NCBI GenBank assembly: GCA_051294905.1
Contig: CM119372.1
Coordinates: forward strand, 30,072,001 to 30,136,000
DNA length: 64,000 bases
DNA from: Botryllus schlosseri
Lineage: Eukaryota
Reading direction: 5' to 3'
Part shown: positions 1 to 64,000 of the stretch, in pieces
Numbering within the stretch: the first letter of the stretch is position 1
How the letters are laid out: the number at the start of each line of letters is the position of its first letter
Program-made: the position numbers and the translations under genes
The notes under the pieces: model-generated
What the model saw: the letters and a program-made list of their open reading frames with translations, nothing else
Databases searched by the model: none
What the model was told of the DNA's origin: nothing

Positions 1-1149
1 TAAACGCTCAAGTCTATTAATGATCTTGATTTGGTAGAATAGGGACACTTGATATCTGTCAATACACACATTACAAAAGTGCCGCAAACATGTCCTAAAA
101 CTACTTTAAAAAATATAACACTCCGGCAAGTATGCAATATTACATAGTACTCTGAAAAGGTGGAAATACTATCTTCTTTACTTTCATTCAGTGTGCATGC
201 CTCCTCTTTACATCGCCTAGGTCAAGATGGGTGTCTGATTCCATAGACTAGTCCAAGTCGCTTCGACATCTTCCTGTCTTTTCATTGTATCGCATTTTGT
301 GGTGTATTGAACTGATAAAATTTCTAATAAACCAATGATGATGATGATGATCGTCTGTTTGCACCACGACATAAATGCTTTAAAGTTCAAGGGTCTCTTT
401 GCTTTTTGATAAGCTTTTTCTTTCTTTCATCTCTTGCTTGCTTCCATACGTCCTCGTCAGTGGTGCCGATTTTCGAGCCTCATCGGCTTTACTTAGCCAT
501 CTGGGCTTGATTACATGACGCTGCTCATGTAGTTAGGTAAGCAGTGGGGAGTCCAGATAAGCCTCCAACCCACTTGCGTCAAGTGGGATTCGAACTCAAT
601 TCCAACGCTTCCCCAATCTTTCAGGTAATTTTGCAGTTACCCACCTCTACGTCATAAACTTTCATTATACTCATGGCTGAACTGAATATTTCCCAATTCT
701 TTGCCATCACCACCATACATTGCTGATATTGGATGGTCGTTGTCTAAATCATTTTGACTTCTTTTGACCAGATTCGGATTATTTTTGAAGAACTCGCAAA
801 TCGTAAAAGTAGCCTAACCCAATCCATCTGAAATCAAATTTAACACGGTACGGTAATGTTACAATATTAATAATCTCCGATGTTGACTGATCACTGTCTC
901 CGTGTCGATAAGTATATACTTGATGCATAATAATGCTGCAGCCATACGATGAATAGTTAGTAGGTCCAGATGAAAGTACTAAACCTTGGAATTACTTGTT
1001 TGAAATAGGCTATCTTAAACTGCTCTATACTCCATCATGTTAATTGAATACTATACATTGTCATCTATCTGCACGAAAAAAAATCAATCCTGTAACACAA
1101 ACACATAATGTGACAGCAAAGACCAGCGCAGTAGCAGAAATTGCGACAC

Positions 1150-1700
1150 ACAAATGCATTACTGTCGCAGAGAAGATGATACCAGAAACGCGCTTGGCCC
1201 CAGACGGTGGTTGCTATGCTGAAAAGTCACGTGACTTTCGAGCCCAATACTCGACCTTGATAACGAAATTGCTGCCCGAATCATTGAGTACCAACCTTGA
1301 GACTTGGCACAGCGTTCGATACTAAAATAAAGATACCATGCAAAAGCTCATGACGGATCTAGCTAAGGAGCATCGTTAAAATCAATGGAGACCAATACCG
1401 GCTTTTGCGTAAAATCTGTTTGCGATACATGACGGATCAGCACACACTCAACTTCGGAATCGGATTTACTACCCTAAACTTTGAGTAGAAACCCTAAAAC
1501 TTAGGACAGTGTTAAATACCACCATCACGACATGACATACCAAGTTTCAAAAATTATCATGGAGTGAAACACCATCAAAATCAAACTATACCAGCAAAGA
1601 TCGACTCAACGCATATGACGGTAACCGAGTTCAGATATAGATACGATTGTTACATCACACCTTAAGGGCAACTAGGCTATGTTGCCCCGGCTGCTCGGTA
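1150..1700 (+). mobile_element. Possible very old Gypsy gag/protease relic
   Basis: Fragmentary translations DLDNEIAARII...TMQKLMTDLAKE and KDRLNAYDGNRVQI resemble Gypsy gag and protease-flap segments. Many stops and frameshifts. Confidence 0.3.
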
Positions 1701-1967
1701 ATTTTATGAATAGGAGAGAGTAAATCACCGTTTCTTTATTGTGCGCGACGTTGAGAGAATAGACAGTGAAAGCTTGTTATGAGCGCTACCGGGGCATGCC
1801 CCGGCTAGGCATTCGCAAAGCGATAACACGCTCTGATTTCGGTATATATAGATTGCTGTGCGTCTATAAATGGTAAAGAATTGTTATTAAACAGAATTTT
1901 AGGTGGGGCAATGCCCCAGTTGCCCTATAGGACGAGCCGCCACTGATCAATATTAGAAATAGCATAT

Positions 1968-2150
1968 GTTGAAGAAATTGCTGAGAATCTGATGGTCATA
2001 CAAGAAACCATACTTTGCAAACAATGCGAGAATAATAGGAGCGAAATTACCCTGATCCCCCGTGGACATCTGGGTCTGTGTCAAGAATGTTCGTCCGATG
2101 CTGAGCGCTGCATATTCTGCTATGGGAAATATCGCAAAAGATCAAAGTGT
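1968..2150 (+). pseudogene. IAP/BIRC-type C3HC4 RING finger relic
   Basis: VEEIAENLMVIQETILCKQCENNRSEITLIPRGHLGLCQECSSDAERCIFC has IAP-RING spacing (C-x2-C-x11-[C>R]-GH-x3-C-x2-C-x6-C-x2-C). The third ligand is CGT (Arg) instead of TGT. No BIR exons were seen. Confidence 0.6.
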
Positions 2151-3066
2151 ATGGAGCTTGACGGTGCAGGCAAGACAAACGTGTTTCTGTCTATTGGACT
2201 GGTAACAAGGTAGTACTGTGTAATGACGCTTTAGTTCGCTTTAATATGTTCAAATACTGTAATCGCTATGTTCTTGATTATTACTATCAGGAAGCTTTAA
2301 ATGGCGCTAACATTTTCATGCCCTGAACATAGTTGAGAGTTAATGAACGTTTATTATGTGGATAGTCAGTTGTCGCTGCGTAATTGCATTTGTGGTTGAT
2401 TGAGGATGAGGTCATATTATTACGTATAAAATCATTGCGTGACGTACTTGATATCTGAAGGATAAGACTAGTATGTGTATTGTTGTTGACACGTATATTT
2501 GGTTCGCCGTTTAATCAAGTACCATATGATTAAGATATATTTGCTTGTTTTGTGTTAACCGTATTGATGTTAAACTATTATTAATAGTGCATGACGATAA
2601 CGGGGTTTGACAAAGCGAGACTTGTGACTAACTGCTATAAATGTAAATAGCTGGGCCCTGTAGGGATAACTAGGGTATTTACGTAAACACCAGTACTTGT
2701 CCTTGACATGTTGTTCAATGTCATAAGTAACTAAAATAAATACCCCTCCCTATAATAACGTCACAGATTCTTTACAAAGTCAAACCTGTTACAATGAGTG
2801 TTTATAATAATCTCTGTTGTACCGTCTCGTACAGTGAGGCGTTATAACCGACCACGCCTTATGTTAGTGTCGGGACCCTCCACCCTAACGGGATAGAAGT
2901 TTAGGATTCGTGGTAAATCAGATCTATGGTCTGTGAGACACGGTACATACGAATGAATAAAAAGCTTGAAACACCAGTACCATCGAACCCAGAGATATAG
3001 TAGATTGTGATCAAAATACTATTGTAATTGAGTGTTGTGTAATGACACAATATTTCATGAATGAAT

Positions 3067-3176
3067 TTTTCGGCAGGATAGGCCGTCACATGAATTATAT
3101 GTGCAAACCAACCTTGGAGCTGCTTTTCGGCAGGACAGGCCGTCGCATGAATTATATGCGTAAACAAACCTTGGAG
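3067..3176 (+). repeat. Tandem repeat, 57-bp period x2
   Basis: TTTTCGGCAGGAYAGGCCGTCRCATGAATTATATG...AACCTTGGAG at 3067-3119 and 3124-3176. Confidence 0.9.
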
Positions 3177-3553
3177 TATTGAAAACGTTTAATATTCGTG
3201 CATGTTGATGAATAGGTTTAGATAAAACTTGTAATATAATTGAAGCATGTTTACCAATTTTATCAGGTTTTACTCATAGAAACCTCATTCCACTTTGCAT
3301 GGTTATGATTGGAGTATTTGGTTGTATTAAGGTCTAGTTTACTAGTTGTACCAGATTGGTTTAAAGTTCTGGACCTGGAGGTCATTGTCTGATTGGATCC
3401 AGCTGCTGCTACCCTTATCACTGCTTCGATCACCATTTGTGGATGCTACAAGGTCACAACATCAACACAGATAAGGAAAACCAACACTGTGAAGTAAAAT
3501 CGAACCAAGTGTGGACTCTCGCAGTAACAAGCGTTGCTGGAGCTGCACTATAA

Positions 3554-4633
3554 TAGGGTTGCCATACGTCCGGAATTTCCCGGACATGTCCGGAATTTCG
3601 CTGAAAAAAATGCGTCCGGGAGGAAATTCTAAAATATGCCAAAATGTCCGGAATTTTGGAGGCTTGAAGTAGGCTCAAAAGTTTTTCGTAAATCAATATG
3701 AACAATATTATTCTCAATCAGATTTATGCTATTCGAATTTTTTTTTCACGCTGCGCGCGAGTTGATGCCACTTACGTTGATGTTAGTATGGGCACCAGGC
3801 TCCGTCCTCGCAAAAAATGAAATCAAAAATAAATAAATAACCACCAGATACTGAAATAAGTCTCATTGTAATCGTAATTGTAAGCTAACGGTATATTCCT
3901 GGAGTTGGTTAAGGCCGATTGGATGCTTCAGTCACAGACATTGGTTCCAAATCTTGGGGTCCTTTGCTTTTATCTGGGGATCGCGAAGATGTTGGATGTA
4001 ATCAGCTTCAAGAATACGCCGTGAGTAGGTTTGGAAAAGTTGAAATTTTTTTGTAATCAGTTTATCAAGTTTTGAGCTGGGCCAAAATGTTGTAGTTCAC
4101 CAGATGTGCAACCTGCTGGTGCTTTTTATAGGAGCCTAATACATGGAAGAATCAATATCATTGACAGAATTCATTCATAAAATGTAACAACCAGATGCAT
4201 ATAGTAAGTGCCCAAGCAGTTACATCGATTACCATATGGTGGGCCCAAGATCAGTGCTTTTGTGGGCGGAAGGGGGCAGAAAAAATGTTTTTTCGGACCT
4301 AGTTAAAACACACAACTAGATAGCCGCACCGACCTAACAGTATAGCAGGGCTGTCAAACACAATCCCGACACGCCAGACACGGCCCGGGTGACGATTTCA
4401 TCTGGCCCGTGAAGAAATTTATTGCGGACCCAAGCAAGTAGCAATCACCGAGCTCACATTACAGATGGCCCTATTCATGACCCATGTTCCCTCCATCCCT
4501 TTATACAGTCGATGAACAATGCGTTGCTAGTGTGACGTCATATTGGCAGACAATGTGTTATACCCCATTTTAAATCTGCTAGTGGGCGCTAAAGAGTGTC
4601 CGGAATTTGCTTCACAAAAATATGGTAACCCTA
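3554..4633. mobile_element. Non-autonomous hAT-type element inserted upstream of gag
   Basis: TIRs TAGGGTTGCCATA / TATGGTAACCCTA. Perfect 8-bp TSD CACTATAA at 3546-3553 and 4634-4641. Subterminal GTCCGGAATTT repeats. Confidence 0.9.
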
Positions 4634-5085
4634 CACTATAAACGTATTGGAGGCACCAAGCTGGGATTATTACTTCTGGTGTAGCACGTTGACCTATAAA
4701 TGTGTTCAAAGACGACCATCGTTAAAACTGCATTGTGGCCCTGATTGCGTCTGTAATTTCATTGTTAGTTACGTTGTCACCAGTATATCTACATTTGGTA
4801 CCGGGGTTTTCTTCAACTACAGTTCCGATTGGAAACGGAAGACCTAACAACGGAGTTACAACACCGTCCCCAACTCTTATTGGCTCGCAAAACATATCTA
4901 CAGGAAGCCAATTTATCATTACTAAAGACTCGCTATCTAAACTTCTGGAGTTGGAGACTAACGACCACAACTCATCACTCGGAACAACATCGTGGCCTAC
5001 CTTGGACGACCCGACCATCTCCAGCGTAAAGCGGGCCCTCGAAAACTCTACTACGGGTCTATAAATCGAATCTATTGTTATTGCC

Positions 5086-7997
5086 ATGCGAAGAATATTG
5101 AAACTATTTAAAAAGAAGAAATCAACGGCGGCATCGGCGGAGCTAAAGCAGGGAATCCGACTGCTTAAATATACCCAAAAGCGTCACGAAGATGTGCGAG
5201 ACCAAGAGAGGCAACTTGCTAAAGATGTGGCCGACCAGACAAGAGTCCTAAAGGAGTTCAAAACGACCCTGCCCGAGGCAGTGAAGGTGCTGGAAAAAGC
5301 AAGAAAAGACGTCCGGCGGGCTCAAGCTGACCTGAAGGCCGTTTGTGACGCCACTTCAAAAATTACTGGAAAAGTTTCCACAGACGTATTAAACGAAATC
5401 TTGCAGACAGAATTCAAGTTGGGTAACGCCCATGCGCAAGCGGTAGTAGACAAACAGCATCCTCCTCACGCCCTGACTGTCATGCCCACAGCACCTACTC
5501 CGGCCTATGATCCACCAGCTATCCGGATGGTCAGGGAGACTCAGCCTATGCCCACCTTCACCGTGAAAAAGGGGTTTGATTATCATACAGTAACGGCGGT
5601 CTACCCTACGCACCCAGACGTGAAGACTGATGCCCCATCTCGACCGACACCGGTTGCCCATTCACTGATGGCTCCAACCTTTAGAACAAAAGGGAATATG
5701 CATCCCGCGATGAAGACCAAAGGTGCTGCGAACACGCCCATGGCATATTGGACACCTAAGGGAATGGCGGCAGGCGAACCAATGAGAATGGACAGCGGCA
5801 CGGACTCCGAATTGGACAGTGAACATCTCCCCACATTCCGGAAACTGGTGTCGAGACCTCGAGATGCAAAGAGTCAGCAACGGGACAGTGACAAGTTGGG
5901 TGATGTTGGGACACGAAGTAGTCGGGCAGGAAACTCACCGAACGACGCTAAACACGTCACTTTTCATGGAGAAAGGGAGGAGTATGATGAAGGAGACTCG
6001 GAGGCTCAATCAGAAGATTCTGATTCTGAAAGGGCGACGACATCCGGACTGCAGAGGCTTGTACAACAAATGGAATCCGCACAGGACACCCTCCAGGAAG
6101 CTACTCGAAATGCTTTCCTTAGAGATAGTGGCGCTTCCCGAGAAATTCTCCGTGGTCCTGAGTATTACGATGCGGGCTATCTTCCAAATGGCCGGGGAAA
6201 TCCTGGAATGCCGCGTTTTGCATCTACTCCAGATGCCAGTGATGATGGCCGCCCAATTCAGCCGCGCTCGCGACAAATGGAGGTAATAGTAAACCCAACG
6301 CTAACTACACCTGCTAGATTTCAGTCCGAAAAGGAAATGATACAGTTGATAATGGATCCGGGGGACATGCCTCTTCTCAAATGGATGGAGAACACAATGA
6401 GACGGTGAAGGTAATACTGATGCTGATATAATATTGATGAATGCAATGCAGAAGAAATTGAAGAATGCTGGGCGTTACAAACAAGCTGATCAACTTGGAA
6501 ACTTCTTCAACACAAACTCGGGAAACGCCAGTTGGGAATCCGTTATGAGGTCACTATCACTTTCCAACCCGCAAGGAATTGTGAACAATGAAAAAATTAT
6601 CAACGATTTCCGAAGAACGTATCATTGGGAAGATGAACCCCTACCCCTACTTAACAGCGCCCTGAAACAACTGGAGATAGATATGGACGACCTAGTGTTT
6701 GGCAATCCGGACGGACTGCGACTTTTCCGCAATTTGAGACAGCAGCTGCCGGAAGCCCTCAGGTTGTTAATAAGGGGATGGGAAGAAAACAGCTGGCGGA
6801 AAGTCGCAGAAGAACTCCAACTGTTCTGGAACTCGGAATTCCAAGATGAACAGGAATCGAGTCCGACGATTCAGAGAACCCGAAGAACGCAGAAGAACGC
6901 GAGTCACCCTTGCCGCCTGTACATATCTATAATGTACAGCCCGCTGGGCCTGTGATACATAGCTATCCCACTCACCCTAACGGAGATGGACAACTGGGAG
7001 TACCTCCGGAGCCTACCTTATCTTCTTCACATCCTCCGCCCGAATTCGAGGCAACGCCACCTCGACCTCCCAGAGTGGTCCCTTTACGGCCTCTTGTGAT
7101 TACAGGACAGGTTTCACAACTACGCCGAAATCCTGTTCGCAACGCAAGATTAAACCGGTCCCCTACTAACGTATCGATAGGTATCGGGCCAGGCAGACGA
7201 GCGCAAACTTCTAGGAGACAAAGCGCCTCTGCTGGACCCGATACCCAGCCTCTACATATTTCAGGGTCAGCACAATCCGGTCAACAACCAGGAACTTCAA
7301 GCCAAAGAAGCCCACGAACGGAAGGAACACAGGATTCTGGAGTGGGACCAGATAATACGCAAATCACTCCGTCAAACAGTCAGGAGGCTCGCCACATCGC
7401 GGAAAGCCAAGGTGAGAGGTACAATTTCCTTGGAAATGCTAATATCTTTGCCTCATTAGGCTTGTATTTGAATCCTTCCCAGGGCCAGGCCCTTTCGGTA
7501 TGTTATTACTGTAAGGCCCCCGGGCATCAATCCCGGAATTGCGTTGCCAAGTTTATCCTTTGGCTAAACAATGAGGTACTCACTAGAGATAGCGAATTGG
7601 GATGGATAATCCGTAAACGTGTACGACCGGTGCCGCAGCGTGTTAAGGAATCTGCTGAACGCAACTGGCGTCCGTTCCCTACTACCCATGGATTATCGAC
7701 TACCCCAGATCTTGACCGGTATCTCATATCACATGGTTCTCCCTCGTTAGCAGAAAGAACAAATCTATGCGAGGCCTATTATAATAGTAGAACTAGAACC
7801 CGAGATAAAACCACTGGCAAGACAGGGACCAATGGGGCCCCAGGGGACCACCCGCGAATCCAATTCCTAATAACGGCCAGGTAGACTGGGTTGCGCCTTC
7901 ATATAGACAAGAGCCGCGTCAATACGCCGCCTCTTACTGGACAGATGAGGAATTAGAACAAGGCTTACGCGTGTCAAAAAACGGTTGGGGGCGCTGA
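5086..7997 (+). pseudogene. gag: Gag polyprotein (~970 codons) broken by three frameshifts (~6400, ~6910, ~7806)
   Basis: ORFs 5086-6408, 6401-6955, 6910-7884 and 7809-7997 overlap consecutively. N-terminal coiled-coil, capsid-like segment (KWMEN...ASWESVMRSL...WRKVAEELQLFW) and zinc knuckle CYYCKAPGHQSRNC at 7501-7542. Confidence 0.75.
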
Positions 7998-8020
7998 TTG
8001 ATCCGGTAAATCAGCTCCCA
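7976..8020 (+). promoter_or_regulatory. -1 programmed ribosomal frameshift signal (gag to pro-pol)
   Basis: A_AAA_AAC at 7976-7982 is in the gag reading frame, and a -1 slip enters the protease frame. Downstream hairpin: GCTGATT 7993-7999 pairs with AATCAGC 8009-8015, and TGGGG 7986-7990 with TCCCA 8016-8020. The gag TGA lies at 7995-7997. Confidence 0.8.
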
Positions 8021-8618
8021 GAGACAATATTACCCCAACATGTTAAAATTGTACATAATGCCTCGTTACCTTTGTTTACATTCCTTGATGCACTGGAAAA
8101 CCCCCTACAACCGAATTTCACGGAATTATTCGGTGGACAACTTTTATACTTAGTGGATACCAAAACAGGCACCAAATTCCTAGCCGATACGGGCAGTATC
8201 CCCAATTTGATTATGAAAAGCGTAGTAAAAAATAAATATCCGAAATGCTGGGCTGAACGACAGCCACTTGATATGAAATTGCGCGGAATAGGAGGCTCGT
8301 CCCGAGTCGACTCCTTAGTGATAGTACCTCTTGACGGACTGCAAGTTCCATTTGCAACTGGCAAGAGAGTTCCTCTTAATATTGTGGGGCTAAAATGGAT
8401 TGATAAAGTACAACAATTACCGAGTATAGATACTGAATTTAAAACTCCGTCTACTGATAATGAAGAATTATCATTGGCAACACTACATAGTATGACTTTA
8501 CGCGATAAAAAGGACGGAACCAGAATTGGAAACAGTCCTTGCAAAACTGTGACCAAGAATGGGTTGGTGAAAGCTGCAGAACAGCAGAGCGTCGAGACGG
8601 CAACGGCCGCTGGCGCTG

Positions 8619-9015
8619 GCGTCGAAGTGGCAAGGGCTGCTGACGCAAACGTTGGGTCGGTAAACACCGCTGACGTTACGATAGAAAAGAGAGACTCTTT
8701 GGGTGCCGAGCAAGGAAGGCCTGCTGACACCTGCCAAAATCGCGCCGAGCGAGGAAGTCCCGCTGACGCAAATAGAGTTCACACTAATCAAGGAGGCTCC
8801 AATGATGTAGGCAATATCAGCGTCGAGTTGGCAAGGGCCGCTGACGCAAACGTTGGGTCGGTTAACACCGCTGGCGTTACAAGAAATCAAATAGACTCTT
8901 TAGGTGCCGAGCAAGGAAGTCCTGCTGACACCAGTCTAATTCGTGCCGAGCGAGGAAGTCCCGCTGACGCGAATGGGGGTCAAACTAATCAAGCAGACCC
9001 CGAGGATGTAGGCAA
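8619..9015 (+). repeat. Tandem duplication, 201-bp (67-aa) unit x2, inside pol
   Basis: VE(V/L)ARAADANVGSVNTA...DSLGAEQG.PADT...RAERGSPADAN....NQ....DVG occurs twice, starting at 8619 and 8820. Confidence 0.95.
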
Positions 9016-11339
9016 AGCTGTTTGTCCAGATGACGGTAATGCATCAGTGCGGAATGATCCCACGACAGCCGCCGTCATGCCTACTTCACTCGACAATAGT
9101 TCCAACGCAGCTACTACTCATTTTCCGGATATGAGTCCGGAGGAGACTAAAGAGGAGTCTGGAGATTTTAGTATGCAAGTCTCTCCAGAACAAGGGCCCC
9201 CGTCGGATCAAAGTTCCGGCGGCGTGACGTTAGGCGTGGGCACGCGCCGAGATCAGAGGTTAACACGAATAGGTAGGGAAGTACCGCTGACGAAAAAAAA
9301 CCTCGCCCTCTCCCCACCAACTGCAAAACCCCGATTATCGCATAAGCTAAACAGAAGGATGAACGGTCTGGTAACCACGTACGTTCTACAAGAGGGAACC
9401 AGTTCTGAGGTAAATACTGACCTTGAGGTCCTGCGCCCACAATCAATTGAGCTAGCGAAATTACCATATAAGCCCCTTGATTTGACTACGCCAGAAAATA
9501 CCATTATCGCCGACAACGTATGGTCGGAGGTCTATAAACCTTTTGCGATTGAGCTGGAAGATCTGCGATGCCATCTTAGCACGCCCCAATCTATGAAGTA
9601 CAAGTGCGACATCGAACTAAAAGACCCGTCAACTAAGCCATTTGTCTCTGGTCGCTATAATATGAAAGGGGAAAGCCAGACCAAAGGTTTACAAGCAGCT
9701 ATACCCTTGTGGTCAGCAAATATGGAGTCATGCGTGACGAAGCCAATAACGGAGAAGTACCAGCAGCACATAAAAGAACATGGCCAGGCTGATGGGAAAA
9801 ATACAATACCTATGGATGCCAACATTTCTCTCAGCGCAAAGACGGCCGAAGATAACTTACTCCTCTTACGAGTTGGGTTTAAAATAAAGGAAGTGATTTA
9901 TCTCAGCACGATGCAAGCATTCACGTCAGATGGATTGTACCGATCCTATTGGATAGAAATGGCGGCAGAAGATGACGATCCCCGTGCTGCTAATCCGAAA
10001 AGGGAAGAAGTAACCCATATTTTGAGTGAATCTCAACAAGTAAGAGTACAACGAATATTGATGTACCATTACCGGCATGCAGAGTGCTAAGACTCGACAA
10101 ATGGATACCGCCCATGGGAAAACATCCATGCGATTGTACAAGGCAAACTGAAATTAAATTTTGAAATGACCGAAATAAAAGACACCTTGATAAGTTGCGA
10201 TAGGGCTGTAGTCACGACCTACGGTTTGGCCGCGGCACACCGACATACGAAAGGGTCGACTCCCCCCTACAAGGAGCACGGAGGTGACGGTATGCTATGT
10301 CACATGGCGACTGAATTGAACGCAAAAGTTCTAATGAATGAGGGGATCAAAAGGATGAACAGAAAGTTTGTTCATCCTAGCAAGTCAAAGACGACAAAGA
10401 TGCTTGGCCGGAAGATTGTTATCAGCATGAATGCGGCGGACCTGAAGACTGAAGGGGTGAAATTGCTACAATCTCCAAATCCCGATGTTGTGCTGTGTAC
10501 AGGGCCAATACCGGTGAAATGAGTGCAATTGGGAAATTGAAAATACTGCAGGGGGTCCGTCATGTGTTCACAAAATGATTGTGTTGAACTTTCAGGAATT
10601 TGGCTGCACAATGAATTCAAACGGACAAAACCTAAAACGCGTAACTAGAAATATGCTGAATCAGCAGGAGTGCACTTAATACGAGAGAATAATTGATAGT
10701 AAAAAAGGGGATTCATGTTGGAGTGTTTCACATGAAAGAAATCGATTTTTTCATGGGGAAACATGAAATGGGACGTGTTGCACATGTTCCGGGAAATCAG
10801 GTGTATAGTATATGTGGTCCAAAAGTTTGATGCATAAAAAATGGAAAAAAGATCTTGCAAAAATTTACATGAAAAATCGAAAAAAGTAGATGAAATATCG
10901 ATAAAGTTGAAAAAAATTATCTTAAAAATTGGACAAAAGTAGCAAAAAGATGCACTATAGTATTCCTCTCAACAGCCTGAAACACCATACTACATAACTT
11001 CTGAGTATTTAGAAAGCTGCCGGAAGCTGTAAAAAAAGTTGCAAAAGTCGCAAAAACTTGCCCTAGTGATAAACCAAACTTCGACCTCCAGACCCACCCA
11101 CCAGGATATGCGAAAATTTTACATAATTTATGATTGAATCGGTCAATAATATCGGGAATTGCATATATATTGCTATAATATTTTATCCTCTCTCTGCCCT
11201 CGTATTCAGATTTACCGGTAGAGCTAAGTGAGGTGTTGTCTTGGAAAATGTAGGCCCGTTATTAATAACTATTCGGGCGGGCCCGTTGGTATAATGACTT
11301 CGTTGCATGATGTTATATCGTAAACTCCTGTTAGGTGTG

Positions 11340-11624
11340 GCAAGTTAGCGTAGTTGTATAATACACAGCTACAACACCAACGGGTTGTGGGTTGAAGTTC
11401 GACCGAGGTCAACTCCAGAATTCCTACCTAATTAAGTGTTGGAGGTTTATCTGAGCTCCTCCTCGCCATATCATTCGTCTAAGCGGTGTCTTATAGAAAG
11501 CCTAGAAGTGGGCCGTGCTACAAGTCGGCAGCTACGGAATAAGATTAAAGAAAATTGGCCTTGTGTGAATGATCATAGTAGTCGACAAACACCATGAATA
11601 CCGCGAACAAACAAACTCTTGTCA
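11340..11624 (+). mobile_element. tRNA-derived SINE, same family
   Basis: Collinear with the reverse complement of 49037-49314. Inserted inside a CAGGACC-family repeat. Confidence 0.85.
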
Positions 11625-14501
11625 GCTATGTCAAAAGATATTGAAATCGTCCAAACGTACTAAACTAACAGACGCACACGATTTCAAATCGGTATTTCTT
11701 CACTGGCTAATAATTTTTCTCTGTGGAATAGCATTTGTGGGGTTCAGATTGCCAGGACAGGAACATTCGGCGCTAGCCATTTAGGCCCATAACGAAGTTT
11801 TCGGTCAGCATAAGTGCCGTCCTTTACGGCCAAGGTATTCCAGCTACCGATCGTTCTGGCACACCTCTCAGAGTCGCATGTTTCAAGGCCTGAACCTTCA
11901 TATGTCTTGGTGCGGTAATGGCCGACGTCGAATTGCCCATATGTATATATATAAATCAATTGAGGGGGGTTTGGGGTGCGGCAGTTACGGTCCTGTGTAC
12001 TATACTGTTAACACATGGCAATACCGGTCACTTGCAGTTTTCCTGAAAAAAAAATCTATCGCATTTAATCTTCATAGTCATGACCTGACACTAACTTTTA
12101 GTTAGAGTAGTTGGTGCTTTAAAATAATGCTTCCTATCTGATACCCGATCTGATAACCTGCTTACCAGGTTAGCATTCCTCAGATGTAGTGTTTTCATCT
12201 ATTTTGAAAATGAATTAAATTATTCAGAAATGACCCGGGAATAGTATGCGCTTAGTTGGCCTTCCTTTGATAGTCATTGGTATTTTATTTCCGTCTCTAC
12301 GACCCCAGAGAATAAGCAAACGACCCCATTGCGGTCACGGCAGCAATTTATCTCGACGGCGTTACAGCCATTGCTATGCTTGGACATGAAATTAACCACG
12401 GAAACGTTGCACCTATAGAAGCCTGTAATATAAAAGAAAGATATCAATAGTCCCTGTCTAGCAGTCGAGTTTTTTAGGCCTAGTTTTCGATAAAAACCGA
12501 AAAACTTAAACCGCTACTTACTTTAGTAAGTATGGTTTCGCCAAAAAACTGTTAAAATTGAAGAGAAAGATAGTCTAAAACAGAGGTTCTCAAACTGGAG
12601 AGGGGATTCGCGACTCTTGAAGGACGTGAAAGCATCTGAGGAGAGGCGCGTAGCCGCCAGACAGAAATGATGTTTCTTGATGTAGCTCAGTGGGCCACAT
12701 GGGAATTTCGAGGTGGGCCATATGGGCATTTTGATATGAGCCATAGGGGTATGTTGAGGTAGGCCACAGAGCTATTTGTATAATTGTGTATTTAGTCAAA
12801 GATTAGGAATATTTGTTGTTCCATAAACTCAAAACATATATTCATATTATCGAATTTTTAAGCCGACTCTGAGCAGATGTAATGACACGTATGGAGGTAG
12901 GCTACATGTACATGTCGAAAAGGGGAGGGCGACACGGCGTATTTTGAACCCCGGCTACGCCTATGATCAAAAGCTAATAGCAACTAAAATAAGTTCGATT
13001 ATATAATAAATGGACCTTACTTCTGAAGTAATCAAGTATTCCTGCAGGGTCAAATATCGTATGCCGTTCAAAAGGGTGTGTCTTAAACTCGGAGTGTACT
13101 TGTTGCAGATATATGGTATCTTCCGCAGATCGTATAATATTGTAACATCAAAATAGTCTTAATTGCAATTTATTATCAATTATCAACTTGAAGTGTACGG
13201 CACTAGGACAACGAATCGTAATGGATTGAGTATTTAGAGCGGTGCATAAATCTTTGGAGTCGATCTAAAATGTCCGGCCTTGAAATCATTGTACATAATG
13301 TAAGAATCGCATGAATTTTTTGTGTCATTGGATTGAATGTTTTGACATTGAAACTTCAGTAGGTACAAGACATACGCACAGCTTGCATCATAGAAATTCG
13401 TTATTACTTCGCTGTAGTATCCCATTAACAGAAATCACGTTGAGAATTGTTTGAAGCCGGCCGAAAATCGTTTCGCTACCACAGTTATATTTATTCCTCA
13501 CCATAGTGGAACTTCGTGGATGCGGGGATTGGATCATTGTGTTTCGTTACGTGCGTGGAACAGTGGGTGCCCATAATGTATACAAGAGCTATATGGGCTA
13601 CCACTGCCGTACTTGTCGCATCCTAAAATCCTCTAATTCGTGGGAGATCGAACAACCCCAAAATTACTACGTTAGTCGTTTTTTATAGAGGAGATTTATG
13701 CCATTGAAAAATTTATTGCCGCTTCACGTGATTTCGTGTCGCTGGGGGTATCGATTTTAATATGAATAACAAGAACAATGCGCATATTTTAGACAAATAA
13801 GGAATATTGGCGCCAACGAATACCACGCATTTAACTGGTCCGACTCTAGGCAAAGAGGTGAGCCACAGGACATTTTCCAATCGAAAAATAGGCCAAGGCT
13901 AAAAAAGGTTGAGAACCCCTGATTTAGTTTATGATCAGGTACGTTTGAGCTACGCTCAAGTAGGGTAATGGAAGGGTTAGGCACTAAAATAGCTAAGATA
14001 AATGAGCGACGTGCAACCATTGTGCATGATTTATCTTTAACAAAATGTTAAACTGGAAATCTACTCGCGATTTACTCCCAGCTCGTATTGATTGCTTTGT
14101 GTATAGTCCGAATTCCATATTTGAGAAGTGTGTCAATAGCCATAACACCCTCCATGCCAGCAAACAATGCATTGAGATTGCAAACATTCTGGTTGCTCCA
14201 TTAAATATTTTTTGACATGATAAGGGGGCCCAAAATTTTTCGCTATCATCAAGGAGTGTGTCGAAAAAAGCGTGAGAACCACTGGTCTGAAACATAACCA
14301 TATGAGCAACTATTACAAGCAGTAAAATCGACTTGAATACTCTACTAAAAATGCACAGTTTTGGGCGGGAAAAAATTGGATTAGAAGTACTCTAAAACGT
14401 AACATAAATAGTAGTGTAAGAGACAGGACAAATCCATTGGAGTGCTCTCAAAAAGTGCAAGTACTTCAAATGCTGTTGAAGCAATCCGTTGCTATCTCCA
14501 G

Positions 14502-14825
14502 AAAGCGCCCGATGACAAACTGCTCGTGTTCAACTGCAGAGAAGGTTGGCGACCTCTGTGCCACTTTTTGGAGGTCCCATTCCCACAGAAAGCTTCTCCT
14601 CACAAGAACGTGAAGGGGGAGGTGATCAAAGAGACCATGCGTCATCCTCTCGCATTAGTTTATCAGAAGGAGGTCTTCACGAGCATGATTGTTTTCGTCG
14701 TAAAGCTGGTCGTGGGATTGTCGTTGATGAATTATTTCAACGCAAATTTTGTATGCAACATATTTGTCGACTATGTTATACGTAGACGGCAGTGTTGGGA
14801 CAACAGGAGTCCACTTTTTCTCTGA
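14502..14825 (+). pseudogene. Orphan 3' exon of a Sulfotransfer_4-like (P-loop sulfotransferase family) gene with a C-terminal hydrophobic segment
   Basis: After acceptor ctccag the frame reads KAPDDKLLVFNCREGWRPLCHFLEVPFPQKASPHKN, matching the family C-terminal signature LL-x-F-x-x-x-EGW-x-PLC-x-FL...P-x-x-N. A hydrophobic stretch follows (VFTSMIVFVVKLVVGLSLM). The last codons run into a MITE starting at 14789. No upstream exons were recognised. Confidence 0.6.
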
Positions 14826-15024
14826 TGACTTGACTAGACTCGACTCTCTTTGCAAAAAATGTCTTGACTTGACTTGACTCGACTTTGCAAAAATGTGGAT
14901 AGACTCGTTACTCGAATCAAAATTTTCGAGTCGATTTCAGGTCATCAGGTAATCGGTGTCAGCAAAGTCCTGCATCATGTTATCGACCCCCCTGATACGA
15001 TCTGTGTGAGAAAAGAGTCATAAA

Positions 15025-15871
15025 TAGGGCGATTTGTTTTTGAAATGTAAATAAAAGGTCAAAATTAGGTCAAAATTGTAGCGTTAGGTCAAAAAATGTC
15101 AAAATTGTTTACAAAGTTCAAACGTTTTTGAAACCTGCATTTCGTTTGTATCGTATATTTTGCACTGTCGGTGAACTTAACATTTGACATTCTACAGCTC
15201 ATAGCCTACTATAGCCTGCTCATAGTGAATCATAAACGGCCAAATCAAACAAATAGGTTGACATAGTGTTATGCTCAACGTACCGCAATATCCTAACTGA
15301 AGCAAGACTGCGTGGGAATTGCATGGTTCTTATATCAAGAAGCGCATGATGAAAAATTGTGATGTAGACACCATTGCCAACATGGTTTGTCACCAGCAGT
15401 GTACGCACAAATCTGGCGTTCTCAGCCAACAACTGCTGCTGTTGAACGTTCTTTCTCCATTCTTGGCAAGCTACTTAGTAAGTACAGACACTTTCTTCCC
15501 GATAATGTAGGAACGTATCTTTCGTTGTACTACAAAAATTTTCAAATATTTTCACCATAATGCTCAAAATGTAATTACTGGACTTCTTCATAGGGTCAGA
15601 TTTCGTTAAAATAACGTATTTTCATGTAAAAGATGTCAGTTTTGGAGGCGAACAAGTTTTTTCATGCCAAACTACTTCGTAAGGACAGACAGTTCCAACC
15701 AGAAATGAAGATAAGCAGTACAATTCTAACATTATGTTGGAAAACACCTATTTTGCTTAACGTTAGGTCAAATTTGGTCAAAATTAAAATTTTTAACGTA
15801 AGAAACTGTCAGCATTTTCGTTTTTTAGGTCAAAATCTTCCGTATTTTTCACTAAAAAAGAAATCGCCCCA
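15025..15871 (+). mobile_element. Internally deleted hAT-like element retaining a transposase C-terminus
   Basis: TIRs TAGGGCGATTT / AAATCGCCCCA and TSD GTCATAAA/GTGATAAA, with GGTCAAAA subterminal repeats. 15384-15560 reads SPAVYAQIWRSQPTTAAVERSFSILGKLLSKYRHFLPDNVGTYLSLYY, a hAT dimerisation-type 'VERSFS' motif. Confidence 0.75.
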
Positions 15872-16056
15872 GTGATAAAACGATTGCGCAGCTTGGTTTT
15901 ACTCAGCCCCCGTCGCTAAGTCGCAAATAAATTGACCGTGAACGTAGCGATTAGACTAGAGCAGGGGTGGCCAACCTTTTTGTTATTCATGGCCGCATTT
16001 CCACTACTTATGTAACCCAAGGCCGCATTCCAGGCCATAGCCGTAATGACATAACT

Positions 16057-17323
16057 CAGAGGTCTCAAACTAAAATGTGCTCGCGGGCAATTTTCCTGGA
16101 TTTTGATGGCGCCGCGGGCCGAAGCACCAATAATAGCGCTATTCAATATATTTGCGATTAGGCGCTATTTAGCGGGACCTTGCAGACTGGCATTTCACAC
16201 ACATCGTGGAAATGTGATTTAATATTGTGAATTCACGCCTATAGCACGAAAAAATTAAATTTTTGAACATTTGAATGAAATTGTTGTTGTACTTGGCACA
16301 GTGTGTCAAAATAATTAGTTATAGACACCGTGTGATCGTATAAATGCACCACGACATCGTAAAAGCTGTCGCGTTATAATTTTGCAGCTAGCGGACATTT
16401 GACGTGCCACTATATTAGGTAGAATTGTAGGCTTCGGTAGAATATTTTAGATTTGAGCAAAGATTGATCTGATATCAGAGCATAGAAGCAGCACAGCTGA
16501 ATCCGGACTTCCGGAATACTCCCGATTACCTGGCTGTTGATCATCTCATTACCAATAAAGTGAAATTAAATCAGCGTTAGATTTACCTTCGAAAATTGGA
16601 ACAGGACATAGTAATAAAAATGTCCAATCGCCGAAGAATCCATTGGTGTTAGAGCTGCGGAGCGTACCACTACCTTACTCGCCACCTTTGATTGGCGATA
16701 ATAACATGGATGAAGAGACCCAAGATGACGCAGGATGTAACTAACTGTGCAGCAGGGGCAGCGGAATGCTAATGGTTGCCATACCGGCCTGTTTAGCTAG
16801 CTAAATACGCTACGTAACGCAAGCTACGATCATTTGATATATTTCTATTCTCCATTACAGTCTGATGATTTGTTGCGTCCGTGGTTGTATACAAAGTCAC
16901 GGCGTTCCGAGTCACAAGTCCTTATTTGATTGTAACGTTCGATCCGACTCTACTCGAGTCATGTTCATTTTATCACTTATTAAGTCCGAGTTCGAATAGG
17001 CTAATTCTACAAAAGGTCATGCCCAAGTCCAAATCACAATTTTCAGTCCCTAATCATCAGCAGGCCAAGTTTTGCCACCATAAACAGGTAATGTGACGTA
17101 ATAGCTGATCTTCCACTGCAGGCTAGCTTTTAAAAGTGATGTGATAGTGACGTTTAACAACAAGTATATTCCGGTTCTTGGAGTGGTTTTAGAGCGAATT
17201 TGAAGTTCTCAAATCGAAAAAAAAAGATATGTGGCGGTTAAATAATGTCGAATACTTCAAGATCCAAAATGTCGACGCGGGCCGCACAAAATTAACTTGC
17301 GGGCCGCGTGTTTGAGACCTCTG
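16057..17323. mobile_element. Nested hAT-type MITE
   Basis: Perfect TIR CAGAGGTCTCAAAC / GTTTGAGACCTCTG with GCGGGCCG subterminal motifs. The TSD is degenerate. Confidence 0.75.
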
Positions 17324-18075
17324 AACTAACTGGACGCCATATACTCATGTTCCACTGTACATGTCCATTTCCAGCGAACTTCGGACTAATCGACTTCTTC
17401 ATACCGGGTTACTATACGCACCGCAATCGCTTGTTCATGTTATGAACATACAGAGGAACCGAATATGGCGGCGCGCAGCGCGAAATTTTTTCAAATTCAA
17501 GAAAGAATTTCGTCATTAATATTAGTAGTCTCACATGTTACTATCAAATATTTATTCTTTCTCAGCCTATGTGATCAGATTCACCGGTAGAATTGATGGA
17601 GGGAGTGTTTTCGAAAATTTGGGGCAAGGTATACATGATGATGTATCTTCGGGTGGGCCAATTTTTATTAGTCACTTTGTTACATGCTGTTATTTCTTGA
17701 CCTCTCATCAGCATTGTCGGTATAATGGAAATATATTGGAATCGCCCAAACGTACCGGAAACAAATTGCCAAGAGGAGCGCACGACCCCAAGTTGATATT
17801 TCTGTTTGGGGTTCATCATTTTCCTCTGCTGTTCGCATCGATTGGAAAGGGCGCTACTATATTAAAATCGAAAAAAGGAGTGGCACTGAATCGCCCCTAG
17901 CGCGAAGAAAATGTCAAGATTACTTGAAATCTCTAAAAAATTCGGGAGCCAATTGATAAATTCAATTTTCCTGTCGACGGCCGGCCGCACACACATACTA
18001 ATTGAAGTACGTGTCCAAAGCCGCACAAATTTCCATCTACCGCCGCATCTGGCCGTATGGCCGCAGGTTGGCCAC

Positions 18076-19052
18076 TAAGGATGGTGTGAACGTGAGGTTC
18101 ACGTTCGCGTTCTGTGTGTGAACCTCGGAAATTTAGAGGTTCACGTTCACAAACGAACCTTGGTAGGTTCTGGACTGTGAACCTTTTGCATGTATTACAA
18201 TTTTCGCCTCGTTATAACATCTTTGGTTGAAATGTATTGCATTTCAACTACGGGCCACTCTATGCACGGCGCTGGCAGCATAACGAGAATCAACACTAAA
18301 CGAGCATGCACTTTGACAATTTCAAAAATTGTACTTGTTTGTAACTAAAGTTCACTCGAAATATCCAACTTTCCGTTTGTGAATATTTAGTGACTCTTGC
18401 TGTGAGCTTGACCCGCAATCACGCAACATCAAGAGCGAAATACACTGCATGTATGTAGTCAGCGAATGATGCTTGAACCAATCAATGAAATTGATAGCGT
18501 TTTCTGATGTAAAAAATCTATCAAGCATACGGGGTCAATTTTGATTTCATATGTTTATTGTATCATAAAAACAAAATCCGTGCGATTGGGGTGTTTGTCA
18601 CTGCTGAATAACTTGTTTAGGGGGTAATATCGGTAGTATGCACAGAAACCCGTTTTGCACTCTGCTCAATATCAACGTAGCAATCCTCAGACGCCGAATG
18701 CATTGTCCATTCTGGGATAGACCGTAAGCTTTATATTCCATTGCAAGTCCTCGGCAAATTTGTTGGCAAAGCGACGGAAGATATTGATTTTATGGGATTA
18801 TTATATCATTTGATGGCCCCATTTGACGACGTTTAAAACGTCAGTGCCCCTGCATTGCGTCATTATGTGGCCCGAATCGTCGCTAGGAATCGTGTACATT
18901 AATATAGGCCGTCATCACTGAAATGTAGGGTTGGAATTAGCAGCATGACGTCATGTGACGTCATGAAGTTCACGTTCGTGTTCACACAGAACCTTGCAAA
19001 AAGGTTCGCGTTCACGCGAACCTGAACCTTTCAGAGGTTCACACCATCCCTA
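18076..19052. mobile_element. ~1-kb MITE family 'GGTTCAC', copy 1
   Basis: TIR TA(G)GGATGGTGTGAAC / GTTCACACCATCCCTA. TSD TTGGCCAC/TTGGCCAT. Homologous over its full length to the copies at 33985 and 41198. Confidence 0.9.
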
Positions 19053-20474
19053 TTGGCCATTTCTGGACTAGAGCTTCCGTTGTTGTAGACTAGTAGTAAT
19101 CTATATATAGCAGTGTCTTTCTGCTGTGTGCTAATCTTAACAAAACTCCTGCATCATTTTATATTAGTTTATGCATTTATATTGCTTGTCAACATCGCTA
19201 CATCGATAGTTCCAAACCTTTCCATATACAACAGGAGCTCCTCCGCAAAAACTTTGAAGCTGACTGAGCCCCGGATCATTGAAATTGGCGGTTGATTTCA
19301 GAAGAGAAAGCACTGAAAGTCAATGTGCGCCCTTATACTAATATTCATCGCAGGACCGTAAATGACACACCCGAATTCCTCAATCGTGGGTGGTGGGGGT
19401 GTGACAAGATCGAAGGTGACCCAAAATTATATTATAAAAGACAGCATAAAATCTAGTCTTTTGTGACCGATTTATTTATATTGAAATTTTTCTTCGCGCC
19501 TGTCGTAATTTAGTTTAGAGAAGAGCATCCTAATATCGCATGAGGCCGTTGGGATGCTTTAGTCTAGCGGTTTGCAACCTGTGGGAATTAGGAACCGATA
19601 GTTTGTTGCAAGAAATTAAGCAAATATTACGTGCTTTAAACGATAGCTCTGGTTCGGTAGCGACCCAAATTTATACCTTTCGCTCCGCATACTTAAATAA
19701 CCACTGGGGCTACGAATGCCGTTTCCAGCTTCAGATAAGTGCTTACTGGGATTCATTGCTTGAGGCGATAATTGTGACACAACTAAAAATGTTTTGCTCA
19801 CCAGTTGGTAATATTTCGATATTCACATATTTTAGCACGCTGCACACGAAAGGTTGCCGACCCCTGATGTTAAAAAACACTAGATATTATTCTGGGTGTA
19901 TTATAGTCACGCCAACTTAGCTACTTTATTACAGACTGTGGTAAAATATTGTAGTAAAATAGTCTGGCATGCGTCTTGGTTTTGGTCGTCTTGGGGCAGC
20001 CTTATTTTGGGATGCAACAAATACTGCAGAACCTGAAGTACAGTAGTTAACTGGAGTGACTAATTCACCCAGATGAATTATGATATCCGATCAAATAGCG
20101 ACTATACTTGGATCTTGGTCCCTGCGTGACCGGCACAACCCTTCACTTATTTGTTTCAGACATTATTCAACTAAATTCTGGTGCCAGGAATTTAGTAAGT
20201 ATGAATTTCGGCTTGATTCTCAAATCCGATCAGAAATTCAGATATTCATCTTACATCTTGAACAACTTTTGGAGCTGAAAATAATAAATCCGCTCCTCCG
20301 CTCATCCACTCGCATAAATCTGTCGACACCAATCTACAATTGTACTGCAATACAACAATCAACACTGCGCGCTGCGCCATTTCGCCGCGCAACCGCCGAA
20401 AGGGCCTTGTCATGCGAGAATTGAATATTCCAAGCGCTTTTCTTTATTACGGAAAGACACAATAGGCAAGCAGA

Positions 20475-23400
20475 TCACAACGGGTGTTTGTCAAAGCAGT
20501 TGCCGCGAACGAATTCAAGCCTCATAGACATGTGATTGTTCCACGACTGAGGATAAATTCGAATGTATCGACATGAAAGTACCGACGAAAAGCGATTGTA
20601 GACTTTGGTATCCGTGTCAGAGTTTCCTGTGTAGATCTGAGAATATAATTTACATTAACAATCGCACAGAATGGTGCTTTCCAACCTGTGTGACGGTTCG
20701 CAATTGTGCGAATGAAAAAAGTTGCAGTGCGAATGACGAAGGTGGTGCGAATGGTGCGAATAAAAAATCCGGATGTGTGCGAATGAAAATCGTGAAGAAT
20801 AATTGTTCATTTTCTGACGTGGAATAATTCAAATAAACCTAATACGAAGTTCAAGGGCAGTGTAACCATAGTGTCCTATATGGTGTGGACACAGCGAGAC
20901 TGAACGGTTCACTGCATTTGGGTTACGGCATACTTTCCATTTGACCGAAGCCAGCTTTACGGCCCTTTTTGACCGGCTTGCCAAGCGCTAAATTCAGTAA
21001 AACGGATATCGAGGGAAACCTGTTGCTATACTGATTACGAAAATATAAATTTTATTCTGTTCATGGTCCCAGAACCCCCCGAAACCAACCTAGAAATTTG
21101 CATTGTCATCGAGTTTTGTCATTGTGACGCAACATGACTGTCTGGCTCTTTCTTCTCAGCTTTACTCTCGTTTTGACAGACAGAATTGTACTAGTTTAGG
21201 GGTGTGCAACCAACGAGCGAGTTCAGGCATATGAGACTCATTCAATGCAAGGCTAACCCATTCTGCGTCGGGTCACATGAAGACGTAAAGTTTTGGTCAT
21301 CATACCGCTGATAAAATACAGTGCCAAAAACATAAGCGGCGACAAAACCTTGACCAGAAATGACCGATGCTGGATGGCCAAACCTTTCGATATGGATATG
21401 CTCCGTTGTCGGCACGGAATAATCCCGTTCTTGCAATCTGAGCAGGCAGTAGTACTAATGCGACACGCAAAGGAATTTATTCACCCTAGTTTGAAATCGC
21501 GTGCGTCAGACTTGTTTTGAGGGCTGTGTTGGGTAGAATTGTGGTGTGCGCATTCTTATGTATTACATTACATGTCCGAAAAATCGTAGCATACTACTGT
21601 ATTATTAAAAATGAATTCCTTTTCATGGGTGAGGCTCGGGTCACGAGATGCCACAAAAACTCAGATGTTGGTGGTAGTCTAAAAAGCTGCTTAAAGGTTA
21701 TTAAACTGTTATGAATTCTCAAGTTAGAATGAGCTAAAGAGCTGAACACACAGTATCGTGAGTTTATCTGCTCTTATATACTCGCGAGACGGAAAATGGG
21801 TAATCGAAAAAAAGTTGGAGCAACGTATCATAAGGTAGCGAGCTCTAATGTGCCTACTCTCCTTGATCGTTTTGGACCTTATTTTCCGCGACATCAAGCA
21901 AAAGCCTCAACACACACATGCGAATATTTCACCCTTTCGAAAAACGGGAGCCTCCGGAACCTTTGTGTCAGCTCTCAAAAACGATTTCTGCCGGCAAGCA
22001 TTTTTCACTCCCGTAAAATACGCTGTATTTTGGATAGGAGTGCAGAAAAGATTTCAAGACCTGGCCATCCAAGCGCTAGTAGACGTTCTTGTGACACAAA
22101 ACCCGACAACTTGTTGGGTTTTACTGAAGTAGTTGAAATCAAAACGAGCTAAAAAAGTTGCCTATTTAATGAGATACTTCATAGCTTAAGCTACATAGTA
22201 GCCAATTTGTTGCACATCTGAACAAAACGTTGTTAAATATCTTCATCTTCTTTTTGTATAACAATTTTCGGTTATTACGAATGAAATTTATTTTACAAAA
22301 GAAGTGCGAATGGAGCTCAAAAAGGTTGAAAAGTACTGGCATAGATTATTTAGTCCTGTCTTTATCTAAGTTTGTTGAATTGGTACATTCATTCAATGCT
22401 CACTGTAGACCAGTGGTTCTCAACCTTTTTGTCTTCGCGGACCGCTTTTGAACCGTAACGGACCCCCGCGAACCCCCGAAAGTTTTCGTTCAAAATTAGC
22501 TCAATTATCATACAACCGCCATCTGTTTGGTGCAAATATTAATTGGAGGCTAGAAATAAACAGCCACTAAATGACATTTCTTGAAAATAACATCACACGA
22601 TATGTATAGAAATTGGGTATTTCTAAGCAAATTTTGCAGCTGTATGTATTGTCTTGAAAATCCACGTCTTTGAGTTGATATGAACGTGCGCCGATCGAAA
22701 ATCCGTTTCCACAAGGATATTATGATGGAAAATGTAATATTAATTCATAATGTTTCCGAGGACAGCTTTTGGTGTAAGTTTTTAATGAACATATCACGTG
22801 CAGCCTAGTCATTTCTATGTACCATCTCATCTTGGAGTAATTTAGTGGTTGTATCACAGGAGAAAATGGATTTCGTGGCGAGGTTACGATTCCTTTATTG
22901 GGGCAGATTGGGAAAATACAGGAATTCCTATTTCAAACGACCGTTTACTAATTTGCTGAGACTGCCAACTCCAATCCAAGATGTTTTGCAAAGATTTCGA
23001 AGTCACCCCATTTGACCTTGCTATCTCCAACATATCATTTTACCACAAACCCCAACAAAACATCTTTAAACAGCAATATGTTCGCATCGACAGGCTATTG
23101 GCAATTTGACAAATAAAATTAGTTAACACTGTCGCATATTTCATCTCAGACAACCATTTTAATGATGTGACTCCTAAAGTTTTAGCAATTATGAAGCGAA
23201 AATGTCTCATGCTTTTCCTAATTAAAAAATAAAAATTAGTTTATCAATCATTTTACAAATTTAGAGGTTTCGCGGACCCCCTGGAAATGCTTCGCATCTG
23301 TCAACCTCATGCATCCGACCATGCTATACACACACTATCTCAAATCTTCAAGTTATTCTTCTAGCTGTTGTTGTTGTTTTCGATTTTGTTGTTGTCGATA

Positions 23401-26400
23401 TTGTAATCAATGCAGCTTTTACTACTGCGGTCATTTTACACCACTTCATGATTTTTTAGTCGACAGACGATGACTAACATCTGGCAATTTGACTGTCGGA
23501 TCGAAGTGAATACGATTTTTCATCATCTCCTCTGCTTCTGTCTAGTATAAGACTAACACTGTAAAGCGTGCACGAGTCAGAGCCACATTTTAATTGCTGC
23601 AACACTACAAAACAGGTTGAAGAGCATTGCTCTATAGCAGTGATTCCCAACCTGTGGTACGCGTACCACTAGTGGTACGCGAAGGTCCTTCAGGTGGTAC
23701 GCGAGTAGATTCCGTATTTTTTTCGACCGAAGGGAGTTATCAGTTCACGTGAGGTTGATTTTGAGTTTTTTTGAAGCCGTCGTCGTCCTGGTAAGGTGCG
23801 TCCGTGGTAAGGAAGCCTACGTCGAAGAAACGAAACCGACTTGTTGCGCCCATGCATGACTTTCGATGCGGTGTGAGCAAACGTATGCCACCAGAGTGTC
23901 CTATATGGTGTGGACACAAGCAAATCTCACGGCTCAGTATAATTGGTCTACGTCACACTTTCCACTTAGTCAAAGGCAACTTTACGGCCATTTTACACCG
24001 GCTTGCCGAGCGCTAAATTCGATAAAACGGGTATCAATGGAAAGCTGCTACTGTACTGATTCCGAAATTCTAAATTTTATTTTGTTCATGGTCCTGGGAC
24101 CTCCCAAAATCTGATTCGAATTTTGCATTGTGATCGAGTTTTAAAATTGTGACGCAACAATTCTGTCTGGCAAACCGAGAGTGTAGCAAACAGAGTTGTT
24201 GTGTCACAATTCAAAACTCTATCACAATGCAAAATTCGAGGCTGGTTTAGGGGGGTTCTAGGACCATGAGCAGAATAAAATTTATATTTTTGTAGTCAGT
24301 ACAGCAGCAGCTTTCCATTGATACCATTTTTCCGCATTTAGCGCTCGGCAAGCCGGTCAAAAATGGCCTTAAAATTGCCTTTGACCAAATGGAAAGTGTG
24401 ACGTAGATCAATTTCACTGAGCGGTGACATTTGCTCGTGTCCACTGTCCATATCCACACCGTATAGGACGCTATGATGCCACGCATCGACCGGCTAGTGC
24501 AAAATAAGCAATACAGCCATAGCATTTAATAAATATACTTTTGTTGTTTGTTGTTATTTCAATATGTTGTTCTTCTTGTGACTGGCGGTGAAAAAACAAT
24601 TCCATGCATCCCATCAAGGCATCAACCCTGACTGGTGATGCCTAGTTTAATAGAACTTGTTAACACACCTAGCTCATGTCAAATACCTGATTATGACATC
24701 ATAAATGGTGGATGTAGGTGGTACACGAGCACTGCATAAAACTTCAAAATGGTACGTGGGCGGAAAAAGGTTGGGAACCACTGCTCTATAGCTAAAGGAC
24801 ATGTGTCAACAACATGAAGTCATGTTTTCAGGACAGATTAACCCATTGTGGCGTCATTGCGAGAATGGAATTAAACTCTAATCGTTGCGATGATGTAGAG
24901 AGGGAATATTGTGAACGTATAGAAGTAAGCAGTCCGAGAATTGAAGGGGGGTAAATTAGTCCATAAATATTGTTACATTACGGTTTCATTATGACGTAGT
25001 TTACCTATGGCGTATCAAAGCGTAAGACACAACTAAAGTGAAAAGGGTCGCATTTCACCAGCTCCTCCCTCAGCTATACGCTACTGACTTTGAAATTACC
25101 GTCAAACGAAACAGATCCAGCCGCACATACCGCACATTCAGCGAATTGGTGTTTTGTCACCATTCCGCCGAATAAGATGTACCTTATCGGAGCCGCCAAC
25201 TTGAATGGTCTGAAGACTGTTTTTGTATATACCGCACGCCACTTTGTATTGTCGCACCCACTGACTGTAACCCTGCGGACGCCCCTGCGTGATCACTCCG
25301 GCCACGTCTCTCACCGTTCCGAAGTCAACTTGTATCCACTCACCGACTTTGTCTGTTTGATAGAAGCGGTATACTTACCTTACCAACCTCGCAATCGCAA
25401 CGAACTGTTCTAAATTTGCTACGTCGTAGCAAAGACCGTGGATTTGGATTCAAAGAAACAGGATTCAAAGATTAAAATTCTAGATATTTTTAACCTGGAT
25501 TTGGATTTGGAGTTGGATAGGGAATTTCTAATCATTTACAATTTTCATGTTGCGTTTGAGTAAATCTCAGTCCCTACTAGATTTTGATTGGGATTTGGAC
25601 ATGATTATAGAACAAATTATTGATTTTGATCTAAATTCTAGATTATAAAATATCGAAACCGCTTTATGGCTTGTATAGGCCACAAATTTTCACTTTCGTT
25701 AGATAATTGCCGTTTTCAAGCTTATTCTTCGTTCCCATTTGGAAATCGTGATTTTGGAGCACCCTCATCCCATTGATGTGAAATAAAACATGTTTTGTGC
25801 GCTTGCCTACAGAGATGCTCAGGATCGTTATTTTATATTCTATCCGGGACGGAGCTCGACAAGCTTTTCTCTAATCGGGATCCGATCCGTGCTAGCTTTT
25901 ATTACCAAGGTGAAGATGTCATTTTTTTCTTGCTTCAAATATCCACTTCGTCACTTTGCAATGTGTCACAGCTTCGTATATTTTCAATATCTGGTATGTG
26001 AGTAATTAAGATTTTTCCTGAGATACTGCGCACATACTTTTCCTGGATACTGATCAATAATTAGAGATGAAATAGCTGAGACCGGATAAAAACCGAATTC
26101 CAGATTCATGGGCTTTTACCGGAACCCGAAACTACGTGATCGTGATCGTATATATGAATCCAGGTAAGGTGGTTTTCATTTCGCTACAGGTACCGCTTTT
26201 CTTCTATTTACGTCGTAGAGAAGCTGGTGCCGACTTGGCAACCGCACCTAATCCCGACTCGGGGGTGGCAAGCTCGAATGAGGCCCAGATTAATTTCGTA
26301 AAGTAACATAGATTCGAATATTTTTGAGGATGTGTTTACGACTTCAAACTTTCTAACGCTTTGCGCGATTTAGTTTCACTAGCCTTATTCATTTTTATAC

Positions 26401-28971
26401 GGGTAATACGGGTACCCCTTCAAAACAAAACAAATAATAATAATGAAAACGTATAATTTACAGAAGTATACGCATTATCTAAATATATACGCAATTATGG
26501 GAGCACGGTATATTCCTAATATCACTGGAGAGTGGAGACGGTTATGTTATGATGCTTTATTCTCTGCGGGGCATGGAATAGGCCTATATACACAAGTACA
26601 AATATCATTGATGAAATTAATTCATTACCTTAAATGTTTTAATTTTGTAATTCGCGCGAGTAATCCGATGAAAATAATTTGATAGATTTATATTAATAAT
26701 GCTTGGATATAGTGATGCTCATCAGTCATCACCAATTTTGTCTATTGCATCAAGGGCGTGATCACAAATATAATCAGGATTTCAGTGGCAGGGAGGGATT
26801 TCAATTTGATTGATAGGTCAGTCGCACGCCTGTCGCACGCACTGGGGGACTGCCGTTATCAGCTGTTGGAACATTCCATAACGTCGAATTAACGTTTGGA
26901 TTATGCATGATACGTTGCATGCTCTTTTCGTCAAGCTAATGCCCAACTAGAGCCAGTAAAACTAACTTACTATTCTTGGCAGACCAAGAACCCGTGCTGG
27001 CTTCCGAAATTCTATTGTCAAGGCGTGCTCGGTAAGTCTCGTGGTGAGGACCCCAAAATGTCGAACCAGTCACTGCGGAGTCTGGAATCAGTCCCGATTT
27101 CATCCCCATGAAACACACTGCAATATGATCCAATATCATTCACTGTGACAAAAACGAAAACTCTCGTAGCTCACGTTCGAACGTCTCGATCAGACTTTGT
27201 GAACCTGTAAAACAGATTATGACTGATTTATCTAACATAAATTGCATATGTAGGCTACAGTGCACCCATATATAAGTTACCCGATCCACATAGACTCTAT
27301 TTTACAAAAATGCCCCGAGCGAAAGAGTTCTGTCGCTTGACATATTGCAAAAATATCTGCCTGCTTTTCAATGGAAACACCACGAATCGAGAAAAAGCTG
27401 TGTTTGTGTATGTGTAAGTGTGTTGGTAGGGTGCGAATTTTATTTCTGTCGTATAAATTATTTATACGCGTGCGTGTGTGTGTGTGTGCACGTCTGAGCT
27501 TATTTGTTTGCTTATGAGTGTGTTTATAAATGCGTTCATGGTAAGTAATTACTTCTACTTCTCCGAAGTAGTCAAGTCGGTTTATCTACTGTACCTTCGC
27601 TACTTAGTCAGATCGTTCCATTTAAGCCTATATACTTCCTCTTCAACAGTTTCTGAACCGAATTTATCGTTTCCCACCAGTGTAGTAGTAGTTACGCACA
27701 GTAGCGGTTACTAACGAACTACTTCTACATTTTCGAAGTACTCAAGTAGTTTTGCTCTACTTGTAGTACATACTCAAGTAAATCTAATTTTTCGCTACTT
27801 CTACTCCGTCATATTTTGTGACTTATATACTTACTTTACGGTATTCACAGTTTGTCAAGTGTATAGAAGTATCATGCGAGAGAGAGAGAGAGAGAGAGAG
27901 ACCATGACGGAGAAATTCAGGGGCTGGTTTCACAGAAAGTCAAGAATATTTGTCTTGCTCCTCTCGGAACATATATGAAGTGAGCACTTTTTTTTTAGAA
28001 AAGCATCGGTCAATGTATGTATTCTGTAGATTGTAGAGGTTACGTGGTTCTAGTGGACAATTTTAGGCAGCAGAGTAACCCATATGATATTCTCATCACA
28101 ATATATAGGGCTCAGAAATCCGTTGGAATTATACGTTGTAGTATATTTTCAGTTACCGTCCCAATCGCGCACAGCGTTAATATAGTATACACAGATTATG
28201 TACCATTTACCCGCTACAGCTTAGACATATCTTCCATCGTATTAATAACTCTGTCAGCATTGATATTACGCATGTGAAGGCGCCATACCGTTAGATTTTC
28301 TGAATAGGAACACTACCGACGAAAACGTCAAGAATCACTGATCTATCGCAAAGGTATGATTTGTATTTCATGATGCGATCGAATCCATAACCTGTTGACA
28401 ATGCATATATCATGAGCATGAGATGTATCAACACGAACCCAGCTATCTGCACCATCCGGATATGTCAGTTTCCAATATTTGACTGTTCGTGAGAGTGCAT
28501 GTGCGGCCGCTCTTGAAAACTATTTACTTGAGTAGTCAACAAATTCTACTTCTACTAAAAGTAGTTTTTGGCTCCTCCATAGGAGTAGTCTTGGCCAGCT
28601 CATTTGCGAGCACGGACGTCTGAATATCGATTGGCCTACACTACACTCGCTTCATCGATTCTTCTCAGTTATATTTATTTGTACATTCTAAGAATTTTAG
28701 ACACCCAGATAGCTGGATTTGAACATGACGTAACTACTAATGCTATGCCGAATATGTCACGACTACGGTTTGTAATTATTATAGAGCCGAAACATGAATA
28801 ATTCCTGTCATGAAACTATAGAACCCAAGGAAACCAAGAAAAGTCTATTCACAACATACTCTGGTCGTTCATGATTTGGCACTTTCTCCCGACCGCATCA
28901 TCCACAGCGCACTCCTCAGCTCGTGTGCATGCACAAGTCACGATGACTAGAATAAGAAATTCCAGATGCAT
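20475..28971 (-). CDS. Secreted single F5/8 type C (discoidin) domain protein, paralog A, 206 aa, 5 exons
   Basis: Exons 28971-28860, 27204-27175, 27117-26971, 25352-25183 and 20636-20475 all have GT-AG boundaries and splice in frame (621 nt). Signal peptide MHLEFLILVIVTCACTRA. Discoidin motifs CFMGMKSGLIPDSAVT, RARLDN, GSWSA, EWIQVDFG, VAGVITQGR, QWVRQYKV, YTGNSD, CRYIRIYPQSW and SMRLEF. AATAAA on the minus strand at 20443-20448. Confidence 0.92.
23638..24783. mobile_element. hAT (Charlie-like) MITE in intron 4 of paralog A
   Basis: CAGTGATTCCCAACC / GGTTGGGAACCACTG, perfect TSD CTCTATAG, and GTGGTACGCG repeats. Confidence 0.9.
23892..24475. mobile_element. Foldback MITE (~280-bp arms, 7-bp TSD) nested in 23638-24783
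   Basis: Arms ~23892-24170 and ~24185-24475 are imperfect reverse complements. Termini CAGAGTGTCC / GGACGCTATG with TSD ATGCCAC. A solo arm lies at ~20867-21150. Confidence 0.85.
27878..27901. repeat. (GA)n microsatellite
   Basis: About 12 GA units. Confidence 0.97.
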
Positions 28972-29436
28972 CTTCTTCTCGGTTCACAAGCAGAGTGAAG
29001 CGTAAATATACTTTGTTATCTTTTGGTGTCGGTTTTTATGCAGTTTGGCACCGTGAAGCATGCAAAAAAAATCGCGCGCTTTCGTGACGTGCTACTCGCG
29101 ACGAAAGAACGAATTGACTCATCAGTTGTTTTATATAACGTATTTCTGCAATAGCTTATTTCTGGAAAATAGTGTAGGATTAAATGAAAACAAGATCGAA
29201 GCCCGAGCCTTTACTTTTTGAGAAAATAAACTGCAGATCGAGATGTCGCTTCCTAAACTTTTTTGATCGCGGAACCGTTCAAGTTTTGTGGGCGGTTGCA
29301 CTCCAATCTAAAAACGTCTACTGTAGAGTGTTGGTCGATTTTTAATGTGATTGCTCCAATAAAAATTCATTGTTTTGAAATCTCGTTACCTTTAGTAATC
29401 ATCAAAGTAAGATAATATAAATCATACTCCTAGTAG

Positions 29437-31656
29437 CAGGGTTGTAATGACGCGATTTTTTGGTGACTCGACTTGACTCGAGTCATTTTCATAAAAATGA
29501 AAAATTACTCAACTCGAGTCGAGTCAATTTGTGTATTGACTCGACTCGTACTCGAGTCCTTGCGCATGACTCACAACAAGTCATATGAATCGGGACTGAA
29601 TCTACTAAGACAGGCATTTCATTGTAATTTCGAATAATAGTAAAGTTTTCACGCTATTATTGCTTCGTATATCAGTACTGGTACTCGAAAATCCTACCAG
29701 AAACTGTTAAAATTGAAGGAAATCAGTAGATTATAAATGCGAGACATTCGATATCATCGAGCAAAGTTGTAAAAATCGGGTGTCACATGACATTAGCTTA
29801 GAATCGAACAGTCAATACCAATGGTTCCCAACCTTTTTCGGTGTCGGAGCCAAATTTAGAATTTCAGAGTACGGTCGGGGCCGCACGAATACCAGGGCAA
29901 TGAAACGACCTAAAATAGTCATCAAAATATGAAAATTGGCATTGTTCCGAGCAATCGCTCGAAGCCATTGGCCATTGTTATGGTCGTTGTGTTGCTGCGC
30001 TCCCATTGTTCAGAACAATCGACCTTTGGTAGCTATTTCTGAACAGTTTTATTTCCCTGGCGAGATTTCAATTGGTATTTTTGGAATCAGTACGACAGTA
30101 GCTTTCAAATTATTCGTACCCTTGGGTCGTGAGCTGCAGGAACACCAATTATGCTGCTTTCGGGGCCGTTTAGTGAGTTAGATGTTATTGCCTAAACGCG
30201 CGAAGCGCGAAAATTTTCTGTAATTCATAATTGAATCGGTCAATATGATCGGGAATCGCATATATATTGCTATCAATTTTTATTCTCTCTCTGCTCACGT
30301 AATCAGTTTTACAGGGAGAGCCGAGGGAGGTGTGTTTGAAAAGGTAGGACCCCTCAATAATAATTAAACATCTCCGGGCGTATATCCGTTGGCAGGAACG
30401 AAAGAGCACTTTGTGAGCCCCCCTCCTCCAAAAAAACTTTGGTCTTGGGCTTACATAGGGTGAAAAACCTCTTGTTCGCTTTTTCTACGAAATTAGCTGT
30501 ACCGTTAAGTGAGCCAGCGCAAAGCGCAAAATTTTCGATAATTTATGATAAAATCGGTCAATATTAATGGGAATTGAATATATATTGCTATCAATTTCTT
30601 GTGCTCGCTGCTCACGTAATCATATTTACCGGTAGAGTTAAGCGAGGTGTCTTGGACACTGTAGAACTCGTTGGTATGACCCCGTAACATAATGTTATTT
30701 CGTGACCTCCTGTCTGCTATATCAAAAAATATAGAATAGCCCAAACGTAGGCTACTAAAGTAAGAGACGCTCACTATTTTGAATTGGTATTTCTTCTCTG
30801 GAATATAATTTGTCCCTGCGGGATGATATGTGTCTTGTGAGGTTCAGATTGCCAAGAGAGTATTTTGTCTATATAACGAAGCTTCGTTCAGCTTAAGAGC
30901 AGACCTTTTCGGCCAAGGTTTTCTCGCTGCCAATCGTTCTGACACACTTCTTGGAGTCGCATGTTACACGGCGTTAAACTTAATATGTCTTGGTGCGTCG
31001 TGGCGCGGTAATGGCAAACGCCGATATGCCCATTTCAATGAATATATTTTTTTGGGGGGGGATGAGAACGTATAAGTCAAGATATTTGGCAGCATGAAAT
31101 CACGCCTAGACTAAAAAGATGCACAAATTTCCAAAAAATACTCTATAATGTATGCTTATTCACGAAATAATTTAGAGCCCCCTTCGAGCTCGCCCCCCCC
31201 CCCACCAATTGGCGGGTGTGGCGTGCCGCAGTTATGGTCCTGTCTATACCTATATCTATACCTACTCCTCGTTCAAATGGAAAGTTAGGGCACATTGCAT
31301 TGCAACAGCAGCGACGAAACGTTAGCAGTCTACTCACGACTTTCCTGCAATCCTAATTAGAAACTCCAGACTCCAAGCCATGTACGTGCATTTTATAAAT
31401 ATAAAATTTATTTTTTGTCAATACTCAATTTCCCAATATTTTGTGTGGGCCGCAGTTGGGAATCACTGGTCAATACAATGACTTGAACTCGGACCCGAGT
31501 TGAAACACTCTGACTTGGACTCGACACTCTACTCCGTGACTTGGACTCGGACTTGAAACAGTGGTGAATTGAAAATGACTCAACTTGACTCGAGTCTAAA
31601 CTATAAAAGTGAGATTGACTTGTGACTCGGAACCTTGTGACTTGGTTACAACCCTG
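29437..31656. mobile_element. hAT-type MITE with GACTCGAG/GACTTG subterminal arrays
   Basis: CAGGGTTGTAA / TTACAACCCTG with perfect TSD CCTAGTAG. Confidence 0.88.
29819..31468. mobile_element. hAT (Charlie-like) MITE nested in 29437-31656
   Basis: CAATGGTTCCCAAC / GTTGGGAATCACTG with perfect TSD GTCAATAC. It contains a copy of the CAGGACC-ended family (~30190-31242). Confidence 0.88.
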
Positions 31657-32465
31657 CCTAGTAGTAATTTCCTCTTTGACCTACCGTTTCTTTCAAATAT
31701 TGCTGGCTACCACTGCATTAAAAATCAGCCCATAACACAGTTGGTTCAATTTTAACCCATATAGAAGTGAAGTGATCGGAGCAGGAAATTTGGGATTTGA
31801 AAAAATAATATGTAAAGTGAGATGATTTCGCTTCTAGGGGTCGGGATTGAGCCAAAGGTCTTATGCACCTTTCAATAGGGAATTGTTTCTTTACCTTATA
31901 GCGCTCAATATTTCAGCTTTCAATAAAATTCCTCGCACCCCCTGTCGAATCAAGTCAAATAGACCATTATTAATGAATCCGAATTGAATAAATCTGCCCA
32001 GAAAATATTTCACCGTTTGCTGCTTTGCAAAATAATTTTGGGCCCTAGATAGCGTATAGGCCTAATTCTACAATGCATAACGTACCCCCTGATTTGATGC
32101 TTTATAACCCCAAGGACTGCTCGAAATCTTGGTTTAGAATCCAGGCAACAGGTAGTATTTTTGGATTTCATCGATTACACGGCTTCGTTGGCTAACATGT
32201 TGCGCGAGGATCTATACACTATGAGTGTACCTTTAATGTACCTCTCAATCGTGAGCCGCGGAACACGTGCTAAAGAACAACCCGGAGGACTCGTGTGACC
32301 TCCATGAAGTCACATTGTTATGTCAAAGTACGCAATTTTGAACTAAATGATGTCACCCTTACACCACTACCCGGTCTTGTGACGAAGTGTCAGTAGCATG
32401 TCCATCATTAATTTCTCATTACTAAATATTTGTCTTTGAATACGCATCGCATTTACCCTTTATAA

Positions 32466-33226
32466 CAGGGGTAAGCAACTTCTCTAGTCGACGGGCCAGA
32501 TATGTGGAAGTGAAGTGGACCTACTTGGCAGGCCGGATTCCTGAATCGATACATCAAACGCGTATTTATCCACATATACAAAGATTAATCATATTTAATG
32601 TTAATTTGAAGTTTGAAGATGAGAAACCAAAACAGTATTTAATGAATATATTGACGTATATGTATTTCTATAGCCGTTGAAATCAATGAGACATACGTGG
32701 TCGATCAAAGTTGTTAGCAGGTTCTTTGCACTCTGGTTGCATGTCGCACACAACGAAAACAAAGAACTAAAAACCAACTAAAAATCACTATTGTATTCGT
32801 CCGAGAAAAAGAATCAATGACATACAGTCAATATAATTTGACGTATTGAGCAAGTAGTGGAGAATTGCGACAGACTGTGACCGCGGGCCGTATGTTGCGC
32901 GCCCCTGGTATAATGTATATACGAACGAGCGCTTGAGATTTTTCAAAATTTACCAACTTATCAATTCAGTACGGTTAAGTATTGAGCACATGCGTATATG
33001 CCGGTAATGAAATCTCTTTCGTGTTGACGAGCTTACGCGTAAGCTCCAGTCGCGCACTTCAATCACACATACACATTACACACGCTAAAGAATAAGGGTA
33101 CAGTGCCTATCATTTGACGTAAGGCCGCAGGCCACATCACCATGTACGGCCGGAAACTCTCTGCGGGCTCTCAAAATCACGTCACGAGCCGGCTCTGGCC
33201 CGTGGGCCGTATGTTGCCCACCCCTG
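32466..33226. mobile_element. hAT-type MITE
   Basis: CAGGGGTAAGCAAC / GTTGCCCACCCCTG with TSD CTTTATAA/TTTTATAA. Confidence 0.75.
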
Positions 33227-34841
33227 TTTTATAACAAGATCATTTGTCAATATCACTCATACTTCAAACTTTTCGATTTTGCCCTACTCGTTGGACAATT
33301 TCGTCTTAACTTGCAAAGAAGAAGAACAACATTACATTCGATTCGATTAGCCTATCGCGTGGTAGATTTTGCAACCTTTGTTGAACTCGAAAGATTATTC
33401 TTTGGATAGCTGCTCATCTTATCCGATTCCGAACATATTTTATTGCTCTTCATATAAATGCTTTATCAACATAACACTTCATGACAGATCGAGAATCAGT
33501 TTAATTCAAGGCAAAACAAACTTTGATGGTGAGTCATTACGATATTTCCATTTCGTGTTCATGTAGTGTTAAATACGACTACAAAATTATGGAATCAAAA
33601 ACGTTGCATAATGTTAAGAAAAGATTTCTACGGATAGCTAATCGGCAAATTAGCCTTTCTTCGAAAATGTGTTGATGTATCAAATCTGAGTCGTGGTAAA
33701 ACTGACGGTGTTGTTGATAGTAGAATTTACTTGGAAATAAACGGCGTTACCAGCATCATTATCTCGAGGCTTAAATTCCCACAACAAGGATTTGTGATTA
33801 CTTTCCGGCCGGTAATCGGAAAGAGCCAGTTAGGATCGCATACGGGCTTGTACGTTCACTGTAAATAACACAGTCTGAAATCTGCAATGCAATCCGATTA
33901 TATCTGAACGGAGCGTAGTAAGGTTGCAATCTCACCATGTCCTGACGCAGTTGGTCCTACTTTGTTATCAGGAAATATGGTAAATAGGAATGCTGTGAAC
34001 GTGAGGTTCACGTTTGCGTTCTGTATGTGAACCTCAGAAATTCAGAAGTTCACGTTCACAAACGAACCTTGGTAGGTTCTGCACTGTGAACCTTTTTCAT
34101 ATATTACAGCTTTCACTTCATTATAATATCTTAGATTGAAATTTATATCATTTCAACTGCGGGTCACTCTATGCATGGCGCTGGCAGCATAAAAAATCAA
34201 CATTAAAGGACCAATCGAGCATGCACCTTGACAATCTCAAAAATTTTATTTGCTTCGTTACAAAAGTTTGTTCGAAATATCCAGCTTTCCGTTCGTGAAT
34301 ATGTAATGACTCTCCGCTGACCCGCAATCGCACAACATCAAGAGCGAAATACACTACACGTAGTCAGCGAAGGCTGCTTATTCCACCAATCAATGACATT
34401 GATATCGTTGTCTGATGTAAAAAATCTAGCAGGCGTACGGGGTCAATCTAGACTTCATATTTTTACTGTATCATGAAAACGAAATCCGTGCGATAGCGGT
34501 GTGTTGGCCACTGCTGCCATACTTGTTAATGGGCTAATATCGGTAGCAAGTATAAAAACCCGTTTTACACCCTCCTCAATATCAACGTAGCAATACTCAG
34601 ACGCCGAATACATTGTCCGGTCTAGCCTAGACCGTTAAAGCGTAAGCTTATATATTTCCTTGCAAGTCCTCGTCGAAATTGTTGGCAAAGCGACGGAAGA
34701 TATTGAGCTTATCGGATTATTTTATCAGTTGATTGCCCCAGTTTATACATTTGACGACGTTTAAAACGTCAATATGTACTTCAACATTGTGGCATTTTGT
34801 GGCCCAATTCGTCGCTAGGTATCGTGTACAATAATATACGC

Positions 34842-36838
34842 CAGGGGTTCTCAACTTCCCTTGTTTAACGGGCCGCATTTTAACAGCATATGACTCTGCG
34901 GGCCGCAGAACATTATTACCATGTATTTGTGGGCTGCTAGTACATTTGGGCTGCTGTAGCCTATCTACCAGTCATTTACGGGCATTTAGGTCATTTTAAT
35001 GCATTCTAAAGCATTGATGGACAGCGTTTGTAAGTTTGCAGTTTCTGTTTTTTGTGAGAATATATTGCATATTCCATCGGCGCAAGTAAATCCCTTCATA
35101 GAGCATACATTGCATTCGTTGCCAAGTCGGTATATGCACCTTCAAACCCTTCCACCAGAGAACCCAACTCTCTGTTTCAATGCGTGAGCGAGCAAGTATA
35201 AAATTACGGTAACTTTTTCGTTATAGAGGTCATTATCACTTTGAACATTCAGTGATATGAGAAGAAGTCTGGCGTTCGGGGTCATTTCTGAGCAAACCAA
35301 TCAACCCTTCTCTTTTCCTTTCATGGCTGCTGGAGCCATGCACCAATAGTTACAGAAGTCAGCTTTGTCAAGTTGATGTTTTTCGCTGGTCCCCTGCCCA
35401 CGTTTGTCCTGTCAGCATTTCCTCTCCAAAAATGTCCACTCTGAAAAAGTGAACCCAGATAATTAGCTATGCAATGTCTGTGGAGCAGTGATGAGCATCG
35501 GAGCGGAGTCGGAGTGGATTCGGAGCGGAGTTTTGCCGATTTTGTGACAGTCGGAGCGGAGCCGGAGTTTACTACAGATAATTTTTCGGAGAATTTAGGA
35601 GTATTGTAACTTTTGTCTCCGACATCTTTTGATAGCTCTGAGCAGAATATACTATTGATTATGATTACAAACCAAAACACAGACAGTTGACACCTTGTAA
35701 AGTTGTAATATGACGGGTAACATGCCAAAATGATTGCCAAGTGCATAAAAATCAGCCATCTGCACAGCAATTGGGGACTGGAGAGTAAACAATACTATGA
35801 GGCCAACCATATTATCACATGTACCATGTGTACCATGTACCATGCTTGCCACTGTTTCGGATACTTGACGAGATTCATCGGAGTATCTCGGAGTCTGGGA
35901 TTGAGCTCTTCGGAGTCGGAGGGAGTTTTCCTCAGACACTAAAGTTTCCGGAGGGACTCGGAGTCTCGAAAAGCACTATCCGCTCATCACTGCTGTGGAG
36001 TGGGTAGTTTCGTCCAATGCTAGGCTAAAGTATAGTCACGCGACAACGTGTTTTAGAACATGCGATAAAAGATGGACTGACATTGCTGTTACTCTTCTGG
36101 TCATGTTCGAATCAGACAACTGTAGCTTCGAAGTTTGCCATGTGATGTTGTCCTTGCAGATAAATTCCGGAAACCGCAAATATTCGCACACAGTATCTTA
36201 AAGTTCTATTCGTTCTCTAGCAGATTTCTTGGGTTTAGCGTTATTCTAAGCAATTTTGAACGATGCGTCTGTATAACGTCGTCGTTAATTTTAACAATAC
36301 CTCGAGTTATGGATTGCTGGGCTTGACACCTAAGTAGCAACGTTTATTTCCAAGACCAGACGATATGTATAACTCCATAATATCGTGACGTGGTCGTGGT
36401 ATCATTTTAAGCTTCTATGTTTCGTTACGACATCTGTTCTTCGACAAATATGACACATTGATTGTCCATTTATATCTGAGAAAGCAAATTCCTTGTTCCA
36501 CGCAGAGTTACAAATGCAATTTTTGCCGTTTAATGTCACGATCCTCGCTCTTGTTTCCGTTCAAACCATTCCCGGTAAGTGAAACAGTCTTTAAAAGTGT
36601 ACTACGCAGCGTGGTTCTCTTGAACCGGAGTCCAGCCGAATGCAGATTCAAAACAATAACAATCTAAACTCGAGCATAGAAACCAGAACACATCAAAGAA
36701 TGAGTAATCAAACGAAGCAGTGACGGTGCGATAAGAGAGCTATGTAGCAAAATTAATATGTAACAATACTGTACCAAGAGCAATGGCGTTCATAATGAAA
36801 AACGTCGCGGGCCGCGGCCCGCGGGTTGAGAACCCCTG
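34842..36838. mobile_element. hAT (Buster/Charlie-like) non-autonomous element nested in 33985-36990
   Basis: Perfect TIR CAGGGGTTCTCAAC / GTTGAGAACCCCTG and perfect TSD ATATACGC. A shorter relative lies at 54187-55035. Confidence 0.9.
35486..35992. mobile_element. MITE nested in 34842-36838
   Basis: TIR CAGTGATGAGC / GCTCATCACTG, perfect TSD CTGTGGAG, and TCGGAG subterminal repeats. Confidence 0.9.
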
Positions 36839-37031
36839 ATATACGCTATCACTTCACTGAAATACAGGGTTAGAATTGGCAATATGACGTCACCGGATGT
36901 CATGAGGGTCATGTTCGCGTTCACACAGAACCTTTCTAAAAGGTTCGCGTTCACACGAACTTTACTTTTCAGAGGTTCACACCATCCCTAATGGTAAGCC
37001 TACCTTCAGTTCACGGGTGATGTATGTACAT

Positions 37032-37645
37032 TAGGGCTGTTCAAAAATAACTTATTTTTCTGGATTCCAGTCGTTCAGTTATCAAATTGTCAGGTTACCC
37101 TAAAAAACGCTGCACACCAAATTTGGTTCAATTTTAACAAGTATAAGCTCCGCAGATCCAATTATTTTTTTAAATTTAAACGGAAAAATTAAAAATGAAA
37201 TTTTTCAAATTTTTCTGTCAACCCCTTGAAATTGTTGAGCTGTCTTCAGAGACGATGCAAAACAAATTTTACTCAATTCCAACTAGTAGAAGCGGAGTTA
37301 TTGGAGTTTTTCGTTGATATTTCTCGGATTATCTTTGATTGGTGGATAACCCGAGGATTATCAACGCAAAACTCCAATAACTCCGCTTCTACTAGTTAGA
37401 ATTGAGTCAAATTCGTCTTGCATCGTCTCTGAATACAGCTCAACAATTTCATGGGGTTGACAGAAAATTTGAAAACTTTTTTTTTAATTCTCCCATTTAA
37501 ATAAAAAAAATTAATTGGATCTGCGGAGCAATATACTTGTTAGAATTGAACCAAATTTGGTGTGCAGCGTTTTTAAGGGTAACCTGACAATTTAATGACT
37601 GAATGGCTGGAATCCAGAACAATAAGTTATTTTTGAACAGCCCTA
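37032..37645. mobile_element. Near-palindromic foldback MITE (~300-bp arms)
   Basis: TAGGGCTGTTCAAAAATAACTTATT... / ...AATAAGTTATTTTTGAACAGCCCTA. The arms match almost to the centre (~37340). Flanked by a GTACAT direct repeat. Confidence 0.9.
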
Positions 37646-37940
37646 GTACATTGTACAATTACACACTGTACGTACAGCAATTATCCGAAAAGGGGGAAGG
37701 ATATTCCTTTCAACGGCAAGTCGTCAACTTCCATGATAGAATTTAGGTTTTTGCGATCTAGCGATTATGAATCAAATCAATAGAGTTGAACGAACTACGG
37801 TTAGGAACAAAGGAGAAGGGAGGCGTATACTATGTTGCTGAAACTTTGGATATTCATGTTCTCGTTTCTTAGATCCTCACTAGAAATCGACTGGAACAAT
37901 ATGAATATAACGATGGAGGCAAGTAGATTATGTGATTGGA

Positions 37941-38853
37941 TCAGTATTGGAATCAAGTCACTATATTCGAGTCACAAGTCATTTCGAGTCTTCTACATTT
38001 CAACTCGAGTCAAGTGTAACTTTATTTTTCAAGGTGACTCGAGTCAAGTCAAGTCAATTCGAGCCTACGAAGTACGAGGTATTATTCGAAGTCATTGCAG
38101 TTGTCTAGATGTATGAACTATTGATTGAGTTCTGAATCGAGTAATGAATATAGAATAAATTATACACAAAAAAGAGCGTATAGTATGCATTACTTATACA
38201 TGGAAATGCTAAACGCCGTAGGAAAGTCTACAATACATAATCTCAGTCTACCGGTCAAAACGTAGGATGGAATAAAAAATAAATTACAAATACAATGTTT
38301 CAAAAAATTGGTATGATGCCGTATATGGTATACACTGTGCACCTACACATCCATAACATACACTTTAAGCCTGAGCTAATTTTGTTGACAATAGTAATAT
38401 AAACGTATGAACTATATTCGATCGTTTCAAATCACGCATGAAGTTCGCTGAACTAAGCACTGGAGAATGTGAGAAGTGTATGGCACAGAAATAACTGGAT
38501 AGATTAGTACTAGTTTATGACAACGTAAATTCTGATCACTTCGTTTGCGGTCAATTCAATAACAATGAAGATACAGTAAATCTGGCTACGAGCACATTCG
38601 CTAAGTCATTGAATGACCGGTTGCTCTCGCAGGTCATACAAGCGCATCGCAGACATGTACAATGTACATTGCACAGGTAGAGCGATTTAGCCGACACTGG
38701 TTACCCGATGACTTGAAATTGACTCGAAAATTTTACTTCGAGTCGCAAGTCAATCCTCATTTCAGAAATACCGAGTCAAGTTAAGTCAAGTCATTTTTCC
38801 AAAGTGACTCGAGTCAAGCCATGTGAAAAGTTGACTCGAGTCACCCCGAACCT
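37941..38853. mobile_element. GACTCGAGTC-array MITE family (other copies at 14789-~19160, ~42310-47511 and ~61390-61590)
   Basis: Terminal clusters of GACTCGAGTCAAGTC. The internal segment around GACCGCAAACG is shared with 15930-15945 and 42520-42535. Confidence 0.65.
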
Positions 38854-39580
38854 GGATTACACCAAATTATCGTTTTCAACCATGCCCCTCTCGTGTTTGT
38901 GGGTCGATGTATGAGTTAGTGGGGTGACTCTATGTGATAGAATAGATCATAGATTCGTATTCGGCGCCCCCAAATTAGGTATAAGTGACCCAAAGAAGTC
39001 CTGACTCCAAAATCGTGTATACCAGTGTTATCGACCTGGCCGATTATCTAGGCCCACAGTTGGAACTTTCCTGATTATCGATATCGGCCTATTGAGGCCG
39101 ATATCGCGGACGCTCCGTGTTCTCACTGTCTAGAAATCGACGACGCAAAGGGCGATATACGTGATATCCCTTGCAGGGTGAATTTAACTGAGTTGGCAAT
39201 GAGCATGCAGAGAAACTATGCTTGCTGCACTACAATCTACCTCTACTGGACTGATCTGCAATTCTGTATCACGTTTTGCTTTTTAGGTTATCACAAATTT
39301 CAATGAATGTGCACAAATAAGCAATAATTCTTTTTAATTTCAGTTTTCTCGTTTGTTGTTCAGCTTTGTACAAGTGCACAAGTACAAGTGCCATTTTTTC
39401 TTTATATTTTATTATTGGCGAAATGGTTCTTTGCTTCTTCTATATTAATATCGGCCTATGATATCGATTATTATCGTCCTTGTGATTGTGTCGATAATCG
39501 GTATCGGTAACGGACTGCAAAAATCATTATCGGTCGACGTATAGTCGAAATTGTCCGTCTCTGCGAGATGTGCTTCAATA

Positions 39581-40805
39581 CAGGAATTAGGAGCAGTTAT
39601 AAATGTTAAACTTCTCCAGCTCCAGCTCCGGAGCTCTGTCCTATCATAAATTAGCTCCGGTTCCAGCTCCGGGGCTTATTCATACCACTGCTCCGGCTCC
39701 AGCTCCGGATCCGGTTCCGAAAACTGTTAAATGGTGCAGTCAGTCGGCCTGGTCTGTAACAACGGTTAAACCGTCGCACGGACCGTCATTATGTGTGGGT
39801 CTGGGTATGCGAAGCCCTGTCACGGGATAATTACTCCGTGGCGTATGCCGATGATTTCAAGAGAACACACTTTACTTTACGCTATTGCTGTGTAGAGTAT
39901 TAAAAAATTGGTATGATGTTTTAATGTCAAGCCATACAGTCGAATATAATCTTGAGATGGTGCGATTATTCTATAGTATAACTGCAGCAAGAGCATGTCG
40001 CAGCGCATGTCGCAACATTATCATTAGAAATCCGCTTTCGGCCGAACAGCCAACGGTTGGAAATTTGATATTGGTGCGCTCGTTACCAGTCCGTCCGGTG
40101 TCGTGCAAGTTTACTGGAATATAGAAGGCTCGCTTCAAACGAACCGAACAAACTGAGAATTAGTGCCTCTGAAAATATGGTGTTGCATCAATATTTGACA
40201 ACTTGATTCAACGCAGTGGACTGTACAAGTGATACTGTGCAAGTGCACAATGCTGCGTGGCGTGTCAGTACCAAATTAAACTGCGTACTTACAAGTGACA
40301 TTGCTCGACAATACAAGAATGCTCGTGTATCAAGCAGACAATAACGATCACACAAAACTGATGATTACTAACTGGAAAGTGCGCAATGTGCGCATCCAAT
40401 CGCTAATTGCCCTCTTTATGCAACACCGGGCGGAATCGGATTCGAACATCGCGCAGAATAGGATTCGAACATCGCATTGACAAGCTCGCTGCACGACAAT
40501 TGTATGCATATATAGCCTAATAGTCAGGTTTGACTGCTATATGTATGAACAATATTGGACAAAATTATTTAGAAAAGGTTGTATCAACTAGGCAACAATT
40601 CTTAATTTTGATGACGATTACCTTAAAATTACGTGAATGCAGCCAATATTAGTAACATAGTATCTTATAAAAACATCGGAGCTGAAGCTACGTTTCAAAT
40701 AACCGGATCCAGCTCCAGCTCCGCTTGAATTTTACATAGATCTCCGGCTCCAGCTCTTGCTCCACTGAAAATGTCTGGCTCTGGGGCTCTGACTCCCAAT
40801 CCCTG
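39581..40805. mobile_element. MITE with (GCTCCG/GCTCCA)n subterminal repeats, copy 1
   Basis: CAGGAATTAGGAG / CTCCCAATCCCTG with degenerate TSD CTTCAATA/CTTTAATC. The body is homologous, in reverse, to 50647-53694. Confidence 0.75.
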
Positions 40806-41197
40806 CTTTAATCAGGCCTAATTATTTCGAGACTTTCTTGCTGACGAGCTGTTTTAAATTCTGACAAATTACTGAACAAATACATTCTTAAAACGACACT
40901 CTCCTGATGTATACTGTATTTTTCTGCAGCCCTGAACCGTTTCAAACACATTATTCCTGGACACTTTCTGGCGGCCATATAAACTGTTCTTTTCGTGGAA
41001 TTGCTTACAACGTACATGGACTTCTCAGTAGTAGTCGCAGCTTGCGGTGGTCACTCACTTGCGCAGATTTGTCTGAGGCCGGCCACAAATATCTTATAGC
41101 CAGCCATACGAAAGTATCATCGCCAGGAAAGCGATAAATATTAACTATAGGGAAGGGGTCGACAACCTTTTTTGCTCTGCGGAACAGCACCAAAAAT

Positions 41198-42176
41198 TAG
41201 GGATGGTGTGAACGTGAGGTTCACGTTCGCGTTCTGTCTGTGAACCTCTGAAATTTAGAGGTTCACGTTCACAAACGAACATTGGTAGGTTCTGCACTGT
41301 GAACCTTTTTCATACATTACAATTTTCACTTCATTATAACATCTTTGGTTGAAGTTTATTGCATTTGAACTGCGGGCCACTCTATGCATGGCGCTGGCAG
41401 CATCAAAAATCAACACTAAACGAGCATGCACCTTGACAATCTCAAAAATGTTACTTGCTTCCTTACAAAATCTTGCTCGAAATATCCAGCTTTATGTTTG
41501 TGAATATTTAGTGACTCTCTACTGTGAGCTTCACCCGCAATCACACTACATCAGGAGAGAAATACACTATCATGTAGGTAGTCAGCGAATAATGCTTATT
41601 AATCCAATCAATGAAAGTGATATCGTTGTCTGATGTAAGAAACCTGAAACCTGTATCTTGTATCATAACAACCAAATACGTGCGATTAAGGTGTTGGCTA
41701 CTGCTGTATACCTTGTTAATGGGGTAATATCGGTAGCAAATATAGAAATCCGTTTTACACTCTGCTCAATATCAACGTAGCAATACTCAGACGCCGAGTA
41801 GGCCACATTGTCCGGTATGGTCTACTGACCGTTAAGGCGTAAGCTTATATTCTCTTGCAAATCCTCGTCGAAATTGTTGGCAACGCGACGAAAGATATTG
41901 GTTTCATGGGATTATTATATCATTTGATTGCCCCAGTTGATACATTTGACGACGTTTAAAACGTCAATATGTACTTCAGCATTGTGGCATTATGTGGCCG
42001 AGTCGTCGCTGGGTGTCGTGTACATATAGGCTATCATTGCACTGAAATGTAGGGTTGGAATCAGTAATATGACGTCACGTGACGTCATGAGGTTCACGTT
42101 CGCGTTCACCCAGAACCTTTCATAAAGGTTCGCGTTCACACGAACCCGAACCTACCAGAGGTTCACACCATCCCTA
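41198..42176. mobile_element. MITE family 'GGTTCAC', copy 3
   Basis: TAGGGATGGTGTGAAC / GTTCACACCATCCCTA. TSD CCAAAAAT/CCTAAAAT. Confidence 0.9.
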
Positions 42177-43470
42177 CCTAAAATGACATCGGGCTAGAAA
42201 GCGTCTGACGAGGGCGCGAAGACGCCTGAGATAAATGTTTTATAAACTTGCATGGAATGAGTTTAATGTGTGCTGAGACCTCTAAGTTTCAATAACGGCA
42301 CTAATCATAATTATGTATTACTCGTGACTCGAAACAAACTTTTTCGAGTTAATTCCAAGTCATCAAATTATCGGTGTCAACTTACTCGCAGTGTACCTGT
42401 ATGTGCGTAGGCTGCATGCTCTCGACACGCTGATATGATATTTGAGCATTGAGCAGCCAGTCTTTCAACCATTGCTCAACCTGGTTTTATTCAGCCTCCA
42501 TGGGCAAGTCACAAATAAATCGACCGCAAACGTAGTGTTTAGAATTTACGTTGTCGTGGACTAGCAGTATTCAATCTGTAGCAGTGTCTTTCTGATCACT
42601 ACTAATTTTAACGAACCTCTTGCATAATTTAAATCGGACTGACATATTAGTGAGTATTCTGTTATCTATTTGGATGACAGTAACCGACGTGGCCTGGTAG
42701 TCATACACAGGACCGAAACAGCGCTTCGTCAGCCCCCCTACAAAACGTTGGTTTAGCCCCCCCCCCACCATAGGGTGATACCCAGACCCCCCATCACGTT
42801 GTTTGTTTTTGCCGCGACTTATCAGCGAGATTTGCTGTGCTAATCAGGGAGACAGCTTGTTTCACCAAAACGCGCGAAAATCTTCAATATTAATCCATGA
42901 TTGAATAGGTCAATATTATCGGGAATAACATATATATTGCCATCAATATTTTATCCTCTGTGCTCACGTAATCAGATTTACCGGTAGGTGTCTTGGAAAC
43001 TGTAGCCTCCATAAATAATAATTAAACATCATCGGATGGACTGACCAGCCGGTACAATGGTTTAGTTACGTGATGTCAAAAGATAATGAAATCGCCCTAA
43101 TGTACTAAACTAAAAGACGCACACGATTTCAAATTGGTATTTCTTCTCTGACAAATAACTTTTTCCCGGCGGGATGGGATTTGACTTGTGGGGTTAAGAT
43201 TGTCAGGACAAAAACATTAGACGCTAGCCTTTTTGGCGCGTATGGGCAACTAAACATATATTATATATCGAAGTTTTCGGTCAGCATAAGGGCAGTCCTT
43301 TTCGGCCAAAGATTTCTCGCTGCCGATCGTTCTGACACACTTCTTGGAGTCGCATGTTACATGGCCTAAAACTTTAGTATGTCTTGGTTCGTTGTGGTTC
43401 CGCAATGGCCGACGCCGAAATGCCGATTACCATAAACCATGCGACTTTTCTCTTGGGGAAGAGTACCCAA

Positions 43471-46400
43471 TAGGGTTGTCCAAAATTTGAAAAATTTCGA
43501 AAATGCTGCGTTGTAATGTCTTATTCTATAGATTATTGATTAAAAACATCAACAAGCCTGAAAGAAGCTCTCAGGAACGTCGTTAAGATTTCTTACAAAG
43601 CGTTTGAAAGTAGCTGCCAAAGAGTGGGCGGGCCACCGACGGCGAAATTGCAACTAGGCGGGCAATGACGAAACCACGATTCTTGATTGGGTAATCGGTT
43701 ATGCTTCAATGATGACGGCGGCTGTCAGCTCTGATTTGGGTGCTTCACCGTGTTTGACAGAAGGAGTAGGTTTTGCTGCTGCTGAGTCTGTTGGTGACGG
43801 CTGTAATACTGTAAAAGCGTGTTGTGGTTTGATGAGTCAATAGTAGTAATGTAACACTTGTTCCTTGCTCAATGTTTTAGTTGCAGCAGCATTTTCTGTT
43901 CTGATGAGGTCGATTTTGTTAGTAGTGGTTGTGGTTATGTACAAGGGCATTGTGGGTTGGTGAGTTAATAGTCGTAATGTAACACTTGTTACTTAAATGT
44001 TTTAGGCGTAGCTGTAATTTATGATAGAAGGCAAAAATATTACTGTCATGGCAGAGGCAAAACGGCGGAAGACTGTGCACTTGCCACAGAGAAGAACAAG
44101 ATCTCGATCTGAGCATTACTTGGTCGGATATGCTTGCGATTACATCTGTGGCTCGAGATTACCAACCTTGCGAGAAGTAATGAGTTACTTTCTGCATCTG
44201 AAAGACCATTGCCCTCAGTCAACCCCTACTCGTGAGCTATGTAATGTGGTGGTTCATGATGTCATGACAGTGTGGCAAATGGCGAGAATTGCCACAATAC
44301 TTAAAGGAAATGCGGTGAAATTACTTGAAAAACTGAACAAAAAATATATTTTTCTGAAGGCGACCATGAAACGGGAAAGTGATCCCAAGGGTAAGAGGAA
44401 AAAATTCACGGAAGATTTGGACAAGTTGTGGGATAGGCCTATTGGAAGTACAGATGCGATAGCAATAATACAAAATGACATTTATCTATCACATGATAGA
44501 AAGCTCGAAGACATTGCATTCTATGAAGATCAACAGCAATCTCGCAAATGCATAATGTTGGGAAGAGACAAGATTCTCGCTTAAGACATCGAAAAGAAAA
44601 CAGCAACCGTGGCGGATAGAACTGTTAAAAACATTCAACATGACTCAAGTGATGACTATTTTGTTTTAGCATCTTCTTCATCTTCAAAAGAGGGTGATAG
44701 TTTGAGTTCAAGTTCTGATTATGATGCTGATGTTGGTCTTGGCACCTCGACAGCCATTAAGCTGATGGCACCTAAAAATATTATGAATAATACCCATGTG
44801 TCCCAAGCTCTGGATCGATTGCAAATAACAGACAACAAGGCAACAATGCTGATCGGAGCATTTATTACGGCTTGTGGCGGTGACATAGCAATGTTCTCTC
44901 TGTCAAGATCTTCGACAAAGAGAGCCAGGGAAACAAATCGTCTTGAAATTTCCAAGGATATTTCAGAAAAATTTGCAGAAAATAAACCTCAACATGTTGC
45001 TATTCATTGGGATGGAAAGCTCACAGAGGATAGATTAGGAAATCGGTATGAGGCTCTGTCAATTGTCCTATCTTGTCATCCTCAATACTCAGAAGGAAAA
45101 CTACTTGGCATTCAAAAGATGCAAAATGCTGCAGGTCAGACGCAAGCAGAAACCACTTTCAACATAATTGAAAGTTGGAATATAAAAGATGCTGTAACAG
45201 CTTTGGTTTTTGACACTACAGCAAGCAACAGCGGCTGGAAGAAGGGTGCGGCAAAGATTCTTGAAGACCTTCTAGGAAGGAAGGTGTTCTACCATGCATG
45301 TCGGCACCATGTGTATGAGCTGGTAGTGAAAGACGTTTGGAAATCTTTATTTGGAAAGGCCACAACTGGACCAGAGAATGCATGGTTTGCCCACCTTAAA
45401 AGGAACTGGAGCAGTCTTGACAGGGAACAGCAATTCAAGACTCTGACTATTCCTCTATGTTTTGCTGAACGAGCTGCAATGATAGTTGATAAGTTCAAGC
45501 TACTGTTGAACAGAAAGGATTTTTTCACACGGGATGACTACAAGCAATGTGTGACTAATGCTCTTGCTCTTCTCGGTGCAGATGAAGATATACGTCATCA
45601 CAAACCTGGTGCAGCACACCATGCGAGATGGATGGGTACAATTCTGTATGCTCAAAAGATGTTCATGTGGGCCGACCAATTAGATTACAAATCTGAAGAA
45701 GTTGAACTGCTGCGCCGCTTCAATTTATTTTTGGTTCTCTTTTATATCCCTGCGTGGGTGGATTCAAGCATTGGTCGTGATGCAGCTGGTAATGACTTGA
45801 GATTCGTTCAGCACATGTTGAGTTATAAGGAATATGATGAGCAAGTTTCCACAGCTGCTTCACGAAAGCTTTTGAAGCACGACTGGTATATTGTTGAGGA
45901 AACCGCTGTATACGCCTTGTTTTCACCGACGGAAAGCAAGGAAACCCGGGAAAATATGGCAAAGGCGCTCCTGCAAGTAGAGCGAACTTCCAGTTTCAGA
46001 AGGGGCCCACCCTCATTGAATGCAACTATACAGATCAACAAGGACAGTACGTTGTCTGACCTTATTGGGCCCCAGTCGTGGTACATATTTGAAGTTTTTG
46101 AATGCTCTGGGGATTGGCTGCGTCAACCGGTTGATGATTGGCACTTTTCAGATTCATTCAATAAAATGAATTGCTACGTTAGTTCTGTCAAAGTCGTTAA
46201 TGATGCCGCAGAAAGAGGTGTCAAGCTAAGCACAGACTATGCTGCAATCTTGACTGACAATGAACAGCAAAGAGACAGTTTGCTTCAAGCTGTGGAACAG
46301 CATAGGAAGATTTTTGGAGACAGCAGGAAGTCTACTCTTATCAAAGGCCAGTGATCTGCAACACTGACCCTGCGATATACTTTTTAATGATGCCTTTTGT

Positions 46401-47057
46401 AAATAGCATTTTTGCCTTTGTTAAATCTTGAATAAAAAGTGTAATATGCGTTCGTTTTAGAGAGAGACGTCGACTTACCGTAACAAGCCATAAGGAGAAA
46501 TTGACTACTGGTTTGCAATTTATGAGTTACAGTCGTTGTCAACTGGTATGTTTTAGAAGGCTCGAAGGTAGCACGATGCATGCATCTAGTTCATTCTTAT
46601 CTTAATTGGCCAAGCTCCTGTGCAAGAAGTAACAAAACTGTTATACACAGTGCTCAGGTAGAAAATATATTACTGGATCGTTATGCTGTTGTCGATGGCA
46701 GCATTAACAACGTCAATTTACCATATCGCCAATGCCACGAACAGAAATGGCTGCAAACCAACACAACAGAGTAGAACGAAATCGTGACCAGCAATGATCA
46801 CAAAATCAGTATTTCAGCCAATCAGTAGCTTATTATTACAGGTTCCAACCAATCAAAATTCTAGGTTCGTGATTGCCCGCCCACTTCATCGATTCCCCGC
46901 CCACATGCAGACGGCTACTTTCAAACGCTTTGTAAGAAATCTTAACGACGTTCCTGAGAGCTTCTTTCAGGCTTGTTGATGTTTTTAATCAATAATCTAT
47001 AGAATAAGACATTACAACGCAGCATTTTCGAAATTTTTCAAATTTTTGACAACCCTA
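43471..47057 (+). mobile_element. Full-length hAT-superfamily (hATm-like) DNA transposon
   Basis: 144-bp TIRs (43471-43614 and 46914-47057, one mismatch seen). Perfect 8-bp TSD GTACCCAA at 43463-43470 and 47058-47065. Internal transposase. Confidence 0.95.
44021..46354 (+). pseudogene. hAT (hATm-like) DDE transposase, ~777 codons, with one premature TAA at 44582-44584
   Basis: ORFs 44021-44584 and 44609-46354 are in the same frame. Motifs IHWDGK (D), VFDTTASNSG (D), ACRHH (CxxH), PGAAHHARWM and VVNDAAERGVK (E). Confidence 0.9.
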
Positions 47058-48218
47058 GTACCCAATGATGAATTTGGCAGCATTAAATCGCGCATGGCGT
47101 GACAATTTTTTGAAAAAGTTTCATAAATTTTCTAAAAAAATACTCTATAATTTATGTTAAATGACGAAATAATTTCGGGCCCCCTTTGAGCTCGCCTCCC
47201 CCCACCCCCGTTGGGGATTTTGGTGTGGCAGTTACAGTCCTGGTTCGACAGCTATGTCAACTATGTAGAATGTATGAACATTCCCTCTATATTCGTTACT
47301 GGATTCACATAATTCATAATAAATTAGTCTGTACTTCAAACATCTTGGAAAATGCAGTTGCTTGAATCGTGCCTCGGACTTCGAAAATCCGATGTGACTT
47401 TGTGACTTGACTCGAGTCACCTCCAAAAATCGGGTGACTTGACTTGACTTGACTCGAGTCAGAATGTTCAATGACTCGTATTGACTTGTGACACGCAGGT
47501 TGATCCCAACACAGGACCAAGCGCCTTGTCGCTCTACCATGCTTAGTACTTACTACCACCACACGTACTATGAATTCAAAACGTCGCACGAAAACACCTG
47601 GCAACAGCGATATGGGTTTATCCGCAAAATTAATGAATAGAAAACGAATGATCGTGCAAACTGCGCGGTTAAGTGAGTCGGCTCGTACTTGTCGCTCGCA
47701 TGTCGTCAAAGGAGACTTGAACTTCAAGTCAATTCGAACATGTTTCCGGGCCTAATGAAGGTCTGAATATATTGATGTCGATGTTTTATTTATCTCAGCA
47801 ATTGACAAGCTTTCAACATTTTGCATCTTGAAATTATTGATAAAATTTAAAAATACCAGGCGGAACGGCTGTTGAGAACCACTGGATTAAATCACAGTAT
47901 TTTTTATTATGTTCGTATTGTTCGCGATAAGTCTATGTCACTTATGAAAGTAACCAGTCATTCACTGATTGTACGTTTCACTGATCCTCTATTGTTACAT
48001 CACAAATAAATTTACCACAAACGAAATGATCACATCACAGCATCACGTTGTCGTAGTAGTAGTAGATTAGTGTCATAGCAACGTATATCTCTGTTTCTTA
48101 GACGGCACAGTGCTTACATTGCGCAGTGATCACCTTTACCAACCCTCTGGTATGATTTAAATCGAGGTAATATAGTTTATGCGTTAATTTTCTCACGCAT
48201 GTGTAGATGGGTCGAGTA

Positions 48219-49745
48219 CAGAGGTGGTCAAAGTAGTCAAGAACGCTACTCAAGTAGAAGTAGAAGTAGCGACGAAAAAATCTACTCAAGTACGAGTAGA
48301 AGTACTTCTTCCATAAGCAACCTAACACTACTTGAAGTAGAAGTAGAATTGACTGACTTTAAAAGTACTCAAGTAAGTAAGTAGTTGTGAAAACGATCCT
48401 AATTTGTTCACATGTATTGTATACAGGTACAAATTGAGCTATGCGAAAGGTGACGAGCTTGATTCACATTGATGCATACCAGCAGGTATCCAATTTTCGA
48501 TAGCATAAGCATTCGTCCACATCGTGGGATGAAAATTATAGGATTGATATGGAAATGCGATACTTATTCTGTTTTCTCGAACAGCATGTTTTAGAAAATA
48601 GCATGGTATAGCGCCATCCCCCATATTATAAGGTACGTAGTTTAGTCGAAGAGCAATACGGAGAAGTTGTATAGGATATACGGTGTAAACACTTGGCGCG
48701 ATTAGCAAACGTTAATAAAAAATATGGTGGACCGTAAAAATGCCATATTGTGTAGCTTTATTTCCTGAAATTAAAGGCATTACTACATTTGCTTTTATAC
48801 TTCAACATGCATGTTATCCAGACAAAAGAACTGATATTAATTATAACTCAAAGTATATGATACTAGGAATTGAAAATGAAACATAAATACTAGTTCTAAA
48901 AGTGGAAAACGTTTTTCATGCCTTTAGTCCAGAAAGTTTCATCGGTGGTATGCTGAAACAGCTCTAAAACTAACATAAAATGTCAGAGTCCACTTTTTGA
49001 AGTTAGGAAGCGCCATGGACATTCTAGATTACGATATGACAAGATTGTTTGTTTTTGGGGTATTCATGGTGTTTGTCGACTACTATGATCATTTACACCA
49101 GGCCGATATTCTTCTTATTTTCCGTAACTGCCGGCTCATAGCACGGCCCACCTTTAGGCTTTTGTAAGACACCGCTGATGCGGATGACGCGACGAGGAGG
49201 AGCCTAGGTAAACCTCCAACACTTAGGTATCGGAATTCGGAAGTCGACCTCGGTCGGACTCGAACCGCACCCATTGGTGTTGCAGCCGTGGATTATACCA
49301 CTGCGCTATCTCGCTAGATTGCGAAACATCAGTTTCCAACGTTATGATGAGCCATATATACTGCGATGAATTATTTCATATGGGCGAAGGGCGACAATGT
49401 GGTGTGAACTCAGGGATATCTAGATATCTAGTTCTAGATATCCCTGTGTGAACGGAATCACGCCAACCCGCTACCTAAATTATATTCATCGATACTTTCG
49501 TGAATTCATACTGGTAACGCCGTATCCACTGCGCGCGAAGCGTACTCAACTTTTATGGAAATTAAATGTTGGTACTCCGTAAAAACAGCCCCGAAATTCC
49601 TCAGGCTATCTTCCTGATTGGAAGATTGAACTACTTCTACTTGACAAACTGAAAATAGCGAAAAGTAAGTAAGTAGATCACAAAATATTATGAAGTAGAA
49701 GTAGAAGTAGCAAAAATCAGATCTACTTGAGTAAGTACCAGACCT
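48219..49745. mobile_element. MITE with AAGTAG subterminal arrays (relative at ~27490-28622)
   Basis: Clusters of AAGTAGAAGTAG and TACTCAAGTA at both ends. It hosts a SINE. Confidence 0.6.
49037..49314 (-). mobile_element. tRNA-derived SINE, full length
   Basis: The head has A-box TAGCGCAGTGG and B-box GGTTCGAGTCC, followed by core GTGTTGGAGGTTTACCTAGGCTCCTC and an AAAC-type tail. Homologous to 11340-11624 and 59564-59745. Confidence 0.85.
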
Positions 49746-50034
49746 AATGATTTCGGTCGGATTTGTAATTGATTTGTAATTTTCACCAAACCACATTTCG
49801 ATGTCGACATGAAACTTCAAATTACTTCATTAAAGGTGGATTTGAACTATAGAGCGTGATACGAAATGAATACTTGTTTGGACTTGACTTTGAAGTTTTA
49901 ATAAGTAATAGGATTTTGGTCTGAAAATATTGAACGGTCTGATCTCTGCTATGCTCAATACCGGCTTGTACTACGTGAAACTATATGAAACTCAAAGGTT
50001 GAAGTATGCTTGTATTTATCATGGCAGGTATAGA

Positions 50035-53000
50035 TCACCAAGGATTTATATCAAAGCAGAAGCCGTGAACAAATTCCATTCTCATTGACATGTGCCTGTT
50101 CCATTCTTGTGGATAAATCCGAATGAATCGACAGGAAAGGACTTTCGGAAAGCGGTTGTAGACTTTAGTGTCCATGTCTGAGTTCCCCGTGTAAATCTGC
50201 GAATAAAGTCGAGATTTGTAAATAACCGAGAAATCACAACGTTAGCACCCCAAGTCTTTGTATGATAATTGGATATTATTAAGGTTCCAGCAGTGGTAAG
50301 GATGCATCGGAACGATCATTTTCGTACATAACATATCAAGGTACGTATAATTTGGTTCTCGAAAGCATTGGCTCTTACTGAATCACCAAGGTTGATGATC
50401 GATTTGAATTCAACTACCCGAATCGTTATGCCCAGCTCTTTGTTATGTTGTATATCAGTTGTTGTTGTTGTTGACTCGTAGCGCGGCCCACTTTCATTTA
50501 TCAGTCTTTCACTTTGCCCCAACGCTTATACCTTCGCTCTTGCAATATGTATATGTGTCCCAAGTTTCGCCCAGATTTTTTAACCAACCTGGATTTCGAA
50601 GGTTTTCCAATGTCAGGCTTGTGCGTTATCTGATGATAATTCCTAGCGGAGATTTGGAGCTGGAACCGGAGCAAAGGAGCCGTGTATTTTCAACGGATCC
50701 GGGGCTCAAAATAAAATTCTAATGAAGTCTGTTATTGTGTATGCCTGGGCGCATGCTCGTGTAATGCTGTAAGGATTTGCGAACGTAAATAGAGAAACGA
50801 ACGAAAGCAGCCCAGAGCGCCATTATGGTCCGCGAAAAATTTTCGCGATGCGAGCTAGTCAATTCGACGTCCGAACCCCATTGTGTTGAATATGAGAATG
50901 GGATTAGTGATTGGATGCGAGCTTTCCAGTATGTAATCATCTGTTTTGTGCATTTATCCGTGTCTGCTTGAAACAGTCGTATTCCTGAATTGTCACGCAA
51001 TGTCACTTGTTAGCGGTTAGTAATTCGCTACTGCATCGTGTAAAGCACGGCGTCAGCTGTCAAATGTTGAGGCAACACCATATATATATATAGAGAGAGA
51101 GTCATTCAACCAAAATACATAACACACGGCAGTGATGGTGGTACAGAAAATATGCTTGCACAGTATTCGGTATTAGATAGGAATGATCGATAAGACCGTG
51201 AAGGTCATCTAGTCTGATCACACCAGCATCAAACAGGTACACTTGACTTTAAACAGTCTGGCTGTAAAAAAGATGACAGTAGTTAAAAAAATACAATAGA
51301 AGAAAAATGAAACGATGGTAGCAAATGATCAATGAAGCAATGTCTGGGCGAGGTAGGGCAACAGCGTTAGTGTAACGACAAGAGGTGATCAAGTAGGGCT
51401 TTTTTGAATCTATTATAAGGCAATTCACGGATATGCGGTAGTAATGCATTCCAGATGATAGGTCCCGAGTAGTCGATAGATCTCTTAGTTAGGTTGCTAT
51501 TGGGTGGGGGTAAGTAGATATTTCCTTTAGACGAGGATCTCGTGTAGTGGGAGTGGACATTTTTAGCAGGCATGAAAAAGTCATCAAACACAGGAGGCAA
51601 ACTATTGGAAAAATATTTGTGAATGACTTTTGATACTTCGAAGCGATATAGTTTGTCAACTTGCAAAATTCGGTGCTTACGGTAGTAAGGCGATAGTTTG
51701 GTACGTAAAGGTACAGATCAGCCGTATCGCACGGTTTTGCAGGGTTCAAATTCTGCACAAAAATGTTGTGCATGCACTTCCGCATACTACGATTCCATAT
51801 TGTAGGTGAGAGTGGCACTAATCAGTGACACTAATTCTGAATTTATTCGGTTCTTTTGAAGGAAATCCTTCAGTATTCCAGTAAACTGGATCGAAAGTGG
51901 GCGGACTGGTAACTAGCGCATCATTATCTAATTTCAACCCATTGGGTATTTGGTAGAAAGCCAATTTCTGCTGATGAGATCGCGACATTCGCTCAAGTTG
52001 CGCTTGCTGCAGTTGCGCTTGTCGTAGAGTAATGTGAGCAGTGGTGCCACTCCTAGTGTTTTTACTCTAGATCTAGTGTATTTGACTTGACCTAGTGTAT
52101 TTTTTTCTCGGAATCCGGCAAATCTAGTGTTTTTTGCCTCAAAAAATTATTTTTATACGAGGATGTTATTTTCATCTGCTTCATATAATTTAAACTTGAA
52201 GAGACAGCAATTAATATTCGTTTGCACTTGCTCATTTGGCACGAGCACCAACCCAATAGGTGAATAGGGCAATGGGTAATCTTAGCGCTGGCGGCCACAT
52301 CTCAAAATTCAATATAACCGGTATTACTCGAAAGCTATTGTTATACTGATTACGAATATACAATTTATCTGGCGACACAATTGGCTCGAGGAGTCAATCG
52401 CGCACTGTTAAGGAGATTTGCAATCGTCTAAAATAAAGGGAATTTTCATATTTGAGGTCGTTTTTAGAGGGTTTCCAGAGCCCGGAACCATATACAAATT
52501 GTATATTCGTAATCAGTACAACAATAGCTTTCGGATAATACCGGTTATATGGAATTTTGATTTGTGGCCGCCAGCGCTAAGATAAACGGACAATGCCTTG
52601 CTTTTCGCTCATTTCTATCAGTATAGTAGTCAAGCAGACTGCTTAATATCCGGAATAATCCAGGACTGGCAGTGTATAAACCTGATCGTAATACGGATGA
52701 AGTTTATATGACAAAGACTGAAATAGACGCGGCCAGCCGTCATGCTTGCCGCAGTTTTTATCCTAGCCTGAGACCTGGTTCCAAGTCCCAGAAGTCGAAA
52801 CTCTATTAATCAGTCGAAGCGAATAGGATAGGCTACTTTGCCCCAATTGACTGGACCCAAAATTGAATAGTTGGTGTAGCCTATGTAAGCTATAGCCCGG
52901 CGATATACACTCAGTTATATATCCTTGGTCGAATGCTTTGCAAGAATGTAAAATTTTGGGGCCACATTATTTGAAAAATGACGTTGCGTCATAAAGACGA

Positions 53001-56000
53001 AGTCTAAATTTGCAGGGGCATTCTTACCTACAGTGATTAGGCTATACTGTGTTTCAATTCATTACAGGGTTCCTATGTAGATAGCTTACTTTGAGACTTT
53101 GACCGTGGCAAACCCGAAAAATTACAGTGTATGATGTTCCAACGACTTTCATATCCCTCACGCCTTTTTACTTTTGAGCTGAAGCAAAATTTGTAATGGG
53201 GAATTAAAATCCCTGGCAATAATGTCAGATGTCGGAAGATTGCAGAAAGCGTGATGATTTTGGTATTTGCTGAGTATTCTCATTATGCTATTGTTGTTAA
53301 TCAGTTCATTTTCTGTATTGTTCATGATTTACTCAATCGTTTTGGCCTGAATTTCAAAACCAGTGTATTTTTTGTCGATATAGCGTTATTCAATTGGCAA
53401 ATCTAGTGTTTTCCACGAACGTCGAGTGGCAACACTGAATGTGAGTTCTGATGCGACTATGGACAGGACTTTGCATACCCATTACCCATACAGTCCCTGT
53501 GTGTTCATAGCTGCAACGGTCGTTATTGATTACTGATAGAACCATTCGATATCAATTACCGAGCCGGAGCCGGAGCTGAAGCCGGAGCAGCGGGGGTGTC
53601 AATTAGCTCCGGAGCTGGAGCCGGAGCTAATTCATGTTAGAAGAGACCTCTGGAGCTGAAGCAGATTAAAATTAACGCCAGCTTCAAAGCCCTGCTTCCT
53701 AGGGAATATCGAATAATTGAATCTCGTCCGAAAATGTGTGAGCTCTGGCAATTAGCTGTCGTATTATAATATCAATGACATATGTCATCAAATCAAGTCT
53801 CAATATAGCCCTGGGACTTTCCATAAACGTAGTTTTTAATAGTGATATCATATCACGACTCACGAGTTATATCGACTTGGCATGTTTTGCATTCGACAAG
53901 CCTCGATAAACTCACCTAACCTTGGTGAAAAACACATACATATATCTGCATATTCATTTGAGTAAACTCGAAAATCTCGTACACGCCATTAGTATGTGTT
54001 TGCTAGCTCGGGAGCAGATAAGCCTTACAAATCCCATCCATAATCTCGGATTAGTAAAGAAAATACATGAATATCCGCATATTCATTCAAGTACATTTGT
54101 AAACCTCTTTCGCATCAGCAAAAATGCGTCGACGTTATAGCAATCTTTTTTAGAATTTAGAATGACTGACACCGTTATCGATATAGCAGGGGATCTCAAC
54201 TTCCCTTGTATAACGGGTCGCATTTTAACAGCAAAAGACTCTGCAGGCCGCAAAACATTATTACCATGTATTTGTGGGCTACTATTAAATTTAGGCTACT
54301 GTAGCCTATTTACCAGTCGTATACGAGCATTTAGTACATTTTTATGCATTCTAAAGCAATGATGGTTTGTAGATGCTGTAGTTTTATTGAAATCACAACT
54401 TCTCTAGGAGATTTCTAGGGTTTAACGATATTCCTAGCAATTTTGAACGATTCGTCTGTAACGTCGTCGGCAATTTTAACAATGCCTCGAAATATGGATT
54501 GTCGGGCTTGACATCTAGCTATTAGCTAGCAACATTTTCTAAGATCGGGCGATATGTATAACTCCAGAAGAAACTGTCGTGGTATCATTATAATATTCTA
54601 CACTTCGTTACGACAACTCTTCTTCGACAAATATGACACATCGGTTTGCCATTGGTATCTGAGAAAGCAAATTAGTTGTTCCACGCAGAGTTGCAGACCC
54701 AGTTTTCGCCGTGTAATTCTCCGTTCCTTTTCTTGTTTCTGTTCAAACCATTCGCGGTGAGTGAAACACTCTTTAAGGGTGTACTACGAAGCGGGATTCT
54801 CCAGAGTCCAGCCGAATACCGACTCAAAGCAATAACAATCTAACTCGAGCATATATCAAGAAACCAGAACGCATCAAAGAATGAGTCATCGTAACGGAAC
54901 AAAGACGGTGCGATAAGAAAGCTGAGAAACTAAATTAATGTGTAACAATACCGTGCCAGTAGTAATTGCGTTCGTTATGAAAGATGACGCGGGCCACAAA
55001 ATGAACGTCTGCGGGCCGCGGGTCGAGAACGCCTGCCATATAGCAATACAACGCCCCAGACGACATTGCATGCTGAACATCGATTATTTCTCTGGAGATA
55101 TTTCGAATCTTCTGGTGAAATGTATTTGTGCAGCACAAAGTAAATAAATTCGTGGATGTTTCAGCTATATTTGTTACAGCTTTCTGAATGTAGCATTTGA
55201 TTAGGAATCATTAGGCCTATACTCGAGCAAATTAAATGAAGACGGTTAAGAAGCTTTTCGCATAGATAAGCTTTATTCCTTTCATGTAAATTTGAAATGG
55301 ATAATACTTACCTTGTCAGAAGCGCCTTCTTTCACAAACTGAAGCGTTTTCCGGTCGGTACCGCACGACACCTTGTATTTTCGGACCCACTGACCGTAAC
55401 GCTGTGGACGTCCTTGCGTGATCACTCCGGCCACGTCTTTCACGGTCCCGAAGTCAACATCTATCCATTGGCCGACTTCGTCTGTTAAGGGCGAAAGAGT
55501 AGGTTTTCAGTAACTTCTTGGTAACAACGTTTACACAAATATATCTTAGGGAAAATTATCTGAGAGTAGATGTGATATAAGTCTACAGTACCAGAGGTAT
55601 CTAGAATCACTTGTAATTTTACGTGGATGATCGTGATCGATTTAATAGGCGTCGCGGGTGAAAACATTCGGTAGGTCTTATATTTCCACTTACGTGAGTA
55701 TCATACCAGGGGCATGCTCCTTAGCGACTTAACTCTTTGGTGTTATACAAATGGGAATACTGAGTAGTGTGCCGTTTATATGCTTCGTGTAGACATATTG
55801 GTAGGGTTATTATGGACTACTCGTCACCGAACGATATGATAGCTACTTCAATTTCAGCTTACTTCTCCTCGTTTCTTAGGTTTATAAAGGAAGGCTGTGT
55901 GGTAAATGCAAATACATAAAATACCAAATGCACTAAATGACAGGTGGGTATATATTTACTTTTTTTTGAAGACCATTGGCCCCTACTTCCTTCGGAAATC

Positions 56001-56716
56001 TTATTGTCCAGACGTGCTCTGTACGACTCATGCGCGCTACCCCAAAATGTCGACGCTGTCACGGCAGAATTGGGAATCAGTCCCGACTTCATCCCCATGT
56101 AGCACACTGGAATAAACGATCAGCTTATTCGCAGAAGTTTGCATTGCGAAATGGTAGTACTCACGTTCGAACTTTGCGATGAGACTTTGCAAACCTTTGC
56201 AAAAAGAGAAATGTGTGGAGGATCAGTCGATAATTGTACAAACACAAATAAATGAATAAAAAAAATGAATATGATGATGATGATGGTAATCCTTTAACTT
56301 TCCCATGACCTCATATCCGGTCTTACATGTCACGCGCAATGTGTATAATGACAATATGATGACATTTTCAATTATGTAATCCAAGCCAACAATGCGAATA
56401 TTTGAGTAATGTTGGAATTTTACTGTTTAACATCTGGGACTGGTGAATTATGTGACCGCCTGAATAAAGCAGTCACCATACCACAAATAGTGTTAACAGA
56501 TGTAATTTAAATAAATGGGTAAAACAGAAGCCCCACATATGAGATAAAAACTTCATAGTTTATGTGAAGATCTGACTAAAGCGCATCAGTTTCATAACAC
56601 TCACTTTTATTGATCACCTCCTGCGTCAATGTCGCGAGCACATCTTCAATTCCGCTCTCATTGGCTCTTGCAAATGCGCACATCACAGTTACGAAAAATA
56701 GGGTTTTCAGATTCAT
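50035..56716 (-). CDS. Secreted single F5/8 type C (discoidin) domain protein, paralog B, 206 aa, 5 exons
   Basis: Exons 56716-56605, 56194-56165, 56106-55960, 55481-55312 and 50196-50035 have the same lengths (112/30/147/170/162 nt) and phases as paralog A. Signal peptide MNLKTLFFVTVMCAFARA, same discoidin motifs, no stops or frameshifts. Confidence 0.92.
51084..51670 (-). mobile_element. 5'-truncated LINE (CR1/L2 group): ORF2 C-terminus plus 3' UTR
   Basis: 51367-51666 reads VDKLYRFEVSKVIHKYFSNSLPPVFDDFF...VHSHYTRSS...RSIDYSGPIIWNALLPHIRELPYNRFKKALLDHLL, a typical CR1/L2-group ORF2 tail. It ends in a simple-repeat tail near 51084-51105. Confidence 0.8.
52039..53437. mobile_element. hAT-type MITE nested in 50647-53694
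   Basis: CAGTGGTGCCACTC / GAGTGGCAACACTG, perfect TSD AATGTGAG, and CTAGTGT subterminal repeats. Confidence 0.9.
52266..52599. mobile_element. Small element with ~100-bp TIRs nested in 52039-53437
   Basis: ATCTTAGCGCTGGCGGCCACA...CTGATTACGAATATACAATTT and its reverse complement at ~52496-52584. Confidence 0.75.
54187..55035. mobile_element. Internally deleted copy of the 34842-36838 family
   Basis: CAGGGGATCTCAAC / GTCGAGAACGCCTG with TSD CGATATAG/CCATATAG. The body matches both ends of 34842-36838. Confidence 0.85.
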
Positions 56717-57193
56717 CTTGTCACTGAGCCATCAATTCAATGCGAGTTGAAATGTTATCGCTCTTTCTTATATAGATTTTGCAGCGGTAACTCGTCGCGG
56801 GAAGAAGTTCCTAAAAGAAAGGATGACTCAGATGTACATCAGTCTAAAAACGTGTATATGCTAATATCATTATATATACAAAGGATAAATTGTGAATGTA
56901 TAAGTTATCTGCACGCGCACATGTATCTTAACCTTCTACGATATACCCGAAATAACATCACATTTGTGATAGGTCAGTTACGAATGTCTTCCCAGGATAT
57001 TTAGGAGATTCTATCCCTGACCAGCACGCGTTACCTTGTTAAAAAGTCAAAGATTCACATCCAGTCACTGGTTGGTTAGTTGGGAATTACGTCAGTCAAC
57101 AATATCCTAAGGCCTGATTGCACACAAGAACGTCACTGAGTACAGTACAGTACAGTACAGGTGTTTGAAACTATATTAATATTATATCGTAAT

Positions 57194-59198
57194 CAGACAT
57201 GGGGTAATCGCGATTAGTAATCGTAATCGATTACGACGATTACAGCATTTTCAAGTAATCGTAATCGCAATCGATTACATTCGAGAAAACTCCGAAGTAA
57301 TCGTAATCGTAATCCACTACTTCCCATATTTAATCGATTTCTTTGTGAAAGAACGATTACTTTTTATTGTACAGGACTATAACATAAACTGAACATTCGT
57401 GAACAAGGAAGAGGTATTATACCTGTTAGTGATAGCACAAACGTCTGATTTTCAAATGCCGCTGCTCATTATTACGTCAGAAGTGGCCTACTAGCTTTGC
57501 TCGTCATTGCGTAAGAAGCATCCAGCTATCCACATATATTGAATAGATATTCGATGTACATTAGTGTGATTGTAAGAACACTCACCGTGCAAGGTTATCA
57601 ATATATTCCAGACGCCACTACCTCGCAGCAGGATAATTAATCACCACTCTGCCTAGTTTAAAATAGTAACTTTTGCATTGATGTTTGGTTATGCTTAGTT
57701 AAACGCAGTTTGACCGTTGCTGCTTGGCGAGCAGTAGGCCTATGTAGTACGAACGTACACCGGACAAAGGTTTGAAATTTTGTAGGCTACTCGTCAAATA
57801 AAACATTACGGTTTCCACGACGAAACATTAAAAATCAACAGCTACTGATAGATATCATAACCGAGCCGTTCCTCGTAATGGCCGCTTGCATTACATTATC
57901 TGTATTAAGTTGAAGGCAGAATTTTATGTTCACTTTCTCTTATTCTCATATGATTCTACTTGAAACGGGCGCCAATCGTTATTTCACAATTCTTTACTCA
58001 ACATTTGAACCTGCCGCCATCGGCTTATACACAATGTTTGCGTGGCTCGTAGCTAGAATCATGACAAAAACAGAAAATCGTCCCTCACTCTAAACGTTTG
58101 TTTTGGGCCCCCATAGGGTAGTAAATTTTCATGTAGAAGATTTAATTTCGTCAATAATATTGGTAATTGCATTATATTACTATTCATTTTTAATCCTCGC
58201 TCAGCCCCCCGATGGTCAGATTTACCTGAAGAGCTGGGGGCACGTATTTCATAATTATAACAACTGGTATCTTGTAATAATTACTTTAGGGTATGTTGTT
58301 AATTCGTGACCTCCGGTCTGTTATATTATGAAAAGATATTGTTGTGGCCTAAACGTAGCAGACTAAAAAAAATACTTGCGTGAGACGCACACACAAATTG
58401 CCATGTCCTTAATGCTCTGTGGGTGCCAGGGTAGCATTTGCATTGTGGGCTCAGATTGGAAGGACCGGGCTATTAGTCACGCCAACCCAGCGCGGTTATT
58501 GACAATGGACACATACCCCAAGTTTTGGCCAATGTCTTTCATTAGTAGCACACTTATTCGTGGATTCGCATGTTGGCCGAAACTGCATATGGCTTTTGGT
58601 GTCTCGTGGCGCGGTATTGACTGGCACCTAAATGCCGGTTACCATAAATTATGCATGCTTTTTTTCTTGAGGAGGAGACATGTATTTCGAAATCAAGCTA
58701 TCTAGAGACATATAAATCGCGATGCTCGTAGACAATTTTCAAGTTCATGAAATCTCTCGAAAATAGTCTATAATTTGTGTTGGTTTACGAAATACTTTTG
58801 AGTCCCCTTCGACCTCGCTCCCCACCCTATTAGGAAATTTGGGGTGCGGCAGATGTGGTCCTGGCGAGAATGCAAATCATTGGGTGCGATAAATCGTCCT
58901 CTATAAAATGGGCACGGGTACTTTATGATGTAACAAGCAAATGTCGCATCATTTTTAAAGAAAGTTGTTTTCTCATTTGGCATTTTCAGTGCAATTCATA
59001 TATTGTCTTCCAATACAACTCCTAAAATGCAAAGTAAATGTAATCGTGAGTAATCGTGATTACTTTTCCAATGTAATCGTAATCGTAATCGACTACTTCC
59101 TGATTTTGCTGTAATCGTAATCGTAATCGTAATCGCGTCATTCAGAAGTAATCGTAATCGCAATCGATTACATTCACGAAGTAATCACCCCATGTCTG
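57194..59198. mobile_element. hAT-type MITE with (GTAATC)n subterminal arrays
   Basis: CAGACATGGGGT / ACCCCATGTCTG with perfect TSD ATCGTAAT. It contains a CAGGACC-family copy (~58100-58863). Confidence 0.88.
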
Positions 59199-59518
59199 AT
59201 CGTAATCATATTTATAATTGTAATCAACGCTAAAGACGCGCAATGTAGGCTGCAATGCGATATAGAAGACGAATCTTACATCTACCTTGGCCTGCTGGTA
59301 ACTAGGTAATACAGTAGGCTATTAACGCCCGACAAAACAGCATTATTGCTGTCCTTAATGATTGCAGCCTTCTTTCTTTTTAACACTTCTTGGCTTTCTC
59401 TTTCGTGGTGTTCATTCTTCGCTGGTGGTTGGTGGATCAAAAAGGGTTAATGCCAATGTAGTGGCCGAGGCGAGCTCGAGACACATCAATTACATTTTGA
59501 TTAAAATGAAATTGCATT

Positions 59519-59522
<4 letters not shown>

Positions 59523-59562
<40 letters not shown>
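59523..59562. repeat. (CA)n microsatellite
   Basis: About 20 perfect CA units. Confidence 0.98.
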
Positions 59563-59563
<1 letters not shown>

Positions 59564-59565
<2 letters not shown>

Positions 59566-59745
59566 CTCCTCATCGCGATATCATCCGTGTAAGCGGTGTC
59601 TTTTAAGAGCCTAGAAGTGGACCGTGCCGGCGGCAGCTAAGAAATAAAAATGAAACAAAATGACCTGGTGTAAATGACCAATTGACCATAGTAGTCGACA
59701 AACACCATAAATATCACAACCAACAAACACACACACACACAAATA
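59564..59745 (+). mobile_element. SINE 3' half, same family
   Basis: GGCTCCTCATCGC...AAGCGGTGTCTT...CATAGTAGTCGACAAACACCAT, preceded by (CA)n at 59523-59562. Confidence 0.8.
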
Positions 59746-62700
59746 CAACAGGGCCCTTGTCTAAACTTTAGTTTTTTTATTTTTCAGCCACGGCCACTTT
59801 TATACGAAAAGTACATCTGAATTTATTATATTTGTTTTATTGCTGTGCATGCGCACGCGCAGTTTCGTGCACGATATAGAATAGTCGAAATTTATGCTAC
59901 ACTTGTATTTACGAAATATTTGAACTTAGTAAAATGACTCAAAGGCGTCCGCCATCAACGCAACGCGGACGGAATCACAATAAACAAAAACTGACTTTCG
60001 TTCATTCTTTTAATGCTATCTATAAACAGGTCATCTTGCGTCATGACCGGATTCTCAAAATTAAAAATGTTGTATATTTGAAATGTGTCATTATGATAAT
60101 TATGTTAATTGATCTGAGATCGCCGGTGCATCAGAAATGCGTTGAGGATAATTCCTTGCACTTGGATCGCAAATCACTGCGTTTCCCTGGTCTGAGTAAC
60201 AAGAGCCAAACTACCGGAAAACTTTTCTGCGGACCGACCCAGTGTGTCATGGAAAAGATTCGGTAACATTAAAGGGGCACTGCGCTTTAAATATCACGTG
60301 GTCTTTAATTGATGATGAGAACGTGAAAAAATTTCTGTCATTATTTGAAAGCCACCGTATGCGAACTGCAGAGTGAAGCATTTTACAAAATGTAACGTTG
60401 TATTTCATCTACAGCTACATACACATATCTGTGGTATCGACGTCGCTCTTCTAGGTTTCTAAACTATTTGCGGAATTTATGGCACAGAATTTTTCATGTT
60501 GGACTTAATCGACGCCGCCTCCGTTTCAGTCCCATTTCGTTGTAGTAATTACGTCGAAAATGTGATTTAACCTGACCATACCTCTAAAAACGAAAACGAA
60601 ACAAGCTCAGCCGGCGTTAGTTCATCTGTCATTATATGCTTACTGTACGTCAAAAACAATCAATGAATTCATGTCATCATCAACAAGAATTTTACCCAGT
60701 GGTTCCGGATAAACCGATAAAACCTACGTAATGGAGCTGCTGAAGTGGCGACTGCGTCGGGGATCCATATCGCATACTCCCGCTATTTCTACTTGCTATA
60801 GTCCAAGTGAGCGTATCGATCATGCTTCAAATGATTAGTCCAGAATGGCAAAATTGCGAGGTTTTATAATCAACACTGATTGTTTTTGTTTGAATCAATA
60901 ATTATAATCAAACATGTTTGAAGCTGGTGTGCTCTAAAACGCGATTTATTTTCAACCCCACCCAACCCTAAGCACGGAAATGTGATTGTTCCAATCATGT
61001 GGATATACAGTTGGATATATCGACGCTCGTGTAGTGGAAAACCATTGTTCATATCGGAGTTTCCCGAATTGATCAAGACGCAAATTTTTTTACTCCAATA
61101 ACTTCGCTTCCACGGGTTTGAATCGAGCCCATTTTTTTATGCACCGTTTTTTAGGAAACATAACAATTTCATGGGGTACCCAGTCAAATCCGAAAAAAAA
61201 GATTTTCTATTTCAATAACTTGTCTTTTACGGATTGAAATTAAGCCAAATTTAATGTGCAGCATTAATATGCGACATGAAACTATCTTTACGCACCCAGC
61301 AAAATATGAAAATGGCGATTTTTTATATGTAAGTTATCGGTATAATCGGCGGTCATACTATTTTGGCCATGCCTCGTACGTCGAAAATTAGACTCGACTT
61401 GTCTCCCGCCACCTTGAAAAATCATGTGACTCGACTTGACTCGAGTAAAATGTGCAAACACTCGATATGACTTGGCGATTCAAAGATGTAATGACATGTT
61501 CCAAACACCATAACCCGGTATTAGGAGGAATCGAGTAATGACTTACCTCGAGTCAGACTCGAGTCAACTTTTTCACATGACTTGACCTGTATATTGACCC
61601 GGTCTTTCAGAAATGTGGATTGACTTGTGCCTCGACGCGACAAATTTACGCCACGAATGTAGATGCCACTCATCACCATAAAACTGACATGAATCTGCCA
61701 CAGCGTGGAAAACTAGACCAAGCATGTAGAATTGTAGATTGTATAAGTAACTGAACTGAATCATTTTATTATTCACCATCAGAATAACGTAATAAACCAC
61801 GCAAAATCCTCAGAAATCAGTATAATTCGAAACCATACGAAGTTCATTTTGGTTTTGTGCTATATTTATTTTACAACTGTCACGATGATGCAGCGAGAGA
61901 TAAAAAGGTAAGCTTCCGAATTATCAAGTAGCGCATACGCATACAGAGTGCGATGTAGACCGAATGTTCGCACTCGCTCGCTTGCAGAATCCTTATTGCA
62001 GTAATTCTTTCAAGATATTATCCTTTTATTAAAAAGCAAATCACGAGATATCTATCACGAGATATCTATTATAGAGTAGGCTAATTTGTTCCGGGAAATC
62101 TGAAGTGAACTATGTGGACATGGATATGAATTTGGAACTGGGATATTTAGATATCCCTGATTTGGAATAACACGGAGATTTGAAGACTTTGATCGGATTG
62201 GTCGGAGTGAGATTTACCACGTTGTAAATCTGGTTTGGATTGGAGCCTGGAATATTTTATCATTTTCCATTTTTATTCGATGGTCGAATACCAGTATATA
62301 GACGCCAGACACTACCATGTTTGGAATTGGATGTGGGCAGTGAACATGATGCGATGGAAATTTTGGATTATATTTTAACGTCAAATCTGGGATGGAATTT
62401 GGATTTTAAAATAATAAATCCGCTTATCTATGTGTGGTCTATGTGCACAGTTCTTAACTTCTTACGGGGGTCATGGAATTCGTGGATTGCTGTCATTTAT
62501 TGCTCCGAGTAATTTATTATTTATGTAGACCTATATAATAATCCTGATTGATATTTGAAATGATTCAGTTACTCACTACATACCTTACACGTGGCGCACC
62601 AGGCCGTTGGCAGTAATATTCACCACTTCTTTTTATTCATCTATTTATAATATTATAATTATTATTAATAATATAATAATACTATCAACTCTCACGGACT

Positions 62701-62838
62701 GTCTCAAAGTGCATTGAAAGACAACACTTAACACTGTAATCATGTCGCTATCCACCTAAAAGCCCTACGGTTCCATAAGAGAATACACTATATCGGTGCA
62801 CTTTTCTTTATTACCGAAATGCACTATCGGTTTGCAGA

Positions 62839-63000
62839 TTACCACGGGTTCCTGTCAAAGCAGTGCCCATGCACGAATTCAAGCCTCATAGATATGTGAT
62901 TGTTCCACGACAGAGGATAAATCCGAATGTATCGACATGACAGTACCGTTGGAAAGCGATTGTAGACTTTCGTCTCCTTGTCAGAATTCCCTGTGTAGAT
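62839..63000 (-). CDS. Terminal exon of discoidin paralog C (upstream exons not found in the window)
   Basis: 162-nt exon IYTGNSDKETKVYNRFPTVLSCRYIRIYPLSWNNHISMRLEFVHGHCFDRNPW* after a ttctcag acceptor. It is homologous to the last exons of A and B. AATAAA on the minus strand at 62807-62812. Confidence 0.88.
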   Translation of the reverse strand: MYTGNSDKETKVYNRFPTVLSCRYIRIYPLSWNNHISMRLEFVHGHCFDRNPW

Positions 63001-63539
63001 CTGAGAATAAAAAATAAAATTACCAATAGCATTCATTTCTAGACTAGTGTTTGTCAAATTTGTTAGAATAGTGGAACCATTCCGTATTTATCGAAAAATA
63101 GGCACACTCGAGTAGGCCTACTTGCGCATTGCCATTGTAAATAAGTGTATTTCGGCCTATACAAAAACACAGTTTCATCAATAATGTAATGCGAATCGGG
63201 CTGTTTCGCACGTCACAATTATAATAGTGTATGAATATCTCCCATCAATATTCGATTTTGAATGTGTTTCAACATAAGAGCGAAAAATCCTTGCTGGAAA
63301 AAGTATATCCAATCGGCTACATGTTGGGTACATAAAAGCGAGGATTGAAATCGCAATTACGTACTACAATTTGGAGATCCAAAATAGTTTTCTTCAATTT
63401 TACAGCCAGGTTCGGATGGCGAAACAACTATTTTTAATAACTGAATGAGGACTGGCTGTATTTATGAAGATTGATGTATCAAAAGATATATATAGTTGTT
63501 TGTTGTTTTATTAACGCTTATAATTGGCGCTTGCAACAT

Positions 63540-63807
63540 CGTGGTTATTTGCGCCCACACAGTAAATTTCATAATCGCATAATGGCATGTCTTCATGAAC
63601 TTGAGTCTTTTTTTCGGCTCATTTGCTGCCTCCTTTCACGAGTTCGGCTCTCTCTTCGTCTGGGCTTTTCAATGCGCTGTATTACAGCGGGATCGGCGAT
63701 GAGGAGCCCAGATAAACCTCCGACACATAGAAATATGGCAGAGCCGAGACTCGAACCATCAACCGTCGATGTCGTGACTACAGTGTTTAACCAACTGCGC
63801 CACTCGC
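63540..63807 (-). mobile_element. Diverged tRNA-derived SINE sharing the central core
   Basis: A-box TGGCGCAGTTGG, B-box GGTTCGAGTCT and core GTGTCGGAGGTTTATCTGGGCTCCTC. Confidence 0.7.
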
Positions 63808-64000
63808 TTATATAGTAACTTGCAAACTACGAACTAGTGAGTACCGCCATTTGAGGACTTCGTATATTATATTTCTTTTTCTTTTTTCGTGTCGCACCAG
63901 CGAAATATAGTTTCAGCCATACTATGAATCAATGACGTCCGAGAATAGACATGAATGTAAATTACGTCAGCAGGTTATTTCATGTCGGTGACCAATGATC

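Follow-up and report, generated by a model that had tools for sequence, protein, structure and literature searches.

A probable accessory membrane-protein gene directly upstream of gag in a retrovirus-like element of Botryllus schlosseri

Directly 5' of gag in a retrovirus-like element, within a 64,000-nucleotide stretch of the Botryllus schlosseri genome (the window), there is probably a separate gene of ~120 codons, frameshifted in the window copy, whose product is predicted to be a single-pass type II membrane protein and likely serves as an accessory surface protein of the element. A preliminary description of the locus had proposed either a membrane-anchored isoform of Gag or an accessory membrane ORF at this position; the second proposal is supported, but the first is not, as the TAA between the small ORF and gag is kept in both contigs in which it can be read and all four Gag relatives start at the gag methionine.

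The small ORF and its other copies

The small ORF (plus strand, as are the other coding features described here) begins at 4700-4744 with an ATG that immediately follows a TAA and lies in a weak context, with T at both -3 and +4; the 11 codons up to the break in the frame include two Lys, and the window's own frame from this ATG is 14 codons long. Beyond the break, a stop-free frame of 112 codons without a single Met (4726-5061) reads in phase with gag, whose ATG is at 5086. This frame had been described as an ORF at 4735-5064, and the frame shared with gag stands, but the opening is at 4726. Its first part codes for a 19-residue, uncharged hydrophobic stretch (4735-4791; Kyte-Doolittle mean 2.23 to 2.47), a predicted membrane helix of the signal-anchor type, and the remainder for a Ser/Thr/Pro-rich tail of 90 residues (4792-5061) that has 28 Ser plus Thr and three sequons (NIS at 4891, NSS at 4969, and NST at 5044) but lacks Cys and any further hydrophobic stretch; past residue 30, Ser and Thr make up 32% of the small ORF. 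The frame closes with a TAA (5062-5064) that is common to other copies, and seven sense codons lie between this stop and the gag ATG. The ATG, stop, seven-codon spacing, and three sequons of the preliminary description are all present in the sequence, as is its short basic N-terminus followed by ~20 hydrophobic residues.

The best 19-residue mean of 2.47 is reached by 1 of the 40 stop-to-stop frames of at least 100 amino acids (aa) in the window, which is the small ORF itself, and by 2 of the 277 window frames of at least 60 aa. Among 2,000 dinucleotide shuffles of 4642-5085, the frame length was reproduced in 81 and the hydrophobicity in 5 when scored separately, and the two were combined in none. 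The sequons are another matter, since at least three occur in 3,343 of 10,000 shuffles of the tail and their count is therefore not above chance; because this is what the composition of the tail gives, N-glycosylation is permitted rather than demonstrated, and from the sequence it is a possible modification. The Ser/Thr-rich, N-glycosylatable region that had been noted is thus confirmed in its composition and in the existence of the sequons, but their number carries no weight.

Other copies were read from contigs of public sequencing runs over 4540-5560, using 4 of the 24 runs listed (DNA runs X1 and X10, and RNA runs X21 and X23); five scans of metagenome, viral, and prokaryote-genome collections gave no related locus. 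The frame break (4733-4735) is peculiar to the window copy: all contigs that bridge the site are unbroken and differ from the window in length at ~4734, namely one contig in X1 (depth 73.3 of 73.3) and records 10 and 11 in X10 (depth 18.6 of 18.6), and by frame arithmetic on the coordinates ATG 4700 is in frame with the hydrophobic stretch in all of them. Because the bridging contigs run unbroken from this ATG into the helix, the break is a defect of the window copy, and the intact gene as reconstructed from these sequences is ~120 codons long. That ATG 4700 belongs to the downstream ORF, as had been suggested by restoring one base near 4731, is supported by both DNA runs.

Two contigs can be read across the end of the small gene. 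X10 record 13 extends over 4798-5368 and departs from the window at 23 letters, all of them listed, but has no gap and leaves the small gene free of new stops; the differences spare the TAA, each of the three sequons, and the gag start codon. X1 record 3 is identical to the window throughout 5027-5151 (0 differences). Among the differences listed, which leave out 77 rows including some specific to X1, both contigs that can be read at 5062-5064 thus keep the TAA (2 of 2), and the repair of this stop that had been contemplated earlier is not seen in them. A separate frameshift, at 4808, occurs in a further X1 contig, record 1 (depth 30.5 of 145.9).

Translation of the small gene and gag

The small-ORF ATG is followed by 383 nt on the plus strand (4703-5085) with no ATG in any frame. 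ATG is the sole triplet of the 64 that is absent from this run, an absence found in 18 of 3,000 shuffles and in 134 of 5,000 simulations under a codon-usage null, and among 1,252 gaps on the plus strand 2 ATG-free gaps are of at least 383 nt, the other one lying inside gag. The gag ATG has G at -3 and C at +4, as opposed to T at both positions for the small ORF, and is not a "strong" start by the definition given in PMC3542737, which also describes leaky scanning over sequential ORFs. The weak first start and the 383 ATG-free nucleotides suggest leaky scanning as the likely way in which the small gene is translated before gag: a single RNA would serve both genes, the weak ATG at 4700 would be used by some ribosomes, and the remaining ribosomes would scan on to gag, whose ATG is the better one. 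Five segments near the start and the stop of the small ORF showed no RNA structure (z 0.10 to 1.43).

A scheme in which leaky scanning is replaced by two internal promoters is unlikely. Three TATAAA words on the plus strand (4637-4642, 4695-4700, and 5060-5065) are candidate promoter boxes; in this scheme the box at 4637 would give rise to an RNA for the small gene and the box at 4695 to an RNA starting just 3' of ATG 4700, on which the ORF would be an ATG-free gag leader; splicing would be equivalent. Either version accounts for the ATG-free run equally well, the first two boxes are at fitting distances, and internal promoters are used by tunicate Tor elements (PMC4402516). However, the window has 34 occurrences of TATAAA, which makes such word matches weak evidence, and for the splicing variant there is a single weak acceptor-like site, at 4821. 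Neither splice joints nor start sites were seen over 4540-5560 in X21 and X23, runs that had almost no RNA depth there: apart from about one X23 read, neither the small gene nor gag is covered (depth 0) (~12 and ~3 in 100 reads, respectively, were sampled), and reads otherwise fall only on the end of the hAT-like insertion described below.

Nature of the product

Two Lys precede the hydrophobic helix, and there is no Lys or Arg in the 15 residues that follow it. Under the positive-inside rule, the positively charged flank of a membrane helix stays on the cytosolic side, so the predicted topology is N-in/C-out. In a structure model made from the single sequence, the helix (residues 2-19) is the best-predicted part and the remainder is mostly coil, with two low-confidence helices in the tail (moments 1.21 and 1.78). 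The helix is likelier to be an uncleaved signal-anchor than a cleaved signal peptide, such that the two Lys would remain in the cytosol, the Ser/Thr-rich tail would enter the lumen of the endoplasmic reticulum and be N- and O-glycosylated there, and the product would travel to the cell surface. The basic amphipathic start and late-domain motifs of Gag suggest that a small surface protein would meet Gag at the budding membrane, and we infer that, where particles bud, it would act in a mucin-like manner to assist release, attachment, or shielding rather than as a fusogen.

Signal peptides, too, consist of a short basic start and a hydrophobic core, and with a tail lacking both a second anchor and Cys, the gene could code for a small secreted glycopeptide. 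We regard this variant as unlikely, because the helix of 18 to 19 residues is longer than the usual h-region and Pro residues occupy the likely cleavage places by the -3,-1 rule.

It is also distinctly improbable that the region is not a gene and constitutes an untranslated gag leader with a T-rich stretch that is hydrophobic by chance, although several results are compatible with this. No relative of the small protein was found among 1.84 billion protein representatives, in a word search of proteins of 61 to 196 aa (8 candidates), or in an Atlas search over the same size range (recognition 1286, low). The sequons are at chance level and a second copy is broken, at 4808. Neither is there a sign of purifying selection: the small gene differs from X10 record 13 by 8 nonsynonymous and 2 synonymous changes, and gag, used as a control in the same contig, behaves alike, with 7 and 3 (13 to 8 among all differences listed). 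As the gag control gives a similar picture, this substitution test is blind to selection, and with copies that are ~4% apart and decaying, selection is visible neither way. Against a chance origin are the combination of length and hydrophobicity, reproduced by none of the 2,000 shuffles, and the suitably spaced ATG that other copies carry in frame.

Much less probable still is a glyco-Gag-like isoform, in which the stop would be a mutation of the window copy or would be read through to give an extended, membrane-anchored Gag. This reading builds on the frame that the ORF shares with gag at a distance of seven codons and on the predicted type II topology, which is also that of the glyco-Gag of murine leukemia virus (MLV) (PMC3042739). 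A shared frame is a one-in-three chance, however, and a bat betaretrovirus likewise has a same-frame ORF ending just before gag (PMC3621094). The UAA-AUC context fits none of three readthrough types, and the animal-virus readthrough sites described in PMC13517186 use UAG or UGA, with no UAA among them; the RNA behind the TAA also folds worse than its shuffles (z of +1.23 and +1.43). All four Gag relatives (P0001 to P0004) start at the gag Met, as predicted by gene callers, an N-extended Gag is absent among the proteins of 738 to 2,105 aa searched, and a read-through query against the 1.84 billion representatives gave no extended form. With a TAA shared among the readable copies, neither context nor structure for readthrough, and relatives beginning at the gag Met, the glyco-Gag interpretation is unsupported and need not be repeated for each copy.

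The separate small gene does have features in common with MLV glyco-Gag, namely a weak start upstream of gag, a predicted type II topology, and a glycosylatable lumenal part (PMC3042739). MLV glyco-Gag (gPr80gag) starts at a CUG, has 88 cytosolic and anchor residues, and continues into Gag with no intervening stop, whereas the small gene starts at an AUG, would have about a dozen cytosolic residues, and ends at the shared TAA (PMC3042739). In the way it would work, the small gene comes closest to a glyco-Gag leader that stands by itself.

Other retroelements with a small ORF in front of gag have been described. The sORF2 of Drosophila MDG1-group Gypsy elements codes for a small membrane protein with the features of FAST proteins and has 105 matches in 29 organisms (PMC11952523), and both sORF2 and the nackednavirus smORF2 resemble the gene described here in being small, single-pass membrane ORFs on the sense strand upstream of the capsid gene of a retroelement (PMC11952523). 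The preliminary description had called an ORF at this position unusual for Ty3/Gypsy elements, which does not hold given the transmembrane ORFs 5' of gag in the Gypsy group (PMC11952523). A sORF2/FAST-like cell-cell fusogen would likewise be a small sense-strand ORF with a single helix upstream of gag, but that role is highly implausible for the small gene. The sORF2 proteins are of 63 to 107 aa and N-out/C-in, with a myristoylation motif (MGxxxS/T) and a juxtamembrane basic patch (PMC11952523); the small-gene product is longer (~120 aa), of the reverse predicted orientation (N-in/C-out), and Ser/Thr-rich in its tail, has its helix at the very N-terminus with no basic patch C-terminal of it, and carries Cys rather than Gly as residue 2, so that the sORF2 motifs are lacking. 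For the amphipathic tail helix of sORF2/FAST-like proteins, the only candidates in the small-gene product are the two low-confidence helices of the model.

Orf C of walleye dermal sarcoma virus (WDSV) ends seven bases before gag (PMC3185748) and is similar to the small gene in being a separate accessory ORF that terminates a few bases ahead of gag and is presumably translated from the same RNA; it differs in being mitochondrial and pro-apoptotic, with no membrane anchor reported in that account, and in belonging to an LTR retrovirus with an integrase. Bat betaretroviruses, also LTR retroviruses with an integrase, have ORFs ahead of gag, one of them in the gag frame (PMC3621094), and plant Tat elements have extra ORFs (PMC4408406). 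The small gene thus shares the position of known pre-gag ORFs and departs from both sORF2/FAST proteins and glyco-Gag when compared with either. In the literature covered, to which most subscription journals and Repbase did not belong, no paper was found that deals with this family of elements or with an ORF for a type II glycoprotein preceding gag, and the type II topology in this element family seems to be undescribed.

The surrounding element

By itself the small gene is a modest finding, and the surprise lies mostly in the element family that surrounds it. The gene order in the window is a RING finger, the membrane ORF, Gag, and a Pol that ends in a Tpt1 domain without an integrase. The RING finger frame (C3HC4; 1947-2213, Pfam zf-C3HC4_3 with E of 3.3e-08), which we take to be of the IAP type, is a remnant of an upstream accessory gene, and neither a BIR nor any other domain besides the RING was found in the six frames of 1-3552. 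Behind it, a nonautonomous DNA element of 1,080 nt (3554-4633) was inserted later; its inverted ends are alike at 13 of 16 positions, and the two copies of its 8-bp target duplication (3546-3553 and 4634-4641) match exactly. We presume it to be hAT-like from the 8-bp duplication and the type of its ends. This insertion lies 66 nt ahead of ATG 4700, and its right end is a high-copy repeat. With the insertion ahead of the small gene, breaks in gag, and deletions in pol, the window copy is dead. No pair of LTRs was found among 20 of the 44 direct-repeat families in the window, the left end of the element probably lying outside it; a candidate right end (10935-11063) has short A-rich repeats to ~11063 and no partner end in the window.

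The pol remnant (7949-10522) has one stop, a protease-like motif, and a Tpt1/KptA-like domain (10118-10501; Pfam PTS_2-RNA, E of 2.9e-05). A whole Pol relative, P0006, contains reverse transcriptase (RT) and RNase H, ends with Tpt1, and matches no integrase family; its alignment with the window pol falls into three blocks apart from one another, showing that most of the RT and RNase H has been lost in the window. The solved structure closest to the RT-RNase H of P0006 is the Ty3 RT (E of 1e-22), with an almost equal score for PDB entry 8r0s, an "Enzymatic polyprotein" that is presumably a caulimovirus protein. As in Ty3/Gypsy elements (Metaviridae), among them Tor of Oikopleura (PMC4402516), a gag with a CCHC knuckle is followed by pol, and the RT-RNase H seen through P0006 is of the Ty3 type; unlike in these elements, Tpt1/KptA takes the place of the integrase behind RNase H, both in the window and in P0006. 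Because its Pol relative ends in Tpt1 without an integrase, the element is not an ordinary Ty3/Gypsy element, which counts against its earlier placement there.

Accessory membrane proteins decide how a retroelement leaves one cell and enters another. If the reading of the small gene is correct, small membrane genes preceding gag would include a second type, distinct from FAST, found in an integrase-less element with budding motifs, which would widen the known toolkit and add to the evidence for enveloped particles in this element family. More tentatively, and with less confidence than we have in the gene itself, these sea-squirt elements could be undescribed, integrase-less, enveloped, retrovirus-like elements that evolved their own type II surface glycoprotein, cotranslated with Gag by leaky scanning and performing a job like that of glyco-Gag or Nef (release, attachment, or escape from host membrane defenses), which would be an independent invention in an invertebrate chordate.

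The gag gene lies in three pieces (5086-6408, 6401-6955, and 6850-7884) within 5086-7950 and codes for a basic amphipathic start, a coiled coil, a PTAP motif (5485-5496), and a zinc knuckle (7498-7542). PTAP, PPxY, and YPxL are budding signals, and such late-domain-type motifs fall within Gag residues 132-199, with PTAP in the window, P0002, and P0004 and both PPxY and YPxL in all three whole relatives (P0001, P0002, and P0004; 869 to 976 aa). A model of the Gag fold reached a pLDDT of 40 and had no structural match at E of 0.001. P0005 (E of 3.8e-04), a weakly matching and unrelated peptidase-like protein, was excluded from all counts. The only named relative of this Gag is from Styela clava.

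Insertion upstream of the small gene for a predicted membrane protein

The small gene, which is predicted to code for a membrane protein of ~120 codons (ATG at 4700 to TAA at 5062-5064), lies 5' of gag and is preceded by a hAT-like, nonautonomous DNA element (3554-4633) whose insertion site is the TATAAA located 5' of the small gene. Because the insert landed on this sequence, the TATAAA word belongs to the target duplication of the insert, and the insertion may have separated the small gene from its promoter. On the minus strand, a short frame at 217-426 contains a Met, a single Lys, and a stretch of hydrophobic residues, a layout like that of the small gene at its start; it may be a further small gene of the element, for a membrane or secreted protein.

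Motifs, repeats, and domains of the coding frames

Late-domain-type motifs (PTAP, PPxY, and YPxL) are clustered in Gag, at 5485-5613 in the window and at residues 132 to 199 in the whole relatives P0001, P0002, and P0004. The cluster is retained among Gag relatives at identities as low as about 24 to 49%; PPxY and YPxL are decayed in the window copy. Within pol, the interval between protease and reverse transcriptase contains a long low-complexity linker, in which a 196-nt repeat is present twice (8619-9015; 85% alike, spacing of 201 nt, in frame). Outside pol, the frame at 2970-3182 contains two imperfect copies of a ~60-nt sequence at 3055-3180. The window Pol closes with a Tpt1/KptA-like RNA 2'-phosphotransferase domain (10091-10522) at the usual place of the integrase, and the Pol of P0006, a whole relative, likewise ends with this domain in place of an integrase.

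Candidate right end of the element and other features

Short A-rich repeats with GCCC at the end (10935-11063) form a candidate terminal repeat of the element, after which a separate repeated element begins at ~11110. Elsewhere in the window, the frame at 14415-14825 resembles part of a host sulfotransferase-family gene, and a large fold-back repeat spans 37032-37645, with arm complementarity of 88 to 94% and 11 nt between the arms at its center. At 43471-47057 lies a DNA transposon, whose 169-nt inverted ends (93%) flank two long frames (44018-44584 and 44585-46354) with one stop between them.

Follow-up and report, generated by a model that had tools for sequence, protein, structure and literature searches.

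In gypsy-type elements, integrase follows RNase H as a rule. Caulimovirids, which have plant hosts, encode a movement protein and use tRNA-Met priming. Enzymes of the Tpt1/KptA group remove internal 2'-phosphates, and several archaeal ones, together with that of Clostridium, also cap 5'-phosphate DNA or RNA with ADP-ribose, as described in the accessible parts of two reports (PMC6182162, PMC8120803); the former demonstrates such 5'-phosphate DNA/RNA capping for those enzymes and not for human or Runella Tpt1 (PMC6182162). The essential residues of Runella Tpt1 are given, in the available text of that study, as R16, H17, R64 and R119 (PMC6097658). Tpt1 (PF01885) has also been noted in the polyproteins of two dicistro-like RNA viruses, EPlV2 and PVLADV1, where it is located between VPgs, according to the portion of the report available (PMC11316551).

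The element described here lies within the window, the whole stretch of 64,000 nucleotides of Botryllus schlosseri DNA that was analysed. It belongs to an animal retroelement whose relatives carry a Tpt1/KptA domain directly after RNase H, and the copy found here is dead and has suffered internal deletions. Our main reading, to which we give a probability of roughly 0.58, is that intact relatives have the order RT-RNase H-Tpt1 and that the deleted form was probably a past non-autonomous family, supplied with RT in trans and likely selected for an open frame from protease to Tpt1. This reading is built on the observed domain order in four relatives, three in-frame deletions, two deletion joints common to a second copy, a primer site, a slippery site and a set of catalytic residues.

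Gag, protease and cis-acting signals

The following features were identified around and upstream of the protease, together with a candidate signal downstream of pol.

4648..4667, plus strand: sequence resembling a primer-binding site, which would pair with the 3' end of tRNA-Thr(AGT) but for 2 extra bases that interrupt it
5086..7999, plus strand: gag, broken, with 3 frame changes in the window copy
7976..8016, plus strand: -1 frameshift signal, A AAA AAC (7976-7982) and a 7-bp hairpin, identified by motif and folding
8126..8479, plus strand: aspartic protease, ADTGS at 8183 (51% identity to P0005, E=5e-32)
8619..9015, plus strand: tandem duplication of 201 nt, in frame, in a low-complexity linker, the copies being 85% identical
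10701..10711, plus strand: polypurine-tract-like run (candidate), 180 nt past the stop

Gag starts with a coiled-coil/low-complexity region and is spread over four pieces in changing frames (5065-6405, 6401-6952, 6850-7881 and ~7824-7999). It possesses a zinc knuckle of the form CX2CX4HX4C at ~7498-7542 (Pfam zf-CCHC, E=1.6e-4, above cut-off) and is homologous to the gag of L001 (E=2e-37), a marine-metagenome relative that is ~40% identical in protease and RT entry. A helical part at ~6330-6856 may be capsid-like, judging from its position; its predicted model (pLDDT 43) was too poor for a fold search. The same slippery heptamer occurs at the aligned position of L001, and the hairpin that follows it in the window is modest (z=-1.9, with 8/200 shuffles equally stable). 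The protease of relative P0012 matches RVP (E=6e-4). An earlier reading of this DNA, made from the sequence only, had considered gag, the frameshift signal and the protease to be retained; A AAA AAC and ADTGS are indeed present, but gag is no longer a continuous frame. The reference for the primer site was the 3' tRNA-Thr-AGT fragment printed in PMC8581331, a vertebrate tRNA rather than the host's own, and when a fitting tRNA was sought by pattern, 21 viral loci came up, none of which contained a tRNA.

Two further features lie at the 5' side of the element.

3554..4633, no strand assigned: DNA-transposon-like insert, unrelated and high-copy, with terminal inverted repeats and an 8-bp target duplication (3546-3553 and 4634-4641)
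4726..5064, plus strand: short upstream ORF, hydrophobic at its N-terminus, then Ser/Thr-rich, and covered by an X9 contig

The insert, over which the summed contig depth reaches tens of thousands, lies immediately upstream of the primer site, either within the putative 5' LTR or at its end, and both ends of the element are overlaid by high-copy repeats. Repeat comparison of 1900-3560, 4634-5100 and 10500-11000 found neither an LTR pair nor a target-site duplication of the element. The upstream ORF had no Pfam match at E<=10, and an Rfam search of 2000-11500 gave a single chance match and no ribozyme. The inactivating lesions of the window copy are three gag frame breaks and a stop in Tpt1, with no LTR pair found.

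The Tpt1/KptA domain at the integrase position

10046..10522, plus strand: Tpt1/KptA RNA 2'-phosphotransferase domain (Pfam, NCBIfam, PDB, Foldseek)

By profile matches and predicted fold, 10055-10519 is a single Tpt1/KptA domain and not a set of integrase pieces. Pfam analysis of 10091-10519 returned one family only, PF01885 (E=2.9e-5; 24.6 bits, just below the cut-off of 26), and four relatives exceed that cut-off (P0004, 42.5 bits; P0021, 31.5; P0009, 30.3; P0020, 29.9), with P0007 falling below it at 22.3 bits. Three RNA 2'-phosphotransferase models of NCBIfam matched, the best being PRK00819 (E=4.9e-9, residues 6-156, far below the equivalog cut-off). Against the PDB, all six matches of the window domain at E<=10 were Tpt1, and all twelve matches of a six-sequence family profile at E<=0.01 were Tpt1/KptA; the profile ranked the Thermococcus and Pyrococcus enzymes first (4.5e-17) and the mouse enzyme last (1.4e-3). 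A structure model was predicted with the stop read as X (best of five pLDDT 77, the others 44-57; pTM 0.47). It matched the winged-helix and ADP-ribosyltransferase fold, and the top 20 Foldseek matches were all Tpt1/KptA (20 matches counted at E<=0.001, those listed extending to E=2.8e-3; TM ~0.45).

All four catalytic residues are kept in the window copy (Arg-His at 10073-10078, Arg at 10202 and Arg at 10361), two of them aligning with residues 64 and 119 of the Runella enzyme (7kw8). The catalytic Arg, His and Arg are invariant in 6/6 aligned sequences and the last Arg in the five that reach that far. The window copy also carries substitutions near the NAD site and a premature TAA at 10088-10090, inside Tpt1; the ORF ends with TGA at 10520-10522.

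The sequence-only reading had seen in this region ordered vestiges of RNase H and integrase, belonging to a non-autonomous element that still made Gag and Gag-Pro. Its five pol peptides do occur in one frame at about the positions given, and of the YxDD and DDE cores that it noted as missing, YxDD is indeed absent from pol and no integrase family was found. The order of the motifs and an H..H..C pattern superficially resemble an integrase zinc finger. Nonetheless, profile, PDB and fold comparisons assign the supposed HHCC motif to the N-terminal RH motif of Tpt1, the supposed core end to its GH motif and the GPY/F-like CTGPIPVK to its C-terminal strand, and Pfam, with E values of up to 10 admitted, matched no integrase either in any of the five segments or in 9500-10519 as a whole. 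With every profile, PDB and fold test pointing to Tpt1, the integrase interpretation is almost certainly wrong. The span 9590..10660, which had been described as in frame, does follow one frame, but the TAA at 10088-10090 had been skipped and the ORF stops well short of 10660. Annotation pipelines would miss Tpt1 here or mislabel it as a decayed integrase in the same way.

Relatives encoding RT, RNase H and Tpt1

When 9500-10087 was compared exhaustively with 1.84 billion representatives, 17 proteins matched at E<=0.001; P0020 and P0021 were added through cluster look-ups and one further search, giving 19. Five of these, in four clusters (P0004, P0007, P0009/P0020 and P0021), include a complete RT and run on beyond RNase H. 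In 4/4 of these clusters Tpt1 directly follows RNase H, and the pol protein has no integrase family match. P0016 includes the first half of Tpt1; the remaining 13 proteins are fragments that stop before this point, except P0003, which is a deleted copy. The relatives are diverse (36% identity to P0004 for P0007, 33% for P0020), and the order PR-RT-RH is present in P0007, P0020 and L001. P0004 and P0007 end just past Tpt1 and P0021 ends within it; in P0020, Tpt1 is followed by a complete exonuclease III/APE1-type nuclease domain, at which the protein ends. A decayed exonuclease III remnant at 10501-10720 of the window was considered and rejected: its frameshift-tolerant score of 26 was equalled by 12/60 random window stretches, and there was no tblastn match at E<=1.

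Three of 556 candidate metagenome loci were retained, with L001 the confirmed relative and L002 without a long ORF, and no related loci were found in the viral contigs or prokaryote genomes searched. Word-index protein searches gave 0/370 and 0/1469 candidates with window sequences and 2/1560 with residues 640-960 of P0020. The Atlas search returned no usable match for the window piece and only leads below 0.9 for P0020.

An ordinary gypsy-type lineage could produce the same picture if Tpt1 stood between RNase H and an integrase encoded in a separate downstream ORF, the latter also having been lost from the window copy; this arrangement would be compatible with a role for Tpt1, and we regard it as a serious possibility, though one somewhat short of even odds. 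In its favour, the element resembles gypsy in its primer site, in its -1 frameshift, in the knuckle of gag and in having PR, RT and RH in that order; the relatives reside in contigs of 246 kb to 2.5 Mb, for which some integration route is needed; and an ATG at 10519 overlaps the stop of the window ORF. That ATG, however, opens only 19 codons, with no plus-strand ORF of 100 aa before 11785; P0020 runs from Tpt1 into a full nuclease and then ends; and the purine run of the window comes only 180 nt after the stop.

Comparison of a family RT-RNase H profile with the PDB gave 8r0s as the best match (1.3e-43) and Ty3 chains next (9e-39), a ranking that is no phylogeny. The entry 8r0s we take to be the cauliflower mosaic virus enzyme. 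Its place ahead of Ty3, like the absence of an integrase from pol and of a detectable LTR pair, would suit a pararetrovirus-like episome without integrase, in the style of caulimoviruses, in which Tpt1 and exonuclease III handle gapped DNA and genomic copies are accidental. The gap between the two scores is small, the gag-pol frameshift and tRNA-Thr primer are retrotransposon-like, and neither the IMG/VR protein scans (no relative) nor the feature search (sub-0.9 leads only) lent it support; we consider it improbable.

A still more specific version of the retroelement reading remains tentative, and we hold it to be appreciably less probable than its negation: that these sequences form an undescribed integrase-free lineage of marine animals with the order Gag-PR-RT-RNase H-Tpt1(-exonuclease III), that the place of integrase is taken there by two captured repair enzymes of prokaryote type, which cap cDNA ends and nick, and that parasitic deletion derivatives of the lineage drop RT and keep Tpt1. 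If this is true, Tpt1, for which no purpose is known in most organisms, would have a function in the replication of retroelements.

RT and RNase H remnants and in-frame deletions

Three remnants lie between the protease and Tpt1.

9356..9703, plus strand: pre-RT region and RT entry (53% identity to P0005), ending at deletion 1
9704..9883, plus strand: RT remnant that starts at motif B and reaches slightly beyond the position of the YxDD motif (41% identity to P0014, E=4e-14), ending at deletion 3
9884..10045, plus strand: C-terminal tail of RNase H (9884-9950) and linker, corresponding to P0004 from residue 748 onward (P0016, E=2e-18)

Comparison of the relatives with the window by tblastn gave the same division (P0005, 1e-35, 9356-9709; P0014, 2e-12, 9689-9883; P0004, 1e-28, 9884-10513). 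Deletion 1, near 9680-9703, removes 122-125 codons relative to P0004, P0007 and P0021. Deletion 2, near 9821, removes three codons, both catalytic Asp included, and with them YxDD from the pol of the window. Deletion 3, near 9870-9883, is the largest (230-245 codons relative to all four relatives) and comprises the remaining RT, the connection and the RNase H core. That pol was reduced by in-frame deletions and its RT is dead, as had been proposed from the sequence, is borne out by tblastn homology and by this alignment, which raises the earlier count of at least two large in-frame deletions to three deletions. The peptides at ~9758-9830 (YQQHIKEHGQ...DANIS), formerly taken for the tail of RNase H, belong to RT between motif B and YxDD, the real tail being at 9884-9950.

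All three deletions are in frame, for which the chance is 1 in 27 if frames are random, and the 201-nt duplication is in frame also. The pol reading frame contains one stop in 857 codons, against 65 and 63 in the other frames. Since Gag and Gag-protease need no open frame past the protease, retention of the frame points to Tpt1 and not to Gag-Pro particles; Tpt1 is moreover the only whole domain past the protease, to which the retained frame again points. It is therefore likely that Tpt1 was useful to the element, as the frame continues into it despite the loss of RT. A derivative that drops RT but keeps its frame into Tpt1 would constitute genetic evidence for Tpt1 acting in the element's own particle.

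Other copies and transcription

The Logan protein P0003 is 79% identical to the window over 81 aa and shares joints 2 and 3, both of those that it covers. It does not reach joint 1, carries a frame change of its own and may represent the same insertion in allelic or orthologous form. Among 17 differences between the two, eight are window-derived, five P0003-derived and four unpolarised; the eight window-derived changes fall at positions conserved in the relatives, so much of the history of the window copy is one of decay.

Short-read contigs from two DNA-type runs leave no bin of the element uncovered, and in one of the runs a single position can carry up to 19-25 different ones. The eight listed contig pieces that lie wholly inside the coding part are 6-17% divergent. 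Five of these are without a gap, one gap-free piece over Tpt1 having 49 differences and 0 gaps, and the other three have gaps of 1, 10 and 37 letters, that of 10 being over Tpt1. No contig bridging a deletion joint occurs among the 16 pieces listed, beyond which there are 90,176 further pieces; the comparison is dominated by flanking repeats, and 493 joints and 3800 loose ends lie outside the rows listed. In two RNA runs, of which 3% and 12% was read and one of which bears another species label, depth was 0 over 4902-9339 and <5 over 9340-10924, and the sequencing-run search listed no RNA run as carrying the window sequence.

These data bear on whether the deletions reflect selection. The deletions may instead have arisen once in an inserted copy and been inherited or duplicated, with the frame preserved by chance and Tpt1 a leftover. 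Consistent with such passive decay, P0003 is the single other copy known to share the joints, it and the window copy are both decaying, and neither an autonomous partner nor an LTR pair was found; against it, three of three deletions and the duplication are in frame whereas the small indels acquired later, those of gag and of P0003, shift the frame, and single positions are covered by as many as 19-25 different contigs in one run. We judge passive decay to be unlikely, though a real contender. Far less credible is a host-domesticated gag-protease-Tpt1 gene with a cellular function: it would fit the exact removal of the two catalytic residues of RT and the keeping of those of Tpt1, but gag has three frame changes, Tpt1 a stop, divergent copies are many and RNA depth is almost nil.

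The idea of a non-autonomous family, put forward in the sequence-only reading, is thus supported in part. P0003 shares both joints that it covers, but the domain retained, and the one that the frame preserves, is Tpt1 and not integrase.

Proposed role of Tpt1

In the preferred reading, in which RT was lost and Tpt1 kept, an intact element would produce Gag and, by -1 frameshifting, a Gag-Pol with a C-terminal Tpt1. In the deleted form, the -1 frameshift at 7976 would give Gag-protease-(RT stub)-Tpt1, which would be packaged with Gag and borrow RT from a helper in trans. Within the particle, Tpt1 may use NAD+ to move ADP-ribose onto phosphorylated nucleic-acid ends arising from reverse transcription. 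Such capping of the 5'-phosphate ends of cDNA or of RNase H products could shield them from exonucleases and from ligation; alternatively, Tpt1 may free the primer or template of 2'-phosphates that block RT. Since 5'-phosphate ends arise when reverse transcription is accompanied by RNase H, end-capping inside the particle is put first: given an enzymatic role, it has about an even chance of being the job of Tpt1, with removal of 2'-phosphates a less probable second and other substrates third. The element Tpt1 is only ~20% identical to the archaeal capping enzymes, so its substrate preference cannot be predicted from them. As a best guess, intact elements may integrate by nick-and-repair, using the exonuclease III/APE-type domain where present, or by host repair.

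A retroelement family with Tpt1 at the integrase position, where in the window copy it was kept through deletions that destroyed RT, appears undescribed in the literature searched. In the open literature, which takes in neither Repbase Reports nor the data files of Troyka, we found no paper that by its title and the start of its abstract describes a Tpt1/KptA-retrotransposon fusion. PMC12859917, in the part available, contains nothing relevant to the element layout. Tpt1, on one occasion with exonuclease III, at the place of integrase is a new layout, and it may mark a different handling of cDNA or a different mode of insertion. The job of Tpt1 without fungal-type tRNA splicing is presented as an open question in the accessible text of PMC6182162; a domain fused to RT-RNase H offers a direct assay on reverse-transcription intermediates.

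Comparison with known systems

The element domain has the same two-lobed fold as Tpt1/TRPT1/KptA enzymes (PF01885; 9ld4 of Thermococcus, 8tfi of Pyrococcus, 7kw8 of Runella and 6e3a of Clostridium), with a full-length match and the Arg-His-Arg-Arg set, and its intact relatives have the H-x-T and VH motifs in common with them. It scores best to archaeal and bacterial enzymes (archaeal 4.5e-17 versus mouse 1.4e-3). Unlike known Tpt1/KptA, it is fused C-terminal to a retroelement RNase H, shows ~20% identity and has a stop in the window copy, and in the element family an additional His and Cys are conserved in the vicinity of the RH motif.

With Ty3/Gypsy elements (Metaviridae) are shared the CX2CX4HX4C gag knuckle, -1 frameshift, PR-RT-RH order, YxDD, tRNA primer site and candidate purine tract. 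Unlike these, the element has Tpt1 (and in one member exonuclease III/APE1-type) after RNase H, and no integrase or GPY/F was found in its pol protein (0/4 informative clusters, nor in the window). Caulimoviridae likewise have PR-RT-RH without integrase in pol and provide the best PDB score for the family RT-RNase H, but the element has an animal host, a gag-pol frameshift and a tRNA-Thr-type primer site; no match to a movement protein was found by Pfam in seven window translations.

Troyka and Kuafuorterviruses, as described in the portions available of two reports, are likewise an overlooked LTR lineage of aquatic animals with short non-autonomous derivatives and sporadic Exo_endo_phos (PMC12440569, PMC11673190). 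Membership of the element in that group was rejected: as far as the same sources describe them, its members have CX2CX8-10HX4C, I/V/L-ADD and integrase, whereas the element family has CX2CX4HX4C, Y/H-x-DD and Tpt1 (PMC12440569, PMC11673190). The Kuafu supplement (PMC11673190) contains 0 entries for PF01885 against 21 for Exo_endo_phos. With EPlV2 and PVLADV1, the element has in common a Tpt1 in the polyprotein of a mobile element or virus; its Tpt1 follows RNase H instead.

Sequences on either side of gag and pol

Features of the window outside the coding region of the element
1992-2174: part of a RING finger (zf-C3HC4_3, E=2.7e-8), lying 5' of the element
3546-4641: high-copy insert, bounded by 13-bp terminal inverted repeats and flanked by a target duplication of 8 bp
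4726-5064: small ORF between the primer site and gag
14415-14822: sulfotransferase exon (Sulfotransfer_4, E=6e-11)
43471-47057: inverted-repeat unit, its 169-nt inverted repeats (93%) flanking ORFs 44018-46351

The primer site, complementary to the 3' end of tRNA-Thr(AGT), begins 6 bases after the high-copy insert, which places the insertion point inside or adjacent to the end of the presumed 5' LTR. Further upstream, reads of the single-cell RNA run X23 pile up over 3000-3316 to a depth of 345; these derive from diverged copies. An adaptor-like sequence, which we take to be the template-switch adaptor, lies immediately before position 3307 in 125 of the X23 reads; this suggests an RNA 5' end at that position. 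The small ORF encodes a hydrophobic, signal-like start followed by a Ser/Thr-rich body, and its product is possibly an accessory membrane or secreted peptide. The sulfotransferase exon belongs to a host gene. The inverted-repeat unit is DNA-transposon-like, and Pfam gave its ORFs no match below E=0.06.

Comparison with related elements

The capsid-like part and the zinc knuckle are separated by a -1 frame change both in the window (6850-6955, where no slippery site was seen) and in the marine-metagenome relative L001 (1373-1517). The two changes differ in their distance from the capsid end, and their common occurrence is probably a coincidence. The protease-RT linker varies greatly in length and contains internal repeats both in the window (8619-9015) and in another protein relative, P0013.

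In P0020, a relative with RT, RNase H and Tpt1, a nuclease is fused C-terminally to Tpt1 (residues 881-1118). Among 60 of 80 matches listed for this region there was no LINE endonuclease chain, the best being bacterial and archaeal exodeoxyribonucleases and APE1 (5cfe, E=3e-41).
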